The notes under the pieces were generated by a model. It ran no database searches and was not told the origin of the DNA. It saw only the letters and a list, made by a program, of their open reading frames with translations. Positions 1-64,000 of a stretch of 64,000 nucleotides of DNA are shown in pieces. Every line of letters begins with the position of its first letter. Position 1 is the stretch's first letter. The position numbers were made by a program, and so were the translations under genes. The stretch comes from an uncultured Actinomycetota bacterium. GTDB taxonomy: Bacteria > Actinomycetota > Actinomycetes > Propionibacteriales > Nocardioidaceae. The DNA lies in contig CAWHAU010000020.1 in the NCBI GenBank assembly GCA_963827435.1, forward strand, positions 89,999 to 153,998. The letters are read 5' to 3'.

Positions 1-820
1 TCCAGTTGGGGGTGAGGTCCTGGACGCCCCACACCTCCGGCTCCTCGATGATCTGGTGCTTGAAGTCGTCGTCCACCCACAGGTCGTGCGCGACCTCTTT
101 GAGGACGGTCTGCACCGTGACGAGGTCCTGGTCGAGCGCGACCGGGATGTCGAGAACGGTGCGCGCCCAGTTCTGGCTCTGGTTGCCGACCCGCAGGATC
201 TCGCCGTTGCGGACGTACCAGACCGTGCCCTCGACGTCGCGGAGCCGGGTGACCCGCAGGCCCACGGCCTCGACGGTGCCGCCGGCCTCGCCGAGGTCGA
301 CGGAGTCACCGACGCCGTACTGGTCCTCGAAGATCATGAAGATGCCGGACAGGAAGTCCTTGACCAGGCTCTGCGCGCCGAAGCCCAGCGCCACACCCAC
401 GACGCCGGCGCTGGCGAGCAGCGGACCGACGGGGTAGCCGAGCTCGGCGATCGCCGTGATGCCGAAGATGGCGAAGACCACGATCGAGGAGATGCTCTTG
501 AGCAGCGAGCCCATGGTCTCGGCCCGCTGCACCCGGCGCCCGGCCATCACGGTCGGGCTGTGCTCCGCCGCGCGCGCGCGTCGTCGCTTCAGCACCGGGC
601 TCGGCAGCCCCTCGGCGGCCCGGCGCACCAGCCGGTCGATCACCCGGTGGAGGAACCACCGGATGCCGAGGGCGAGCAGGACGAGGACGAGGAGCGCGAG
701 CGGCTTGGCGATGAGCCAGTTGGCTGCCTGGGCGAGCCAGGCGTTCCCGGTGACCTTGTCGACCCAGAGGCACCACTGGTCGTCGGTGGTGCAGGTGGGA
801 GCTGTGTCCAGGAGACTCAT
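1..820 (-). CDS. MscS-family small-conductance mechanosensitive channel (3' end outside window)
   Basis: Manual minus-strand translation from ATG at 820 gives MSLLDTAP...ASAGVVGVALGFGAQSLVKDFLSGIFMIFEDQYGVGD...GTVEAVGLRVTRLRD...WYVRNGEI, the MscS core. No stop before the window edge, so it is absent from the ORF track. Confidence 0.9.
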   Translation of the reverse strand, partial: MSLLDTAPTCTTDDQWCLWVDKVTGNAWLAQAANWLIAKPLALLVLVLLALGIRWFLHRVIDRLVRRAAEGLPSPVLKRRRARAAEHSPTVMAGRRVQRAETMGSLLKSISSIVVFAIFGITAIAELGYPVGPLLASAGVVGVALGFGAQSLVKDFLSGIFMIFEDQYGVGDSVDLGEAGGTVEAVGLRVTRLRDVEGTVWYVRNGEILRVGNQSQNWARTVLDIPVALDQDLVTVQTVLKEVAHDLWVDDDFKHQIIEEPEVWGVQDLTPNW

Positions 821-881
821 GTGACGCGAGGTTACGAGACGTGGCCTCAGGCTCCAAGCCGACATTCGCTACCCTGCGTGT

Positions 882-1298
882 GTGACGAACCACCCCGCAC
901 ACACCCGCCGCAGCAGCCCCTTCCGCAGCCCGCTCCGCAGGGTCACGGCTCTTCTCCTGCTGGTCCCGGCACTCCTCGTGACGAGTCTCACGGGCCCCGC
1001 GTTCGCGGAGGCTCCGGTGCAGTGGGAGGACAACGGTCCGTACTCCCCGCTGTACGTCATCACGATCCTGGTGGTGATCCCGGCCGGTCTCTTCGCGCTG
1101 ATCACGCTGCTGGTCTACCTGCCCTCGATGATGCGCAAGAACGAGAGCTACCAGCCGGGCCAGCCGTGGCGCAACGAGTCCGAGTGGTTCGGCGGCCCGC
1201 GCGGCGGCGTCGGCGCCGTCGACAGCACGGAGCAGCCGCTGGCCGTGAGCGGCTCCGACCGCTCGAAGGAGCGGGGTGGCGCCAGTGGCCAGTGGTGA
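882..1298 (+). CDS. CtaJ-like small membrane protein (putative accessory subunit of the actinobacterial cytochrome bcc-aa3 supercomplex)
   Basis: One TM segment, then a Y..GQPW....W motif and a GGASGQW C-terminus, similar to mycobacterial CtaJ (GGASGKW end, from recall). Sits beside a DUF5130 gene and pepN as in mycobacteria. Confidence 0.65.
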   Translation: MTNHPAHTRRSSPFRSPLRRVTALLLLVPALLVTSLTGPAFAEAPVQWEDNGPYSPLYVITILVVIPAGLFALITLLVYLPSMMRKNESYQPGQPWRNESEWFGGPRGGVGAVDSTEQPLAVSGSDRSKERGGASGQW

Positions 1299-1668
1299 CG
1301 CATTCTCGGCCGCGCAGCGGCACCAGATCGACAAGGCCATCCGCGACGCGGAGACAGTGTGCCGCTGCGAGTTCTCGGTCTTCGTGGGCCGCTCCGAGGG
1401 TGAGTCCCGGCCGTTCGCCGAGCGCCTGCACGCGACCCTGGTCGCGCCCGAGCGCTCGATCCTGGTGCTCGTGGACCCGGCGGCCAAGCTCCTGGAGATC
1501 GTGACCGGCGCCGAGGCGCGCCGTGTCCTCGACGACGCCGAGGTGCAGCTCGCCGCGCTGACCATGCAGAGCGCGTTCGCCTCCGGCGACCTCGTCGGCG
1601 GCATCGTCCAGGGCGTCCAGCAGCTCGCCGCGCACGCCCGTCGCCCGCAGGTCCGGCACGAGGCCTGA
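1285..1668 (+). CDS. DUF5130 / TPM-like protein (CtaI, MSMEG_4692-like)
   Basis: GTG start giving MASGD...; FSVFVG, ILVLVDP, LEIVTG and AFASGDLVGGI motifs; overlaps the upstream gene end; conserved position next to pepN. Confidence 0.7.
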   Translation: MASGDAFSAAQRHQIDKAIRDAETVCRCEFSVFVGRSEGESRPFAERLHATLVAPERSILVLVDPAAKLLEIVTGAEARRVLDDAEVQLAALTMQSAFASGDLVGGIVQGVQQLAAHARRPQVRHEA

Positions 1669-1691
1669 CCGGCGCCGCCCAGCCCACACGC

Positions 1692-1727
1692 ACGAAGGGC
1701 CGCACCCGTCGGGGTGCGGCCCTTCGT
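1692..1727. terminator. Bidirectional intrinsic terminator hairpin between convergent genes
   Basis: Perfect 16-bp inverted repeat acgaagggccgcaccc / gggtgcggcccttcgt with a 4-nt loop. Confidence 0.8.
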
Positions 1728-1745
1728 CGTTGTCCGTCGTCTGCG

Positions 1746-4330
1746 TCAGGCGCCGGCGCGCTGGGCCGCGAGCGCCCGCACCACGTCGGCCCGTGCCTCG
1801 CTCACGTAGCGCTTGGCGGCCGGGTTGGCCGGCGAGCTCGCCAGCCACTGGTCCACCCGGTCGAGGGTGGCCTGTCCGGTGAGGACGCGCGGGAACATGT
1901 ACTCCAGCATCGTCGAGGCGATCTGGGTTCCCTTGTCCTCCCAGATGGTGTCGGCGACCGTGAGGTAGCGCTCGAGGTACTCCGCGAGCACGTCCTCCTG
2001 CTCGGAGCAGTCGAAGACGTAGGCGATGCTGCGCTGGGTCTCGTTGGAGATGTCGTCGCGCACCGCGGCGTCGTTCCAGGCCTGCGCCTTGGCCTGTCGC
2101 ACGGCAGCACCGCGCGGGCCGCGGCCGCCCGCTCCCGCCCGGAGATGGTGTTGTCCCGGGCGAGCTCCTCGGCCACCCGCTCCTCGTCGGCGCGCCCGGC
2201 GCGGGCCAGCGCCGTGACCAGCGCCCACCGCAGGTCGGGGGCCACGTCGAAGCCCTCGAGCGTGACGCTGCCGTCGAGCAGGCCCTCGAGCAGGTCGAGG
2301 CCCTCCGCGCTGCGGGCCGCACCGCCGTACGACGACGGCGGGACGCGCTTGCCGATGGTGCCGGCGAAGGCCTTGACGAACGTCAGCTGGTGGTCGCTGC
2401 CTGCGGCGGCGTCCTCGAGGAGGCGGCGCAGGCCGGACTCCCAGGTGACGCGTAGCGCGTCCCGCTTGTCCGGGTGGCAGAGCTGGTCGATCGCGATCTG
2501 CACGTAGACCGGCAGCTGCTTGACGGCGGTCTCGTCGGACTCGGTGCCGAGCCCTTGGAGCACCATCTCGACGAAGTCGCCGGCGGGCAGCTCCGCGTCG
2601 CGGGTCATGTCCCACAGCGCGCCCCAGCACACGGCCCGGGCGAGGGAGTCGTCGATGTCCTGGATCGACTCCCGCACGGTGGCCAGCGACCGCTCGTCGA
2701 AGCGCACCTTGGCGTAGGACAGGTCGCCGTCGTTGAGCAGCACCAGGTCGGGCTGCTCGGCGCCGAGCAGCTTGGCCACGTCGGTGCGCTCGCCGACGAC
2801 GTCCGTCTCCACCGTCGTACGACGGACCAGGCGGCCGTCCTCCGCGCGGTCGTAGAGGCCGACGCCGATGCGGTGCCGGCGCAACGTCGGGTGGTCCGGG
2901 TGCGCGCTCTGCGTCACCGCGAAGGACGTGTAGCGACCCTCGTCGTCGACGGTCGCGTCGACGGCCAGGGTGTTCACCCCGGTCGTCTGCAGCCACTCCT
3001 CGGCCCAGGAGCCGAGGTCGCGCCCGGAGGTCTCCTCCAGCGCCCGCAGCAGGTCGGAGAACTCCGAGTTGCCGAAGGCGTGCCGGCGGAAGTAGGCGCG
3101 CAGCCCGGCGAAGAACTCGACCTCACCGACCCAGGCGACCAGCTGCTTGAGCGCGGCGGCGCCCTTGGCGTAGGTGATCCCGTCGAAGCTGACCTCGACG
3201 GCCTCGAGGTCGTGGTTGTCGGCGGCGATCGGGTGCGTGGAGGGCAGCTGGTCCTGGCGGTAGGCCCAGTTCTTGCGGGAGTTGGTGAACCCGGTCCACG
3301 CCTCGTCGTACGACGTGGCGGCGACCAGCGCGTGGTGGGAGGCCCACTCGGCGAACGACTCGTTGAGCCACAGGTCGTCCCACCACTTCATGGTGACCAG
3401 GTCGCCGAACCACATGTGCGCCATCTCGTGCAGGACGGTGTTGGCGCGCTGCTCGTAGAACCAGGTGGCCTGGCGGCTGCGGGGGAGGTACTCGTCGCGC
3501 AGCGTCACGCAGCCGGCGTTCTCCATCGCGCCGTTGTTGAACTCGGGGACGTAGAGCTGGTCGTACTTGTGGAAGGGGTACGGGAAGTCGAAGGCGTCCT
3601 CGAAGAACGCGAAGCCCTGCTTGGTGACCTCGACCAGCTCGTCGGTGTCGAAGTACGGCACCATCGACTGCCGGCAGTAGTGCCCCATCGGGATCTCGCC
3701 GTGGTTGCCGACGTAGGTGTCGTGGACGGAGTGGTACTCGCCGGCAACGATCGCCGTGACGTACGTCGACAGGCGCTCGGTCGCGGGAAAGGTCCAGACC
3801 GCCCGGTCGTCGTCGGCCGGGACCGGCTCGGGGGTGGGCGCGTTGGAGACCACGACCCAGTGCGCCGGAGCGGTCACCGTGAAGTGGAAGACCGCCTTGA
3901 GGTCGGGCTGCTCGAAGGTGGTGAACACCCGGCGGGCGTCGGGCACCTCCATCTGCGAGTAGAGGTAGACCCGGTCGTCGGCCGGGTCGACGAAGCGGTG
4001 CAGCCCCTCGCCGGTGTGGCTGTAGGTGCAGTCGGCCACGACGCGCAGCTCGTTGTCGGCCTCGAGGCCGTCGAGCCGGATCCGGTGGTCGGCGTACACC
4101 TCGGCGGGGTCCAGGGAGCGGCCGTTGAGGGTCAGCTCGTGGATCGTCCCGCCGACGAGGTCGGCGAAGGTGGAGGCGCCCACGGTGCGGCAGCGGAACC
4201 GGATCACGGTCGTGGAGCCGAAGGTGGTGGTGCGCGAGGGGTCGAGGTCGAGGTCCACGGTGTAGGACTCGATCTCCAGGAGACCGGCGCGGGTGCGCGC
4301 CTCGTCCCGGGTCAGGTTGGTTCCAGGCAT
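1746..4330 (-). CDS. pepN: Aminopeptidase N (M1 family), frame break near 2100
   Basis: GAMEN and HEMAH...LNESFAE zinc motifs. The C-terminus (AKAQAW...ALAAQRAGA) lies in the neighbouring frame ending at 1746. Confidence 0.93.
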
Positions 4331-4355
4331 GTGCGCATTGTCCCATTCGGCGCGG

Positions 4356-4382
4356 GGAATAACCGAATCGAACAGGACCGTT
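4356..4382 (+). promoter_or_regulatory. Putative SigR/SigH (thiol-stress ECF sigma) promoter
   Basis: GGAAT-N19-GTT upstream of the Rv2466c-like gene. The consensus is GGAAY-N18/19-GTT and the mycobacterial ortholog is SigH-controlled. Confidence 0.55.
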
Positions 4383-4440
4383 CCCTTGGGGTGCGCAACC
4401 GTCGCACCACGCCCGTCGCCCCCGACCCGTAGGAGCCCCG

Positions 4441-5067
4441 TTGACCGCCACCGAGACCAGCACCGAGCGCACCCCCGTCGACTTCTGGTTCGACCCGCTC
4501 TGCCCGTGGGCGTGGATGACCTCGCGCTGGCTGCTGGAGGTCGAGAAGGTCCGTCCGATCGCGCCCTCCTTCCACGTGATGAGCCTGGCCTACCTCAACC
4601 AGGACAAGGACATTCCCGAGGAGTACCGGAAGATGCTCGAGCCCGCCTGGGGCCCGGTGCGGGTGGCGATCGCGGCCGCACAGGCCGAGGGCGACCAGGT
4701 CCTGCTGCCGCTCTACAACGCCTTCGGCAACCGGATCCACCTCGAGGGCCGCTCCATCGACCGGCAGCTGATCGAGGAGGTGCTGGAGGAGGTGGGCCTG
4801 CCGACCGCGCTCGCGGACGCCGCGGACTCGACGGCCTACGACGAGGACCTCAAGAAGTCGCACCACGCAGGTATGGACCAGGTCGGCATGGAGGTCGGCA
4901 CCCCGGTGATCGCCACCCAGGGGATGGCGTTCTTCGGGCCGGTCGTGACCCCGGCTCCCAAGGGCGAGGACGCCGGCAGGCTCTGGGACGGCGTACTCCT
5001 CGTGGCCGGCACGCCCGGGTTCTTCGAGATCAAGCGCACCCGCGACAAGGGCCCCGACTTCTCCTGA
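4441..5067 (+). CDS. DsbA/thioredoxin-fold mycothiol-dependent reductase (Rv2466c-like)
   Basis: DFWFDPLCPWAWMTSRW N-terminal motif, VGTP, FFGPV and FFEIKRTR; divergent from pepN as in mycobacteria. Confidence 0.88.
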   Translation: MTATETSTERTPVDFWFDPLCPWAWMTSRWLLEVEKVRPIAPSFHVMSLAYLNQDKDIPEEYRKMLEPAWGPVRVAIAAAQAEGDQVLLPLYNAFGNRIHLEGRSIDRQLIEEVLEEVGLPTALADAADSTAYDEDLKKSHHAGMDQVGMEVGTPVIATQGMAFFGPVVTPAPKGEDAGRLWDGVLLVAGTPGFFEIKRTRDKGPDFS

Positions 5068-5107
5068 TTGTCCGACCGAGCGCGGGTACGCGGCTTACCG
5101 TGCTCGG

Positions 5108-6085
5108 GTGATCGACCAGCCTTCCGGCCTCCCGGCCGACCGGGTCGCCGGCGCGGTGCGCGCGGAGTGGGGCGTGGACGTGACCTTCGTCGAGCACCTC
5201 GAGATCGGCGACGGCGGCTGGCACTGGCGTCTGGGTGACGAGTTCGGACCGCAGTGGTTCGCGAGCGCGCACCCGGTGCGCAGCGCCGACGAGCGGCAGC
5301 GCCGGCTGGCTTCGTACGACGCCGCGACCCGCCTCGCCGCGGTGCTGCCGTTCGTCGTAGCGCCGGTGCGGACCCGGGACGCGCGGCTCGCCGTCGACGT
5401 CGCGCCCGGGCTGTTGCTCACGCTCGCGCCGCTGCTCGAGGTCTTCACTCCCGGCCGGGCCGACGACGCCGGCCGCGTGCTGGTCGCCCGCCTGCTCGGC
5501 GAGCTGCACCGGACACACCGCCCCCGAGAGCTCCCGTTGTGGCGACCGCGGCTCGGGCAGGGCACCCACGACGGGCGTGAGGCTCTCGAGGGGTGCCTGC
5601 GCAACCGCGGCTGGACCGGCGGGCCCTGGTCGGGTCCCGCCGAACGGCTGCTCCTGGACGTGGCCCCGGTGGTCGAGCGGGCGTTGCGGCGGTTCCTCCT
5701 CCTCGGTGCTGCGGTCGCCGGGAGCGCCGAGCGGTGGGTCGTCACGCACGGCGCGCCGTACGGCGACCGGACGCTGAGCACGCCCGACGGGCCGCGGCTG
5801 GTCGGCTGGGGCCGTGCCCGCCTGGCCCCACGCGAGCGCGACCTGGGCGAGACGCTGACGGAGGCGGACGGCGACGACCCGTGGTACGCCTACGTCGAGG
5901 CGGGCGGCCGCCCGGAGCGGCTGTCGAAGGACACGATGGAGCTGTTCGCCCTGCAGCGGCACCTCGACGAGATCGCCGCGCAGGTGGTGCGCTTCTCACA
6001 TCCGCACGGCGACACCGCCGACGACCGGCGCTGCTTCGGCGCCCTCGAGCGCGAGCTCGACGCCCTGGTCAGCGACTGGGGATGA
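5108..6085 (+). CDS. Aminoglycoside/choline-kinase-like (APH fold) protein with degenerate catalytic motifs
   Basis: Overall APH/spectinomycin-kinase layout (VVTHG...LAPRERDL), but HGAPYGDR and LVGWG replace the usual HG(D/E)xxxxN and IDW. Confidence 0.65.
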   Translation: MIDQPSGLPADRVAGAVRAEWGVDVTFVEHLEIGDGGWHWRLGDEFGPQWFASAHPVRSADERQRRLASYDAATRLAAVLPFVVAPVRTRDARLAVDVAPGLLLTLAPLLEVFTPGRADDAGRVLVARLLGELHRTHRPRELPLWRPRLGQGTHDGREALEGCLRNRGWTGGPWSGPAERLLLDVAPVVERALRRFLLLGAAVAGSAERWVVTHGAPYGDRTLSTPDGPRLVGWGRARLAPRERDLGETLTEADGDDPWYAYVEAGGRPERLSKDTMELFALQRHLDEIAAQVVRFSHPHGDTADDRRCFGALERELDALVSDWG

Positions 6086-6095
6086 GCACACGCGC

Positions 6096-6781
6096 TCAGA
6101 GGTGGTTGCCGTAGCCCCAGGAGCCCGGGCCGCCCGAGTTCTGCGGGTTCAGCAGGGTCAGTGCAGCCGCGGTGAAGTAGCTCTTGCCATAGGGCAGGTA
6201 GGCCGCGCCGGCCTCCCAGTAGGGCAGCATCTGTCCGCCGACCTTCACCCGACGCAGGTCCGGGCGCTCGCCCCGCGCGATGCGGGCGGCGTCCTGCGCG
6301 CAGGCCGGCACGATCCGGGTGCCGTACGCGGGTGGGTTCCACGCGACGTCCACGGTCGCCGGGCCGTGCTGCGGGTTGAAGAAGCACGGCGTCCGGCGCT
6401 CGGGCAGCGGCTGGCCGGCAACCCGGGCCTGCACGCAGGCGAGCGCGTAGCGGCCCGCGGTGAGGATGTCGCTGACCCGGCTCACCTCCTCGGCGCTGCG
6501 CAGTGCGGGCACCGCGCGCTGCGCGGACTCGTAGGCGTCGAGCGCGGCCTGGTAGTCCAGCCGCGCCGCCTCGTCGAGAGGGTGGTCCGCCACCTCCGCG
6601 TCGAGGCGTTGGAGCTGTTCGCCGAGCACGGTGACGTCCTCGTCGGCGAGCGTGCGCGCTGTCTCCAGCTCCTGCGGCCTGCTCGAGTGCGAGCTCTCGC
6701 GCGTCGACGCCGTCCGCGCCAGCTGCGTCCGCCCAGCGCGCCGCCGCCGGCGGCCAGGGCCGCGATGATCAGCCACTCCAT
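6096..6781 (-). CDS. Conserved actinobacterial hypothetical protein with N-terminal membrane anchor, frame break near 6700
   Basis: MEWLIIAALAAGGG start joins frame 6096..7391 (ALDAYESA...PCFFNPQHGP...VPACAQD...PYWEAG...PYG..YF). Confidence 0.7.
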
Positions 6782-6810
6782 GTGGCCACCCCCTCGTCAG
6801 TCGGGCCAGG

Positions 6811-7435
6811 CTACTGCCGGACCGAGCCGTCCCACCGCCAGTCGGGGACTGGGAACTCCGGGTCGCGGCCGGTGATCCGGAGCAGGGTGAGCCAGGGGTC
6901 GCCGTCGGTCGGCGCGTCCGGGAAGAGCCGGTCCAGCACGCGTCGTACGACGTCCGGGTCGGGGTCCCACGCGAAGCCGAGAGGTCCGGCCACGTCGCGC
7001 AGGTGCAGGAGCGTCTCGACGGTGCCCATCGCGGCGAAGCCGTGCGGGTCCGAGACGCCGAACACGTGGAAGCCGCGGGCCTCCGGCGAGGCGGTGCGGG
7101 CGACCGCGGAGAGCATCCCGCGGCACGCGTCGAGGACCCGCACCAGGCCGAGGTTGCCCGCGTCCGCGATCGGCGTGCACCGCGGTCCTGTCGGCGGCGT
7201 CGCCGTCGGCCGGGTCGGCCCAGTACAGGAAGGGCACGAAGCCGTCGAGCACCGGCCGGCGCACCGCGACCTGGCCGGCGTAGGAGAACAGGTCGTCCGC
7301 GACGTGCTCGACGGTGCTCCGACACGTCCAGGTCATCCCGGTCGCCGGCACGTCCCAGTCCCGGTCCGCGGCCGCGGCCAGCCGGTGGCACGCCATCCCG
7401 ACCACGGCGTCGAGGTCGTCGACCAGACCGCTCAC
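6811..7435 (-). CDS. DinB / maleylpyruvate-isomerase-like (MDMPI) protein, frame break near 7160
   Basis: DWDVPA..MTWTCRSTVEHVADD in one frame and ETLLHLRDVA.PLG..WDPD in the next, typical of DinB/mycothiol-transferase helical bundles. Confidence 0.7.
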
Positions 7436-7598
7436 AGTCCCGCCTCCTTCACCAGGGGCCGGAGGCGCACCGCGCGAACCCGCCCCGCGGCGGGGACTCC
7501 ACGATGCGAGGAACGTCGTCAGGGTCGGCCATGGCTGAAGCGTCTCGTCGGCCCACCTCGCGCGGCAACCCGATTGCCCGCCTCCCTAGAGTTGACCC

Positions 7599-9411
7599 AT
7601 GAGCAAAGTCCTGTCCGCCGTCGCCTGGCCGTACGCCAACGGCCCGCGCCACATCGGCCACGTGGCCGGTTTCGGCGTGCCCTCCGACGTCTTCAGCCGC
7701 TACATGCGGATGGCCGGGCACGACGTCCTCATGGTCTCGGGCACCGACGAGCACGGGACCCCGATCCTGGTGGCCGCGGACGCCGCCGGGGTGTCGCCGC
7801 GCCAGCTGGCGGACACGAACAACCGGCTGATCGTGGAGGACCTGCACCAGCTCGGGCTGTCCTACGACCTGTTCACCCGGACGACGACGCGCAACCACTA
7901 CGCCGTGGTGCAGGAGATGTTCCGCACCGTGCAGCGCAACGGGTACATGGTCGAGCAGACCACCAAGGGCGCGATCTCGCCGTCGACCGGTCGCACCCTG
8001 CCGGACCGCTACATCGAGGGCACCTGCCCGATCTGCGGCTACGACTCCGCCCGCGGCGACCAGTGCGACAACTGCGGCAACCAGCTCGACCCCACGGACC
8101 TGATCGACCCGCGCAGCAAGATCAACGGCGAGACGCCGGAGTTCGTCGAGACCCAGCACTGGTTCCTCGACCTTCCCGCCCTGGCCACGGCCCTCAAGGA
8201 GTGGCTCGACGAGCGGGAGGCGTCCGGGACCTGGCGGCCGAACGTCATCAAGTTCAGCCAGAACATCCTCGAGGAGATCCGGCCGCGCGCGATGACCCGC
8301 GACATCGACTGGGGCATCCCGGTCCCGGGCTGGGAGGACCAGCCGACCAAGCGGCTCTACGTCTGGTTCGACGCGGTCATCGGCTACCTGTCCGCGTCCA
8401 TCGAGTGGGCCCGCCGCTGTGCCGAATCCGGGGGAGGCGAGCCGGACCGCTGGCGCGAGTGGTGGAACGACCCCGAGGCGCTGTCCTACTACTTCATGGG
8501 CAAGGACAACATCACCTTCCACTCCCAGATCTGGCCCGCCGAGCTCCTCGCGTACGACGGACGGGGCGACCGTGGCGGCGAGCCGGGGGAGTACGGCGCG
8601 CTCAACCTGCCGACCGAGGTGGTGTCCAGCGAGTTCCTCACCATGGAGGGCAAGCAGTTCTCGTCCTCGCGGGGCGTGGTGATCTACGTCCGCGACATGC
8701 TGGAGCGCTACCAGCCGGACGCGCTGCGCTACTTCATCTCCGCGGCCGGGCCGGAGAACCAGGACAGCAACTTCACCTGGGCGGAGTTCGTGCGGCGCAC
8801 CAACGACGAGCTGGTCGCCGGCTGGGGCAACCTGGTCAACCGGACCGCGACGATGATCGCCAAGAGCTTCGGCGAGATCCCTCCGGCGGGCACGCTCGAG
8901 GACGGCGACCGGGCGCTGCTCGACACCGTCGAGGCGGCCTTCGGCAGCATCGGCGGGCTGATCGGTCGGCACCGGCAGAAGGCGGCGCTGGCCGAGGCGA
9001 TGCGCACGGTCGCCGAGGTGAACCGCTACGTCTCCGACAACGCGCCCTGGAAGCTCAAGGGCGAGGACGAGCGCGACCGGCTGGGCACGGTCCTGCACGT
9101 CACCGACGCAGGCCGTGGCCGACTGCAACCTGCTGCTCGCGCCGTTCCTGCCGCACAGCGCGAACGCCGTGGACGTGGTGCTCGGCGGGGCGGGGACGGT
9201 CGCCCCGATGCCGGAGATCCGTGAGGTCGAGGACCTGGACGGCGGCCCGTCGTACCCGATCCTCACCGGCGAGTACTCCGGCTTCCCGGCCTGGGCCCGC
9301 CGGCCCGTCGTGCCCGGGACGAAGGTCGACAAGCCGGCGCCGGTGTTCACCAAGCTCGACCCGTCGATCGTCGACGAGGAGCTCGCCCGCCTCGCCGGCG
9401 AGCCGGCATGA
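7599..9411 (+). CDS. metG: Methionyl-tRNA synthetase, frame break near 9108
   Basis: [19 protein letters not shown], zinc-knuckle CPIC/CDNC, YVWFDA and KQFSSS. The C-terminus is in ORF 9115..9411. Confidence 0.95.
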
Positions 9412-10316
9412 CCCTGCACCCGCAGTCGGTCGCCGCCCTGGAGCTGTGGTCGCAGGGGCCGAGCGTCTCCGACCCCGGCTTCGGTGCCGACGGCATCGCG
9501 GCCATGCGCCGGGACGCGCTGGCGGCAGCCGCACTGGAGGAGAAGGAGCCGGTCGACCGGGTCGAGGACGTGGACGCGGGCGGCGTGCGCTGCCGGCTCT
9601 ACATACCGGCCGGTGCCCCGGAGACCGTGCAGAGGACGGTGCTGTTCCTGCACGGCGGCGGCTTCGTGTTCGGTGACGTCGACACCCACGACGGCCAGGC
9701 CCGCCGGATCGCCAACCGCACCGGCTCGGCAGTGCTCGCCGTCGACTACCGGCGGCCGCCCGAGCACCGGTTCCCGGCCGCGCCGGACGACGTGGACACC
9801 GCACTGCACTGGCTCGTCGCGCACGCCACGCGCCTCGGTCTCGACCCGGCGCGGGTGGTCGCCCTCGGCGACAGTGCCGGCGGCAACCTCGCGCTCGTGG
9901 CAGCGCTGCGCAACCCCGGTCTGCTGGCGGCGACGGTGCTCGTCTACCCCTTCGTGGACGCCACCGCGTCGATGCCGTCCTACGCCCGCACCGACGGCGG
10001 GCTGACCCGCGCGCAGGGGGAGTGGTTCATCCGGCAGTACATCCGCGACGAGCGCGACCTCGCCGACCCCGACCTCGCACCGTTCCAGGCGACCGGCTTC
10101 GCGACCCTGCCTCCGACGTACGTCCAGGTCGCCGAGCACGACGTGCTCGCCGACGAGGACCTCGAGCTGGCCCGCCGGATCGCGGCCGACGGTGTGGCGG
10201 TCGAGACCACGGTGTACGACGGGATGATCCACGGCTTCTGGCGGCACCCGGAGATGTTCGACGCCTCCGAGGTCGCGCTCGCCGACGCCGCCGCCTTCCT
10301 CGACCGGCACGTCTAG
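9408..10316 (+). CDS. Alpha/beta hydrolase (HSL-type esterase/lipase)
   Basis: HGGGF oxyanion motif, GDSAGG nucleophile elbow, D and HGF catalytic residues. Confidence 0.9.
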   Translation: MTLHPQSVAALELWSQGPSVSDPGFGADGIAAMRRDALAAAALEEKEPVDRVEDVDAGGVRCRLYIPAGAPETVQRTVLFLHGGGFVFGDVDTHDGQARRIANRTGSAVLAVDYRRPPEHRFPAAPDDVDTALHWLVAHATRLGLDPARVVALGDSAGGNLALVAALRNPGLLAATVLVYPFVDATASMPSYARTDGGLTRAQGEWFIRQYIRDERDLADPDLAPFQATGFATLPPTYVQVAEHDVLADEDLELARRIAADGVAVETTVYDGMIHGFWRHPEMFDASEVALADAAAFLDRHV

Positions 10317-10359
10317 GCGCCGTCTTCTCGTCGTCGTGTCCGGGCGGACGCTTTGGGTC

Positions 10360-11424
10360 TCAGGTCGGACGCACCCCGTGAGACTGCCCGGCCGTGTTCT
10401 CCAGCAGCACGATGGCGAGGTCGTCGCCGAGCTGACCGCCCTTGATGTGACGCCGGACGAGCTCGAGGACGCCGTCGAGCGCCACATCGGGCTGCGACGA
10501 TCTCAGGGTCGGTGCCAGCTCGAGCAGCGGCAGGAACCGCCCCTGTTCATCGCGCGCTTCGCTGAGGCCATCGGTGTACAACAGCAGTCGGTCACCGGCT
10601 CCCCACGGGACCGTGACCGGCTCGCCGTCCCCACCCAGCCCCAGCGGCAGCCTGGGCGGCACGGTCAGCAGCTCGGCGGTGCCGTCAGCACGGATCAACA
10701 TCGGCGGTGGGTGGCCGCACGCGAGGAGCGTGACCCGGCCGCAGTGGGACGCATCGACCATCAGCGCGGTGGCGAAGTCTTCATCCCCCATGAACGGCGT
10801 CAGGTAGGCGTCCATGTCGCGGGCGACATCAGGCAGCGAGGTCTCGGTGGCCGCGGCCTGGCGGAACGCGCGGATCACTCGTGCGGCCTGCTCGACGGCC
10901 GCGAGCCCCTTGCCGCGCACGTCACCGACCAGAAACCGGACGTGGGCGCCGACGAGCGAGCAGTCGTAGAGGTCCCCACCCACGACGGCGTCCTCGGCTG
11001 CGCTCTGGTAGCGCGCGGTCACGCGCACGTCGGCGGCTGAGGGCGGCAGGGTCGGCAGGACGGCACGCTGGGCCACCTCGGCGATGGTGGCCACGTGCCC
11101 GAAGCGGCGTTCTCGGCGGACCCGGACTTCGGCGATCACCACGGCGGCCGCTCCCACCAGGGCGACGTCGAGCAGCAGCACCCACTGCTGTGTGGTGTCC
11201 CAGTTCTGGTTGTACAGACCGGACAGCACCACGAGTGCGGCCGCAGCGGCCGCGAACCCGGCGGTGGCGCGCGCGGGCATGACCGCGGCCGCGGCCAGCG
11301 GAGCGAGCGCGAACAGCGGGTCGGGAGAGATGTTCGGCGGTGCGACGAGGTCCGCCGCGGTGAGCAGGAGCAGCCACACCACGGCGATGACGACTCCCAG
11401 CCGGGCCGCGCGGGTGTTCGTCAC
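10360..11424 (-). CDS. Membrane-anchored PP2C/SpoIIE-family Ser/Thr phosphatase
   Basis: TM helices followed by VGGDLYD, GDVRGKG, GHPPP, LLYTDGLSEAR and DDLA motifs; GTG start at 11424. Confidence 0.88.
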   Translation of the reverse strand: MTNTRAARLGVVIAVVWLLLLTAADLVAPPNISPDPLFALAPLAAAAVMPARATAGFAAAAAALVVLSGLYNQNWDTTQQWVLLLDVALVGAAAVVIAEVRVRRERRFGHVATIAEVAQRAVLPTLPPSAADVRVTARYQSAAEDAVVGGDLYDCSLVGAHVRFLVGDVRGKGLAAVEQAARVIRAFRQAAATETSLPDVARDMDAYLTPFMGDEDFATALMVDASHCGRVTLLACGHPPPMLIRADGTAELLTVPPRLPLGLGGDGEPVTVPWGAGDRLLLYTDGLSEARDEQGRFLPLLELAPTLRSSQPDVALDGVLELVRRHIKGGQLGDDLAIVLLENTAGQSHGVRPT

Positions 11425-11600
11425 GGCCCCTCCTCGGTCACCTCGGCCTGCGACCAGGGTCGCACGGCCCCCGCGGGAGGGCGCCGTCCTGGTCGAGCGC
11501 CTCGAACACGCGAACTGGGACACACCCAGTCAGATCTGCCGCCGCGGCACCTCCTCGAGCCACGCCCCGGCACCGCTCGGCCCTCTGCCAGAATGCGGGC

Positions 11601-12116
11601 ATGCGCGTCCACCTCGGCTCCGACCACGCCGGCCTCGAGCTCAAGGAGCACCTGCTGAACTGGCTCGCGGACCACGGCTTCGAGGCCGTCGACCACGGGC
11701 CGTTCGTCTACGACGCCCTCGACGACTACCCGGTGTTCTGCCTGCGCGCGGCCGAGGCCGTCGCGGCCGACTGGCAGGACGGTGAGCAGAGCCTCGGCGT
11801 CGTCATCGGCGGCTCCGGCAACGGCGAGGCGATCGCCGCCAACAAGGTCAAGGGGGTGCGCTGCGCGCTGGTCTGGAGCGAGGAGACCGCCACCCTCGCG
11901 CGGGAGCACAACGACGCCAACGTGGTGTCGGTCGGTGGCCGCATGCACACCGTCGACGACATGACCCGCTTCGTCGAGGTGTTCCTCGGCACCGCCTACA
12001 GCGGCGAGGAGCGGCACACCCGGCGCATCGGCATGCTCACCGCCTACGAGAAGACCGGAAACCTCCCGCCGCTCCCGGAGTCCGCGCTCGGGCACCGTCC
12101 CGGCGCCTCCGCCTGA
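11601..12116 (+). CDS. rpiB: Ribose-5-phosphate isomerase B
   Basis: GSDHAG, DDYP, GGSGNGE, AREHNDAN and RHTRRI motifs. Confidence 0.95.
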   Translation: MRVHLGSDHAGLELKEHLLNWLADHGFEAVDHGPFVYDALDDYPVFCLRAAEAVAADWQDGEQSLGVVIGGSGNGEAIAANKVKGVRCALVWSEETATLAREHNDANVVSVGGRMHTVDDMTRFVEVFLGTAYSGEERHTRRIGMLTAYEKTGNLPPLPESALGHRPGASA

Positions 12117-12117
12117 G

Positions 12118-12960
12118 ATGCCCGAGGGGCACACCCTCCACCGCCTCGCCACGGCGGTGCGCGAGCAGTTCGCCGGTCGGGCCGTCGCGGTCAGCAGCCC
12201 GCAGGGTCGGTTCGCCGAGTCCGCCCGGCTCGTGGACGGCACCGAGCTGGTCACCGCCGAGTCGTTCGGCAAGCACCTGTTCGTGGCGTTCGCCCAGGAG
12301 CGGTTCGTGCACGTGCACCTCGGTCTCTACGGCCACTTCGACCTGTACGACGGACCGCCGCCGCCTCCGGTGGGACAGGTCCGGATGCGCATCGTGGCCG
12401 GCGCGCCCCGTCCGTCGTACGGCGACCTGCGGGGTGCCACGGCCTGCGAGCTGCTCACCGCCGAGCAGCGCGACGCCATCGTCGAGCGGCTCGGGCCCGA
12501 CCCGCTGCGCGAGGACGCCGACTGGACCCGGGCCTTCGACCGCGTGCACCGCAGCCGCGCACCGATCGGCGGGCTGCTGATGGACCAGGCGGTGCTGGCG
12601 GGCGTCGGCAACGTCTACCGCGCCGAGGTGCTGTTCCGGCACCGGCTGCACCCGCTGAGGCCGGGGACCTCGGTGCGCCGCGGCCGGTTCGAGGCGTTGT
12701 GGGAGGACCTCGTGCTGCTGATGCGCGAGGGGGTCCGCACCGGGCGCATCGACACCGTGCACACCGCCCACACGCCGGAGGCGATGAACCGCGCCCCGCG
12801 CGTCGACGACCACGGGGGAGAGGTGTACGTCTACCGGCGGCAGGGACAGCCCTGCCACGTCTGCGGCACCCGGGTCCGCACCGAGGTGCTGGCCGGCCGC
12901 AACCTGTTCTGGTGCCCGCGCTGCCAGCCCGTGTTCCGGTCGAGAGCCCGCACAGCGTGA
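12118..12960 (+). CDS. nei: Fpg/Nei-family DNA glycosylase/AP lyase (Rv2464c-like)
   Basis: MPEGH N-terminus, GKHLF, HLGLYG, H2TH (LMDQ..LAGVGNVYRAE) and a C-terminal zinc finger CxxC...CxxC. Confidence 0.92.
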   Translation: MPEGHTLHRLATAVREQFAGRAVAVSSPQGRFAESARLVDGTELVTAESFGKHLFVAFAQERFVHVHLGLYGHFDLYDGPPPPPVGQVRMRIVAGAPRPSYGDLRGATACELLTAEQRDAIVERLGPDPLREDADWTRAFDRVHRSRAPIGGLLMDQAVLAGVGNVYRAEVLFRHRLHPLRPGTSVRRGRFEALWEDLVLLMREGVRTGRIDTVHTAHTPEAMNRAPRVDDHGGEVYVYRRQGQPCHVCGTRVRTEVLAGRNLFWCPRCQPVFRSRARTA

Positions 12961-13031
12961 CCTTTCGTGACCTACCGCCTGACCTGACCGAACCATGGGC
13001 AAGTCCGGCGCGAGCCCACTAGGGTCGGGGG

Positions 13032-14144
13032 GTGGTCGCCGCGTCCCACCCCGACCGCCTGTCCCGCGTGCCCGTGGGCCGGGCGCTGACGCGTTCCTGG
13101 AACCGCCAGGTCCGCCGGATCCGGGAGTCGGAGATCGCCCCCGCGCTGCTGCTCTGCGCCGCCTGTGTGCTGATCGGCCTCTCGCAGTACGCCGTCATCT
13201 ACGTGCCGCTCACCACGCTGGTCATCCCGATGGTGATCGGCAACCTGGTCCTCGGTCCACGCACGCTGCCCTGGGCGGTGGTCTTCGCGCTCGGGGTGCT
13301 CGTGATCGTGGTCGCCGCGACCCCGGAGCTGCTCGACGGGCGGCGGGTCGGCGGCGTCGTGGTGATCTTCCTGATCGGGCTGATCATCCTGGTCTCCTCG
13401 TTCCGCAGGACCAGGCTCGGTGTGGCCGGCGTGCGCGGAGAGTCGATGCTGGTCGACCTCCGCGACCGGATCCTCAGCCAGGCGCAGATGCCCGACCTCC
13501 CCAAGGACTGGTACGCCGAGGCGGTGCTCCGCTCGGCCGGCGGGTCCTCGTTCGCCGGGGACTTCCTGGTCGCCGCGCGCTCGCGGGACGGCTCCTCGCT
13601 CCAGGTGGCGGTGGTCGACGTCTCCGGCAAGGGCGAGCAGGCCGGGTCCCGGTCGCTGCTGCTGTCCGGTGCGTTCGGTGGCCTGCTCGGCGCGCTCCCG
13701 GCGCAGGACTTCCTGCCCGCCGCCAACGACTACCTGCTCCGGCAGGACTGGAGCGAGGGCTTCGCCACCGCCGTGCACGTCGACATCGACCTGCGCACCG
13801 GTGCGTTCGAGCTGCGCTCCGCCGGCCACCCGCCGGGCGTGCAGCTGCACGCCGGATCCGGCCGGTGGGCCGTGCACGAGGCCGAGGGGCCGGTGCTCGG
13901 GCTGATGGCGCGGGCGGAGTTCTCCGTCGTCCGCGGCCGGATCGCCCGGGGTGACGCGCTGCTGCTGTTCACCGACGGTCTGGTGGAGACGCCGCAGCGG
14001 GACATCTCGCTGGGCATCGACAAGCTGCTCGGCCAGGGCGAGGCGCTGCTGCGGGCGGGGTTCGAGCGGGGCGCCTACCGGCTGATCGACCGGCTCGAGT
14101 CCATGCACGACGACCGGGCCCTGCTCCTCCTGCACCGCCGCTGA
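13032..14144 (+). CDS. Membrane-anchored PP2C/SpoIIE-family phosphatase
   Basis: TM region, then FAGDF, VVDVSGKG, AGHPP, LFTDGLVE and DDRA motifs. Confidence 0.88.
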   Translation: MVAASHPDRLSRVPVGRALTRSWNRQVRRIRESEIAPALLLCAACVLIGLSQYAVIYVPLTTLVIPMVIGNLVLGPRTLPWAVVFALGVLVIVVAATPELLDGRRVGGVVVIFLIGLIILVSSFRRTRLGVAGVRGESMLVDLRDRILSQAQMPDLPKDWYAEAVLRSAGGSSFAGDFLVAARSRDGSSLQVAVVDVSGKGEQAGSRSLLLSGAFGGLLGALPAQDFLPAANDYLLRQDWSEGFATAVHVDIDLRTGAFELRSAGHPPGVQLHAGSGRWAVHEAEGPVLGLMARAEFSVVRGRIARGDALLLFTDGLVETPQRDISLGIDKLLGQGEALLRAGFERGAYRLIDRLESMHDDRALLLLHRR

Positions 14145-14152
14145 CGCCCGTC

Positions 14153-14174
14153 GCGGGCCCGTTGCGGGGCCCGC
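14153..14174. terminator. Hairpin between the SpoIIE gene and the convergent tRNA-Gly
   Basis: Inverted repeat gcgggccc / gggcccgc with a 6-nt loop. Confidence 0.5.
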
Positions 14175-14196
14175 TCCGGCGGTGTCCTGGAGGGTC

Positions 14197-14270
14197 TGGA
14201 GCGGATGACGGGAATCGAACCCGCGTAGCTAGTTTGGAAGACTAGGGCTCTACCATTGAGCTACATCCGC
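14197..14270 (-). tRNA. tRNA-Gly(TCC)
   Basis: Reverse complement GCGGATGTAGCTCAATGGTAGAGCCCTAGTCTTCCAAACTAG...GGTTCGATTCCCGTCATCCGCTCCA folds as a cloverleaf with encoded CCA. Confidence 0.97.
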
Positions 14271-14419
14271 GTGCGTTCCGCGGGGTCTGTGACCCCGACC
14301 GGAAGCGGCACCATGGTGCCACAGGTCCACGCCCCGTCTCGATTGGGGTTCGCGCACGCCTCTCCCGTAGACTCCCGGGGGCTCCTCGACCGGAGCCGTG
14401 AGACCGGTGGCCGGGAAAC

Positions 14420-14495
14420 CGGGGCGTAGCGTAGTGGCTAGCGCGCCTGCTTTGGGAGCAGGAGATCGCAGGTTCGAGTCCTGTCGCCCCGACCA
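14420..14495 (+). tRNA. tRNA-Pro(TGG)
   Basis: CGGGGCG acceptor stem, CCTGC-TTTGGGA-GCAGG anticodon arm, GGTTCGAGTCC T-arm and CCA end. Confidence 0.97.
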
Positions 14496-14633
14496 CCCGT
14501 CGTCGCACGACTTCCTTCCCGGACCGCCCGACCCACGACCGCCCGGTGTGCCGCGCGCCCCGCACGCCGTACGACCACGACCAAGCCAGGCGACGAGTCA
14601 GACGCCTAGCCAGATGATTGAGGAGAACCACCT

Positions 14634-16058
14634 GTGAAGAGCGCCGTCGAGACTTTGAGCCCGACCCGGGCCAAGCTCACCGTCGAGGTGCCCTTCGAGG
14701 AGCTCAAGCCGAGCCTCGACGCGGCGTACAAGAAGATCGCCCAGCAGATCAACGTGCCCGGGTTCCGCCGTGGCAAGGTGCCGCCGATGGTCATCGACCG
14801 TCAGGTCGGCCGGGGTGCGGTCCTCGACGAGGCGATCAACGAGGCCCTGCCGAAGCTGTACGTCGAGGCGCTGCAGGCCAACGAGCTCGAGCCCCTCGCC
14901 CAGCCGGAGATCGAGATCACCAAGCTCGAGGACAACGAGACCCTCGAGTTCAGCGCCGAGGTGGACATCCGTCCCGAGATCGACCTCCCCGAGTACGCCG
15001 GCCTCGAGGTCACGGTCGACGACGTCGCGGTGACCGACCAGGACGTCGAGGAGCAGGTGCAGAACCTCCGCGAGCGCTTCGCGAGCCTGAGCGAGGTGGA
15101 GCGGCCTGCGGCCGACGGCGACTTCGTGGTCATGGACCTCGTGGCGCGCCAGAACGGCGAGGTCGTCGAGGGCGCCGAGGTCTCCGGCATGAGCTACCAG
15201 GTCGGCAAGGGCGGCATGCTCGACGGCCTCGACGAGGCCCTGACCGGCATGGCTGCGGGCGACGAGAAGACGTTCGCGTCGAAGCTCGTCGGCGGGGAGC
15301 TGCTCGGCGAGGACGTCGAGGTCGAGGTCAAGGTCACCTCCGTCAAGGAGCAGGAGCTCCCCGAGCTCGACGACGACTTCGCCCAGACCGCCTCCGAGTT
15401 CGACACCGTCGCCGAGCTCGACGACGACGTGCGCACCCGGCTGTCCCGGGGCAAGCGCCTCGAGCAGGCCGCCGCTGCCCGCGACGCCGTCCTCGAGAAG
15501 CTCCTCGACCTCGTCGAGGTCCCGCTGCCCGAGGGCGTCGTGGAGTCCGAGCTGACGGCCCGCAAGGAGCAGATCCAGCAGCAGCTCGCGATGGCCGGCA
15601 TGACCATGGAGCAGTACCTCGACGGCGAGGAGCAGACGGTCGACGAGTTCGAGGCCGACCTGGAGAAGCGGGTGCGCGACGCGGTCGCCGCGCAGTTCGT
15701 GCTCGACCAGGTGGCCAAGAAGGAGGAGATCGGCGTCAGCGAGGGCGAGCTCCAGGAGCACCTCATGCGCCGCGCGCAGCAGTCGGGCCAGAACCCGCAG
15801 GAGTTCATCCAGCACATGCTGGAGCACAACCACATCCCGGAGATGGTCTCCGAGGTGGTGCGGGGCAAGGCGCTGGCCTCGATCGTCGAGGCCGCGACCG
15901 TCACCGACGAGTCCGGCAACCACGTCGAGCTGAAGAACCTCCAGCCCGACGGCAGCATCGCCGACCCGGCGGACCTCGAGGCCGAGGCTGCCGAGGCTGC
16001 CGAGAGCGAAGAGGCTGACGCGGTCGACGCGGAGTCCTCCGAGAAGACCGACGCCTGA
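14634..16058 (+). CDS. tig: Trigger factor
   Basis: MKSAVETLSPTR, GFRRGKVP ribosome-binding loop and FKBP-like domain; tRNA-Pro / tig / clpP synteny. Confidence 0.96.
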   Translation: MKSAVETLSPTRAKLTVEVPFEELKPSLDAAYKKIAQQINVPGFRRGKVPPMVIDRQVGRGAVLDEAINEALPKLYVEALQANELEPLAQPEIEITKLEDNETLEFSAEVDIRPEIDLPEYAGLEVTVDDVAVTDQDVEEQVQNLRERFASLSEVERPAADGDFVVMDLVARQNGEVVEGAEVSGMSYQVGKGGMLDGLDEALTGMAAGDEKTFASKLVGGELLGEDVEVEVKVTSVKEQELPELDDDFAQTASEFDTVAELDDDVRTRLSRGKRLEQAAAARDAVLEKLLDLVEVPLPEGVVESELTARKEQIQQQLAMAGMTMEQYLDGEEQTVDEFEADLEKRVRDAVAAQFVLDQVAKKEEIGVSEGELQEHLMRRAQQSGQNPQEFIQHMLEHNHIPEMVSEVVRGKALASIVEAATVTDESGNHVELKNLQPDGSIADPADLEAEAAEAAESEEADAVDAESSEKTDA

Positions 16059-16070
16059 CGCCAGGTTGCG

Positions 16071-16105
16071 AACGGCCCGTGTCACTGCATGTGACACGGG
16101 CCGTT
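16071..16105 (+). terminator. Intrinsic terminator after tig
   Basis: Perfect 15-bp stem aacggcccgtgtcac / gtgacacgggccgtt with a 5-nt loop. Confidence 0.8.
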
Positions 16106-17288
16106 GACATACCCCCGGTATGCCACCGACACTGACGCGGTGACCTCCACGACCGGAACGCGGCCGCGTGCCGGACTGCTCGGCGCGCTCGCGCTGGCCG
16201 CCGACGCCGCGGACGAGATCGTGCTCGGCACCGTGCGCGACGTGCACGACGCCGTCGTCACCCGCGTCCACCGCGTGACCGGGGGGTCCTCGGGCCACGG
16301 TCCGGTGTCCACCGCGGTCTACAACGGGATCGGCTGCAGCCTGCGCGCCACGAGCCGGGGGCTGCGCGCCGCGGACCGGAGGGTCGGCGCCCGCATCGAG
16401 GAGTCGCCTGCGGGCCGGGTGCTGGTGTCGGCCGTCAACGGCCTGATCGGCGACCGGCTCGCCGAGGACGGCTCGGACCTCGCGATCACGATGGCGGTCC
16501 GCGTCGGGCACCGCGACGTCGATCTCGACCGGCCCTCGCTGGCGGAGGCGTTCCCGTCCGCGACCGGTGACGTCGTGGTCTTCCTGCACGGACTGGGCGA
16601 GCCCGAGACGGCCTGGGACCTCCGGTCGCGGGAGCGCGGCGGCCGGTACGGCGACCGGCTCGCCGAGCAGGGCTGGACCTCGGTCTACCTGCGCGCGAAC
16701 ACCGGCCTCCCGATCGCCGAGAACGGCGTCGCGCTGGCCTCCCTCCTCGACGACCTGGTGGCCTCCTGGCCGACCGCCGTACGTCGGATCGCGCTGGTCG
16801 GCCACTCGATGGGCGGCCTCGTCGTGCGGGCCGCCTGCGCGGTGAGCACCGACGCGGCGCGGCCGTGGACCGACCTCGTGACGGACGTGGTCACCCTGGG
16901 GACGCCGCACCTCGGCGCACCGCTCGAGCGCGGGGTCGCGCTCGGCGCCCGGACGCTCGGGCTGCTGCCGGAGTCCGCGCCGTTCGGCCGGATCCTGGAG
17001 TACCGCTCGGTCGGCATCCTGGACCTGCGCGGGGGCCTGGCCCAGGACGTGCAGAACCTGCCGAACGCGCGCTACCGCCTCGTCGCGGCCACGCTCACCG
17101 CCTCACGCCGGCACCCGGTCGCCGAGACGCTCGGGGACGGCCTGGTGCGCTACCCGTCCGCGCTCGGACGCCCGCGCCGCGGGCCGAACATGTTCCCGGG
17201 CGCCGACGTGCTGCACATCCGGGGAGGCCACCTCGACCTGCTCAACCATCCCGAGGTCGACGAAGCCCTGCGTGCCTGGCTGTCCTGA
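16104..17288 (+). CDS. Alpha/beta-fold hydrolase (lipase/PGAP1-like); real start possibly GTG 16140
   Basis: FLHGL, GHSMGG, LGTPHLGAPLE, GDGLV and GGHLDLLNHP motifs. Confidence 0.82.
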   Translation: MTYPRYATDTDAVTSTTGTRPRAGLLGALALAADAADEIVLGTVRDVHDAVVTRVHRVTGGSSGHGPVSTAVYNGIGCSLRATSRGLRAADRRVGARIEESPAGRVLVSAVNGLIGDRLAEDGSDLAITMAVRVGHRDVDLDRPSLAEAFPSATGDVVVFLHGLGEPETAWDLRSRERGGRYGDRLAEQGWTSVYLRANTGLPIAENGVALASLLDDLVASWPTAVRRIALVGHSMGGLVVRAACAVSTDAARPWTDLVTDVVTLGTPHLGAPLERGVALGARTLGLLPESAPFGRILEYRSVGILDLRGGLAQDVQNLPNARYRLVAATLTASRRHPVAETLGDGLVRYPSALGRPRRGPNMFPGADVLHIRGGHLDLLNHPEVDEALRAWLS

Positions 17289-17319
17289 GCCGAGCCCAGG
17301 AAACCGACAGGAGAACCCC

Positions 17320-17778
17320 GTGCCCCAGCCCCTGCCCATCAGCGCCACCGTCGACATCGCCGCACCGCCCGCGCGCGTGTGGGAGCTCGTCGGCGACGTC
17401 ACCCGGATGCCGGAGTGGAGCCCGGAGCTGCGCCGGCTGCGCGTCGTCGGGAGGAGCCCGGTCCGGGTCGGGTCCACGCTGCTCGGGCTGAACCGTCGCG
17501 GCCTCGTCGCCTGGCCGACGTCCTCGACGGTGACCCGTCTCGACCCCGGACGTGCCGTCGCCTGGCGCACCCGCGAGAGCGGCGCGACCTGGACCTACGA
17601 GCTCGAGGCGGCCGAGGGCGGCACCCGGCTGACCGGGCGCCGGGACCTGCCGGAGTTCAGCCGGCTGACCTCCGTGCTGGGGCCGGTGATCGGGGGAGCG
17701 GCGGGCCACGACCAGGAGCTCGCCGCGGGCATCCGGACCACGCTGGAGCGGATCAAGGAGTCCGTCGAGACGTCCTGA
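17320..17778 (+). CDS. SRPBCC / polyketide-cyclase-like protein
   Basis: IAAPPARVWELVGDVTRMPEWSPE and WTYELE...GGTRLT motifs; AGGAG RBS before the GTG. Confidence 0.85.
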   Translation: MPQPLPISATVDIAAPPARVWELVGDVTRMPEWSPELRRLRVVGRSPVRVGSTLLGLNRRGLVAWPTSSTVTRLDPGRAVAWRTRESGATWTYELEAAEGGTRLTGRRDLPEFSRLTSVLGPVIGGAAGHDQELAAGIRTTLERIKESVETS

Positions 17779-18071
17779 CCAAGGGCGACACGCGGACCGT
17801 GGCCGAACCGTTTTGTGCATTAACCTGCACTCGCACAAACATGAACCCCTTGGTCCGGTTCAACCTCTTGTGACCCGGTTATGAGGTCGTGTTGGCTTCC
17901 GGCGACTGCAACGCGCAGTCGCGCAGCCAGCTCGAGCCCGGGTCGCCCCTGCACGTCGCACCGACGTGGACCCTGCTCCGTCAGATGCCAGCCAGCTCTG
18001 CTGGGTCGGGCATTCCCGTGTTCCTTCTCGCTGCGCCTTCACGCGACACGATCGCTGATGACGGAGGAACC

Positions 18072-20527
18072 GTGCGAAAGAAGTCAGCCGGGCTGTTGAG
18101 CCTGGTGGTCGCGGCGGGACTGGGGACAACCCTCGGTGCTGCCCGCTGTGTCCGCCACGCCAGCCCCCACTGTGAAGAACGTCGGTGCGAGCGCCGACCA
18201 GCCGGACGACGTGGCCGGGCACGAGCTGCCCAACCCGATGGAGGAGAAGCGCCGCGCGCTGCGCCAGGAGGCCATCACCGAGCTGCTGAACGGCACGGGC
18301 ACGGTCGAGAAGCGCGGTGCAAGCACCGTGATGAAGGTGTCGACCAAGAAGGCGCCCGCCGCGGCCGACAAGAACGGCCGCGTCGCCGAGCCGGCGGCGA
18401 CCGAGGACCAGTACGTCGAGCTCGGCCGCGAGAAGACCGACAAGATCTTCGTGGTCCTCACCGACTTCGGCAACGAGCGCCACCCGGACTTCCCGGACAA
18501 GGACCTCGAGCCGTCCATCGCCGGCCCGACGACGTTCGAGGGCCCGGAGAACAACAAGATCCCCCAGCCCGACCGCACGGTCGACAACTCCACGGTGTGG
18601 CAGCAGAACTACGACCAGAAGTACTTCCAGAACCTGTACTTCGGTCGGGGTGACGAGGCGGGCTCCGGCGGCGCGACCGAGTCGGTCAAGCAGTACTTCG
18701 AGCGGCAGTCCTCCGGCCGCTACTCGATCGACGGCACCGTGACCAACTGGGTCAAGGTGAAGTACAACGAGGCGCGCTACGGCCGCTCCAGCGACAACCC
18801 GGCGACCAACGGCGACGACGACAAGGTCTGCTCGGGCCACGTCTGCAACAACACCTGGAACCTCGTCGAGGACGCCGTCAACACCTGGTACGACGACCAG
18901 GTCGCCTCGGGCCGCACGGCCGCGGACGTGACCGCCGAGCTGAAGTCCTTCGACCAGTGGGACCGCTACGACGTCGACAACGACGGCAACTTCAACGAGC
19001 CGGACGGGTACCTCGACCACTTCCAGATCGTGCACGCCGGCGGCGACGAGGCCGACGGCGACCCGATCCAGGGTGAGGACGCCATCTGGTCGCACCGCTG
19101 GTACGCCTTCGGCACCGACTACGGCCAGACCGGCCCGGCCCAGGGCAAGCAGGGCGGCACCCAGGTCGGTGACACCGGCGTCTGGGTGGGCGACTACACC
19201 ATCCAGCCGGAGAACGGCGGCATGAGCGTGTTCGCCCACGAGTACACCCACGACCTCGGTCTGCCGGACCTCTACGACACCGCGGGTGGCGAGAACTCCG
19301 TCAACTACTGGTCGCTGATGGCCCAGAGCCGCCAGGCCGCCCCCAACGACGAGGGCATCGGCACCCGCGCCTCGGACCTCGGCGCGTGGGACAAGCTGCA
19401 GCTCGGCTGGCTCGACTACGCCCTGGTGCAGAACGGTCGCGGCGCCTCGCTCGACCTCGGCCCGTCGCGAGTACAACACCAAGAAGCCGCAGGCCGCCGT
19501 CGTCGCGCTGCCGGAGAAGCAGGTCACCCAGACGCTGGCCAAGCCGTACGCCGGCACCAAGGACTGGTGGAGCGGCACGGCCGACGACTACACCGCCTCC
19601 ATGGGGCGCACCGTCGCCGTACCGGCGGGCACCAGCGCGCTGACCTTCCAGGGCCAGTACAACATCGAGGACGGCTACGACTACGCGTTCGTCGAGGTCA
19701 AGGACGGCGCCGCGGACTGGAAGTCCATCCCCGGCACCGGCACCGACGCCGCGGTGAACAACGGCATCGACGGTGACACCGCCGGCGCCTGGAAGCCGAT
19801 GACGTTCGACCTGACGCCGTACGCCGGCAAGTCGATCCAGCTGCGGGTCCGCTACCAGACGGACGGCGGCGCGCAGGGCAACACCTCGAAGTACCCGGCC
19901 GGCATCTTCCTGGACGACATCTCCATCGCCGGTGGCCCCGCGGACGGCGCCGAGACCAGCCCGAACGGCTGGACCCTCGACGGCTTCAGCTCGGTCGGCG
20001 ACTCGGTCACCCAGGGGTACGCGAACTACTACATCGCGTCGCACCGTGACTACGTGTCGTTCGACAAGTACCTCCAGTCGGGTCCGTACAACTTCGGGTT
20101 CGCGAACACGAAGCCGGACTGGGTCGAGCACTTCCCCTACCAGGACGGCCTGCTGGTCTCCTACTGGGACACCTCCCAGGCGGACAACAACACCAGCGCG
20201 CACCCGGGCCAGGGCCTGATCCTGCCGGTCGACGCCAACCCGTACCCGATCGTCCGGGTCGACGGCACGCTCTGGCGGCCGCGGGTGGCCGGGTACGACG
20301 CGCCGTTCTCGCTGGAGAAGTCCGACTCGTTCACGCTGCACGTGAACGGCCGGGCGAGCGACATCGCGGGTCAGCCGGCGCAGCCGCTGTTCCACGACGA
20401 CGCGTCGTACTGGAACGCCGGCCAGCCGGCAGCCAGCGTCAAGGTGCCGAAGACCGGCACCAGCATCCAGGTCCTCAACACAGAAGGGCACCTCCATGGG
20501 GATCAAGGTCGTCCGCAAGTGACCTGA
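18072..20527 (+). CDS. Secreted immune inhibitor A (M6 family) metalloprotease, frame breaks near 18145 and 19470
   Basis: Signal peptide after a GGAGG RBS; IVHAG.....D...IWSHRW, AHEYTHDLGLPDLYD zinc motif and a C-terminal GLLVSYWD; spread over three ORFs. Confidence 0.88.
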
Positions 20528-20585
20528 TCGGGAGGCAAGAGACGGGCGAGGCCGCGGGTCAGGGGCCCTCGAGCATCGTCCAGAG

Positions 20586-20616
20586 CGTGGCCGGGAGGTT
20601 CGTCCTCCCGGCCACG
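20586..20616 (+). terminator. Intrinsic terminator after the M6 protease gene
   Basis: 13-bp perfect stem cgtggccgggagg / cctcccggccacg. Confidence 0.7.
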
Positions 20617-20693
20617 GTCGCGTCCGGGGCCGGGTGCCGGCCCGCCTTGCCCGACGTGGCCCCGACGCGGTCCGGACAGGTCGGCGCCCGGTC

Positions 20694-20754
20694 GTGCGCT
20701 GTGGGCGAACAACTCCGGACAACCCGTGGATGTGCCGGTGGGTCCGGCTAGGGT
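20694..20754 (+). promoter_or_regulatory. ClgR-type activator box plus -10 element of the clpP1 promoter
   Basis: CGC-TGTGG-GCGAAC (20697-20710) reads GTTCGC-N5-GCG on the minus strand, the Streptomyces ClgR consensus. TAGGGT at 20749-20754 lies 7 nt before an in-frame GTG. Confidence 0.65.
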
Positions 20755-20761
20755 CGGGGGC

Positions 20762-21388
20762 GTGCCAGACATCAGAGAGACCGAAATGAACGGTGGCGGC
20801 TCGGCGTACGGGCTCGACGACCACATCTACCAGCGGTTGCTCCGGGAGCGGATCATCTTCCTCGGCTCCGAGGTGCGCGACCAGAACGCCAACGCGATCT
20901 GCGCGCAGATGCTGCTGCTGTCCGCCGAGGACCCCGAGGCCGACATCTTCCTGCACATCAACAGCCCGGGTGGGTCGGTCGACTCCGGCATGGCGATCTA
21001 CGACACCATGAACTACATCCCCAACGACGTGGCGACCGTAGGCATGGGTCTGGCCGCCTCGATGGGTCAGTTCCTGCTCTGCGCCGGCGCCAAGGGCAAG
21101 CGTTATGCCCTTCCGCACGCGCGGATCATGATGCACCAGCCCTCGGGTGGCATGGGCGGCTCCGCCTCGGACATCAAGATCCAGGCCCAGCAGTCGCTGC
21201 ACATCAAGAAGGTGCTCTTCGAGCTCATCGCGCAGCACACCGGCCAGACCGTCGAGCAGGTCGAGACCGACGCCGACCGGGACCGCTGGTTCACTGCGGG
21301 GCAGGCCAAGGAGTACGGCTTCATCGACAACGTGATCTCGAGCGCCCGCCAGGTCGCCGACGAGGGCCGCCCGGCCCGCAACAAGTGA
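20762..21388 (+). CDS. clpP1: ATP-dependent Clp protease proteolytic subunit 1
   Basis: [28 protein letters not shown] and IMMHQP motifs; start chosen at the likely leaderless GTG. Confidence 0.95.
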
Positions 21389-21397
21389 GGGGCTGAG

Positions 21398-22084
21398 ATG
21401 ACCAGCACGCACATCCCGGGCCTGGGCATGGGCCCCGGCCCGTCCGGCAAGGCGGCCGACGTCGCCTCGCCGAGCATGAACTACTACATCCCGCAGTGGG
21501 AGGAGCGGACGTCGTACGGCTTCCGCCGCATCGACCCCTACGGCAAGCTCTTCGAGGACCGGATCATCTTCCTCGGCACCCCGATCAGCGACGACATCGC
21601 CAACGCGGTGATGGCCCAGCTGCTCTGCCTGGAGTCGATGGACCCCGACCGGGACATCCAGATCTACATCAACAGCCCCGGCGGCTCGTTCACCGCGCTG
21701 ACCGCGATCTACGACACCATGCGGTTCGTCAAGCCCGACATCCAGACCGTGTGCCTGGGTCAGGCGGCCTCGGCGGCGGCGATCCTGCTCGCGGCCGGTG
21801 CGCCCGGCAAGCGGCTCGCGCTGCCGAACAGCCGGATCCTGATCCACCAGCCCTACACCGAGGGCACCTACGGCCAGGCCTCCGACATCGAGATCCAGGC
21901 CAACGAGATCCTCCGGATGCGCGACCTGCTCGAGAAGATGATCGCCGAGCACTCCGGCAAGGACGTCGAGCAGGTCAGCCGCGACATCGACCGGGACAAG
22001 ATCCTGACCGCGGAGGCCGCCGTCGAGTACGGCCTGATCGACGCGATCCTGGAGTCCCGCAAGGGCACCCTGGCACCAGCGTGA
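21398..22084 (+). CDS. clpP2: ATP-dependent Clp protease proteolytic subunit 2
   Basis: DPYGKLFEDRIIFLG, INSPGGS, GQAASAAA and ILIHQP motifs. Confidence 0.95.
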   Translation: MTSTHIPGLGMGPGPSGKAADVASPSMNYYIPQWEERTSYGFRRIDPYGKLFEDRIIFLGTPISDDIANAVMAQLLCLESMDPDRDIQIYINSPGGSFTALTAIYDTMRFVKPDIQTVCLGQAASAAAILLAAGAPGKRLALPNSRILIHQPYTEGTYGQASDIEIQANEILRMRDLLEKMIAEHSGKDVEQVSRDIDRDKILTAEAAVEYGLIDAILESRKGTLAPA

Positions 22085-22244
22085 ACACCTCCCTCGTCTC
22101 CGACGGGTCAGTCCCCAGCGGGGACGAGGGAGTCGCCGTGTCCTGTCCCATTTGGGGGCGCGACGGGGTACCTTCGAGTTCGAGGAAAGCAAGCCGCAAA
22201 GCAGCCGGTGGGACGTCCGGCCTGAATCGTGAGGAGCCGTGCCT

Positions 22245-23528
<1,284 letters not shown>

Positions 23529-23552
23529 ACGCGCACGCCCGGCACGCACGCT

Positions 23553-23628
23553 GGCTGCGTTCGTCGTCGCTCGACGGAGCCCGCTCCGCCTTCGCTCCTC
23601 CGCCTTGCCATCGCACGCACCGGACGCC
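23553..23628. repeat. REP-like intergenic palindromic element, copy A
   Basis: gcgttcgtcgtcgctcgacggagcccgctccgccttcgctcctccgccttgcc closely resembles the sequence at 25682-25733. Confidence 0.7.
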
Positions 23629-23702
23629 GCTCAGCGACGGTCCATCGGCGGCCCGCGAAAATCGCGGTTCGCCCGGCTGGGCTCGCTGGCTAGGCTCGGC
23701 GG

Positions 23703-25629
23703 GTGACCTCCGACTCCACCGCTCCCGTGCCGCTGTCCCTGTCCGTCCTCCGACTGGGAGGGGTGGCTCGCCGAGCGCTGCGACGGCCAGCTGGACCAGG
23801 CCCGTGCCCACGTCGAGACCCTCCGGCAGGGCGGCCACGACTCCGCGGGTGTGCTGGCGCTCTGGAACGACCTCAACCTCGCCCTGCACAACGCCTTCGC
23901 GGCCGCCGGGCTGTTCGCGAACGTGCACCCCGAGGAGGGCGTCCGGACCCGCGCCGAGCAGGCCGAGCAGGACGCGCAGCGGCTGCTGACCGAGATCGGG
24001 CTCGACCGCGAGCTCTACGACGTGCTGGCCGGCGTCGACCCGCAGGAGCTCGACGAGGGCGGCCGCCGGGTGCACGCGCTGGCGCTGCGGGACTTCCGCC
24101 GGGCCGGCGTGGACCAGGACGAGGACGTCCGCAGCCGGCTGCGCGAGCTCTCCGAGCGGGAGACCGCGGTCGCCCAGGAGTTCGCCAAGAACATCCGCGA
24201 CGGTGTCCGCTCGATCAGCGTCGACCCCGCGGCGCTCGAGGGGCTGCCGGCCGACTTCGTCGCGAGCCACCCGGCGGGCGACGACGGCAAGGTCGTCATC
24301 ACCACCGACAACCCGGACTACCTGCCGTTCTCGACCTTCTGCCGTGACCGGGACGCCCGGGCGGCGCTGATGCAGGAGTACCTCAACCGCGCCTGGCCGG
24401 AGAACGACGCCCTCCTGCACGAGCTGCTGGAGCTGCGCCGCGAGCACGCCCGGCTGCTCGGCTACGACGGTTGGCCGTCCTACGACGCCGAGGTGAAGAT
24501 GATCGGCAAGGGCGCGGCGATCCCGGAGTTCGTGGACCGGATCACCGACGTCTCCACGACGGCGGCCCGCCGCGACTTCGACGTGCTGCTGACCCGCCTG
24601 CAGCAGGACCACCCGGAGCTGACCACCGTCGACAACGTCGACAAGCTGTTCTACTCCGAGGTGCTGCGCCGCGAGCGGTTCGACGTGGACGCCCAGCAGA
24701 CCCGGGCCTACTTCGACTTCACAAAGGTGCGGGCCGGGCTGCTCGAGGTGACCGGCCGGCTCTTCGACGTGGAGTACGTCGAGGTCACCGACGCCCCGAC
24801 GTGGCACGAGGACGTGGCGACGTACGACGTGCTGCGGGGTGGCGCACGGATCGGCCGGATCCGGCTCGACCTGCACCCGCGGAAGGGGAAGTACGGTCAC
24901 GCGGCGCAGTTCGACCTGGCCCCGGGCATCAAGGACCGCCAGGTCGCCGAGGGCGTGCTGGTCTGCAACTTCTCCAAGGCACTGATGGAGCACGACCACG
25001 TGGTCACCCTGTTCCACGAGTTCGGGCACCTGCTGCACCACGTGCTGGCCAGCGGGCACGCGTGGACCCGCTTCTCCGGCGTCGCGACCGAGTGGGACTT
25101 CGTCGAGGCCCCGTCGCAGATGCTCGAGGAGTGGGCGTGGGACGCCGACGTGCTGCGGTCGTTCGCGACGAACGCGGACGGTGAGCCGATCCCGCGCGAG
25201 CTGGTCGCCAAGATGCGTGCGGCCAAGGACTTCGGCAAGGGGCTCTACGCCCGCACCCAGATGTTCTACGCCGCGCTGTCCTACACGCTGCACCAGGACG
25301 TGCCCGCCGACATCACCGCCACCATGCGCGAGCTCCAGGCGAAGTACGACGTCTTCGGCTACGTCCCCGACACGCACTGGTTCGCGGCGTTCGGGCACCT
25401 CGAGGGCTACGGGTCCGGCTACTACACGTACATGTGGAGCCTGGTCATCGCGAAGGACCTGTTCTCCGCGTTCGACCGGGACGACCTGTTCGCGACCGAC
25501 GTCGCCCACCGCTACCGCGACCGGGTGCTGGCCGCCGGCGGCAGCAAGGACGCCGCCGACCTGGTCGAGGACTTCCTCGGCCGGCCCTACGGCTTCGAGT
25601 CGTTCCAGCGCTGGCTCGACCGGGTCTAG
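23703..25629 (+). CDS. M3-family metallopeptidase (thimet oligopeptidase-like), frame break near 23745
   Basis: LDLHPRKGKYGHAA, TLFHEFGH, DFVEAPSQMLEEW and GYYTYMWS motifs; TAGGCT-N6-GTG start. Confidence 0.9.
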
Positions 25630-25681
25630 GGCCCGTCTCTCGCACCTGCCGCGGCGTCCGCGGCCCCGCATCCCGACCGGC

Positions 25682-25757
25682 GGCGTTGTCGGCGCTCGGC
25701 GCAGCCCGCTGCGCTCTCGCACCTCCGCCTTGCCGGACCGGGCGCGGAGGCCACGCC
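25682..25757. repeat. REP-like intergenic palindromic element, copy B
   Basis: gcgttgtcggcgctcggcgcagcccgctgcgctctcgcacctccgccttgcc; same orientation as copy A, with a compensatory stem change. Confidence 0.7.
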
Positions 25758-25806
25758 CGCTGACGCGGCATCTGCTCGAGACGCGCCCTGCGCGGCCCCG
25801 CGCCGG

Positions 25807-28435
25807 TCAGGCGTCGGGGGAGGGCGCGATCTCGGCGCGGACGGTCAGGGTGTCCGCGTCGGTGGGGGTGAAGGTCAGGTCACCGACGATCTTGCCGGCG
25901 GCCTTGAGGTCGTCCGACGCGCGCTCGGCGAGCGCGAGGGCGGCCGACGGGCCGGACACCTCGGCGTGCGTCAGCTCGGTGCGCATGGACACCTTGGCGG
26001 TGGACTTGGCGCCCCGGATCCCGGCCAGCGTCGCGGCGACCGCGGTGAGCATGGCCGGGTCGGCGGAGGCCGCCGAGCCGAGCTCCGAGGCCGTCGGCCA
26101 CGACTGCCGGTGGATCGACCCGTCCTGCCACCACGACCAGACCTCCTCGGTCACGTAGGGCAGGAACGGCGCCAGCAGCCGCAGCTGCACGTGCAGCGCG
26201 ATCGCGAGCGCGGCCTTGGCCGAGGCGGCGGCGTCGTCACCGCGCGCGCCGTACGCCCGCTCCTTGACCAGCTCGAGGTAGTCGTCGCAGAACTCCCAGA
26301 AGAACTTCTCGGTGACCTCGAGGGCGGTGGTGTAGTCGTAGGCCTCGAACGCCTCGGTGGCGCGCGCGACCGTCGCCGCGAGGCCGGCCAGCATCGCGCA
26401 GTCGACCGGCTCGCTGACCGCGGACGGCGTCACGGCCGTCGCGCCCACGCTGGACAGTGCGAACTTGGAGGCGTTGAGCACCTTCATCGCCAGCCGGCGG
26501 CCGACCTTCATCTGGGTCTCGTCGAACGGCGAGTCCAGGCCGGGACGGGCGGTGGCGGCGCGCCAGCGGACGGCGTCGGCGCCGAACTTGTCCAGGATCT
26601 CGGTCGGCACGACCGCGTTGCCCTTGGACTTGCTCATCTTCTTGCGGTCCGGGTCGACGATGAAGCCCGAGATCAGCGCGTGCGACCACGGCACGACGTG
26701 GTTCTCGTGGTGCGCGCGGACCACCCGGGAGAACAGCCAGGTGCGGATGATGTCGTGCGCCTGCGTGGCCAGGTCCATCGGGAAGACCCGCTGGAACAGG
26801 TCGTCGTCGGTCTCCCAGCCGCCGGCGATGTGCGGCGTCAGCGACGACGTCGCCCAGGTGTCCATGATGTCCGGGTCGCCGAGGAAGCCGCCGGCCTTGC
26901 CGCGCTGGTCCTCGGTGTAGCCGTGGGGCACGTCGGTGGAGGGATCGATCGGCAGCTCGGCCTCGGCGGGAAGCAGCGGGTGCTCGTAGTCGGGCTCGCC
27001 GTCCTCGTCGAGGGGGTACCAGACCGGGAACGGGATGCCGAAGAACCGCTGGCGTGAGATCAGCCAGTCGCCGTTCAGGCCGTCGACCCAGTTGGTGTAG
27101 CGGTGCCGCATGTGCGCCGGCACCCAGCGGATCTCGCCGCCGCGGTCGATCAGCTCACGGCGCAGCTCGGTGTCGCGGCCGCCGTTCTTGATGTACCACT
27201 GGCGGGTCGAGACGATCTCGAGCGGCTTGTCGCCCTTCTCGTAGAAGTTCGTCATCCGCTGCGTCGGCGTCGGCTCGCCCTCCAGGTCGCCGCTCTCGCG
27301 GAGCAGCCCGACCATCGCCTCGCGGGCGCTGAACGTGGTCTTCCCGGCCAGCTCGGCGTACGCCGACGCGGCCGGCTCGGCCGACAGCCACTCCGGCGTC
27401 TCGCGGTGCAGCCGGCCGTCGCGGCCGATGACCGTGCGCACCGGCAGCCGCAGCTCGCGCCACCAGGTCACGTCGGTGAGGTCGCCGAACGTGCAGCACA
27501 TCGCGATGCCCGCGCCCTTGTCGGGCTCGGCGGCGGCGTGCGCCATCACCGGGATCTCCACGCCGAACACCGGCGAGGTCACGGTGGTGCCGAACAGGCT
27601 CTGGTAGCGCTCGTCGTCGGGGTGCGCGATGAGCGCGACGACGGCCGGGATCAGCTCGGGGCGGGTGGTCTCGATGTGCAGCGGCTCGGGACCGTCGGTC
27701 GGCACGGTGGAACGCGACCCGGTGGTAGGCGCCGGCGTACTCACGCGCCTCCAGCTCGGCCTGGGCGACGGCGGTCTGGAAGGTGACGTCCCACAGGGTG
27801 GGCGACTCCTGGAGGTAGGCCTCGCCGCGGGCGAAGTTGCGGAGGAACGCCCGCTGCGACACGGTCTGCGACTTCTTGCCGACCGTCGTGTAGGTCTGCT
27901 TCCAGTCGACGGAGAGGCCCAGGGTGCGCCACAGCGACTCGAAGAGCTGCTCGTCCTGCTCCACGAGCTTCTCGCACAGCTCGACGAAGTTCGGGCGGCT
28001 GACCGGCACCTGCCGCTTGGGGTCCGGCTTCTCCGGCGGCGTGAAGTCGGCGTCGTAGGGCAGCGACGGGTCGCAGCGCACGCCGTAGAAGTTCTGCACC
28101 CGGCGCTCGGTCGGCAGGCCGTTGTCGTCCCAGCCCATCGGGTAGAACACCTCGAGGCCGCGCATCCGCTTGAAGCGGGCGATCAGGTCGGTGTGCGTGT
28201 AGGAGAAGACGTGGCCGACGTGCAGCGAGCCCGACACGGTCGGGGGCGGGGTGTCGATCGAGAAGATCTGCTCCCGCGTCTTGGACCGGTCGAAGGCGTA
28301 GGTGTCGTCGGCCTTCCAGCGCGCTGCCCAGGTCTGCTCGAGCCCCTCCAGCGCGGGCTTGTCCGGTACGACGACGGCGCGGCCGGTGGCCTGCGTCGTC
28401 TCGGACAGGTCGCGGGTGAAGGACTCGGTCGTCAT
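25807..28435 (-). CDS. valS: Valyl-tRNA synthetase, frame break near 27700
   Basis: [42 protein letters not shown] and KMSKS motifs across two ORFs. Confidence 0.95.
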
Positions 28436-28533
28436 AGCCGGAAATCCTACGTTCCGGCCGCATCGGGCCGCGAACCCGTTCCGCCCGGGCGGGCCGCGGG
28501 CGTGGCGTTCGTGAACCGTAGACTCGCGGCACG

Positions 28534-29902
28534 ATGTCCGACACCCCCATCCCCGCGTCCGTGAGCACCTACGCCGAGGCCGAGCGGGCCCTGCTCGCCC
28601 GGTGGCCGGAGTCGCGGCTCGAGCCGTCGCTCGACCGGATCGCCGCCTTCACCGAGCTGCTCGGCGAGCCGCAGCGCAGCTACCCGGTCATCCACCTGAC
28701 CGGCACGAACGGCAAGACCAGCACCTCGCGGATGATCGACACCCTGATCCGGGCCACCGGGCTGCGCACCGGCCGGTTCACCAGCCCGCACGTGGAGTCG
28801 ATGACCGAGCGGATCTCGGTCGACGGTGAGCCGCTGACCGAGGAGCAGTTCCTCGAGGCCTACCAGGACGTCGCGCCGCTGGCCGACCTGGCCGACCAGG
28901 ACGCCGTACACCCGCTGTCGTTCTTCGAGACGGTGGTGGGGATGGCCTACGCGGCGTTCGCGAACGCACCGGTCGACGCCGCGATCGTCGAGGTGGGCAT
29001 GGGCGGCTCCTGGGACGCCACCAACGTCGCGGACGCGACCGTCGCCGTGATCCTGCCGATCGCCGTGGACCACAGCGCCTACCTGGGCGGCTCACCGGTC
29101 GAGATCGCGCGGGAGAAGGCCGGGATCATCAAGCCCGGCTCCACCGTCGTGTCCGCCGTCCAGTCCGAGGACGTCGCCGCGGTGATCGCCGAGCGGGCGG
29201 CCGAGGTCGGCGCCGTCGTGCTCTGGGAGGGCCGCGACTTCGGCGTCGAGCACCGGGTGCCGGCCGTCGGCGGCCAGATGGTCCGGCTGCAGGGGCTGCG
29301 CGCGGCGTACGACGAGGTGTTCCTGCCGCTGCACGGCGCGCACCAGGCGCAGAACGCCGCCCTCGCGCTGGCGGCGGTCGAGGCGTTCCTGGGGGAGGAG
29401 CCGCTCGACGACGAGCTGGTCAAGGACGGCGTTCGCCGAGGTCACGTCGCCCGGCCGGCTCGAGGTGATCCGCCGTAGCCCGACGATCCTGCTCGACGCG
29501 GCGCACAACCCGCACGGCGCGGCCGCCACCGCGGACGCGATCGAGGACTCGTTCCTGCTCAACCCGCTCATCGGCGTCGTCGGGGTGATGGGCGACAAGG
29601 ACCACGAAGGCGTGCTCGCCGCGCTCGAGCCGGTGCTCGCCGCGGTGGTCTGCACCCAGGCCCGGACCCAGCGCGCGCTGCCGGCGGAGGAGCTCGCCGA
29701 GGTGGCGCGCGGGATCTTCGGCATCGACCGGGTGTACGTCGCACCGCGGCTCGAGGACGCCATCGACCAGGCCGCGACGCTCGCGGAGGAGGGCGGCGTG
29801 TTCGGCGAGGCGATCGGGTCCGGCGGCGTGCTGGTCACCGGCTCCGTGGTGACCGTCGGCGAGGCGCGGCGGATGCTCAAGCCGCGGGGACGTCAGGCGT
29901 GA
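28534..29902 (+). CDS. folC: Folylpolyglutamate synthase / dihydrofolate synthase, frame break near 29428
   Basis: GTNGKTS, FTSPH, EVGMGG..DATN, then [14 protein letters not shown] and VTGSVVTVG. Confidence 0.93.
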
Positions 29903-30312
29903 ACCGGTCGATCCGCCGGGCGATGTGCGCCGGCATGCTGGTGCTCCAGGCGGTCGTGCTGTTCCTGACCGGCGTGGTCACCATCGGGATGACCGACATC
30001 GGCGCGGTCGCGTCGTTGTCGCTCGGGCTCGGACTGGCCGTGCTGTGCGTGGTTGCGGCCGGGATGCTCGGCCGGCCGGGCGGCTACGCCCTGGGGTGGG
30101 CGGTGCAGGTCGTGTCGATCGGCCTCGGCTTCGTGGTGACCGCGATGTTCTTCCTCGGCGTGGTCTTCGGCGGGCTGTGGGCCACGGCGTACTTCCTCGG
30201 GATCAAGATCGACAGCGAGCGTGCCGAGCGGGCGGTCCTGGAGGAGGAGTGGCGCACGCGAGCACGGCGCGGCGCCCGGATCGCCCACCCCCAACGACAC
30301 GCCTTAGTCTGA
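29899..30312 (+). CDS. DUF4233-family membrane protein (3' end possibly shifted)
   Basis: Four hydrophobic segments; conserved position between folC and ndk (Rv2446c-like). Confidence 0.75.
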   Translation: MNRSIRRAMCAGMLVLQAVVLFLTGVVTIGMTDIGAVASLSLGLGLAVLCVVAAGMLGRPGGYALGWAVQVVSIGLGFVVTAMFFLGVVFGGLWATAYFLGIKIDSERAERAVLEEEWRTRARRGARIAHPQRHALV

Positions 30313-30317
30313 GCGGC

Positions 30318-30728
30318 ATGCCGACCCAGCGCACTCTCGTCCTGCTCAAGCCCGACACCGTCCGCCGCGGACTCGTGGGCAACGTGCTGTCCCGCTTCGA
30401 GGCCAAGGGCCTCTCGATCGTGGCCCTCGACCTCCGCACGATCGACGGTGCCAAGGCCGACGAGCACTACGCCGAGCACGTCGACAAGGACTTCTACCCG
30501 CCGCTGCGCGACTTCGTGACCTCGGGCCCGATGCTCGCCGCCGTGCTCGAGGGCGACGAGGCGGTCGAGGTGGTCCGGCTGATCAACGGCGCGACCGACG
30601 GCCGCAAGGCGGCGCCCGGCACCATCCGGGGCGACCTGTCCCTGTCCAACCGGGAGAACCTCGTGCACGGCTCGGACTCGGCGGAGTCGGCCGAGCGTGA
30701 GATCAAGATCTGGTTCCCGGAGCTGTGA
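30318..30728 (+). CDS. ndk: Nucleoside diphosphate kinase
   Basis: RTLVLLKPD, TSGP, APGTIRGD and NLVHGSDS motifs. Confidence 0.96.
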   Translation: MPTQRTLVLLKPDTVRRGLVGNVLSRFEAKGLSIVALDLRTIDGAKADEHYAEHVDKDFYPPLRDFVTSGPMLAAVLEGDEAVEVVRLINGATDGRKAAPGTIRGDLSLSNRENLVHGSDSAESAEREIKIWFPEL

Positions 30729-30834
30729 CGCGGTGAGTGCGGGGGAGCGGCTCGGCGTCGGCACTGCGACGCCGACGTGACGTGCATCGGTCGCGAGGCG
30801 GGACGACGTGGGTGCGCGCCGCCGAGCGGGTGCG

Positions 30835-31515
30835 GTGAGCACGCCGCTCTCGCCCACCGAGCGCAGCACCCCGCGCCGCGAGAAGGAGCGGGCCCAGACC
30901 GACCGCGCCACCCTGTACGACGTCCTGGCGACCGCCCTGGTCTGCCACCTCGCGGTCGTCGTGGACGGGGTGCCGCTCGCCCTGCCGACGGTGTTCGGCG
31001 TCGACCTCGACGGACCGGACGAGGGCGGCACCGTCTACCTGCACGGCTCGGTCGCCTCCCAGAGCCTGGTGCAGGGACCGGCGCAGGACGTGAGCGTCAC
31101 CTGGACCGTGCTCGACGGCATCGTGCTCGCCCGGTCCGGCTTCAACCACTCGATGAACTACCGCTCCGCCGTCGTCATCGGCCGGCCCCGCGTGGTCACC
31201 GACGCCGACGAGCGCTCGCACGCCCTGGACCTGCTCGTCGAGCACGCCGCCCCCGGCCGGGTCGCGACGCTGCGGCGGCCGACCCGCAAGGAGCTCGCGG
31301 CCACCACGGTGCTCGCGCTGCCGCTGCACGAGGCCTCGGTCAAGCGGCGCGACGGGGACCCGTCCGACGAGGACGAGGACGTCGAGGCCGGCGGCGTGTG
31401 GGCCGGGGTGGTGCCGCTGCGCACGGTCGCGGGGGAGCCGGTGACCGGCGCGGACGTCGGCGGGATCGACGTACCGGAGCACGTGGTGGAGCGGGTGCGG
31501 TCGCTCAACGAGTGA
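30835..31515 (+). CDS. Pyridoxamine 5'-phosphate oxidase-like flavin-binding protein
   Basis: VYLHGS, LDGIVLARSGFNHSMNYRSAVVIG and WAGVVPL motifs (NimA/PNPOx-like family). Confidence 0.87.
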   Translation: MSTPLSPTERSTPRREKERAQTDRATLYDVLATALVCHLAVVVDGVPLALPTVFGVDLDGPDEGGTVYLHGSVASQSLVQGPAQDVSVTWTVLDGIVLARSGFNHSMNYRSAVVIGRPRVVTDADERSHALDLLVEHAAPGRVATLRRPTRKELAATTVLALPLHEASVKRRDGDPSDEDEDVEAGGVWAGVVPLRTVAGEPVTGADVGGIDVPEHVVERVRSLNE

Positions 31516-31629
31516 CCCGTGTGGCGCGCGTGTCCTCCGGGGCTGGAGGGGCTCCCGCTCTTAGTCTGTGGCGGGGAGCGGTGGCGCCGTCTCTCCCGTC
31601 GACTCGACCACGAACCCCAGGGACCGCGC

Positions 31630-32655
31630 ATGGCGAACAGCTTCATCGGCCGCGACATGGCCGTGGACCTCGGCACCGCCAACACGCTCGTCTACGTGCG
31701 CGGCAAGGGCGTCCTGCTCGACGAGCCGTCGGTGGTGGCGCTGAACGCCTCCACCAGCGAGATCCTCGCCGTCGGCCACGAGGCGAAGCGGATGATCGGC
31801 CGCACGCCCGACAACATCACCGCGATCCGGCCGCTCAAGGACGGCGTGATCGCGGACTTCGACTCGACCGAGCAGATGCTCCGGTTCTTCATCCAGCAGG
31901 TGCACCGCCGGCGCTACTTCGCCAAGCCCCGGCTGGTGATCTGCGTGCCGAGCGGCATCACCGCCGTCGAGCAGCGCGCGGTCAAGGAGGCCGGCTACCA
32001 GGCCGGCGCCCGCCGGGTCTACATCGTCGAGGAGCCGATGGCTGCCGCGATCGGCGCCGGGCTGCCCGTCCACGAGGCGACCGGCAACATGGTCGTCGAC
32101 GTCGGCGGGGGTACGACGGAGGTGGCCGTCATCTCGCTCGGCGGCATCGTCACCAGCCTGTCGATCCGCACCGCGGGCGACGACCTGGACCAGTCGATCA
32201 TCGCGTGGATGAAGAAGGAGTACTCCCTGATGCTCGGGGAGCGCACCGCCGAGGAGATCAAGATGACCCTCGGCTCGGCCTTCCCGCTCCCACAGGAGCC
32301 GGAGGCCGAGGTCCGCGGCCGCGACATGATCTCCGGGCTCCCGAAGACCGTCGTGGTCTCGTCGGCCGAGGTGCGGATGGCCCTCGAGGAGCCGCTGCAC
32401 GCGATCGTCGACGCGGTCCGGGCCACCCTCGACCAGACCCCGCCCGAGCTGGCCGGCGACATCATGGACCGCGGCCTCGTGCTCACCGGCGGCGGCGCCC
32501 TGCTCCGCGGCCTCGACGAGCGGCTCCGCCACGAGACCGGCATGCCCGTGCACATCGCCGAGGAGCCGCTGCGCTCGGTCGCGATGGGCGCCGGCAAGTG
32601 CGTCGAGGAGTTCGAGGCGCTGCAGCAGGTGCTCGTCTCGGAGCCCCGGCGGTAG
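31630..32655 (+). CDS. mreB: Rod shape-determining actin homolog MreB
   Basis: DLGTANT, RPLKDGVIADF, VDVGGGTT and LTGGGALL motifs. Confidence 0.97.
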   Translation: MANSFIGRDMAVDLGTANTLVYVRGKGVLLDEPSVVALNASTSEILAVGHEAKRMIGRTPDNITAIRPLKDGVIADFDSTEQMLRFFIQQVHRRRYFAKPRLVICVPSGITAVEQRAVKEAGYQAGARRVYIVEEPMAAAIGAGLPVHEATGNMVVDVGGGTTEVAVISLGGIVTSLSIRTAGDDLDQSIIAWMKKEYSLMLGERTAEEIKMTLGSAFPLPQEPEAEVRGRDMISGLPKTVVVSSAEVRMALEEPLHAIVDAVRATLDQTPPELAGDIMDRGLVLTGGGALLRGLDERLRHETGMPVHIAEEPLRSVAMGAGKCVEEFEALQQVLVSEPRR

Positions 32656-32666
32656 GTGCGACCGAC

Positions 32667-33581
32667 ATGCGACCGACTTCCCCCGGCCGGCGTCCCTCCC
32701 GTGCCGTCCTCGTCCTGCTCCTGCTCGCCTCGTTCACGCTGATCACGCTGGACGCCCGCGGCGGGGACGACTCACCGCTCGAGCCGGTGCGCTCCGCGAT
32801 GGGCGACGTGCTCGGCCCCGTCGAGAACGCCACCGCCGCGGCGGTGCGGCCGTTCACCGCGATCCCGGGCTTCTTCCGCACCACCGGCGGGCTGCGTCGC
32901 GACGTGGCGCGGCTCGAGGCGGAGAACTCCCAGCTCAGGGGCGAGCTCGCCGGCGTCTCCGTGGACCGCAACCGCGCCGCCGAGCTCGACGGTCTGCTGG
33001 CCACCTCGAAGACCACCGGCTACGCCCTGGTCCCGGCCCGCGTGGTCGCGATGGGACCCGCGCAGTCGTTCAGCCGCACCGTCACCATCGACGCCGGCAC
33101 CCGCGCGGGCATCCGCCCGGACATGACCGTGCTCAACAACGACGGGCTCGTCGGACGCGTGGTCCGCGCCGACCGGTCGACCGCCACCGTGCTGCTGCTC
33201 GTCGACCAGGACTCCGTCGTGGGCGGCCGGCTCGGCTCGAGCATGGAGGTCGGGCTGCTGCGCGGCCGCGGCGCCGTCGGCGGTGACGAGAAGCTCGATC
33301 TCGACCTCGTCGACCCGGCCGCGACCGTGAACCGGGACGACGTCCTGGTCACGTGGGGCAGCAAGAAGGGCGCGCCGTACGTCGCGGGCGTGCCGATCGG
33401 CCGGGTCACCGCCGTGTCCAGCACGCCGCGCCAGCAGTCGGTGCAGGCGGTCATCTCGCCGTACGTCGACTTCACCTCGCTCGACCTGGTCGGCGTGGTC
33501 GTGGACCGCGACACCAAGAGCGACCGCGCGGTGATCCGCGCCGGCTCGACCTCCACCGACTCCGGAGAGGGATCCCGCTGA
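32667..33581 (+). CDS. mreC: MreC
   Basis: N-terminal TM, coiled coil (LEAENSQLR), DAGTRAG...GLVGRV and VLVTWG; follows mreB. Confidence 0.92.
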   Translation: MRPTSPGRRPSRAVLVLLLLASFTLITLDARGGDDSPLEPVRSAMGDVLGPVENATAAAVRPFTAIPGFFRTTGGLRRDVARLEAENSQLRGELAGVSVDRNRAAELDGLLATSKTTGYALVPARVVAMGPAQSFSRTVTIDAGTRAGIRPDMTVLNNDGLVGRVVRADRSTATVLLLVDQDSVVGGRLGSSMEVGLLRGRGAVGGDEKLDLDLVDPAATVNRDDVLVTWGSKKGAPYVAGVPIGRVTAVSSTPRQQSVQAVISPYVDFTSLDLVGVVVDRDTKSDRAVIRAGSTSTDSGEGSR

Positions 33582-34093
33582 TGTCCGCCGTACGCGCCTT
33601 CCTGCTCACCGCCGTCGTGCTGCTCGCCGTGGTCCTCCAGGTGTCGGTGTTCTCCGGGCTGTCGTTCGACGGCGTCGTCCCGAACCTCGCGCTCCTCGTC
33701 GTGGTCGCAGCCGCGCTGGTCCGCGGGCCCGAGTTCGCGGCCGTGCTCGGCTTCCTCGGCGGCCTCGCCATCGACCTCGCGCCGCCGACCCAGCACGTGG
33801 CCGGCCGCTGGGCGCTGGCCCTCGTGGTCGTCGGCTACCTGGCCGGCCGGGTCCGTCAGGACGCCGGCACCTCGGCGATCGGCGCGGTCGTCACCGTCGC
33901 CGCCTGCTCGTTCGTCGGCACGTCGGTCTTCGCGCTCAGCGGCATGCTGCTGCACGACCCGGCCATCCCGGTCGGCGAGGCTCTCAAGGTCATCCCGGTC
34001 GCCGTCCTCTACGACGTGCTGGTCACGCCCTTCGTGCTGCCGCTGGTGATGCGGCTGTTCCGCCGGCTGCAGCCCCACCAGGTCGCGTTCTGA
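33581..34093 (+). CDS. mreD: MreD
   Basis: Hydrophobic protein with PNLALLVV and GFLGGLAIDLAPP motifs; operon position. Confidence 0.9.
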   Translation: MSAVRAFLLTAVVLLAVVLQVSVFSGLSFDGVVPNLALLVVVAAALVRGPEFAAVLGFLGGLAIDLAPPTQHVAGRWALALVVVGYLAGRVRQDAGTSAIGAVVTVAACSFVGTSVFALSGMLLHDPAIPVGEALKVIPVAVLYDVLVTPFVLPLVMRLFRRLQPHQVAF

Positions 34094-34111
34094 TGGCGCG
34101 CAAGCCGCGCC

Positions 34112-36244
34112 GTGCGCACGTCCAGCGCGACCAGGGGACGGCTGCGCCTCGTGGTGGTCCAGGCGCTGGTGCTGTCCCTGTTCGTGACGCTCTTCGCGCG
34201 GCTCTGGTACATGCAGGTCCTCGGCGGGGAGGCCTACCAGGCCCAGGCCGCCGAGCAGTCCATCCGCGAGCTCGTCGTGCAGCCGGCCCGCGGCCTGATC
34301 GTCGACGACATGGGCCGCCCCCTGGTCGCCAACCGCACGTCGTGGGTGGTCAGCCTCGACCGGACGATGCTGCACAAGATGAGCGACGACGAGCAGGCCA
34401 CCCTGCTCGGCCGGCTCTCCAAGGCCGTGGACGTGCCGGCCAGGAAGATCGAGGCCCGCACGCTGCTCTGCGGCGAGGCCGGCTCGGTCGCCGGGACCTG
34501 CTGGAACGGCTCGCCCTACCAGCCGGTGCCGGTCGCCGAGGACGTCCGCCAGCAGGTGGCGGTCTCGATCATGGAGCAGCAGGAGGACTTCCCGGCGGTG
34601 CTGGTGGAGTCCCAGAACGTGCGGGCCTACCCGTCGCCGTACGGCATCAACGCCGCCCACGTGCTCGGCTACCTCAGCCCGATCACGGAGGCCGAGCTCG
34701 ACGAGGCCAAGGCCGAGAACGACACCTCGGTGCACGGCGCGTCCGTGGTCGGCCGGGCCGGCCTGGAGAAGGAGTACGACAAGTACCTCCGCGGCCTGCC
34801 GGGCTACAAGCGGGTCACGGTCGACTCGATGGGCCGCGTGCTCGGCGACTCCGGCGAGGTCCAGGGCCGGGCCGGCGACACCCTCGTCACCTCGATCGAC
34901 GCGCGGGTCCAGGCCGTCGTCGAGCAGCAGCTCGAGCAGACCATCAAGACCGCCCGCAAGACCTTCGACAAGGTCACGCACAAGAACTACGTCGCCGACT
35001 CCGGCGCCGTCGTGGTGATGGACGCGAAGAACGGCCGCGTCGTCGCGATGACGGGCGCCCCGACGTACGACCCGAAGGTGTGGGTCGGCGGCATCACGTC
35101 CAAGCAGCTGGGCCGGCTCTACTCCGCCAAGGCCGAGAACCCGCTGCTGTTCCGCGCCACCCAGGGCCAGTTCGCGCCGGGCTCGACGTGGAAGCCGCTG
35201 ATGACGACCGGGGCCCTGAACAACGGCTTCAGCCCGAGCACCCGGCTCGACTGCTCGTCCGGCTTCCAGGTCGGCAACCGCTGGTTCAAGAACTACGAGT
35301 CCGCGTCCTACGGGGTGATCGGCTTCGACCGGGCGCTGCAGATCTCCTGCGACACGTTCTTCTACCGCGTCGGCTACCGCTTCTGGCAGAAGTACGGCAC
35401 CGACGAGGGCGACGTGAACGCCAAGGACCCGCTGGTGAAGACGGCCAAGCTCTACGGCTTCGGCAAGCCCACCGGCATCGACCTCCCCGGCGAGGCCAGC
35501 GGCCGGATCGCCGACCGGCACTGGAAGAAGGCCTACTGGGAGGCCAACAGGAGCTACTACTGCAAGATCGGCAAGAAGCCCGGCAACGACTTCCTGCACG
35601 TCTTCGCCCGCGAGTTCTGCGTCGACGGCTACGCCTACCGCGCCGGTGACGCGGTCAACTACGTGATCGGGCAGGGCGACACGCTCGTCACCCCGCTGCA
35701 GTCGGCCCGGGCGTACGCCGCGCTCGCCAACGGCGGCACGCTCTACGAGCCCCGCGTCGCCAAGGCGATCGTCGGCCCGAACGGCAAGGTGATCCGCGAG
35801 ATCAAGCCGGCCAAGGTCGGCAAGGTCAAGCTCTCCTCGAAGTCGCTGAAGTACGTCGACCAGGCGCTGCTCGGCACCGCCAAGACCGGCACGACGGCCT
35901 GGAAGTTCATCGACTTCCCGCTCGACAAGGTGCGCATCCGCTCCAAGACGGGATCGGCCGAGGTGCACGGCAAGCAGAGCACGTCGTGGGTCGCGTCGTA
36001 CGACAAGAACTACGTGGTCCTGATGATGGTCACCCAGGCCGGCACCGGCTCGGGCACCTCCGGTCCCGCGGTCCGCAAGATCTGGGAGGCGCTCTACGGC
36101 GTCAAGGGCATGAAGGTGAACACCGCCAAGGCCGCGCTGCCCGACGCGAGGACGCCGACCGGGCTGCCGGTCTTCGCCAAGGACGGCGAGATCCTGCCGC
36201 CGGTGACACCGGCCGCCAAGGCAGAGAAGGGGAAGAAGCGATGA
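34112..36244 (+). CDS. mrdA: Penicillin-binding protein 2 (start may be ATG 34093 with an indel)
   Basis: RLWYMQ, PARGLIVD, GRAGLEKEYD, PGSTWK (SxxK), SCD and KTG motifs. Confidence 0.93.
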   Translation: MRTSSATRGRLRLVVVQALVLSLFVTLFARLWYMQVLGGEAYQAQAAEQSIRELVVQPARGLIVDDMGRPLVANRTSWVVSLDRTMLHKMSDDEQATLLGRLSKAVDVPARKIEARTLLCGEAGSVAGTCWNGSPYQPVPVAEDVRQQVAVSIMEQQEDFPAVLVESQNVRAYPSPYGINAAHVLGYLSPITEAELDEAKAENDTSVHGASVVGRAGLEKEYDKYLRGLPGYKRVTVDSMGRVLGDSGEVQGRAGDTLVTSIDARVQAVVEQQLEQTIKTARKTFDKVTHKNYVADSGAVVVMDAKNGRVVAMTGAPTYDPKVWVGGITSKQLGRLYSAKAENPLLFRATQGQFAPGSTWKPLMTTGALNNGFSPSTRLDCSSGFQVGNRWFKNYESASYGVIGFDRALQISCDTFFYRVGYRFWQKYGTDEGDVNAKDPLVKTAKLYGFGKPTGIDLPGEASGRIADRHWKKAYWEANRSYYCKIGKKPGNDFLHVFAREFCVDGYAYRAGDAVNYVIGQGDTLVTPLQSARAYAALANGGTLYEPRVAKAIVGPNGKVIREIKPAKVGKVKLSSKSLKYVDQALLGTAKTGTTAWKFIDFPLDKVRIRSKTGSAEVHGKQSTSWVASYDKNYVVLMMVTQAGTGSGTSGPAVRKIWEALYGVKGMKVNTAKAALPDARTPTGLPVFAKDGEILPPVTPAAKAEKGKKR

Positions 36245-37467
36245 GCGTCGTCGCGGTCCGCCCACGGAGCCCGCGCCCGCAGCGGCAGGCACTGGCCGGC
36301 ACCACCACCCGGGTGAAGGCCGCCCGGCTCGACTGGGTGCTGATGCTGGCCGCCGCCGGGCTGCTCACGGCCGGCGCCCTGCTGGTCTGGTCGGCCACCT
36401 CGTCGCGCGGCGACCTCACCGCCGGCGACCCGGACAGCTACTTCAAGAAGCAGCTGGTGAACATCGCGATCGGGATCGTCCTCGGCGTGATGGTGGCCGC
36501 CACCGACCACCGGTGGGTGCGGATCCTCGCCCCGCTGGTGTACGTCGCCTCGGTGATCGGCCTGGTCCTGGTGCTGATCATGGGCTCGACGATCAACGGG
36601 TCCCGCTCGTGGATCCAGCTCGGCAGCCTGTCCGTGCAGCCGGCCGAGTTCGCCAAGCTCGCCGTGGTCATCGGGATGGCCCTGCTGGTCGCGGAGCGGA
36701 CCGAGGGGTCCCTGCGGACCAAGGAGGTCCGCTCCCTCGACGTCGTCGGCATGCTCGCGATCGCCGGCCTGCCCGCGGCGCTGATCCTGCTGCAGCCCGA
36801 CCTCGGCACCATGCTGGTGCTGTCCGCGACGGTGTTCGGCGTGCTCGCGGTGTCCGGCGCCCGCCGCACCTGGCTGGCCGGGCTGTTCGCCGGCGCCGTC
36901 GTCGCGGCCACCCTCGCGGTGAAGCTGCACGTGCTGAAGGCCTACCAGCTCGACCGGTTCATGGCGTTCACCAACCCCGACCTCGACCCGCGCGGCGCCG
37001 GCTACAACACCACCCAGGCCCGCATCGCGATCGGCAACGGCGGCATCTTCGGCCAGGGTCTGTTCGGCGGCTCGCAGACCAAGTCCGGCTTCGTGCCCGA
37101 GCAGCACACCGACTTCATCTTCACGGTCGCGGGGGAGGAGCTCGGCCTGGTCGGCTCGGCCGCCCTCATCGCGCTGCTGGGCGTGGTGCTCTGGCGGGCG
37201 CTGCGCATCGCCATGCACGCCGACGACCTCTTCGGCCGGGTGGCCGCCGCCGGCATCGCCTGCTGGTTCGGCTTCCAGGCCTTCCAGAACATCGGGATGT
37301 GCCTGGGCATCATGCCGGTGACCGGCGTACCCCTGCCGCTGGTGTCGTACGGCGGCAGCTCGATGTTCGCGAGCCTGATGGCGCTCGGCCTGCTGCAGAA
37401 CATCCACCTGCGCAGCGGCGAGGGCATCGGCGTCGCCCGCTCCCGGATGCAGCGCTCGCGGTTCTGA
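36241..37467 (+). CDS. rodA: SEDS-family peptidoglycan polymerase RodA
   Basis: GSRSWI, QPAEFAK, QPDLGT, PEQHTDFIF and GVPLPLVSYGGSS motifs. Confidence 0.94.
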   Translation: MSVVAVRPRSPRPQRQALAGTTTRVKAARLDWVLMLAAAGLLTAGALLVWSATSSRGDLTAGDPDSYFKKQLVNIAIGIVLGVMVAATDHRWVRILAPLVYVASVIGLVLVLIMGSTINGSRSWIQLGSLSVQPAEFAKLAVVIGMALLVAERTEGSLRTKEVRSLDVVGMLAIAGLPAALILLQPDLGTMLVLSATVFGVLAVSGARRTWLAGLFAGAVVAATLAVKLHVLKAYQLDRFMAFTNPDLDPRGAGYNTTQARIAIGNGGIFGQGLFGGSQTKSGFVPEQHTDFIFTVAGEELGLVGSAALIALLGVVLWRALRIAMHADDLFGRVAAAGIACWFGFQAFQNIGMCLGIMPVTGVPLPLVSYGGSSMFASLMALGLLQNIHLRSGEGIGVARSRMQRSRF

Positions 37468-37533
37468 CCCGCCGGGTGGGCCACCCCGTTCGCGCCATGG
37501 ACGCATCCGGAGGCCACGGAGCAAGGTGACGGC

Positions 37534-38112
37534 ATGGACGTCGAGGAGCTCCACCGCCGCACCGTCGAGATCTGGGCCGAGCGCCTGAGGGCCGTCGAGG
37601 CCGACACCTGGGACCGGCCCACTCCCTGCACCGAGTGGTCCGTGCGCGACCTGGTCAACCACGTGGTCGGCGAGGACGCCTGGACGGTGCCGCTGATGAA
37701 CGGCCGGACCATCGAGGACGTGGGCGACTCGCTCGACGGCGACCTGCTCGGCGACGACCCGATCGGCACGGGCACCCGCTCTGCCGCCGAGGCCGTCACG
37801 TCCGTCGCGGAGCGGTTGCCGGCGGGGGAGCCGGTGCACCTGTCCTACGGCGAGGAGAGCGGCGAGGAGTACGTCCGCCAGCTCGCCGCCGACCACCTCG
37901 TGCACGCCTGGGACCTGGCGGCCGCGACCGGCGGCGACCGCTCCCTCGACCCCGAGCTCGTCGCCGAGGTGGCCACCTGGTTCGCGGAGCGGGAGCAGAT
38001 GTACCGCGACGGCGGCGCCATCGGCCCGCGCGTCGACGCGTCCGGGGACCCGCAGAGCGAGCTGCTCGCCGCGTCCGGGAGGGACCCCGGGTGGACACCG
38101 CCGCAGCCCTGA
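37534..38112 (+). CDS. TIGR03086-family (MDMPI-like) metal-binding protein
   Basis: WDRPTPCTEWSVRDLVNHV and DHLVHAWDLAAATG motifs. Confidence 0.87.
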   Translation: MDVEELHRRTVEIWAERLRAVEADTWDRPTPCTEWSVRDLVNHVVGEDAWTVPLMNGRTIEDVGDSLDGDLLGDDPIGTGTRSAAEAVTSVAERLPAGEPVHLSYGEESGEEYVRQLAADHLVHAWDLAAATGGDRSLDPELVAEVATWFAEREQMYRDGGAIGPRVDASGDPQSELLAASGRDPGWTPPQP

Positions 38113-38447
38113 CCGCGTTCTCGGCGGCGTTCGGGGCCGGCGACGTGGACGCGATCATGGCGCTGATGACCGACGACTGCGTCTTCGAGTCGACCGGCCC
38201 CGCCCCCGACGGCGTACGACGGACCGGGTCGGCCGAGGTGCGCGCGGTCTGGGTGGAGCTGTTCGGCGAGACCCAGGACGCGGCGTTCACCGAGGAGGAG
38301 TCGTTCGTGGCCGGCGACCGCGGGGTGCTGCGCTGGCGGTTCACCTGGACGAACGACGACGGCTCGCCGGGGCACGTCCGCGGCGTCGACGTGCTGCGGT
38401 TCCGGGACGGGCTGGTCGCCGAGAAGCTGTCCTACGTCAAGGGCTGA
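38091..38447 (+). CDS. SnoaL / NTF2-like protein
   Basis: GGAGG RBS then GTG; AFGAGDVDAIMALMTDDCVFE and RGVDVLRFRDGLVAEKLSYVKG. Confidence 0.85.
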   Translation: MDTAAALTAFSAAFGAGDVDAIMALMTDDCVFESTGPAPDGVRRTGSAEVRAVWVELFGETQDAAFTEEESFVAGDRGVLRWRFTWTNDDGSPGHVRGVDVLRFRDGLVAEKLSYVKG

Positions 38448-38528
38448 CCGCGCGGCGTCAGGGTCGGCCCCCCGTCGCATCCGGCCTGTCGGGTTCCCGG
38501 CCGGGTCCGGCTTTGCCAGGATGGGTGC

Positions 38529-38699
38529 ATGAGCGACGAGACCACCGCGACCTCGACCGAGATCGACCCCGTCATCAGCGACGCCGTGCACCACGTGAGC
38601 AACCGCTTCGGCGCCCAGGGGCTCTGCGACCTCATCGCGCTGGCCCGTGAGGAGCTGGCCCGGGCCGAGGCGGCGCTCAAGGAGCTCTCCGACCTCTGA
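38529..38699 (+). CDS. Small hypothetical protein (56 aa, below the ORF-track cutoff)
   Basis: MSDETTATSTEIDPVISDAVHHVSNRFGAQGLCDLIALAREELARAEAALKELSDL; strong GC3 bias; CAGGAT-N6-ATG start. Confidence 0.7.
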   Translation: MSDETTATSTEIDPVISDAVHHVSNRFGAQGLCDLIALAREELARAEAALKELSDL

Positions 38700-38780
38700 G
38701 CACCTCGCGTTTCGGGACCGACCCCGGTCCGTCGTACCCTGGAGCGTCCCCCAACCCTCGCTCCGGAAGGTCGTCCCACC

Positions 38781-40749
<1,969 letters not shown>

Positions 40750-40756
40750 GCCCACT

Positions 40757-40953
40757 CCGACGCTGACTTGGCGCGTCTGGTTGCCGAGCCGACGCTGACT
40801 TGGCGCGTCTGGTTGCCGAGCCGACGCTGACTTGGCGCGTCTGGTTGCCGAGCTGCCGCCGACCTGGCGCACATGGCGACCGTCCCTGCGGACGATTTCG
40901 CCAGACGCGCCAAGTCAGCGTCTGCGGCGCCGCCACATGCGCCAAGTCAGCGT
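40757..40953. repeat. 32-bp tandem/inverted repeat cluster (BIME/REP-like VNTR)
   Basis: Three perfect copies of ccgacgctgacttggcgcgtctggttgccgag (40757, 40789, 40821), a degenerate fourth in register, and two inverted partial copies (40901-40922, 40939-40953). Confidence 0.92.
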
Positions 40954-40971
40954 GAGCCTCGGTGTGGCGTG

Positions 40972-42123
40972 TCAGCCGACGCGGTGGGTGTGGTTGTCCC
41001 AGATGAAGTCGAAGTTCTTCCGGTACTCGTAGTACGCGCCGCGACGCGGGATGTGCATGGTCACCTCGTCGCCGTTGAGGGCGATGTCGGACCAGTTCTG
41101 CGAGCCGGTCCACACGTGCCAGCCGGCCTGCCCGCCGAGGTTGCCGGACAGGATCATGTACTTCTCGTGCGTGTACATGTCGACGGTGCCGTTGTCGTTG
41201 CGGTCGTAGCTCGCGGTGCGGACCCGCACCCCGTTGGCGCGGAGCTTGCCGACGACGTACCCGCCGCCGTCGCTGTGGATCACCCGCACGTCGCAGCCGC
41301 GCTTGGACAGCTGCGCGACCTTGTCGGCCAGGTAGCGGCCGCGCACGCCGTTCCAGCCGTACATCGAGATCCGGATCAGCGTCTTGTCCCCGACACCCGT
41401 GGCGCCGGTGGCGCCGGCGCAGCGCACCTTGTTGAGGCGCCACATGATCGGGTCGTTGCTCGCGGTGGTGTCGTACTTCGGGTAGAAGTTCATGCCGTAG
41501 GACCCGCGCACCGTGGTGGTGCGGTAGGGGTGCGCCATCGCCCGGTCACGCTTCATCTGCTCGAAGATCTTCGCGTAGGCGTCGTACATCGGCTTGTTGG
41601 CGTTGGTGGTGTACATGTCGTTCCACTGGATCTTGACGCCGTTGCCGGTCAGGTTCGCCGAGCCCATCATCGTGGTGTACGTCGTCGTGCCGGTGCGCGT
41701 GAAGAGGTAGAACTTCGAGTGCAGGTTGCCGCGCTTGCCGCGGCAGGCGCTGTTGCAGATCCGCAGGAAGCTGGACTGCGAGATGTCGGAGCCGAGGTTG
41801 CGCTGGATGCGCTTGGTCTGCCGCGACGTGAAGTTGTCGTTGAGCAGCATCTGCACGTTGACGCCACGGTTGTGCGCGTAGATCAGCGCGTCGGCGATGT
41901 CCTTGCGGTCGTTGGAGTACGCCGCGATCTTGATCGTCGAGCCCTTGTGCGCGTGGTTCACGGCGGCGATGAACGTCTTGACCAGACGCTCCTTCGACGA
42001 GGTCTTGCCCCAGGGGTTGTTGAAGTGCGCCCCCGGGTCGGGCTCCCACGCGACAGCCGCGCCTGCGGTGGCGCCGGTCGTGAGCAGGGCGAGCGCCACT
42101 ACGGCGCCGAATCGTCTGAGCAT
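40972..42123 (-). CDS. Secreted phospholipase D / Nuc-like protein
   Basis: Signal peptide (MLRRFGAVVALALL...AVA); two HxK motifs (LHSKFYLF...GSANL and THEKYMIL...GSQNW). Confidence 0.82.
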   Translation of the reverse strand: MLRRFGAVVALALLTTGATAGAAVAWEPDPGAHFNNPWGKTSSKERLVKTFIAAVNHAHKGSTIKIAAYSNDRKDIADALIYAHNRGVNVQMLLNDNFTSRQTKRIQRNLGSDISQSSFLRICNSACRGKRGNLHSKFYLFTRTGTTTYTTMMGSANLTGNGVKIQWNDMYTTNANKPMYDAYAKIFEQMKRDRAMAHPYRTTTVRGSYGMNFYPKYDTTASNDPIMWRLNKVRCAGATGATGVGDKTLIRISMYGWNGVRGRYLADKVAQLSKRGCDVRVIHSDGGGYVVGKLRANGVRVRTASYDRNDNGTVDMYTHEKYMILSGNLGGQAGWHVWTGSQNWSDIALNGDEVTMHIPRRGAYYEYRKNFDFIWDNHTHRVG

Positions 42124-42310
42124 GCGCGGTCTCTTCCGTCTCTGGTTCCCGAGATGCGACCCGGCCACGGGGGCGGATCCACCAGTCAGGCGGGAGGGGC
42201 GTTTCCCGGTGCGCAACGGCACAACGGGAAGCCCGCGTTTTCTTTACTTTGAGCGCACACCGTACGGCACACCGGGGACCGTTCTCGCGCTGGGCGCTGG
42301 CGGACTCCCG

Positions 42311-43522
42311 TCAGCGGCCGATCGCGTCCTCGATGTACGACGGGCGCGCGACCGCCAGACCGGCGACCAGCTGGGGGATCACGAGCACGATCAGACCGAT
42401 GAGCGGGACGGTCCAGCCGCCGGTGAGGTCGTAGACGAAGCCCATCCCGAACGGGCCGATCGCCGCGATCAGGTAGCCCACCGACTGGGTGAACCCGGAC
42501 AGCGCGGCGGTGCCCTCGCTGGTCCGCGCCCGCAGACCGATCAGCGTCAGCACCACCGGGAACACCGATGCCGCGACCCCGATGAGCACCGCCCACAGCC
42601 AGGCGCCGGCGACCGGCGCGACGATCAGGCCGACGTACCCGATCGGGTAGCAGGCGATCAGGCCGACGATCAGCCAGGTCTGGTGCTCCATGTGGGCGGC
42701 CCAGGCGGGCAGCCAGAACGACAGCGGGATGCTCATCGCCGTGATCACGCCGAGCAGCAGGCCTGCGGTGCCGGCGGAGAAGCCGGCGTCGCGGTAGACC
42801 AGCGCGAACCAGCCGAACACCGAGTAGGCCTGCAGCGACTGGAAACCGAAGAACAACGCCATGCCCCACCCGAGCCGGGTGCGGGCGACCGCGCCGAGGG
42901 AGATGTCGCTCGCTGTGCTCTCGGGCGCCTGGTCGTGACGCAGCAGGCCGAACCACGGCAGCGCCGCCACGAGCGCGGTCAGCGCCCAGGCGAACAGGCC
43001 CCACCGCCACGACCCGAAGTGCTCGGACACCGGCACGGTCAGCACCGACGACAGGGTGAGGCCGACCGCGAGCGAGGTCGTGTAGATCGACGTCATCAGC
43101 CCGACCCGGTCGGGGAAGTGCAGCTTGACCAGGGAGGGCAGCAGCACGTTCGCGGTCGCCATGCCGGCGAGCGCGAACAGCGACAGCAGCAGGAACACCG
43201 GAATGTTGGAGGTCTGGGACCGCAGACCCAGCCCGGCGACCACTGACACCAGGGCGATGAGCGTGACCCGGTGCAGCCCGAGCACGCGCGCCAGCCAGGG
43301 CGCGAGGGCGCCGAAGCCGGCGAACGACAGCACCGGCAGGGTGGTGAGCACGCCGGCCGTGGTGCTGCTCATCCCGAGGCCGGTGATGATCTCGTCGAGA
43401 ACCGGCCCGACGGACACCGCAGCGGGCCGCAGGTTGAACGCGAGCACGACGATCCCGATCACGACGAGGATCCGCTCAGCGCGGGTGTCGGTGTGCGGGA
43501 GGGTCTGGTCCGGGGCGATCAC
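42311..43522 (-). CDS. CynX/NimT-family MFS transporter
   Basis: AFNLRPA, LTTLP, NVLLPSLVK.HFP and QSVGYLIAAIGP motifs; about 12 TM segments. Confidence 0.88.
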   Translation of the reverse strand: MIAPDQTLPHTDTRAERILVVIGIVVLAFNLRPAAVSVGPVLDEIITGLGMSSTTAGVLTTLPVLSFAGFGALAPWLARVLGLHRVTLIALVSVVAGLGLRSQTSNIPVFLLLSLFALAGMATANVLLPSLVKLHFPDRVGLMTSIYTTSLAVGLTLSSVLTVPVSEHFGSWRWGLFAWALTALVAALPWFGLLRHDQAPESTASDISLGAVARTRLGWGMALFFGFQSLQAYSVFGWFALVYRDAGFSAGTAGLLLGVITAMSIPLSFWLPAWAAHMEHQTWLIVGLIACYPIGYVGLIVAPVAGAWLWAVLIGVAASVFPVVLTLIGLRARTSEGTAALSGFTQSVGYLIAAIGPFGMGFVYDLTGGWTVPLIGLIVLVIPQLVAGLAVARPSYIEDAIGR

Positions 43523-43574
43523 CGCGACATCCTCCCGTACGGGCCGGACCTGCTCCCGCGGGTAGGGTGCGGCC

Positions 43575-44312
43575 GTGCGCGACCAACCCGAGCAGCAGGC
43601 CCCGCCGGTCCAGCGGCTCCGTGTCCGCTACGCGAAGCGCGGCCGGCTCCGGTTCACCAGCCACCGCGACTTCTCCCGGGCCTTCGAGCGCGCCATCGTC
43701 CGGGCCCGAGTGCCGATGGCCTACTCCTCGGGCTTCAACCCGCACCCCCGGATCTCCTACGCCGGCGCGTCGCCGACCGGTGCCGCGAGCGAGGCGGAGT
43801 ACCTCGAGATCGGGCTGGCCCGCGAGGTCGACCCCGCTCAGGTGCTCTCCGCCCTCGACGAGGCCCTGCCGACGGGGCTCGACGTGCTCGAGGTGGTCGA
43901 GTCGCGCGGAGGGTCGCTGGCCGACCTGCTGGAGGCCAGTGTCTGGCGGATCACCGTGCCGGACCTCGAGCCGGACGACGCCGAGCGGGCCGTCACGGGG
44001 TTCCTGGAGGCCGGCGAAGTGCTGGTCGAGCGGATGACGAAGAAGGGCCTGCGCACCTTCGACTGCCGCGCCGCGGTCGTGTCGATGAGCTCGGCACGGT
44101 CCGGTACGCGTGATTCGTGTGCGATACTCGAAGTGGTCCTACGGCACGGAACCCCGGCCGTGAGACCCGACGACGTCCTCGCCGGACTTCGCAGCCTCTC
44201 CGGGCTCGAGGCCGGGTCCGCTCCGTTGCACGAGCGGCTCGCCCAAGGCCCGCTGGATGCGGAGCACGGCACGGTGGGCGATCCGTTGGCACTCAACCGC
44301 GACACGGCGTGA
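43575..44312 (+). CDS. TIGR03936 radical-SAM-associated protein (DUF2344)
   Basis: RYAKRGRLRFTSHRD..RAFERA, AYSSGFNPHPRIS and SEAEYLE motifs. Confidence 0.9.
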   Translation: MRDQPEQQAPPVQRLRVRYAKRGRLRFTSHRDFSRAFERAIVRARVPMAYSSGFNPHPRISYAGASPTGAASEAEYLEIGLAREVDPAQVLSALDEALPTGLDVLEVVESRGGSLADLLEASVWRITVPDLEPDDAERAVTGFLEAGEVLVERMTKKGLRTFDCRAAVVSMSSARSGTRDSCAILEVVLRHGTPAVRPDDVLAGLRSLSGLEAGSAPLHERLAQGPLDAEHGTVGDPLALNRDTA

Positions 44313-44540
44313 CCGTCGGTGACAGGGACGGTCGTACGACGTCGGTGACCGCGGACAGCGCTGGTGGTCGCCTCTCGACGCTCCGCCGGAGGATGTCGGC
44401 GATGCCCGGCTCGGCGCCACCGCGTCCGTGACGGGCCCACCCGCAGGCTTCGTGCCCGACCGGCCCCGCCCGGTCAGGCGCCGACATCGCTCCCGTGCGG
44501 ACGCCGTGTGTGACGGCGTCCCGGGAGCCTAGGAGAGCAG

Positions 44541-47500
44541 ATGCTCGACGAGAACGACAGCACCACCACCGAGGCAGCCCCGGAGACCACCGACAGCGGT
44601 CCGGCTCCCACCCCCGAGGACAGCACCGAGACCAGTCCGGCCGGCGAAACGCCGGCGCCCGTCGTGAAGAAGACGGCGCGCAAGACCACCAAGAAGACCG
44701 CGGCCCGCACCCGCAAGACCGCCGCCACCGCGGACCCGCAGCTCGCGCTGCCGACCGAGACCGCAGAGTCCGGCGAGGCCGGCCAGGCCGACCAGGCCGC
44801 GGAGCAGTCCGGCGAGGCGCCCGCCCAGGACGCGTCGACCGAGGACACGACGACCGAGGACGCGCCGGTCGCCAAGAAGACCGCGAAGAAGGCGGCGGCG
44901 AAGAAGACCGCGAAGAAGGCGACCACCAAGAGGGCCGCCGCGAAGAAGACCACCGCCAAGAAGACCGCCGACCAGCCTGCTGAGACGCAGGCCCCCGCGG
45001 AGGAGACCCAGCCGCCGACCGAGCCCGCGCTCGAGGCGCCGGTCGAGGGCGCCGAGGACGAGGACGAGGAGGCCACTGCGGCCTCCGCCGCGGCGGGCCC
45101 CACGGCGCTGCTCTTCAAGGCGCCGGACCCGGTCGCGGCCACCCCGCGCCGCCGGACCGCCAAGCCGAAGCCCGCGCCCGAGCCGGAGCCCGCCTCCACG
45201 ACTGGTCCGGCCGACAAGAGCGTCGCGGCCGCCGACGCCGGCGACGAGTCGGAGGACTCCTCGTCGGACGACGACAGGGCCGAGGGCGAGGATGGCGGCT
45301 CCGACGACGATCAGTCCGGCACCCGCCGCCGTCGCCGCCGGGGCGGCCGTCGCCGCCGCAAGAGCGGTGGGGGAGACAACGACAACGGGTCGGACAACGG
45401 CTCCGACGCCGACGGGTCCGGCAGCGGGTCCGACAACGGCGACGCCGAGGACACGACGACGCTCCGACAACGGCTCCGACAACGGCCGGGCCCCGAGCGG
45501 CAACGGCTCCGGGGACGACACCCCCTCCGAGGGCACCGGCACCCGCCGCCGGCGCCGCCGCCGCCGCTCGGGCGAGGACGGTGGCGACTCCGGCTCCGAC
45601 GACCCGGAGAAGACCGTCACCCGGGTCCGCCGCGCCCGCAGCGCCGAGGACGAGATCACCGCGCTGTCCGGGTCCACCCGGCTCGAGGCCAAGAAGCAGC
45701 GCCGCCGCGAGGGCCGCGAGGCCGGCCGGCGCCGGGCCCCGATCGTCAGCGAGGCCGAGTTCCTGGCCCGCCGCGAGGCCGTCGAGCGCGTGATGGTGAT
45801 CCGGCAGCGCAAGGACCTCACCCAGATCGCCGTCCTCGAGGACAACGTGCTCGTCGAGCACTACGTCGCCCGCGAGTCGCAGACGTCGCTGATCGGCAAC
45901 GTCTACCTCGGTCGGGTGCAGAACGTCCTGCCCTCGATGGAGGCGGCGTTCGTCGACATCGGCAAGGGCCGCAACGCCGTGCTGTACGCCGGCGAGGTCA
46001 ACTGGGACGCCCTCGGCGCGGGCAACGGTCCACGCAAGATCGAGCAGGTCCTCAAGTCGGGCCAGCCGATCCTGGTGCAGGTCACCAAGGACCCGATCGG
46101 CCACAAGGGCGCCCGGTTGACCAGCCAGGTCAGCCTGCCCGGCCGCTTCCTGGTCTACGTCCCCGACGGCACCACCAGCGGCATCTCCCGCAAGCTGCCG
46201 GACACCGAGCGCAGCCGCCTCAAGACGCTGCTCAAGGAGATCGTCCCCGACTCCGCCGGCGTGATCGTCCGCACGGCCGCCGAGGGCGCGTCGGAGGAGG
46301 AGCTCACCAAGGACGTCGAGCGGCTGACCGCGCGCTGGAGCGACATCGAGGCCAAGGTCGAGAAGGGCAACGCCCCGCAGCTGCTGTACGGCGAGCCGGA
46401 CCTCACCCTGAAGGTGGTCCGCGACCTGTTCACCGAGGACTTCGGCAAGCTGGTCGTCTCCGGCGACGACGCGTGGGACATGGTCGACGGGTACGTCGAG
46501 CACGTGGCCCCCGACCTGGCAGACCGGCTCGAGCGCTACAGCGGCGACGACGTGTTCGCCGACTACCGCATCGACGAGCAGATCGCCAAGGGCCTCGACC
46601 GCAAGGTCTGGCTGCCCTCCGGCGGCTCACTGATCATCGACCGCACGGAGGCGATGACCGTCGTCGACGTGAACACCGGCAAGTTCACCGGCTCCGGCGG
46701 CAACCTCGAGGAGACCGTCACCAAGAACAACCTCGAGGCCGCCGAGGAGATGGTCCGCCAGCTCCGGCTGCGCGACATCGGCGGCATCATCGTCATCGAC
46801 TTCATCGACATGGTGCTCGAGAGCAACCGCGACCTCGTGCTGCGCCGGCTCGTCGAGTGCCTGGGCCGCGACCGCACCCGCCACCAGGTGGCCGAGGTGA
46901 CCTCGCTGGGCCTGGTCCAGATGACCCGCAAGCGGATCGGCACCGGCCTCCTCGAGGCGTTCAGCGAGACCTGCGAGCACTGCCAGGGCCGTGGCCTGCT
47001 CGTGTCGCACGAGCCGGTCGAGCCCTCCCGGAAGCAGCAGGACGAGGAGCCGCGCCGCGGCCGTCGGGGTCGCACCCGCGGTCGCGACGACAACGCCGGC
47101 AACGGCTCCGGCGGCGGCAACGGGGCGAACGGCAAGCCCGCGTCGCCGTCCCCCAAGGACATCGCCGCGATGGCCCGCCACGAGCACAAGCCGGCCGACG
47201 AGCAGGCCGGCGAGACGGCTCGCGCGAGGGTGCGGGGCACGCCGACACGCAGGCGTCGGACGGCGCGCCGGTGACCGACGCGCCGGCCCCCGCACCGGAG
47301 CAGCCGGCCGACGCGCCGGCGCCCACGCCCCAGCAGCCCGCCGACGAGCAGGCGGCGGCGGTGACCCCGCAGGGCACCTCCCCGGTGGAGACGCCGACGG
47401 AGACGCCGACGGAGACCCCGACCGAGGCAGCCGCCGAGACACCCGGCCGAGACACCGGCCGAGACACCGGCCGAGACTCCGGTGGAGCCGCCCGTTCCCG

Positions 47501-47736
47501 CCGGGCCTCGCCTGGTGACCACTTCGCGACGTCGGGTGGCCCGCCGCCCCGCGGGTCCGCCCGCCGGTGCGGCGAGCGACGGAGCCGCGACGGTGACCCC
47601 GTCCGACGTACCGACGGAGGCAGCGGGCCAGGACGCCGACGGCGCCGGGTCCGAGACCGAGCCTCCGTCCGTCGACGGGGACGCGGCCGAGACCGTGCAC
47701 GTGCCCATCAAGAAGAAGGGCTCGCGCAAGCGCTGA
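44541..47736 (+). CDS. rne: Ribonuclease E/G (actinobacterial Rne) with disordered termini, several frame breaks (about 45470, 47240, 47480)
   Basis: Catalytic domain GNVYLGRVQNVLPSMEAAFVDIG, VIDFIDM, QMTRKR and CxxCxGRG. N- and C-terminal low-complexity repeats (KKTA, DNGS, ETPT). Confidence 0.92.
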
Positions 47737-47765
47737 GCGCGGTGTCCAGGCGGGTCACGGTCGTT

Positions 47766-47794
47766 TTGACCCGCCGGGCCCCCGTCCGTAGACT
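47766..47794 (+). promoter_or_regulatory. Housekeeping sigma promoter of rplU-rpmA
   Basis: TTGACC-N17-TAGACT. Confidence 0.75.
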
Positions 47795-47914
47795 TGACCC
47801 TCGGCGCCGACGTGCGCCGTCTGCGCACGGCACCCCCGTCTCCCTCCTGGTGAGACGTCGAGCGTGCCGGGGCGCAACCCGAACGAGTTGTCCGACGAAG
47901 AGAGTGAGTCCGTG

Positions 47915-48223
47915 GTGTACGCGATCGTGCGCAGTGGCGGCCAGCAGCAGAAGGTGGCTGTCGGCGACGTCATCGAGATCGACAAGGTTGCCCACGAGGT
48001 GGGTGACTCGGTCACCCTGCCGGTCCTCATGCTCGTCGACGGCGAGAAGGTCACCGCCGGCGCCGACGCGCTGGCCAAGGCGACCGTGACCGCCGAGGTC
48101 GTGGGGGCCACCAAGGGCCCCAAGATCACGATCCTCAAGTACAAGAACAAGACCGGCTACCGCAAGCGCCAGGGTCACCGCCAGAAGTACACCCAGGTCA
48201 AGGTCACCGGCATCAACGCCTGA
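47915..48223 (+). CDS. rplU: 50S ribosomal protein L21
   Basis: [14 protein letters not shown]...[19 protein letters not shown]. Confidence 0.97.
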
Positions 48224-48262
48224 CCTCCCGGTCACCGAGCGACGCACAGAAGGACTGAACTC

Positions 48263-48520
48263 ATGGCACACAAGAAGGGCGCAGCCTCGACCAAGAACGG
48301 TCGGGACTCGAACTCCCAGCGCCTCGGCGTGAAGCGCTACGGCGGCCAGCTCGTCAACGCCGGCGAGATCATCGTCCGGCAGCGCGGCACCCACTTCCAC
48401 CCCGGCAGCGGCGTCGGCCGTGGTGGCGACGACACGCTGTTCGCCCTCGTCGGCGGCAACGTCGAGTTCGGCACCAAGCGCGGCCGTCGCGTCGTGAACA
48501 TCGTCCCGACCGCCGAGTGA
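48263..48520 (+). CDS. rpmA: 50S ribosomal protein L27
   Basis: [24 protein letters not shown]...GGDDTLFAL. Confidence 0.98.
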
Positions 48521-48545
48521 CCTCGGCCGGGAGCTAAGACACAGC

Positions 48546-48586
48546 GCGAAGGGGCGCCCTGCTGAGACGGCAGGGCGCCCCTTCGC
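48546..48586 (+). terminator. Intrinsic terminator after rpmA
   Basis: 17-bp perfect stem gcgaaggggcgccctgc / gcagggcgccccttcgc. Confidence 0.8.
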
Positions 48587-48590
48587 CGTT

Positions 48591-48694
48591 GGGTGCCAGA
48601 TTCCCAGGGGACCCGGTTAAACCGGCACACCCCCAGCGTTACAACGTCGGGGGTGTGCCAGATTCCCAGGGGACCCAGGGAATCTGGCAGCCCC
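48591..48694. repeat. Composite direct/inverted repeat element upstream of obgE
   Basis: 21-nt direct repeat tgccagattcccaggggaccc (48594, 48656), inverse copy gggaatctggca (48678), and inner palindromes ccggtt-a-aaccgg and ggcacaccccc/gggggtgtgcc. Confidence 0.8.
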
Positions 48695-48716
48695 TGCACC
48701 ACGAGAGGAGACACCG

Positions 48717-50267
48717 ATGGCCGTGCCGACGTTCGTCGACCGGGTGACGCTGCACGTCACCGCGGGTCGCGGCGGCAACGGGGTCGCCTCCGTGCACCGC
48801 GAGAAGTTCAAGCCGCTCGGCGGCCCCGACGGGGGCAACGGCGGACCCGGCGGCAGCGTGATCCTGCGCGTCGACCCGAGCGTCACGACGCTCGTCGACT
48901 TCCACCACAGCCCGCACCGGCGAGCCCAGAACGGCGGGCACGGCGCGGGCGCCCACCGCAACGGCGCGCACGGCGAGGACCTCGTCCTGTCGGTGCCGGA
49001 CGGGACCGTCGTCAACGACGCCCGCGGCCGGGTGCTCGCCGACCTGGTCGGCCCGGGCACCGAGATGGTGGTGGCCGAGGGCGGCCGCGGCGGTCTCGGC
49101 AACGCCGCGCTGGCCTCGTCCAAGCGCAAGGCACCCGGATTCGCCCTGCTCGGTGAGCCCGGGGACGAGCTCGACGTCACGCTCGAGCTCAAGGTGGTCG
49201 CCGACATCGGCCTGGTCGGCTTCCCCTCCGCCGGCAAGTCCAGCCTGATCGCGGCGCTGTCGCGGGCCCGGCCCAAGATCGCCGACTACCCGTTCACCAC
49301 ACTCGTCCCGAACCTCGGCGTGGTGACCGCGGGCGACACCACCTTCACCGTGGCCGACGTGCCCGGGCTCATCGAGGGCGCGAGCGAGGGCCGTGGTCTC
49401 GGCCACGACTTCCTGCGGCACGTCGAGCGCTGCGCCGCGCTCGTCCACGTCATCGACACCGCCACCCTGGAGCCCGGCCGCAACCCGCTCGGGGACCTCG
49501 ACGTGATCGAGCGCGAGCTGGCGTCGTACGGCGGCCTCGAGGACCGTCCCCGCCTGGTGGTGCTGAACAAGGTGGACGTCCCCGACGGCCGCGACCTGGC
49601 CGACATCGTCCAGGAGGACTTCGACGCGCGCGGCCTCACCGTGCTGACCGTCTCGGCCGCCAGCCACGAGGGGCTGCGGGAGCTGTCGTTCGCGATGGCC
49701 GAGATCGTGGCGCGGGCCCGGGCGGAGAAGCCGGTGGCCGAGGCGACCCGGATCGTGCTGCGCCCCCGCGAGACCGCCGGCGGCCCGGAGTTCACCGTCC
49801 GGCAGACCGGCGAGGGCTGGCGGGTCCGCGGCACCAAGCCGGAGCGCTGGGTGCGGCAGACCGACTTCAGCAACGACGAGGCGGTCGGCTTCCTCGCCGA
49901 CCGGCTCAACCGGCTGGGGGTCGAGGACCGGCTGCTCGAGCTCGGCGCCGAGGAGGGCGACACCGTGCTCATCGGCGAGGCCGACAACGCCGTGGTGTTC
50001 GACTTCCGGCCGATGGTCGCGACCGGCGCCGAGCTGCTCGGCCGACGGGGCGAGGACTCCCGCTTCGAGGAGAGCCGCCCGGCCGCCGTACGACGCCGGC
50101 AGATCGACGCGGCGATGGCCACCAAGGAGCCCCATGAGACCCGCGCCGACGTGGCCCGGCGGCTCGGCGTCGACGACCCCGACGAGACGGTCGTGCAGCG
50201 CGCCGACCCGGACTGGGGCTGGACGGAGGACGACCCGGGCCACGAGCAGCCGGAGGACGAGTCGTGA
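48717..50267 (+). CDS. obgE: GTPase ObgE
   Basis: [38 protein letters not shown] and a C-terminal DUF1967-like domain. Confidence 0.97.
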
Positions 50268-51460
50268 CCGAGCGGGCACAGGTCGCGCAGGCCGGACGCG
50301 TCGTCGTCAAGGTCGGCTCGTCCTCGCTGACCACCGCCGAGGGCGGCATCGACCCGGTGCGGCTGGCCGCCCTGGTGGACGCGCTCGCCGGGCTGCGGGC
50401 CCGCGGCGCCGAGGTGGTGCTGGTGTCCTCCGGCGCGATCGCCGCGGGCCTGGCCCCGCTGGACCTGCCGCGCCGTCCCCGCGACCTGGCCACCCAGCAG
50501 GCGGCCGCGTCGGTGGGGCAGGGGCTGCTCGTGCAGCGCTACAACCAGGAGTTCGCCCGCCACGGCATCGTCGCGGGACAGGTGCTGCTGACCGTCGACG
50601 ACGTGACCCGGCGCAGCCACTACCGCAACGCCTACCGCACCTTCGCCAAGCTGCTCGAGCTCGGCGTGCTGCCGGTGGTCAACGAGAACGACACGGTCGC
50701 CACCTCCGAGATCCGCTTCGGCGACAACGACCGGCTGGCGGCGCTCGTCGCCCACCTGGTGCACGCCGACCTGCTGCTCCTGCTCAGCGACGTCGACGGT
50801 CTCTACGACGGCAACCCCGCCCGCGGCGACGCCACGCTGCTGCCGGACGTGGTCTCCGAGGCCGACCTCGACGCGGTACAGGTCGGCAAGACCGGCGCGA
50901 CCGGCCTCGGCACCGGCGGCATGTACACCAAGGTCGAGGCGGCGCGGATCGCCACCGGGGCCGGTATCCCGGTCGTGCTCACCTCCGCCCCGCTCGCCGC
51001 CGAGGCGCTCGCCGGCGCACCCGTGGGCACGGTCTTCCACCCCACCGGCAAACGACGGCCGACCCGGCTGCTGTGGCTGGCGCACGCCACCGAGGCCAAG
51101 GGCCGGATCTTCCTCGACGCCGGGGCGGTGCGGGCCGTGACCGAGCGGCGCGCGTCCCTGCTGCCGGCCGGGATCACCGGAGTCGCCGGCTCGTTCGTCG
51201 GGGGAGACCCGGTCGACCTCGTGGACCCGGACGGCGTCCCGGTCGCGCGCGGCCTGGTCAACTACGACGCCGACGAGCTGCCGGACCTGCTGGGCCGTTC
51301 GACCCACGACCTGGCCCGTGAGCTCGGCGCGTCGTACGAGCGGGAGGTCGTCCACCGCGACGACCTGGTGCTGCTGCCGCGAGGTTCGACGACGGCTGAT
51401 CGGGGTCCAGACATTTTCGGTAATCACCGGACGCCCCTAGCGTCGGGACGGCAGACTTGA
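50264..51460 (+). CDS. proB: Glutamate 5-kinase
   Basis: [38 protein letters not shown] and a PUA domain. Confidence 0.96.
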
Positions 51461-51491
51461 CGCGTGCCCGGGGGAGGGTGCGCTGACAGGT

Positions 51492-51881
51492 GTGACGGGG
51501 ATCTTCGGGACCTTTCGAGGGGTGACGTCGTTGAGTGAACCGTTTCGGCTGTGGCATGTGACGGTGACGGTTGCGGGGGACGACGTCGAGCCGCTCATCG
51601 TCCGCAACGCGCTGCGCCGGCTCAACGACCAACGGCCGTTCCTGCACTCGCTGAAGTACTCCGGCGGTCGCGCCGAGATCCAGTACTGGGAAGAGGCCGA
51701 GAGCCTCCTCGACGCCTCCTCGCTCGCGCTGCGGGTCTGGAACGAGCACCGCGAGTCGGCGGGCCTGCCGCGCTGGGAGGTCGTCGGGCTCGAGGTGCTC
51801 GAGCGGGCGGTCTTCCTCTCCCGCGGCATGGAGTACAACGTCATCGTCGACCTCCACGACGTGACACCGCTGCCGTTCTGA
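51492..51881 (+). CDS. Conserved actinobacterial hypothetical protein between proB and proA
   Basis: Coding-like GC3 bias; LWHVTVTVAG...AEIQYWEEA...ALRVWNEHR...LP.WEVVGLEV; start uncertain. Confidence 0.7.
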   Translation: MTGIFGTFRGVTSLSEPFRLWHVTVTVAGDDVEPLIVRNALRRLNDQRPFLHSLKYSGGRAEIQYWEEAESLLDASSLALRVWNEHRESAGLPRWEVVGLEVLERAVFLSRGMEYNVIVDLHDVTPLPF

Positions 51882-51906
51882 GCAGCCGCCGATCTACCCT
51901 GGCCCC

Positions 51907-53146
51907 ATGACCTTCGAGGCCGTGGCGCTCCGCGCCCGTGAGGCCGCGCACGACCTCGCGCTGGCCACCCGCGCGACCAAGGACGCCGCCCTGCACGCGA
52001 TGGCCGACGCTCTCGTCGCGCACACCGACGCCGTGCTCGCCGCGAACGCCGAGGACGTCTCCGCGGCCCGTGCAGTCCGGCACCCCCGAGGCGCTCGTCG
52101 ACCGGCTGAGCCTGGACGCCGGCCGGGTGGCCGGGATGGCCGACGGGCTCCGCGACGTCGCGGCGCTGCCCGACCCCGTCGGCGAGGTCGTCCGCGGCTC
52201 GACCCTCGCCAACGGGCTGGAGCTGCGCCAGGTGCGTGTGCCGTTCGGTGTCGTCGGGATCATCTACGAGGCCCGCCCCAACGTGACGGCCGACGCGGCC
52301 GGCATCTGCCTCAAGAGCGGCAACGCCGTGCTGCTGCGCGGCTCGTCGAGCGCCCGGCGCTCCAACGAGGCGATCGTGGCCGTGCTGCGCGAGGCCGCTG
52401 CGGGAGCCGGCCTGCCGGCCGACGCGGTGCAGCTGGTCCCGGGGGAGGGGCACGAGGCGGCGAAGGCGCTGATGCGGGCCCGCGGCCTGGTCGACGTGCT
52501 GATCCCGCGCGGCGGCGCGGGGCTGATCCGCTCCGTGGTCGAGGAGTCGACCGTGCCGGTGATCGAGACCGGCGTCGGCAACTGCCACGTGTACGTCGAC
52601 CGGGACGCCGACCTCGACCGGGCGCTGGCCATCGTGCTCAACGCCAAGACCCACCGCCCCTCGGTGTGCAACGCCGCCGAGTCGCTGCTCGTGCACGCCG
52701 ACGTCGCCGAGGCGTTCGTGCCGCGGGTGGTCGCCGCCCTGCAGGACGCCGGCGTGACCGTGCACGGCGACGAGACCTTCGCCCGCCAGGACGGCGTGGT
52801 CCCGGCGACCGAGGAGGACCACCGGGCGGAGTACCTCTCGCTGGACATCTCCGCGTCCGTCGTACCCGACCTGGAGGCGGCGGTCCGGCACATCCGCACC
52901 TACTCCTCCGGCCACACCGAGGCGATCGTCACCGGGTCGCAGGACGCCGCGCGCCGCTTCACCGCGGCGGTCGACGCGGCGGCGGTGATCGTGAACGCGT
53001 CCACCCGCTTCACCGACGGCGGCGAGTTCGGCTTCGGCGCCGAGATCGGCATCTCCACCCAGAAGCTGCACGCGCGCGGCCCGATGGGGCTGCCCGAGAT
53101 GACCTCGACCAAGTACGTCGTCACCGGCGACGGCCAGGTCCGCTAG
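51907..53146 (+). CDS. proA: Gamma-glutamyl phosphate reductase, frame break near 52075
   Basis: [33 protein letters not shown] and [30 protein letters not shown]. Confidence 0.95.
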
Positions 53147-53857
53147 CGGCATCTCGCCGACCGCCTGGCGCTCGATCCCGTCGAGGATCCGGCGCAGCCC
53201 CCAGACGAACTGGTCGGTCGAGACGTAGGCCGCCATCGTCGGCACCACCGCCGCCGACAGCGGGAAGTGCTCGGCCGGCGTCGCCGCGAACGTGCCCTCG
53301 CGTGCGGCCACCCGGTCGGCCTCGGGCGGCAGCGGCGAGGCCACCTCGTCGAGGTCGGCGACCTCGAGGGCCATCGAGCCGAAGGCGTGCACGATCAGCA
53401 GGTACGACGCGTGGGCGGCGTCCTCGGGGGAGAGGCCGGCCCGCCCGAGGAGCTCGAGGAGCCGCTCGCCGAGCAGCAGCGCGTGCGGCCCGTCCATCGG
53501 CCCGCCGACCATCAGCGGCACCGCGCCGGGGTGGGCGGTCAGCACTCGACGGACCGCCAGCGCCAGCGCCTCGACGCCGTCGCGCCACGGCACCGCCGGG
53601 TCGACGGGGGCGGCCGCGGCGACCTCCCCGAGCAGCCGCTCGACGATCGCGCGCACGACGGCGGCCTTGTCCGGGAAGTACGTGTAGACCGCGTTCGGGG
53701 CGACCCCGACCCGGGTCGCGATGCCGCGCACGGACGCGGCCGCCGGCCCGCCCTCGTCGAGCAGGGCGAGCGCGGCGTCCACGATCGCGTCCTCGGTGAG
53801 CGCGCGCCCGGGGCCGCGGCGGCCCCGTCTCGGGCTGTGCCCGGGGGCTGCGTCCAT
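53143..53857 (-). CDS. TetR-family transcriptional regulator with TetR_C-type ligand domain; stop codon off-frame by one base
   Basis: [18 protein letters not shown]...[26 protein letters not shown] and [13 protein letters not shown]-terminus. The ORF runs on antisense to proA; a TAG at 53145-53143 is one base out of frame. Confidence 0.88.
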
Positions 53858-53875
53858 GGCTGGTCTGGTCCTCTC

Positions 53876-53935
53876 TTGACCGCGTTCTGTACGCCGTACA
53901 TTATCACGGTGTCGAGGAATTCTGTACGGCGTACA
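53876..53935 (+). promoter_or_regulatory. Promoter with two palindromic TetR-type operators
   Basis: TTGACC-N17-CATTAT promoter; TGTAC-N3-GTACA at 53888-53900 and 53923-53935. Confidence 0.75.
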
Positions 53936-53951
53936 CAAACCAGGAGGAACC

Positions 53952-54698
53952 ATGACCGACACCGCAGCCCCGCGTCGGACGACCGGCGCCCTGTTCGTCC
54001 TCGGCGCCGTCTCCTTCGGGGTGGCGGCGTCGGTGCTGTCCGCGACCTTCGCGTGGCCGGACATCCTGCGCGAGCCCGCCGACGTGGTGCTGCCCGCCTT
54101 CCTCGACGGCGGCAGCGGGCTCGTCTGGACGTGGTTCGCGGTGGCCTGGACCTACGGGCTCCTGCTGGTCCCGATGCTGATGCTGCCGTCGGTGCTCGGC
54201 CGCCGCGACGACGCCGTGCTGCGGGCCGCGACCTTCGTCGGCGCCACGTCGGTCGTGCTCTCCGTCGCCGGCTTCCTGCGGTGGGTGTTCGTGGTGCCGC
54301 CGCTGGCCCGGTCCTACGTCGCCGGCGACGCGACGACCAAGGAGGCCGTCGCCGCCGCGTGGACCGCGCAGCACCAGCTCGGCGGGTCGCTGCTGGGGGA
54401 GCACCTCGGCGAGGTGCTCGCGATCGGCTGGGCGGTCACGCTGTGCGTCGTCGCCCTGCGGACCGGGATCCTGCCGCGCTGGCTCGCCTGGAGCGGCCTG
54501 GTGGTGAACGCGCTGTACCTCCTCAACCAGGGCGACGTGGTCGCCAGCGCGGTGCCCGGCTTCCCGGTCTGGGACCTCGCCGGCCTGCTCGGCAGCACCG
54601 GCTGGGGCCTGTGGGTCGCGGCCCTCGGCGTCACGTTGCTGCGCCGGCCGGCCGCCGCGACGGTCGCCTCCCGGAGGCTGTCGTCCGCCGCCGCCTGA
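53952..54698 (+). CDS. DUF4386-like integral membrane protein
   Basis: Multiple TM helices; FAWPDILREP, GFLRWVFVVP and LGEHLG motifs; AGGAGG RBS. Confidence 0.72.
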   Translation: MTDTAAPRRTTGALFVLGAVSFGVAASVLSATFAWPDILREPADVVLPAFLDGGSGLVWTWFAVAWTYGLLLVPMLMLPSVLGRRDDAVLRAATFVGATSVVLSVAGFLRWVFVVPPLARSYVAGDATTKEAVAAAWTAQHQLGGSLLGEHLGEVLAIGWAVTLCVVALRTGILPRWLAWSGLVVNALYLLNQGDVVASAVPGFPVWDLAGLLGSTGWGLWVAALGVTLLRRPAAATVASRRLSSAAA

Positions 54699-54727
54699 GC
54701 GGGGGAGCCCCCTGGCAGGATCGGCGC

Positions 54728-55927
54728 ATGCCTCGCACCATCGGCCTCACGGAGCGCCGGGCCCGGCTCGCCCGCCGCCATCGGCTGCTCCCGGAGCTGC
54801 GCACCGACGACGTCGCCGTCCTCGCGGACGGCGTCGTCGCGCTGCACTCCACCGACCCGGTCACGGTCTACCTCTCTGCGATGCTGCGCATGGAGCACCC
54901 GTCCGTCGAGGCGGTCGAGCAGGCGTTGTACGTCGACCGGACCGTGATCCGGCACCACGCGATGCGCCGCACGCTGTGGGTGGCGACCCCGCCCGTCGTA
55001 CGCCAGATGCATGCGGCCGCGACCCGCAACCTCATCGGGCCCGAGCACCGCCGGACCGCGGGGCTGCTGGCCGAGAACGGCGTCGACGACCCCGACGCCT
55101 GGCTCGCCGACGCCCGCGACCAGGTGCTCGCGGCCCTCCACGAGCACGGGCCGCTGACCGCCCGCGCGCTCGGCCAGAAGGTCCCGGCTCTCACCCACAA
55201 GATCGTGATGGCACCGGGCAAGAAGTACTCCGCCACCGTCTCGGCGCACACCCGGGTGCTGCTCCACCTCGGCTTCGAGGGCCGGATCCTGCGGACCAGG
55301 CCCACCGGCACCTGGATCAACGGCGCGTACACCTACGCCGCCGCGGACTCCTGGCTGGACGGCGGGCTCGGCGACCTCGATCCGCGCGAGGCGGCGCGCG
55401 ACCTGGCCCTGCGGTGGCTGCACGCCTTCGGGCCCGGCACCACCACCGACCTCCAGTGGTGGATGGGCTGGACGGTCGCCACCACCAAGAAGGCGCTGGC
55501 CGACTGCGGCGCCGTCGAGGTGCACGTCGACAGCGGACCCGCCTGGGTCGCGCCGGGCGACGAGGAGCCGGTCGCCGGCGCGGAGCCGTGGGTCGCGCTG
55601 CTGCCCGGGCTCGACCCCACCACGATGGGCTGGAAGGAGCGCGCGTGGTACCTCCCCGCTGCCTGTGCCGACACCTTCGACCGGATGGGCAACGCCGGCC
55701 CGACCCTGTGGGTCGACGGCGAGGTCGTGGGCGGCTGGGTCCAGTCCGCCGACGGCGAGATCCGGATGCGCGCGTACGTCGACCTGCCGCCCGCCCGACG
55801 TCGCGAGCTGCGCGAGAGGGCCGACGAGCTCGCGAAGCTGCTCGGGGACACCCGCTTCACGGTGCGGTTCCCGAGCACCCTGTCGGCCGCGCTGTTCAAG
55901 GGCGCGGGGGCGGACGATCTACTCTGA
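54728..55927 (+). CDS. HTH_42 winged-helix protein, AlkZ/YcaQ-like DNA glycosylase family
   Basis: ALHSTDPVTVYLS, HAMRRTLW, FGPGTTTDLQWWMGW, LLPGLDPTTMGW and GPTLWVDGEVVGGW motifs. Confidence 0.82.
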   Translation: MPRTIGLTERRARLARRHRLLPELRTDDVAVLADGVVALHSTDPVTVYLSAMLRMEHPSVEAVEQALYVDRTVIRHHAMRRTLWVATPPVVRQMHAAATRNLIGPEHRRTAGLLAENGVDDPDAWLADARDQVLAALHEHGPLTARALGQKVPALTHKIVMAPGKKYSATVSAHTRVLLHLGFEGRILRTRPTGTWINGAYTYAAADSWLDGGLGDLDPREAARDLALRWLHAFGPGTTTDLQWWMGWTVATTKKALADCGAVEVHVDSGPAWVAPGDEEPVAGAEPWVALLPGLDPTTMGWKERAWYLPAACADTFDRMGNAGPTLWVDGEVVGGWVQSADGEIRMRAYVDLPPARRRELRERADELAKLLGDTRFTVRFPSTLSAALFKGAGADDLL

Positions 55928-55931
55928 CGCC

Positions 55932-56552
55932 ATGACCATGGCTGCTCCCGTCGAGGCGGGCACGCGCGACGTCTGGACCCACCCCGAGCAGGAGCGCGTC
56001 GGCACCTCCGCGACCGTCGTGACCGGGGTGCGCACGGTCGCCTCCGTCGTCCTCGCCGGCCTCGCGGCGCAGAGCGACAGCCTGCCGCTGCTGGTCGCGG
56101 CGCTGGTCGTCTACTGGGCCGGCGACAGCCTCGACGGGTTCGTGGCCCGGGTCCGCGGCTGCGAGACCCGGATCGGCGCGGTGCTCGACATCCTGTCCGA
56201 CCGGTTCTGCGCGGCGTCGTTCTACCTGGGGCTGGTGTGGCTGCAGCCCGAGTTCGCGGTGCCGGTGTTCATCTACCTCGCCGAGTTCATGGTCGTCGAC
56301 TGCTTCCTGTCGCTGGCGTTCCTCGCCTGGCCGGTGCGCAGCCCCAACTACTTCTACGTGATCGACCGGCCGCTGTGGCTGTGGAACTGGTCCAAGCCCG
56401 GCAAGGCGGTCAACTCCTCGCTGTTCGCCGTCCTGCTGCTGGTCACCGGCTGGGTGTGGCTCGGGGCCGCGATCGCGACCGGGCTGCTGGTGCTCAAGTG
56501 CGTGTCGCTGGTCCGGCTCGGCCGCATCGGGCTGCCGGTGCCCGGCCGCTGA
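55932..56552 (+). CDS. CDP-alcohol phosphatidyltransferase
   Basis: DSLDGFVAR...ETRIGAVLDILSDR matches DxxDGxxAR...GxxxDxxxD. Confidence 0.9.
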   Translation: MTMAAPVEAGTRDVWTHPEQERVGTSATVVTGVRTVASVVLAGLAAQSDSLPLLVAALVVYWAGDSLDGFVARVRGCETRIGAVLDILSDRFCAASFYLGLVWLQPEFAVPVFIYLAEFMVVDCFLSLAFLAWPVRSPNYFYVIDRPLWLWNWSKPGKAVNSSLFAVLLLVTGWVWLGAAIATGLLVLKCVSLVRLGRIGLPVPGR

Positions 56553-56572
56553 CGCACGGTAGAGTTCGGCGC

Positions 56573-56719
56573 ATGTCGCTCACGCCTCTCGTCACCGTGG
56601 CCGCCGCCGAGTCCAGCGGTGGCATCAACCCGTGGTTCGTCGGCATCGGCGTCTTCGTCCTCCTCCTGGTCATGCTCGGTGGCCTGCTGGCCTTCGGCGG
56701 CGGCCGCGACCACTCCTGA
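56573..56719 (+). CDS. Small single-TM membrane protein upstream of nadD
   Basis: MSLTPLVTVAAAESSGGINPWFVGIGVFVLLLVMLGGLLAFGGGRDHS; TAGAGT-N7-ATG start. Confidence 0.7.
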   Translation: MSLTPLVTVAAAESSGGINPWFVGIGVFVLLLVMLGGLLAFGGGRDHS

Positions 56720-56751
56720 GCTCACCTGTGACCGTGCAGTGACGAGGACGC

Positions 56752-57402
56752 GTGGCTGAGCAGCACCGGGACCCGGCGCGTCGACGCATCGGCGTCATGG
56801 GCGGCACGTTCGACCCCATCCACCACGGTCACCTCGTCGCCGCCAGCGAGGTCCAGGCCTGGTACGACCTCGACGAGGTCGTCTTCGTGCCGACCGGGCA
56901 GCCGTGGCAGAAGCAGGAGCGGGTGGTCTCCCCGGCGGAGGACCGCTACCTCATGACGGTCATCGCGACGGCCTCGAACCCCCGGTTCTGGGTCTCCCGC
57001 GTGGACATCGACCGGGACGGTCCGACGTACACCATCGACACGCTGCGCGACCTCCGCAAGGAGCTCCCGGACGCCGACCTGTTCTTCATCACCGGCGCCG
57101 ACGCCCTCAGCGACATCTTCACCTGGCGCGACGCCGACGAGCTGTTCGACCTCGCGCACTTCGTGGGCTGCACCCGGCCGGGCTTCACGATGGACCACTC
57201 GACGCTGAGCGGGATGCCCGAGGACAAGGTCACGATCATCGAGATCCCCGCGCTGGCCATCTCCTCGACCGACTGCCGCAAGCGCCGCATGCGGGGTGAG
57301 CCCGTGTGGTACCTCGTCCCCGACGGGGTCGTGCAGTACATCACCAAGTACGCCCTCTACACCCCCGAGAAACCCACCTCGAAGCTAGGACCGACACCAT
57401 GA
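56752..57402 (+). CDS. nadD: Nicotinate-nucleotide adenylyltransferase
   Basis: [25 protein letters not shown] and ISSTDCR motifs. Confidence 0.96.
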
Positions 57403-57779
57403 CCGCCACCGACCGGGCCCTCGAGCTCGTCCGCACCGCCGCCCAGGCCGCGTCGGACAAGCTCGCCGAGAACATCGTGGCCTTCGACGTGTCCGACCAG
57501 CTGGTCATCACCGACGCGTTCCTGCTGGCCTCCGCGCCCAACGACCGCCAGGTCAAGGCGATCGTCGACGCGATCGAGGACGGCCTGCGCGAGATCGGCG
57601 CCAAGCCCGTACGTCGCGAGGGGGAGCGCGACGGCCGGTGGGTGCTCATCGACTACGCCGACATCGTCGTGCACGTGCAGCACGAGGAGGAGCGGTCGTT
57701 CTACGCCCTCGAGCGGCTCTGGCGCGACTGCCCGCTGATCGCCCTGCCGGACACGGTCACCTCCGGCCGCGACCGGTGA
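57399..57779 (+). CDS. rsfS: Ribosome silencing factor
   Basis: [28 protein letters not shown] and [10 protein letters not shown] motifs. Confidence 0.95.
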
Positions 57780-58435
57780 TCTCCGGCGAGAGCCGGCGCC
57801 TGGTCCTGCTCCGGCACGGCCGCACCGCCTGGAACGACTCCGGGCGGGCCCAGGGCCACGCCGACATCGAGCTCGACGAGGTCGGCCACCGGCAGGCGGC
57901 CGCCGCCGCGCCCGCGCTCGCCGCGCTGCGGCCGAGCGCCCTGTGGACCTCCGACCTGGCGAGGGCCCGGCAGACCTGTGCGTACGTCGAGCGCGCCACC
58001 GGTCTCGCCGCCAAGGTCGACGAGCGGCTCCGGGAGTACGACGTCGGCGCCCGGCAGGGCCTGGACACCGCGCAGTTCCGCGAGCGCTTCCCCGAGGCAT
58101 TCGAGTCCTGGGCGTGTGGCGACGAGGAGCACCTGGTCCCCGGCGCCGAGTCGACGTCTGACGTCCTGCGCCGGATGGTGCCGGCGCTCCGCGAGTTCCT
58201 GGCATCCCTGGACGCAGGCGAGACCGGCATCGTGGTCACCCACGGCGCCTCGCTGAAGGACGCGATGTTCGACCTGCTCGGCTGGTCGCAGCAGCAGGAG
58301 CCGTCGCTGCGGGGCATGGACAACTGCGCATGGGCGGTCCTGGTCGAGCACCCCACCCTCGATCGGCTGCGGCTCGCGACGTACAACCAGCAGGTCACCG
58401 GCCCCGATTTCGCATCCGCGGAGGGCGTTGGATAA
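57776..58435 (+). CDS. Histidine phosphatase (phosphoglycerate mutase family, GpgP-like position)
   Basis: LLRHGRTAWN, QGHADIEL, SDLARA.QT, LRE, GAES and VTHG motifs. Confidence 0.9.
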   Translation: MISGESRRLVLLRHGRTAWNDSGRAQGHADIELDEVGHRQAAAAAPALAALRPSALWTSDLARARQTCAYVERATGLAAKVDERLREYDVGARQGLDTAQFRERFPEAFESWACGDEEHLVPGAESTSDVLRRMVPALREFLASLDAGETGIVVTHGASLKDAMFDLLGWSQQQEPSLRGMDNCAWAVLVEHPTLDRLRLATYNQQVTGPDFASAEGVG

Positions 58436-58464
58436 GATTCCCGGGTTGCCCGGACAAGGGCGGC

Positions 58465-58540
58465 GGGGCTGTGGCGCAGCTGGTAGCGCACCTCCATGGC
58501 ATGGAGGGGGTCAGGGGTTCGAGTCCCCTCAGCTCCACCA
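58465..58540 (+). tRNA. tRNA-Ala(GGC)
   Basis: 76-nt cloverleaf with G3:U70, CCTCC-ATGGCAT-GGAGG anticodon arm and encoded CCA; TAAGAT -10 element at 58433-58438. Confidence 0.97.
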
Positions 58541-58979
58541 GATCGACGACAGGCCGGTTCCCGATGCTGGGGGCCGGCCTTCGTGCTGCGTGGGCGCAGC
58601 TGGTAGCGGCTCCGTCATCTCCGGCCATGGCATGGAGGGGGTCAGGGGTTCGAGTCCCCTCAGCTCCACCAGAAGAACGATCGACAGGCCGGTTCCCGAG
58701 GCGGGGGCCGGCCTTCGTGCTGCGTGGGCGCAGCTGGTAGCGGCTCCGTCATCTCCGGCCATGGCATGGAGGGGGTCAGGGGTTCGAGTCCCCTCAGCTC
58801 CACCAGATCGACACGGCCGGTTCCCGGGTTGGGGGCCGGCCTTCGTGCTGCGTGGGCGCAGCTGGTAGCGGCTCCGTCAGCTCCGGCCATGGCATGGAGG
58901 GGGTCAGGGGTTCGAGTCCCCTCAGCTCCACCAGATCGACACGGCCGGTTCCCGGGTCGGGGCCGGCCTCGCTGCGTGG
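58541..58979 (+). repeat. Tandem array of three tRNA-Ala-derived units plus a fourth hairpin
   Basis: The 47-nt tRNA 3' part is repeated exactly at 58625-58671, 58759-58805 and 58887-58933 (periods 131, 134, 128). Each copy is preceded by a GC hairpin and a D-arm remnant ggcgcagctggtagcg. Confidence 0.95.
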
Positions 58980-59241
58980 TGGATCCCGGTCCGGCTGGTC
59001 GAGCTTGTCGAGACACCCAGATCGGGCTCTGCGGAAGGCGGCCTCGACTGGCTCGACCCATGGTCGGTCACCGACGGGTCGCGCGGCTCTGGACGATCAG
59101 CGGTGTCTGCGGCCGCGGCGCTCTCGTCCGCGGGCAGAAGGTCTGGAAATTTCCGTTTACCGTCGAGGACGGAAAAGGTGCCCTACGCTGACCGTCGCCC
59201 GCCATCCTCGGCGGTCATCCACAAGCCTCTCGGGGGACCTC

Positions 59242-59832
59242 ATGACATCACGCCTGCGCCGCACATGTGCGGCAGCCATTCTCACCCTGCTTGCTGTCGG
59301 CCAGACCGGGCCGGCGAGCGCCCAGAGCCTGGTTGAGCGCGACGCCCACGCTGATGTTCGTTCGGCCCCCGTCGACGGAGACACGTCAGCCCCCGAGCCA
59401 ACCGTGACCGACGGCGACATCGAATCGTCGCTGCTCACCCACGGCCGTTACCGGATCGGGGTCCGCATCAAGTTCGCGGATCTGCAGAAGGCCGGGGACT
59501 ACCGGGGACATGTCGTCCAAGTGGTCACGAACGAAGGGGTGCACCGCGACGTCGTGCTGTCCGTGGGGCCGAACATGTGGCGCGGGATGTCCGAGATGGA
59601 CCGTCCCAGCGGTGCCAAGGTTCGGTGCGCGGTCCGGCACTCCATCGACTACACGAACCACGTCGTCACCGTCGGCTTCCCCCGCAGCTGCGTCAGCAAC
59701 CCCCGCTGGGTCCGGCTCGGGGTCGGCTCCTTCTCCGTGGCGGGCGAGACCGCCTACGCCGACGACGTTCTGCTCGCGAACAAGATCTACGACAACTCGC
59801 TCGCACTGTCCGCGAGGCTCAGGCGCGCCTGA
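59242..59832 (+). CDS. Secreted hypothetical protein
   Basis: Signal peptide MTSRLRRTCAAAILTLLAVGQTGPASA; beta-rich body with a Cys pair (VRCAVRHSIDY...FPRSCVSNPRWVR); less GC3-biased codon use than core genes. Confidence 0.75.
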   Translation: MTSRLRRTCAAAILTLLAVGQTGPASAQSLVERDAHADVRSAPVDGDTSAPEPTVTDGDIESSLLTHGRYRIGVRIKFADLQKAGDYRGHVVQVVTNEGVHRDVVLSVGPNMWRGMSEMDRPSGAKVRCAVRHSIDYTNHVVTVGFPRSCVSNPRWVRLGVGSFSVAGETAYADDVLLANKIYDNSLALSARLRRA

Positions 59833-60029
59833 GTGCTGCTCCGAAGCCCCGCCTGATGTCGTCGCGCTGACGGCGTGCGTGGCTGGCTGGCCTCCGTTGA
59901 GGTCGAGGCGGGGGCGTTTCCTCACCGTGACTCGGCACCGACGCGTCGAAGGCCGACAACCCGGGTGACGTGCTGGGGTGGAGGGTAGGTCGCCGCGGTG
60001 CGGGCCACACCCGGCGGCGCCACTCGCAC

Positions 60030-60097
60030 GTCAGGACGGCAGCAGCCCACCCAGATCGTGACAGCCCGGTTCCCACTCGGGCATCGGCCTTCGTGCT
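60030..60097 (+). repeat. Degenerate distal copy of the tRNA-Ala 3' end plus hairpin
   Basis: cagcccacccagatcgtgacagcccggttccc...tcggccttcgtgct aligns with cagctccaccagatcgacgacaggccggttccc...ccggccttcgtgct of the array. Confidence 0.6.
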
Positions 60098-60106
60098 CTC
60101 TGCCGA

Positions 60107-60616
60107 CTAGAACTGCTGCTGCGACGCGGTGTGCCCGGGGAGCTGGGCCAGCAGCTCGCGTCCGGCGGCGGCGTGCTTGTGCTCGACGAGCACCTCGTAG
60201 CGGGTCGCGACGATCCGGCTCACCGAGCTGAAGTCCCGCTGGCCGCGGGCGGCGGCGTACCCGACGAGCGCCCAGATGACGCCGAACAGCGCGCCGAACG
60301 CGACCGTCGACAGGATGATCGGCAGCGCATTGCCGGTGCCGAAGAAGGAGAAGATCAGGCCGATGAACAGGCCCATCCAGACACCGGAGAGCAGGCCGCC
60401 GATGGCGACCCGACCGGTGGTGAGCCGTCCGGTGACCCGCTCGACCTGCTTGAGCTCGGTGCCGACGATCATGCAGTTCTCGACCGGGAACTCGTGGTCG
60501 GAGAGGAAGTCGACGGCCCGCTGCGCCTGCTCGTACTTGTCGTAGACCCCCAGCGACTGCGGGAACTCCAGGGTGAGCCCGGACCGCAGTCCGCGGATGT
60601 TCTGCTGGCTGCTCAT
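60107..60616 (-). CDS. General stress protein (17M / YflT-like domain)
   Basis: SLGVYDKYEQAQRAVDFLSDHEFPVEN..IVGTELKQVERVTGRLT, two TM helices, then RDFSS...ATRYEVLVE. Confidence 0.82.
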   Translation of the reverse strand: MSSQQNIRGLRSGLTLEFPQSLGVYDKYEQAQRAVDFLSDHEFPVENCMIVGTELKQVERVTGRLTTGRVAIGGLLSGVWMGLFIGLIFSFFGTGNALPIILSTVAFGALFGVIWALVGYAAARGQRDFSSVSRIVATRYEVLVEHKHAAAGRELLAQLPGHTASQQQF

Positions 60617-60689
60617 GGGCCCATCTTCCCACCGGATCCCAAGGGTGGGCTGAGCGCCGGCCGTGCGTATGTCACCGGGCGGTGGCTCG

Positions 60690-61451
60690 TCAGGTGATCG
60701 TCATGCCGCCGTCGACGGCGATCGTCTGCCCGGTGACGTAGCCGCCGGCGTCGCTGGCCAGGAACACCAGCGCGGCTGCGAGCTCGATGCCTTCACCCTT
60801 GCGTCCGGCCGGCACGCGGGTCATCGCCTGGTCGAGATAGCCGTCGGGGTAGGTGTCGGTCATCTCCGAGGCGAAGAAGCCGGGCGCGAGCGCGTTGACC
60901 CGGATGCCCTTGCGGCCGGTCCACTGCTGCGCGAGGTCGCGGGTGAGGCCGATCAGCCCGGCCTTGGTCGCGGAGTACGCCGCCTGCGGCAGGCCGCCGG
61001 TGGTCAGGCCGAGGACGCTGCTGATGTTGACGATGCTGCTGCCGGGCTGCATCACCCGCCCGCAGGCCTGCGCCATCCAGTAGCACCCGTTGAGGTTCAC
61101 GTCGACGACCTGGCGGAACTGCTCGGGGGTCTCCCGGGTGGCGGGGACGGCGGTGCCGACGCCCGCGTTGTTGACGAGTACGTCGACCCGGCCGAGCTCC
61201 CGCATCGCGGTGTCGACGAGCCGCTGGCAGGCCTCGGGGTCGGCGACATCGGTCTGCACGGCCAGCGCCCGACGCCCCGCCGCCTCGACGAGCGCCTTGG
61301 TCTCCTCGAGCCGGTCCACCCGTCGGGCGCCGAGGACCACGTCAGCACCGGCCTCGGCCAGGGCCTGGGCGAAGGAGACGCCGAGCCCGGAGGAGGCACC
61401 GGTGACGATGGCCACCTTGCCGTCGAGACGGAACAGGTCGAGCACGCTCAT
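60690..61451 (-). CDS. Short-chain dehydrogenase/reductase
   Basis: TGASSGLG, NNAG, YSATK and VNALAPG motifs. Confidence 0.92.
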   Translation of the reverse strand: MSVLDLFRLDGKVAIVTGASSGLGVSFAQALAEAGADVVLGARRVDRLEETKALVEAAGRRALAVQTDVADPEACQRLVDTAMRELGRVDVLVNNAGVGTAVPATRETPEQFRQVVDVNLNGCYWMAQACGRVMQPGSSIVNISSVLGLTTGGLPQAAYSATKAGLIGLTRDLAQQWTGRKGIRVNALAPGFFASEMTDTYPDGYLDQAMTRVPAGRKGEGIELAAALVFLASDAGGYVTGQTIAVDGGMTIT

Positions 61452-61501
61452 GCAGTCTCCTTGTTCGACAGCCGGGTCAGGCAGCGGGTCAGTCAGGCGG
61501 G

Positions 61502-62470
61502 TCAGGCAGGGTCGTGGGCGCGGCGTGCCGACCAGGCGCTGGCGACCATCTCGTCGACGGTGTGCCGCATCTTCCAGTCCAGGTCACGGGCGGCCAGCTC
61601 GCCGGACGCGACGATCCGGGCCGGGTCGCCGGGGCGGCGCGGGTGCACCTCGGGCTCGAAGTCGATGCCGGTCACCCGGGCCATCGCGTCCATGATCTGC
61701 CGGACGGAGAGCCCGTCGCCGCTGCCGAGGTTGTAGACCGGCGCGAGCGTCGTACCCGCCTCGAGGGCCTGCGCGGCGGCCACGTGCGAGACGGCGAGGT
61801 CGGCGACGTGGATGTAGTCGCGCACGCAGGTCCCGTCGGGGGTGGGGTAGTCGTCGCCGTTGATCCGCGGGGTCCGGCCCTCGATGAGCGCCTCGATCAC
61901 CAGCGGGAACAGGTTGTGCGGGCTCGTGTCGTAGACCTCGTCGGAGCCCGAGCCGACGACGTTGAAGTAGCGCAGCGACGTGTGGGCCAGCCCGGTCGCG
62001 GTCTCCTGGTCGCGCAGCAGCCACTCGCCGATGAGCTTGGACTCGCCGTACGGCGACTCGGGCCGCGTCGGGGTGTCCTCGGTGACGGTGTCCACGTCCG
62101 GGGTGCCGAAGGTCGCGGCGCTCGAGGAGAAGACGACCTTGGCGACCCCCGCCTCGGCCATCGCCTTGAGCACGCTCACCGTGCCCGTGACGTTCTGCTC
62201 GTAGGTGTGCAGCGGCCGCTGGACGGAGACGCCGGCGTACTTGAACCCGGCCACGTGCACGACACCGGTGACGTCGTGCTCACGCAGCGTGCGGACCAGC
62301 AGGTCGGTGTCGAGGACGGTCCCGTCGACGAACGGCACGTCCGCGGGCACGAACTCCCGGTGGCCGCTGGAGAGGTCGTCGAGCACGACGGCGTCGAGGC
62401 CCTGGGCCTGGAACGCCCGCACCACGTGCGCGCCGATGTAGCCCGCCCCGCCGGTCACCAACCACGTCAT
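61502..62470 (-). CDS. galE: UDP-glucose 4-epimerase
   Basis: TGGAGYIG, FSSSAA, YGESK, LRYFN, DGTCVRDYIHV and RRPGD motifs. Confidence 0.94.
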   Translation of the reverse strand: MTWLVTGGAGYIGAHVVRAFQAQGLDAVVLDDLSSGHREFVPADVPFVDGTVLDTDLLVRTLREHDVTGVVHVAGFKYAGVSVQRPLHTYEQNVTGTVSVLKAMAEAGVAKVVFSSSAATFGTPDVDTVTEDTPTRPESPYGESKLIGEWLLRDQETATGLAHTSLRYFNVVGSGSDEVYDTSPHNLFPLVIEALIEGRTPRINGDDYPTPDGTCVRDYIHVADLAVSHVAAAQALEAGTTLAPVYNLGSGDGLSVRQIMDAMARVTGIDFEPEVHPRRPGDPARIVASGELAARDLDWKMRHTVDEMVASAWSARRAHDPA

Positions 62471-62623
62471 CCGTCTCGTCTCCGTCCTCTGTCGCCGGTG
62501 CTCGCGTTCGTCCGAGCCGCACCCTAGGGCACCTCCGGAACTCGTCGGTCGCTGCGTGCATGAGTTGTCCGGATACGGGGGAGTAAGCCTCCTGGGGGGT
62601 CAGTCCGGATCAAAGGAGATTCG

Positions 62624-64000
62624 ATGCTTCTCGCGGCGGATGCCCAGCTTCGGCTCGATGCCAACTGGGTCGACTACATCCTGATCGCTCTCTACTTCGT
62701 CTTCGTCCTGGGCATCGGCATCCTCGCCAAACGCTCGGTCTCCAGCAGCATCGACTTCTTCCTCTCGGGCCGGTCGCTGCCGGCGTGGGTGACCGGTCTC
62801 GCGTTCATCTCCGCGAACCTGGGTGCCGTCGAGATCATCGGCATGTCCGCCAACGGCGCGAACTTCGGCATCCCGACCGTGCACTACTTCTGGATCGGCG
62901 CCGTGCCCGCGATGCTGTTCCTCGGCGTCGTGATGATGCCCTTCTACTACGGGTCGAAGGTCCGCTCCGTCCCCGAGTTCATGAACCGCCGCTTCGGGCC
63001 GGCCGCCCACCTCGTCAACGCGCTGAGCTTCGCGCTCGCGCAGCTGCTGATCGCGGGCATCAACCTCTACCTGCTCGCCAGCATCGTGAAGGTGCTGCTC
63101 GGCTGGCCGCTGTGGGTGTCGCTGCTGATCGCCGCGGCCATCGTGCTCACCTACACCGCACTCGGTGGTCTGTCGGCGGCCATCTACAACGAGGTGCTCC
63201 AGTTCTTCGTGATCGTCGCCGCGCTGCTGCCGCTGACCCTGGTCGGGCTGCACAAGGTCGGCGGGTACAGCGGCCTCACGGACCGGATCAGCCAGCTGCC
63301 CGACGGAGCCGACCGGCTGTCGTCCTGGCCGGGCACGAACCTGACCGGCATCGAGAACCCGGTCCTGTCGGTGATCGGCATCGTGTTCGGGCTCGGCTTC
63401 GTGCTGTCCTTCGGCTACTGGACCACGAACTTCGTGGAGGTGCAGCGTGCGATGGCGTCGAGCTCCATCTCGGCCGCGCAGCGGTCGCCGATCATCGGCG
63501 CCTTCCCGAAGATGTTCATCCCGTTCATCGTCATCTTCCCGGGCATGATCGCCGGTGTCCTCGTCGGCGAGCTGGCGAACCCGCCCGAGGGCACGACGCC
63601 CGACTACAACGACGCGATCCTCTACCTGATGCGTGACCTGCTGCCCAACGGCATGCTCGGCGTCGCGATCGCCGGGCTGCTCGCATCGTTCATGGCCGGC
63701 ATGGCGGCCAACATCTCCGCGTTCAACACGGTGTTCAGCTACGACCTGTGGCAGACGTACGTGAAGAAGGACGAGCCGGACGACTACTACACCCGCGTGG
63801 GTCGGCTGGCCACGGTCGCGGCGACCGTGATCGCCGTCGGTACGGCGTTCTTCGCCTCCAACTACTCGAACATCATGGACTACCTGCAGACGCTGTTCGG
63901 GTTCTTCAACGCACCGCTGTTCGCCACGTTCATCCTCGGCATGTTCTGGAAGCGGATGACGCCCACGGCCGGCTGGACGGGCCTGGTGAGCGGCACCCTG
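62624..64000 (+). CDS. Sodium:solute symporter (SSS family, sugar/polyol type), 3' end outside window
   Basis: Manual translation from ATG 62624 (AAGGAG RBS): FFLSGRSLPAWVTGLAFISANLGAVE, YTALGGLSAAIYNEVLQF and YWTTNFVEVQR. Confidence 0.9.
   Translation, partial: MLLAADAQLRLDANWVDYILIALYFVFVLGIGILAKRSVSSSIDFFLSGRSLPAWVTGLAFISANLGAVEIIGMSANGANFGIPTVHYFWIGAVPAMLFLGVVMMPFYYGSKVRSVPEFMNRRFGPAAHLVNALSFALAQLLIAGINLYLLASIVKVLLGWPLWVSLLIAAAIVLTYTALGGLSAAIYNEVLQFFVIVAALLPLTLVGLHKVGGYSGLTDRISQLPDGADRLSSWPGTNLTGIENPVLSVIGIVFGLGFVLSFGYWTTNFVEVQRAMASSSISAAQRSPIIGAFPKMFIPFIVIFPGMIAGVLVGELANPPEGTTPDYNDAILYLMRDLLPNGMLGVAIAGLLASFMAGMAANISAFNTVFSYDLWQTYVKKDEPDDYYTRVGRLATVAATVIAVGTAFFASNYSNIMDYLQTLFGFFNAPLFATFILGMFWKRMTPTAGWTGLVSGTL

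What the first reader, a model, noticed from the sequence alone, without database searches (positions are those of the whole stretch)
58465..58979. Tandem array of tRNA-Ala-derived units with a perfect 3' half and a remodelled 5' half
Seen: three 128-134 bp units follow the intact tRNA-Ala(GGC). Each keeps tRNA positions 30-76 exactly (47 nt, from the anticodon-loop palindrome CCATG-G-CATGG through the T-arm and CCA) and a 16-nt D-arm piece. The 5' acceptor strand is replaced (cgtgctg instead of ggggctg), and an insertion (gctccgtcatctccgg) breaks the anticodon stem. Established: tyrosine-integrase elements often cross over in a tRNA anticodon loop and duplicate the 3' half, and E. coli tyrT has downstream repeats that include the tRNA 3' end. 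Inference: zero divergence in the 47-nt block beside a decayed 5' half fits (a) a stack of att sites or empty mini-cassettes, (b) decoy integration targets, or (c) tRNA-like processing units or decoy RNAs. Recent amplification after the 5' half decayed is the mundane alternative. No integrase is present in the window, so any recombinase would act in trans.
Basis: partly seen in the sequence, partly recalled or inferred. Interest (0 to 1): 0.8.

Follow-up and report, generated by a model that had tools for sequence, protein, structure and literature searches.

The report
Repeated dead copies behind tRNA-Ala gene
Behind the only alanine tRNA(GGC) gene of this Nocardioides-type bacterium sit three tandem non-working copies of that gene, all with the same old internal insertion; the same arrangement recurs across the family and is most likely kept uniform by recombination with the working gene, not by mobile-element integration.

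Summary
tRNA-Ala(GGC) lies at 58465-58540. Three units of 131/134/128 bp and a partial fourth follow, and each carries an exact copy of tRNA positions 30-76.

The array is not private or recent. Insert-bearing units occur in 10 of 50 congeners, in three separate clades. They also occur in at least two other genera of the family, giving 25 genomes in all. They always lie within 250 nt of the working gene, with 1-7 copies.

The unit is a whole tRNA-Ala paralogue with three changes: C25G, an insertion of about 11 nt after the D stem, and a GG bulge between positions 29 and 30. That bulge is why exact identity starts at position 30. In every genome the unit's 3' part, often its trailer, and the D-loop variant match that genome's own tRNA. 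This indicates concerted evolution.

About a third of units carry disruptive lesions, and the closest relative's units are decayed. No integrase, attP-type copy or phage/plasmid copy of the unit was found. However, a real integrase element in the family uses the same 46-nt block as its att core.

Best reading: a recombination-maintained pseudogene array (about 0.5). A selected tRNA-like module (about 0.25) and an att/CIME-type origin (about 0.15) stay open. Read and RNA data could not be checked.

The parts
58465..58540 (+). Working tRNA-Ala(GGC), called T0 here. It is the only GGC isoacceptor gene in the assembly. Its anticodon arm CCTCCATG-G-CATGGAGG is a perfect 8-1-8 palindrome.
   Evidence: ARAGORN on the window and on the whole genome (49 tRNAs; Ala genes are CGC, TGC and GGC). 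Cloverleaf fold of -35.5 kcal/mol.
58552..58579 (+). Trailer hairpin 1 (GGCCGGTTCCC-loop-GGGGGCCGGCC), the likely terminator or processing hairpin of the tRNA. It is copied in every repeat.
   Evidence: Fold -30 kcal/mol, z = -3.1 against shuffles. The consensus terminator scan finds no U-tract terminator. Array-free relatives have similar hairpins behind the same tRNA.
58582..58671 (+). Unit 1. It consists of a degenerate 5' acceptor strand (CGTGCTG), the D arm, the insert (58609-58624) and exact tRNA positions 30-76 (58625-58671).
   Evidence: ARAGORN does not call it. Its fold is no better than shuffles, z = +0.2.
58687..58713 (+). Trailer hairpin 2. The stems are the same; the loop and the upstream linker differ.
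58716..58805 (+). Unit 2, whose body is identical to that of unit 1.
58815..58841 (+). Trailer hairpin 3.
58844..58933 (+). Unit 3, with one substitution in the insert (T to G at 58880).
58934..58979 (+). Partial fourth repeat. It holds the linker, hairpin 4 (58943-58968, one G shorter) and the start of the 5' remnant. The array ends here.
58980..60042 (+). A 1.06-kb segment absent from the closest relatives at this locus. It holds a 196-aa secreted-protein ORF (59242-59832) with no Pfam match. The ORF belongs to a multi-copy family in the genus.
   Evidence: Flank comparison with G019, G007 and others. ORFs. Pfam. Paralogues at many loci, best 52% identity.
60043..60097 (+). Decayed copy of the tRNA 3' end plus linker plus hairpin. 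It abuts the conserved downstream gene (YflT-domain protein, 60107-60616, minus strand) and is probably the oldest trailer copy.
   Evidence: Pfam YflT. G019 has the same arrangement with a different 0.8-kb filler.

Best explanation
The array is a tandem set of non-functional tRNA-Ala(GGC) pseudogenes.

Inferred origin: an old duplication of the tRNA with its trailer produced a paralogue. That paralogue acquired C25G, an insertion of about 11 nt between the D stem and the anticodon stem, and a GG bulge between positions 29 and 30.

Inferred maintenance: RecA-type unequal crossing-over and gene conversion between the working gene and the units, and among the units, have since done three things.
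- They change copy number (0 to 7).
- They keep the uninterrupted homology block, positions 30-76 and often the trailer, identical to the working gene.
- They occasionally delete the array.

The working gene's 5' half is protected by selection, because it is the only GGC isoacceptor gene. The exact 47-mer therefore marks where homology with the master gene is interrupted, not a recombinase cut site.

Shown: the anatomy, the distribution, the co-variation with the master gene, and the lesions. Inferred: the recombination mechanism and the lack of function.
For: 1. The same insert-bearing unit occurs in 10 of 50 congeners. These form three separate, wholly array-bearing clades on a flank tree. 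It also occurs in other genera of the family (G227, G401, G276, G413, G232, G279 and seven further genomes: Nocardioides sp. Root1257, N. hankookensis and five MAGs). Copy number is 1-7.
2. In all 25 genomes the unit carries its own tRNA's version of the 3' anticodon-stem strand (GGAGG, GCAAG, GCAGG or GCAGA) and T loop. In L154 it carries the variant acceptor strand CACCTCC. Trailers and the D-loop C/T variant usually match as well.
3. Units within a genome are near-identical, while units in different genomes differ.
4. Decay is common. G019 (95% flank identity) has deletions through the T arm. G016, G001, G031, G227, G401 and N. hankookensis carry indels or stem-breaking changes, roughly a third of units overall.
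5. The units fail as tRNAs. ARAGORN calls none, G3:U70 is lost in this genome, and the fold is no better than shuffles. RNAalifold gives only -18 kcal/mol and a single double-sided covariation, which is tied to the working gene.
6. The locus is prone to slippage-type duplications at other scales: L106 has a 7x 16-nt repeat of the tRNA end, and G001, G279 and G387 show further examples.
7. In close pairs the insert changes about as fast as the spacers (Root1257 versus N. hankookensis 2/18; G000 versus G007 4/17).
Against: 1. The insert keeps its length and several invariant positions across genera: G33 and C34 in 26/26, C40 and G49 in 25/26. Mean pairwise identity is 0.58, against 0.34 for the 5' remnant. 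A purely neutral relic of family age should be scrambled.
2. No unit among about 60 has lost the insert, although conversion from the working gene seems to reach both sides of it.
3. Unit bodies and hairpin stems are far more uniform than linkers and loops in this genome. Close relatives G227 and G401 share bodies but have unrelated spacers.
4. The identity boundary coincides with the att boundary of a real integrase element.
Confidence: 0.5

Rival explanations
1. The unit body (D arm, insert, positions 30-76) is a selected module. On this reading it is transcribed as the 3' trailer of the tRNA-Ala transcript and acts as a tRNA-like RNA with a disabled or masked anticodon. It could be a decoy or sponge for an enzyme or toxin that recognises the tRNA elbow or the 3' end, or a DNA-level protein-binding or recombination module.
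For: - The architecture is conserved family-wide, with invariant insert positions.
- The insert core G-Y-C-R can pair with U33-G34-G35-C36 in 22-26 of 26 variants. All changes at these positions are transitions that keep the pairing, and G232 has a perfect 8-bp helix.
- The bulged anticodon stem is 80% paired, with some double-sided changes.
- Unit bodies and hairpin stems are conserved while linkers, loops and spacers turn over.
- In G279, G413 and Root1257 a terminator-like hairpin follows the array and is absent from the inner spacers of G279 and G413, so their units are probably co-transcribed with the tRNA.
Against: - The distribution is patchy: 10 of 50 in the genus and a few percent of the family sample.
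- About a third of units carry lesions, and the units are fully decayed in the closest relative.
- The 5' end is not conserved and no acceptor stem forms.
- Pairing evidence is one-sided only, because the partner strand is fixed by the working gene.
- Folds are no better than shuffles.
- No conserved downstream gene exists that the module could regulate.
- No RNA data were available.
Confidence: 0.25
2. The units descend from the attachment site of an integrative element that carried a whole pseudo-tRNA as its attP, and they multiply or exchange by site-specific recombination in trans. This would be CIME-like accretion with empty mini-cassettes, the first reader's option (a).
For: - G217's integrase element has a repeat starting at the same position 30.
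- In this genome the islet at tRNA-Ala(CGC) shows that elements duplicate the 3' half together with a look-alike trailer hairpin.
- Different fillers of about 1 kb lie between the array and a distal trailer relic in G000 and G019, which share 95% flank identity.
- The three insert types cut across genera, for example GCGGTGTC in G001 and in G227/G401.
Against: - No integrase lies on the contig and the genome has no close homologue of the G217 enzyme.
- The unit is never found apart from a working tRNA-Ala(GGC), and never in a phage, plasmid or viral contig.
- G217's own arm next to the repeat is unrelated to the unit's 5' half.
- In G016 the ancestral-looking trailer lies directly after the working gene, not after the last unit.
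- Other tRNAs of this genome show single fragments kilobases away, never short arrays.
Confidence: 0.15
3. The copy number is an assembly artefact, for example a collapsed or expanded repeat.
For: Reads could not be examined. The Root1257 array contains N's.
Against: The repeats differ by indels and loop sequences. Homologous arrays occur in 24 other assemblies, some on contigs of 1-2 Mb.
Confidence: 0.02

Closest known systems
Distal repeats of the E. coli tyrT operon (rtT / RtT RNA, Rfam RF00391); comparison from my own knowledge
   Same: Tandem repeats lie directly behind a tRNA gene. Each contains the tRNA's 3' end, is probably co-transcribed with the tRNA, has no clear function, and is shaped by unequal recombination.
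   Different: The tyrT repeats hold only about 19 nt of the tRNA end. Here the unit is a nearly whole tRNA paralogue with a diagnostic insertion. No RtT hit appeared in the Rfam scan. The phylum and the tRNA are different.
tRNA gene fragments left by tyrosine-integrase elements (Islander, PMC4383910; van der Gulik et al. 2023, PMC9897764)
   Same: The repeat is a direct copy of the tRNA from the anticodon region to the 3' end. The same block is used by a real element in the family (G217).
   Different: No integrase and no kilobase-scale foreign DNA lie between the copies. The sequence 5' of the block is tRNA-derived. The repeats have a short period and vary in copy number.
Concerted evolution of tandem gene copies with a selected master copy (as in rRNA or tRNA gene arrays); comparison from my own knowledge
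   Same: Copies are uniform within a genome and differ between genomes. They co-vary with the functional copy, and the array expands, contracts and is lost.
   Different: Here only part of each copy is homologous to the master copy, and the copies are pseudogenes.
Earlier scan note e1-5080142: dead tRNA-Glu copies with terminators in Desulfobacterales
   Same: Truncated, non-decoding tRNA copies lie behind the working gene, each with a terminator hairpin, and come and go among relatives.
   Different: The phylum and the tRNA are different. I did not check that case myself.

Membership tests
Functional tRNA gene | Cloverleaf with a 7-bp acceptor stem and a 5-bp anticodon stem, detectable by a tRNA finder | tested here: not met
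   ARAGORN calls only 58465-58540. In the units, pairs 1:72 and 3:70 are broken and the anticodon stem is interrupted.
Functional tRNA gene | The G3:U70 identity pair for AlaRS | tested here: not met
   The units have U3 opposite U70 (CGTGCTG against CAGCTCC). A few relatives (L115, G276) keep it.
att-site fragment of a tRNA-targeting integrase element | A direct repeat of the tRNA running from the anticodon or T loop to the 3' end | tested here: met
   The exact 47-mer occurs four times. The boundary is the same as in G217's attR.
att-site fragment of a tRNA-targeting integrase element | An integrase gene and element DNA between the full gene and the fragment | tested here: not met
   Only 43-46 bp of trailer separate the copies. 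No integrase hit lies on contig C20.
att-site fragment of a tRNA-targeting integrase element | Sequence 5' of the repeat comes from the element arm and is unrelated to the tRNA | tested here: not met
   The 5' part is the tRNA's own D arm and acceptor remnant.
RtT RNA (RF00391) / tyrT repeats | A match to the Rfam covariance model | tested here: not met
   The Rfam scan with E up to 10 lists no RtT. It gives only sub-threshold tmRNA and mascRNA hits caused by the T arm.
tmRNA / permuted tmRNA | A score at or above the Rfam gathering score, and a tag-peptide reading frame | tested here: not met
   Scores of 25-39 bits against a gathering score of 47. ARAGORN finds no tmRNA. The GGGGCCG pairing suggested by the model is absent in relatives without the hairpin.
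Integron or CIME-type cassette array | A recombinase, plus cassettes bounded by recombination sites and exchanged among relatives | tested here: inconclusive
   No recombinase was found and the units carry no cargo. One filler of about 1 kb does differ between G000 and G019 at the array's distal end.

The most novel reading that the evidence does not exclude
The insert-bearing unit is a selected, family-wide tRNA-like module. It would be transcribed behind tRNA-Ala(GGC) and released as an RNA that ends like the tRNA. This RNA would lack a 5' acceptor strand, and its anticodon would be masked by an internal G-Y-C-R pseudo-codon. It could act as a decoy for a tRNA-binding enzyme or toxin, or as portable homology for integrase-independent insertion behind the tRNA.
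Probability: 0.2. Interest if true: 0.75.

Novelty: new variant of a known kind. Interest (0 to 1): 0.45.

Why it matters
If the main reading holds, this is a clean natural example of concerted evolution between an essential single-copy tRNA gene and its dead tandem copies. It shows that an exact tRNA 3' half beside a changed 5' half need not be an integrase scar, which matters for tools that map genomic islands by such repeats.

It also multiplies the number of potential attB-like targets behind a tRNA that real elements in the family use.

If the units turn out to be selected, they would be an undescribed tRNA-like RNA or DNA module in Nocardioidaceae. Two cultured carriers, Nocardioides sp. 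Root1257 and N. hankookensis, make this testable.

Tried and rejected
- The Rfam tmRNA and permuted-tmRNA alignments pair GGGGCCG of the hairpin with the 3' acceptor strand. I rejected this: the scores are below threshold and the pairing is absent in relatives whose spacers lack the hairpin.
- My first family-wide pattern was mis-specified (an extra base) and hit helicase genes only, so it was discarded.
- Searches for the unit in phages, plasmids and viral contigs returned only ordinary tRNA-Ala 3' ends or chance matches.
- A search for a cognate integrase in the genome found none close: best 25-27% identity, next to tRNA-Thr.
- I rejected the idea that the units are aminoacylatable non-ribosomal tRNAs, because the 5' acceptor strand is not conserved.
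- A pseudoknot combining the bulged stem with insert-loop pairing was judged sterically unlikely. This is inference only.
- The 1.06-kb filler as a mobile cassette is not supported. Its ORF belongs to a multi-copy family scattered over many loci.
- Literature searches found no description of such arrays. One query failed on syntax.

Full report
**1. Observation**

ARAGORN finds one tRNA-Ala(GGC) at 58465-58540 and calls nothing downstream. Tandem Repeats Finder reports a 128-bp period, 3.7 copies and score 817 over 58494-58969. The 47-mer CCATGGCATGGAGGGGGTCAGGGGTTCGAGTCCCCTCAGCTCCACCA (tRNA positions 30-76) is exact at 58494, 58625, 58759 and 58887, and occurs nowhere else in the 4.57-Mb assembly.

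Each repeat has four parts:
- the 47-mer;
- a variable linker;
- a strong GC hairpin (-30 kcal/mol, z = -3.1);
- a remodelled 5' half, CGTGCTG-CGTGG-GCGCAGCTGGTAGCG-GCTCCGTCATCTCCGG.

One refinement applies. The three units are near-identical over the whole tRNA-like body and the hairpin stems. One of 114 such columns varies, against about 13 of 20 columns in the linker and loop.

**2. Context**

- Upstream lies a histidine-phosphatase-family gene (57638-58435).
- After the partial fourth repeat comes a 1.06-kb segment with one secreted-protein ORF (59242-59832). The ORF has no Pfam match, and its paralogues are scattered over the genus.
- A decayed copy of the tRNA end, linker and hairpin follows at 60043-60097. 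It abuts a conserved YflT-domain gene on the minus strand.
- Flank comparison shows that G019 (95% identity) and G007 (89%) share both flanks but not this filler. G019 has a different 0.8-kb filler in front of the same kind of distal hairpin.

**3. The array is not private**

A search of 60 relatives found multiple insert-bearing copies in several congeners. A pattern search of all 50 genomes held for the genus found them in nine, and G334 adds a tenth. On a tree of the 1.2 kb upstream, the eight carriers among its 29 genomes (G319 and G334 were not included) fall into three well-supported clades: (G000, G019, G007), (G016, G036) and (G017, (G031, G001)). Each clade is wholly array-bearing and is separated from the others by array-free genomes.

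A family-wide sample of 401 genomes showed tandem copies in other genera as well: G227 (6 units), G276 (4), G401 (3), G413 (2), G232 (1) and G279 (2). A pattern scan of one genome for each of 185,579 species found real units only in Nocardioides isolates (sp. Root1257, N. hankookensis) and in uncultured Actinomycetota MAGs. Every unit lay within 250 nt of a working tRNA-Ala(GGC). In total 25 genomes carry arrays of 1-7 units.

**4. What the unit is**

Aligning 26 unit variants (A1) shows that the unit is a whole tRNA-Ala paralogue, not a 3' half fused to foreign DNA. Its D arm is 90% identical across lineages. The base after it is always G (C25G), followed by an invariant C. An insertion of about 11 nt follows, with consensus CTCYGYCRWT. 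Then comes the 5' strand of the anticodon stem, with a GG bulge between positions 29 and 30 (for example CCT-GG-CC or CCT-GG-GC). The bulge is why exact identity with the working gene begins at position 30.

The 5' acceptor strand is scrambled in most lineages (mean pairwise identity 0.34). It is nearly intact in L115, G276 and G007.

**5. Concerted evolution**

The working gene's anticodon stem differs among lineages (CCTCC/GGAGG, CTTGC/GCAAG, CCTGC/GCAGG, TCTGC/GCAGA). In all 25 genomes the units carry their own gene's 3' strand. They also carry its T-loop variant and, in L154, its variant acceptor strand CACCTCC. In most genomes they share the species-specific trailer and the D-loop C/T variant too. 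Units within a genome are almost identical, while units in different genomes differ.

This is the signature of unequal crossing-over and gene conversion with the working gene as master copy. The same process explains the variable copy number and the easy loss of the array.

Higher-order repeats show that mutated units are propagated by duplication. In G401 two unit types alternate. In G001 two spacer types occur in the order 1-2-1-1. In G227 the five inner units share two changes that the last unit lacks.

**6. Signs of decay**

- In G019, the closest relative, the units have lost most of the T arm.
- G016 units 2-4, G001 units 2 and 4, G031 units 1 and 3, one G227 unit and the N. hankookensis unit carry indels in the T arm, variable region or acceptor strand.
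- The G401 and G227 units carry stem-weakening transitions.
- In this genome the units lack G3:U70 and a 1:72 pair.
- They fold no better than shuffled sequence (z = +0.2).
- RNAalifold on A1 gives only -18 kcal/mol. Its single double-sided covariation is the 30:40 pair, which is dictated by the working gene.

**7. The integrase idea**

In G217 a 405-aa tyrosine integrase (PF00589, PF14659) lies directly behind this tRNA, with a TrwC relaxase further on. A second copy of CCATGG...CTCCACC lies 10.2 kb away, and its identity starts at the same position 30. Many Mycobacterium, Gordonia and Tsukamurella phages carry tRNA-Ala 3' segments.

This genome also shows the classic footprint at seven other tRNAs: a single fragment, kilobases away. 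One is tRNA-Ala(CGC), with a truncated integrase between the gene and a fragment that includes a look-alike trailer hairpin.

The array differs from that footprint in every other respect:
- it has no integrase;
- it has no foreign DNA between copies;
- its left arm is tRNA-derived;
- the unit was never found apart from the working gene, nor in a phage, plasmid or viral contig.

G217's own arm next to the repeat is unrelated to the unit. I therefore rate an att-stack or CIME-like origin at about 0.15.

Position 29/30 is also a breakpoint of an unrelated promoter-plus-5'-half duplication in G387. The anticodon arm is a perfect 8-1-8 palindrome. By inference, this suggests a fragile or template-switch-prone spot that both integrases and replication errors would favour.

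**8. What the neutral reading does not explain**

- The insert keeps its length and several invariant positions across genera. Its mean identity is 0.58, against 0.34 for the 5' remnant.
- Its core G-Y-C-R is complementary to U33-G34-G35-C36 in 22-26 of 26 variants. Only pairing-preserving transitions occur there, and G232 forms a perfect 8-bp helix.
- No unit has lost the insert.
- Bodies and hairpin stems stay uniform while linkers, loops and even whole spacers turn over. G227 and G401 share bodies but have unrelated spacers.
- In G279, G413 and Root1257 a terminator-like hairpin follows the array, and G279 and G413 have none in their inner spacers. Their units are therefore probably transcribed as the tRNA's trailer.

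Against selection:
- In close pairs the insert changes about as fast as the spacers (Root1257 versus N. hankookensis 2/18; G000 versus G007 4/17).
- The pairing evidence is one-sided.
- The distribution is patchy.

I give a selected module about 0.25.

**9. Comparison and verdict**

The nearest described analogue is the repeat region behind E. coli tyrT (rtT). No Rfam RtT hit was found, and the unit here is a nearly whole tRNA paralogue. An earlier scan note describes dead tRNA-Glu copies with terminators in Desulfobacterales; I did not check it. Full-text searches found no description of this Nocardioidaceae arrangement.

I class the array as a new variant of a known kind: tRNA-derived tandem repeats under concerted evolution. 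It is of moderate interest. A minority chance remains that it is a selected tRNA-like module.

Noticed in passing
window 58980-60097: A 1.06-kb filler with a secreted-protein ORF (59242-59832) lies between the array and a decayed tRNA-end/hairpin relic (60043-60097). The 95%-identical relative G019 has a different 0.8-kb filler at the same place, part of which is 89% identical to G000 contig C15:19709-19940.
   Followed up: partly
window 58997-59014; also G000 C3:390934, C13:90366 and 90478, C15:57772: The short motif (G)GTCGAGCTTGTCGAGA(C) is dispersed over the genome, usually inside a small hairpin (GGTGGTC...GACCACC). The same motif lies directly behind the tRNA-Ala(GGC) of G016. It may be a small repeat family.
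   Followed up: partly
G000 contig C2:62553-65461 (locus L167): tRNA-Ala(CGC) is followed 2.8 kb downstream by a copy of its 3' half plus a look-alike trailer hairpin, with a truncated tyrosine integrase (272 aa, PF00589) between them. A second integrase fragment, 72% identical, lies at C2:65700-66071. This is a decaying integrative islet.
   Followed up: partly
G000 genome: C2 tRNA-Arg(CCT), C3 tRNA-Thr(CGT), C17 tRNA-Leu(CAG), C18 tRNA-Phe, C20 tRNA-Lys(CTT) and tRNA-Met: Six further tRNAs have a single displaced 3' fragment 3-37 kb away or on another contig. These are probable island boundaries. An integrase lies next to tRNA-Thr at C3:326186-327181.
   Followed up: no
L054 (G217:C2:430000-442500): An intact-looking 10.2-kb integrative mobilisable element sits at tRNA-Ala(GGC). 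It has a tyrosine integrase, a TrwC relaxase fragment and a 46-nt att repeat.
   Followed up: partly
L163 (G387:C9, about 84300-84520): A tandem duplication covers the tRNA-Ala(GGC) promoter plus tRNA positions 1-29, upstream of an intact gene of the CCTGC type. The breakpoint is again at position 29/30.
   Followed up: no
L106 (minus strand, about 6320-6440): A 16-nt unit made of the tRNA's last 7 nt plus trailer (TCCACCAGGTTGTTCG) is repeated about seven times between the tRNA and its single unit.
   Followed up: no
L053 (G194:C21:61900-64100): A 1,059-bp segmental duplication gives two full tRNA-Ala(GGC) copies with identical promoters. They flank an ORF of unidentified function.
   Followed up: no

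What the first reader, a model, noticed from the sequence alone, without database searches (positions are those of the whole stretch)
58980..60097. Secreted-protein gene enclosed between the tRNA array and a distant degenerate tRNA-end/hairpin copy (integrase-less islet)
Seen: the fourth unit breaks off at about 58979. A roughly 1.1-kb segment with one secreted-protein gene (59242-59832) follows, then a diverged copy of cagctccacca-gatcg-hairpin-ccttcgtgct at 60043-60097. Weaker similarity to a unit 5' part is visible at 59945-59990 (tcga..ggccg..cccgggt..cgtgctg..ggtag). Inference: the most decayed copy is the most distal, as expected if it is the original tRNA end and material was added sequentially on the tRNA-proximal side. 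That would make a polarised, cassette-like array with one loaded cassette and three empty ones.
Basis: partly seen in the sequence, partly recalled or inferred. Interest (0 to 1): 0.65.

Follow-up and report, generated by a model that had tools for sequence, protein, structure and literature searches.

The report
Single-gene islet in tRNA-Ala hotspot
A 1-kb stretch carrying one secreted-protein gene sits between a tRNA-Ala gene with its tandem tail copies and a real but decayed extra copy of that tail; this is an ordinary gene-swapping hotspot with no recombinase of its own, not a cassette system.

Summary
The main observation holds. The tandem array after tRNA-Ala(GGC) breaks off at 58979/58980. 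A unique 1.06-kb segment follows, with one real gene (59242-59832, a 196-aa secreted all-beta protein, dN/dS 0.22-0.40). At 60043-60097 lies a true diverged copy of the tRNA 3' end plus terminator hairpin (z = 10.3 against shuffles). The closest relative has an intact copy at the same place, against the stop codon of the convergent yflT-like gene. The weaker resemblance at 59945-59990 is not significant.

Across about 20 congeners (Nocardioides-like) the tRNA-Ala to yflT interval runs from 0.1 to 61 kb, and its content differs between lineages. No tyrosine or large serine recombinase lies in it. The secreted gene sits at this locus only in near relatives (97, 91 and 84% aa). The equally close G019 lineage carries different cargo, and the G007 lineage carries none or another gene.

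Junction positions differ between lineages. Unit number varies between near-identical strains. In G019 the distal copy is intact while the middle copies are decayed.

Best reading: an accessory single-gene islet lodged inside a locally amplified tRNA-end/terminator array at an integrase-free hotspot. A polarised cassette array is not supported. Interest is low to moderate.

The parts
58465..58540 (+). tRNA-Ala(GGC), the intact gene at the head of the locus
   Evidence: ARAGORN. The same gene follows the His_Phos_1 gene in all 20 congeners fetched.
58541..58979 (+). Terminator hairpin of the tRNA, followed by three tandem units. Each unit is a D-arm fragment, a ~17-nt insert, the 46-nt anticodon-loop-to-CCA block and a hairpin. 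The last unit ends at 58979. This is context for the islet.
   Evidence: the repeat finder D1-D4 and TRF; alignment; hairpin energies -30 to -21 kcal/mol. Homologous units occur in G001, G016, G017, G019, G007, L053 and L066.
58980..60042 (.). The islet proper: 1063 nt of accessory DNA with no recombinase gene
   Evidence: Unique in the genome apart from the REP-like repeat. G+C is 68.7% against 71.8% for the genome. No DNA match at this locus in G019, G007 or other congeners. Present in L055, L053 and L074.
58989..59060 (.). Inverted pair of a genus-wide dispersed REP-like repeat (GGTCGAGCYTGTCGAGAC), at the left edge of the islet
   Evidence: Inverted repeat I6, arms 58997-59012 and 59043-59058, 88% complementary. 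There are 37 copies in this genome against 1-3 for the control pattern, and up to 383 in congeners. The whole doublet resembles C3:390925-390984.
59184..59189 (+). Candidate -10 element TACGCT in a block conserved with L053/L055/L074; GGGGGA ribosome-binding site at 59232-59237 (inferred)
   Evidence: Conserved upstream block in alignment A2 and in L074. The sigma-70 consensus scan found nothing, so this is an inference only.
59242..59832 (+). Cargo gene: a 196-aa secreted protein of an unnamed Nocardioidaceae family. Signal peptide residues 1-27, two invariant Cys, all-beta.
   Evidence: ORF list; 41 homologs, none named; invariant columns; no Pfam or NCBIfam hit; AF2 model pLDDT 73, all strands; no PDB fold match at E<1e-3; dN/dS 0.22-0.40; GC3 85% against 94-96% in neighbours.
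59833..60042 (.). 3' non-coding part of the islet.
   Evidence: No significant similarity to the unit. A 113-nt stretch here (about 59956-60068, running on into the distal copy) is missing in L053, and nearly all of this part is missing in L074.
60043..60097 (+). Distal decayed copy of the tRNA acceptor 3' strand plus terminator hairpin and its CCTTCGTGCT tail
   Evidence: 71% ungapped identity to 58795-58849; z = 10.3. Matches the position of the intact copy at L021:2057-2115 in G019. It no longer folds better than shuffles (-15.4 kcal/mol, z -0.13).
60107..60616 (-). Convergent yflT-like stress-protein gene, the conserved right anchor of the hotspot
   Evidence: Pfam PF11181 YflT, E = 1.8e-23. 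Present in the congeners fetched, 79-92% nt identity.

Best explanation
The segment 58980-60042 is a small accessory islet. It consists of a REP-like repeat doublet and one secreted-protein gene with its own upstream region. It lies in a genus-wide, recombinase-free hotspot of gene turnover between tRNA-Ala(GGC) and the convergent yflT-like gene.

In this lineage the module 'tRNA 3' part + terminator hairpin' had been tandemly duplicated. Such arrays expand and contract by unequal homologous recombination or slippage. The cargo DNA came to lie inside that array, so the yflT-proximal module (60043-60097) was cut off from the others. It has since decayed and lost its hairpin, while the tRNA-proximal units stay similar to each other.

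The cargo was acquired before the G000, L053 and L074 lineages split and has been inherited vertically since, with erosion of its 3' spacer. Its entry was not by a site-specific enzyme acting on the units. The likeliest route is illegitimate recombination, or replacement of the whole variable interval by homologous recombination in the conserved flanks.

Shown: the anatomy, the homology of the distal copy, the variability of the interval, the absence of recombinases, and the different junctions. Inferred: the order of events and the route of entry.
For: - Hotspot. The tRNA-Ala to yflT interval is 0.1 kb (G007), 0.5 kb (G006, G002), about 0.8 kb (G019, G009, G014), 2-6 kb in many, about 14 kb (G003, G016) and 61 kb (G013). 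Cargo differs: a STAS-domain protein in G001, unnamed proteins in G006/L066, G009 and G019. The 5.5-kb content of G021 is shared only with G010 and G011.
- No recombinase. No PF00589 hit lies in the interval of any of 20 congeners. No PF07508 hit lies there in the 14 congeners tested.
- The distal copy is real and matches the position of an intact one in G019. Only the G000/L055/L053/G019 group has it.
- Junctions are not fixed: after the hairpin in G000/L055, before the 46-nt block in L053, inside the T arm in G019/L070.
- Arrays change on their own. L066 has at least 3 units and L067 has 1 in front of the same cargo. L070 has 1 and G019 has 3. L073 has tRNA, unit and hairpin directly against yflT with no cargo.
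- The cargo is old and inherited. dS between G000 and L053 is 0.215 for the cargo against 0.129 for yflT. The cargo-to-yflT spacer is 274 nt (G000), 272 nt (L055), 121 nt (L053) and 55 nt (L074).
- Homologs elsewhere are not near tRNAs or the hairpin: 0 of 19 other loci, one exception.
Against: - The route of entry is not observed. No empty-site allele of the G000 lineage itself was found.
- The right boundary of the variable DNA falls at about the same place (the acceptor 3' strand) in G000 and G019. A site-specific process would also predict this.
- Hairpin decay in this genome is monotonic with distance from the tRNA, as the accretion model predicts.
- A 33%-identical member of the same protein family sits at the same hotspot in G056 in the opposite orientation. 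That is unexpected for random insertion.
- The hairpin plus tail occurs base for base behind a quite different tRNA-Ala(GGC) in unrelated metagenome contigs. This hints that the module may be more than a local terminator.
- Only two recombinase families were screened.
Confidence: 0.6

Rival explanations
1. The islet is the eroded remnant of an element that integrated site-specifically into the 3' part of tRNA-Ala (a degenerate genomic island, CIME-like). The distal copy would be attR, the displaced original tRNA end. Later integrations or attL duplications would have added the proximal units (accretion).
For: - A direct repeat of the tRNA end brackets accessory DNA that close relatives lack.
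- The perfect block in each unit runs from the anticodon loop to CCA, the usual extent of an att identity segment (own knowledge of tRNA-targeting integrases).
- Actinophage genomes carry attP-like matches to the tRNA-Ala T-arm/acceptor region.
- Decay increases with distance from the tRNA in this genome.
- Precedent for stacked partial tRNAs pushed into islands exists (bioRxiv 10.1101/2020.12.28.424599).
- This genome has a classical example at another tRNA-Ala, with integrase fragments and a 34-nt tRNA-end copy on contig C2.
Against: - There is no integrase or fragment of one in the islet, or in this interval in 20 congeners.
- Only about 13 nt of tRNA survive in the distal copy, whereas about 45 nt of host downstream terminator are repeated.
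- Junctions differ between lineages.
- No tRNA-end copy is present at the far end of the larger intervals of relatives.
- The G019 distal copy is intact while its middle units are decayed.
- No mobile element with the unit was found in phage, plasmid or IMG/VR collections.
Confidence: 0.2
2. The repeated tRNA-end/terminator modules act as a homology-based capture platform. Cargo flanked by two modules loops out by RecA-dependent recombination and re-enters a related chromosome by single crossover at a module. Small genes would then move as integrase-less 'cassettes'.
For: - Two sister lineages carry different cargo between a proximal and a distal module.
- Modules of 55-130 nt are conserved between species of the group.
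- Unit number is polymorphic, so recombination between modules does occur.
Against: - In G019/L070 the two flanks are complementary parts of one unit (5' part up to the T arm, then the acceptor 3' strand plus hairpin), not direct repeats. That is an insertion, not a Campbell-type join.
- The G000 cargo has been inherited vertically with divergence like that of its flanks.
- The same cargo was not seen at another module or in another species.
Confidence: 0.1
3. The secreted-protein gene is ancestral at this locus. It was lost or replaced in other lineages, and the distal copy arose separately by duplication of the terminator.
For: - The gene is linked to yflT in four lineages down to 84% aa identity.
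- A distant family member occupies the same hotspot in G056.
- The compositional deviation is mild.
Against: - The gene is absent from this locus in G019, G007, G021/G010/G011 and all other congeners examined. The nearest other homologs (71%, 65%, 52%) lie in unrelated contexts.
- The G056 gene is only 33% identical and is inverted.
Confidence: 0.08

Closest known systems
Chromosomal hotspots of horizontal gene transfer between conserved core genes (Oliveira et al. 2017, PMC5635113)
   Same: One interval between the same two conserved genes (tRNA-Ala/His_Phos_1 and yflT) holds different accessory genes in different genomes. It turns over quickly, lies next to a tRNA and contains no recognisable mobile-element gene.
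   Different: Here the hotspot also contains a tandem array of tRNA-derived units, and the cargo lies inside that array, so it looks repeat-bounded.
tRNA-gene genomic islands with a displaced tRNA 3' fragment (Islander-type islands; tRNA-targeting tyrosine integrases)
   Same: An intact tRNA on one side, a direct repeat of the tRNA end on the other, and accessory DNA between them that relatives lack.
   Different: There is no integrase or remnant of one. The repeat is mostly terminator sequence outside the tRNA. Junction positions are not fixed.
Cis-mobilizable elements (CIMEs) and tandem accretion at att sites (reviewed in PMC5704250)
   Same: A repeat-flanked segment without its own recombination module, lying next to further copies of the site.
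   Different: No cognate integrase-bearing element using this site was found in the genus or in phage, plasmid and viral collections. Excision could not be tested.
Tycheposon-shaped islands of Prochlorococcus (bioRxiv 10.1101/2020.12.28.424599)
   Same: A tRNA-anchored island in which newer material lies nearest the tRNA and partial tRNAs mark older events.
   Different: Those islands contain active recombinase-bearing elements and scattered integrase fragments. None is seen here.
Integron gene cassettes
   Same: Small single-gene units separated by hairpin-forming sites, in a polar array.
   Different: There is no intI-type integrase and no attI. The cargo is not bounded at constant positions of the hairpin, and it has its own conserved upstream region.

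Membership tests
tRNA-integrated genomic island / integrative element | Integrase gene (tyrosine or serine recombinase), or a fragment of one, inside the island next to the tRNA | tested here: not met
   The islet holds one ORF with no Pfam or NCBIfam match. No PF00589 or PF07508 match lies in the tRNA-Ala to yflT interval of G000 or the congeners.
tRNA-integrated genomic island / integrative element | Island bounded by the intact tRNA and a direct repeat of the tRNA segment in which crossover occurs | tested here: inconclusive
   A significant distal repeat exists. It keeps only about 13 nt of the tRNA end and about 45 nt of downstream terminator. The proximal boundary lies behind three extra units, not at the tRNA.
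tRNA-integrated genomic island / integrative element | Same junction nucleotide for different occupants of the site | tested here: not met
   The left junction is after the hairpin in G000/L055, before the 46-nt block in L053 and inside the T arm in G019/L070.
CIME / accretion at an att site | A cognate integrase-bearing element that uses the same att site in the same or related genomes | tested here: not met
   None at this locus in 20 congeners. The unit is absent from phage, plasmid and IMG/VR collections. Genomes outside the sample were not tested.
CIME / accretion at an att site | Excision as a circle and an empty site when the integrase is supplied | not testable with these tools
Integron cassette array | IntI-type integrase with attI and Pc at the head of the array | tested here: not met
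   Upstream genes are nadD, rsfS and a His_Phos_1 phosphatase. The window and contig C20 carry only weak partial PF00589 matches, 54 kb and more from this locus.
Integron cassette array | Each cassette ends in an attC-type site at a constant position | tested here: not met
   The 'empty' units are tRNA copies plus a terminator. The cargo boundaries vary.
HGT hotspot between core genes | The same flanking core genes with different accessory content across genomes of the clade | tested here: met
   Interval length runs from 0.1 to 61 kb with unrelated content.
HGT hotspot between core genes | Cargo gene patchy in the clade and located elsewhere in other genomes | tested here: met
   The family occurs in 30 of 50 congeners at other loci. 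The best match is 52% identical, on another contig. Metagenome homologs of 71% and 65% lie in other contexts.

The most novel reading that the evidence does not exclude
The module 'tRNA-Ala 3' block + terminator hairpin' could be a recombination-prone landing pad that repeatedly captures single small genes in Nocardioides without any recombinase in cis. A trans-acting enzyme or RecA would act on the repeated modules, new modules would form next to the tRNA, and older ones would decay distally. Three observations leave this open:
- a second, distant member of the same secreted-protein family sits at the same hotspot in G056;
- the variable DNA ends at about the same point of the module in G000 and G019;
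- an identical hairpin follows an unrelated tRNA-Ala(GGC) in other metagenome contigs.
Probability: 0.1. Interest if true: 0.65.

Novelty: new member of a known kind. Interest (0 to 1): 0.3.

Why it matters
The case shows how a repeat-bounded, integrase-less 'islet' can arise without a dedicated integration system. A tRNA-plus-terminator module is amplified in tandem at a gene-turnover hotspot, and cargo that lands inside the array then looks as if it were flanked by att sites. This is a caution for automated island callers that rely on tRNA-fragment repeats.

It also marks the tRNA-Ala(GGC)/yflT interval as a natural variable site in Nocardioides-like actinobacteria, and it marks an unnamed, conserved secreted beta-protein family as accessory cargo. 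If the minority reading were right, it would be a simple, testable gene-capture site in a soil actinobacterium.

Tried and rejected
- Chance similarity of the distal copy: rejected (z = 10.3; intact copy at the same place in G019).
- Decayed unit at 59945-60042: rejected as not significant. The 113-nt indel against L053 can be explained by microhomology and does not rescue it.
- The 18-nt motif shared between the islet's left end and the G016 array looked at first like a conserved element terminus. It is a genus-wide dispersed REP-like repeat and says nothing about the islet's origin.
- The G007 'stub' after its array looked like a decayed unit with a CCACCAG remnant. Comparison with L066 shows it is the 3' end of a deleted cargo gene.
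- Function of the cargo: no Pfam or NCBIfam match and no PDB fold match at E<1e-3.
- Rfam found only tRNA/tmRNA-like partial hits on the units and nothing in the islet. The promoter/terminator consensus scan found nothing.
- Search for a mobile element carrying the unit: none in phage, plasmid or IMG/VR collections. In 400 genomes sampled across the class the hairpin pattern occurs only in this genome.
- Loci of other genomes could not be read inside Python, so comparisons used the alignment tools.

Full report
**Anatomy**

The window is contig C20:89999-153998 of a 4.57-Mb, 71.8% G+C actinobacterial assembly. Named homolog-bearing records are Nocardioidaceae MAGs and Nocardioides phosphati.

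The gene order at the locus is:
- nadD (56752-57402);
- rsfS (57396-57779);
- a His_Phos_1 phosphatase (57779-58435);
- tRNA-Ala(GGC) (58465-58540);
- a tandem array;
- the segment in question;
- a convergent yflT-like gene (60107-60616, minus strand);
- an SDR gene and an epimerase gene.

After the tRNA come its terminator hairpin and three further units of 128-134 nt (TRF: 3.7 copies, 93% matches). Each unit has four parts: a 16-nt D-arm fragment, a ~17-nt insert, the exact 46-nt stretch from the anticodon loop to CCA, and the hairpin with a CCTTCGTGCTGCGTG tail.

**Checking the observation**

The ORF 59242-59832 is real.
- It has a Sec signal peptide, with predicted cleavage after A27.
- It has 41 homologs with many invariant positions, including two cysteines.
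- dN/dS is 0.22-0.40 among four orthologs.

The copy at 60043-60097 is real.
- It is 71% identical without gaps to 58795-58849.
- A gapped local alignment scores 42, against 16.2 +/- 2.5 for 2000 dinucleotide shuffles (z = 10.3).
- A profile of the four array copies searched over the whole genome gives it only E = 0.5, ranked behind a few ordinary GGCCGGTTCCC-type hairpins. The within-genome statistic alone would therefore be marginal.
- The comparative evidence settles it. In the closest genome, G019, a nearly perfect copy (CACCAGAGAACGATCGACAGGCCGGTTCCCGATGCGGGGGCCGGCCTTCGTGCTGCGTGG) lies at exactly the same place, a few bases from the yflT stop codon.
- The near relatives L055 and L053 carry graded versions.

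The second, weaker resemblance at 59945-59990 fails every test I ran (z from -1.0 to +0.7).

**What the islet contains**

- The left 70 nt (58989-59060) are an inverted pair of GGTCGAGCYTGTCGAGAC. This turned out to be a dispersed REP-like repeat of the genus. There are 37 copies here against 1-3 for a control pattern, and up to 383 copies in a congener. The doublet as a whole recurs on contig C3.
- Next comes an upstream region conserved with the orthologous contigs, including a TACGCT -10 candidate and a GGGGGA ribosome-binding site. This is inferred; the consensus scan found nothing.
- Then comes the gene, followed by about 210 nt of non-coding DNA.
- Composition is mildly atypical. G+C is 68.7%, at the 14th percentile of same-sized windows. 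GC3 is 85% against 94-96% in the neighbours.
- The protein has no Pfam or NCBIfam family.
- The AlphaFold model (pLDDT 73) is an all-beta sandwich, and it has no PDB match at E<1e-3.

**Comparative evidence**

Both anchors are on one contig in 21 congeners. The distance from the tRNA to yflT ranges as follows:

| Interval | Genomes |
|---|---|
| about 0.1 kb | G007 |
| 0.5 kb | G006, G002 |
| about 0.8 kb | G019, G009, G014 |
| 2-6 kb | many |
| about 14 kb | G003, G016 |
| 61 kb | G013 |

The content is unrelated between lineages.
- G001 has a STAS-domain protein.
- G006 and L066 have an unnamed 155-aa protein.
- G009 has a secreted Asn-rich protein.
- G019 has a small membrane protein.
- G021, G010 and G011 share a 5.5-kb block, which G013 carries at another locus.

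No PF00589 integrase and no PF07508 recombinase falls inside any of these intervals. No second copy of the tRNA end lies at the far side of the larger ones. This is a recombinase-free hotspot of gene turnover.

**The cargo gene in relatives**

In 50 congeners the protein family is patchy (30 genomes). The best matches are 52% and 43% identical and lie on other contigs. None of 19 other homolog loci lies near a tRNA or carries the hairpin.

There is one exception. In G056 a 33%-identical member sits 130 nt behind the same tRNA-Ala(GGC), in the opposite orientation.

Metagenome contigs give the near relatives.
- L055 (97% aa) has the same junctions as the window.
- L053 (91% aa) has tRNA, one unit, a truncated unit, the gene, one further decayed hairpin, then yflT.
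- L074 (84% aa) has the gene 55 nt from yflT with no distal copy.
- Homologs at 71% and 65% lie beside unrelated genes.

yflT identities put G000, L053, L074 and G019 at roughly equal distances (92-95%). Cargo dS between G000 and L053 is 0.215, of the same order as yflT dS (0.129). The islet is therefore as old as this species group and is inherited vertically within it. G019, and its near twin L070, hold different DNA between the same anchors.

**Why the cassette model is not supported**

1. The left junction is not constant. In G000/L055 it comes after a complete unit and hairpin. In L053 it comes immediately before the 46-nt block. In G019/L070 it lies inside the T arm of a unit, whose acceptor 3' strand and hairpin resume on the far side of the insert. 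That is a plain interruption of one unit.
2. Unit number changes independently of cargo. L066 has at least three units and L067 has one in front of the same gene. L070 has one and G019 has three. L073 has tRNA, unit and hairpin directly against yflT. Unequal crossing-over or slippage between 128-nt repeats explains this.
3. In G019 the distal copy is intact (-32.5 kcal/mol) and differs by one base from the proximal copy, while the middle units are the decayed ones.
4. The repeated module extends about 45 nt beyond the tRNA. This is expected of a tandem duplication of tRNA plus terminator, not of an att core.
5. No mobile element carrying the unit exists in the phage, plasmid or IMG/VR collections.

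- In this genome hairpin stability falls steadily from the tRNA outward: -30, -30.5, -26.5, -21.1, then -15.4 kcal/mol for the distal copy, which no longer folds better than shuffles.
- The variable DNA ends at about the same point of the module, the acceptor 3' strand, in G000 and G019.
- Stacked partial tRNAs pushed away from the tRNA are known from tycheposon islands (10.1101/2020.12.28.424599) and from accretion of CIMEs (PMC5704250).

I therefore keep a degenerate site-specific element as the main rival (0.2) and a homology-driven capture platform as the novel minority reading (0.1).

**Verdict**

The finding is a real, small, integrase-less accessory islet. Its distal boundary repeat is genuine. 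Its kind is known: a tRNA-adjacent hotspot with repeat-like borders. The particular twist is that the cargo lies inside a locally amplified tRNA-end/terminator array, and this twist explains the borders without invoking a cassette mechanism.

Noticed in passing
window 58989-59060; also 36 other sites in G000 (e.g. C3:390932-391069, C13:90365-90495): A dispersed REP-like repeat, consensus ccgggtGGTCGAGCCTGTCGAGACCAC. It often occurs as inverted pairs or short tandem runs. There are 37 copies in this genome and 3 to 383 in congeners, against 0-4 for the control pattern. It also sits directly behind the tRNA in G016 and at the cargo junction in L053.
   Followed up: partly
L046:1463-2056 (G056), tRNA-Ala(GGC) at L046:2126-2199: A 33%-identical member of the same secreted-protein family occupies the same tRNA-Ala hotspot in another congener. 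It lies 130 nt behind the tRNA but on the opposite strand.
   Followed up: partly
L069:1023-1055, L071:346-378, L072:343-375: Metagenome contigs with a clearly different tRNA-Ala(GGC) sequence carry, about 20 nt after it, a hairpin plus tail identical (same stem and TTCGTGC tail; in L072 also the same loop) to the G007/L066-type one. None of 400 genomes sampled across the class has it. The cause could be deep conservation or horizontal spread of the module; this is unexplained.
   Followed up: partly
L066:120-205 and 256-341; L067:8775-8860; L068:4-89; L073:3458-3543: ARAGORN calls the array units of the G007-like lineage 86-nt tRNA-like genes with a four-base anticodon (ccgg or ctgg). There the unit keeps tRNA positions 4-25 intact. 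The units of the window are not called.
   Followed up: no
L066 versus L067 (sister metagenome samples); L070 versus L021 (G019): Unit copy number differs (at least 3 against 1, and 1 against 3) between near-identical loci with the same downstream cargo junction. The array is therefore polymorphic on short time scales.
   Followed up: partly
G000:C2:62552-66026 (outside the window): A second tRNA-Ala gene is followed by tyrosine-integrase fragments (one with two in-frame stops) and a 34-nt copy of the tRNA 3' end 2.9 kb away. This is a classical decayed tRNA island in the same genome and a useful contrast to the islet studied.
   Followed up: no
L022:640-760 (G007) versus L066:900-1010: The short 'stub' between the G007 array and yflT is the 3' end of the 155-aa cargo gene that L066 and G006 still carry. 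G007 and L073 have lost that gene by two different deletions.
   Followed up: yes
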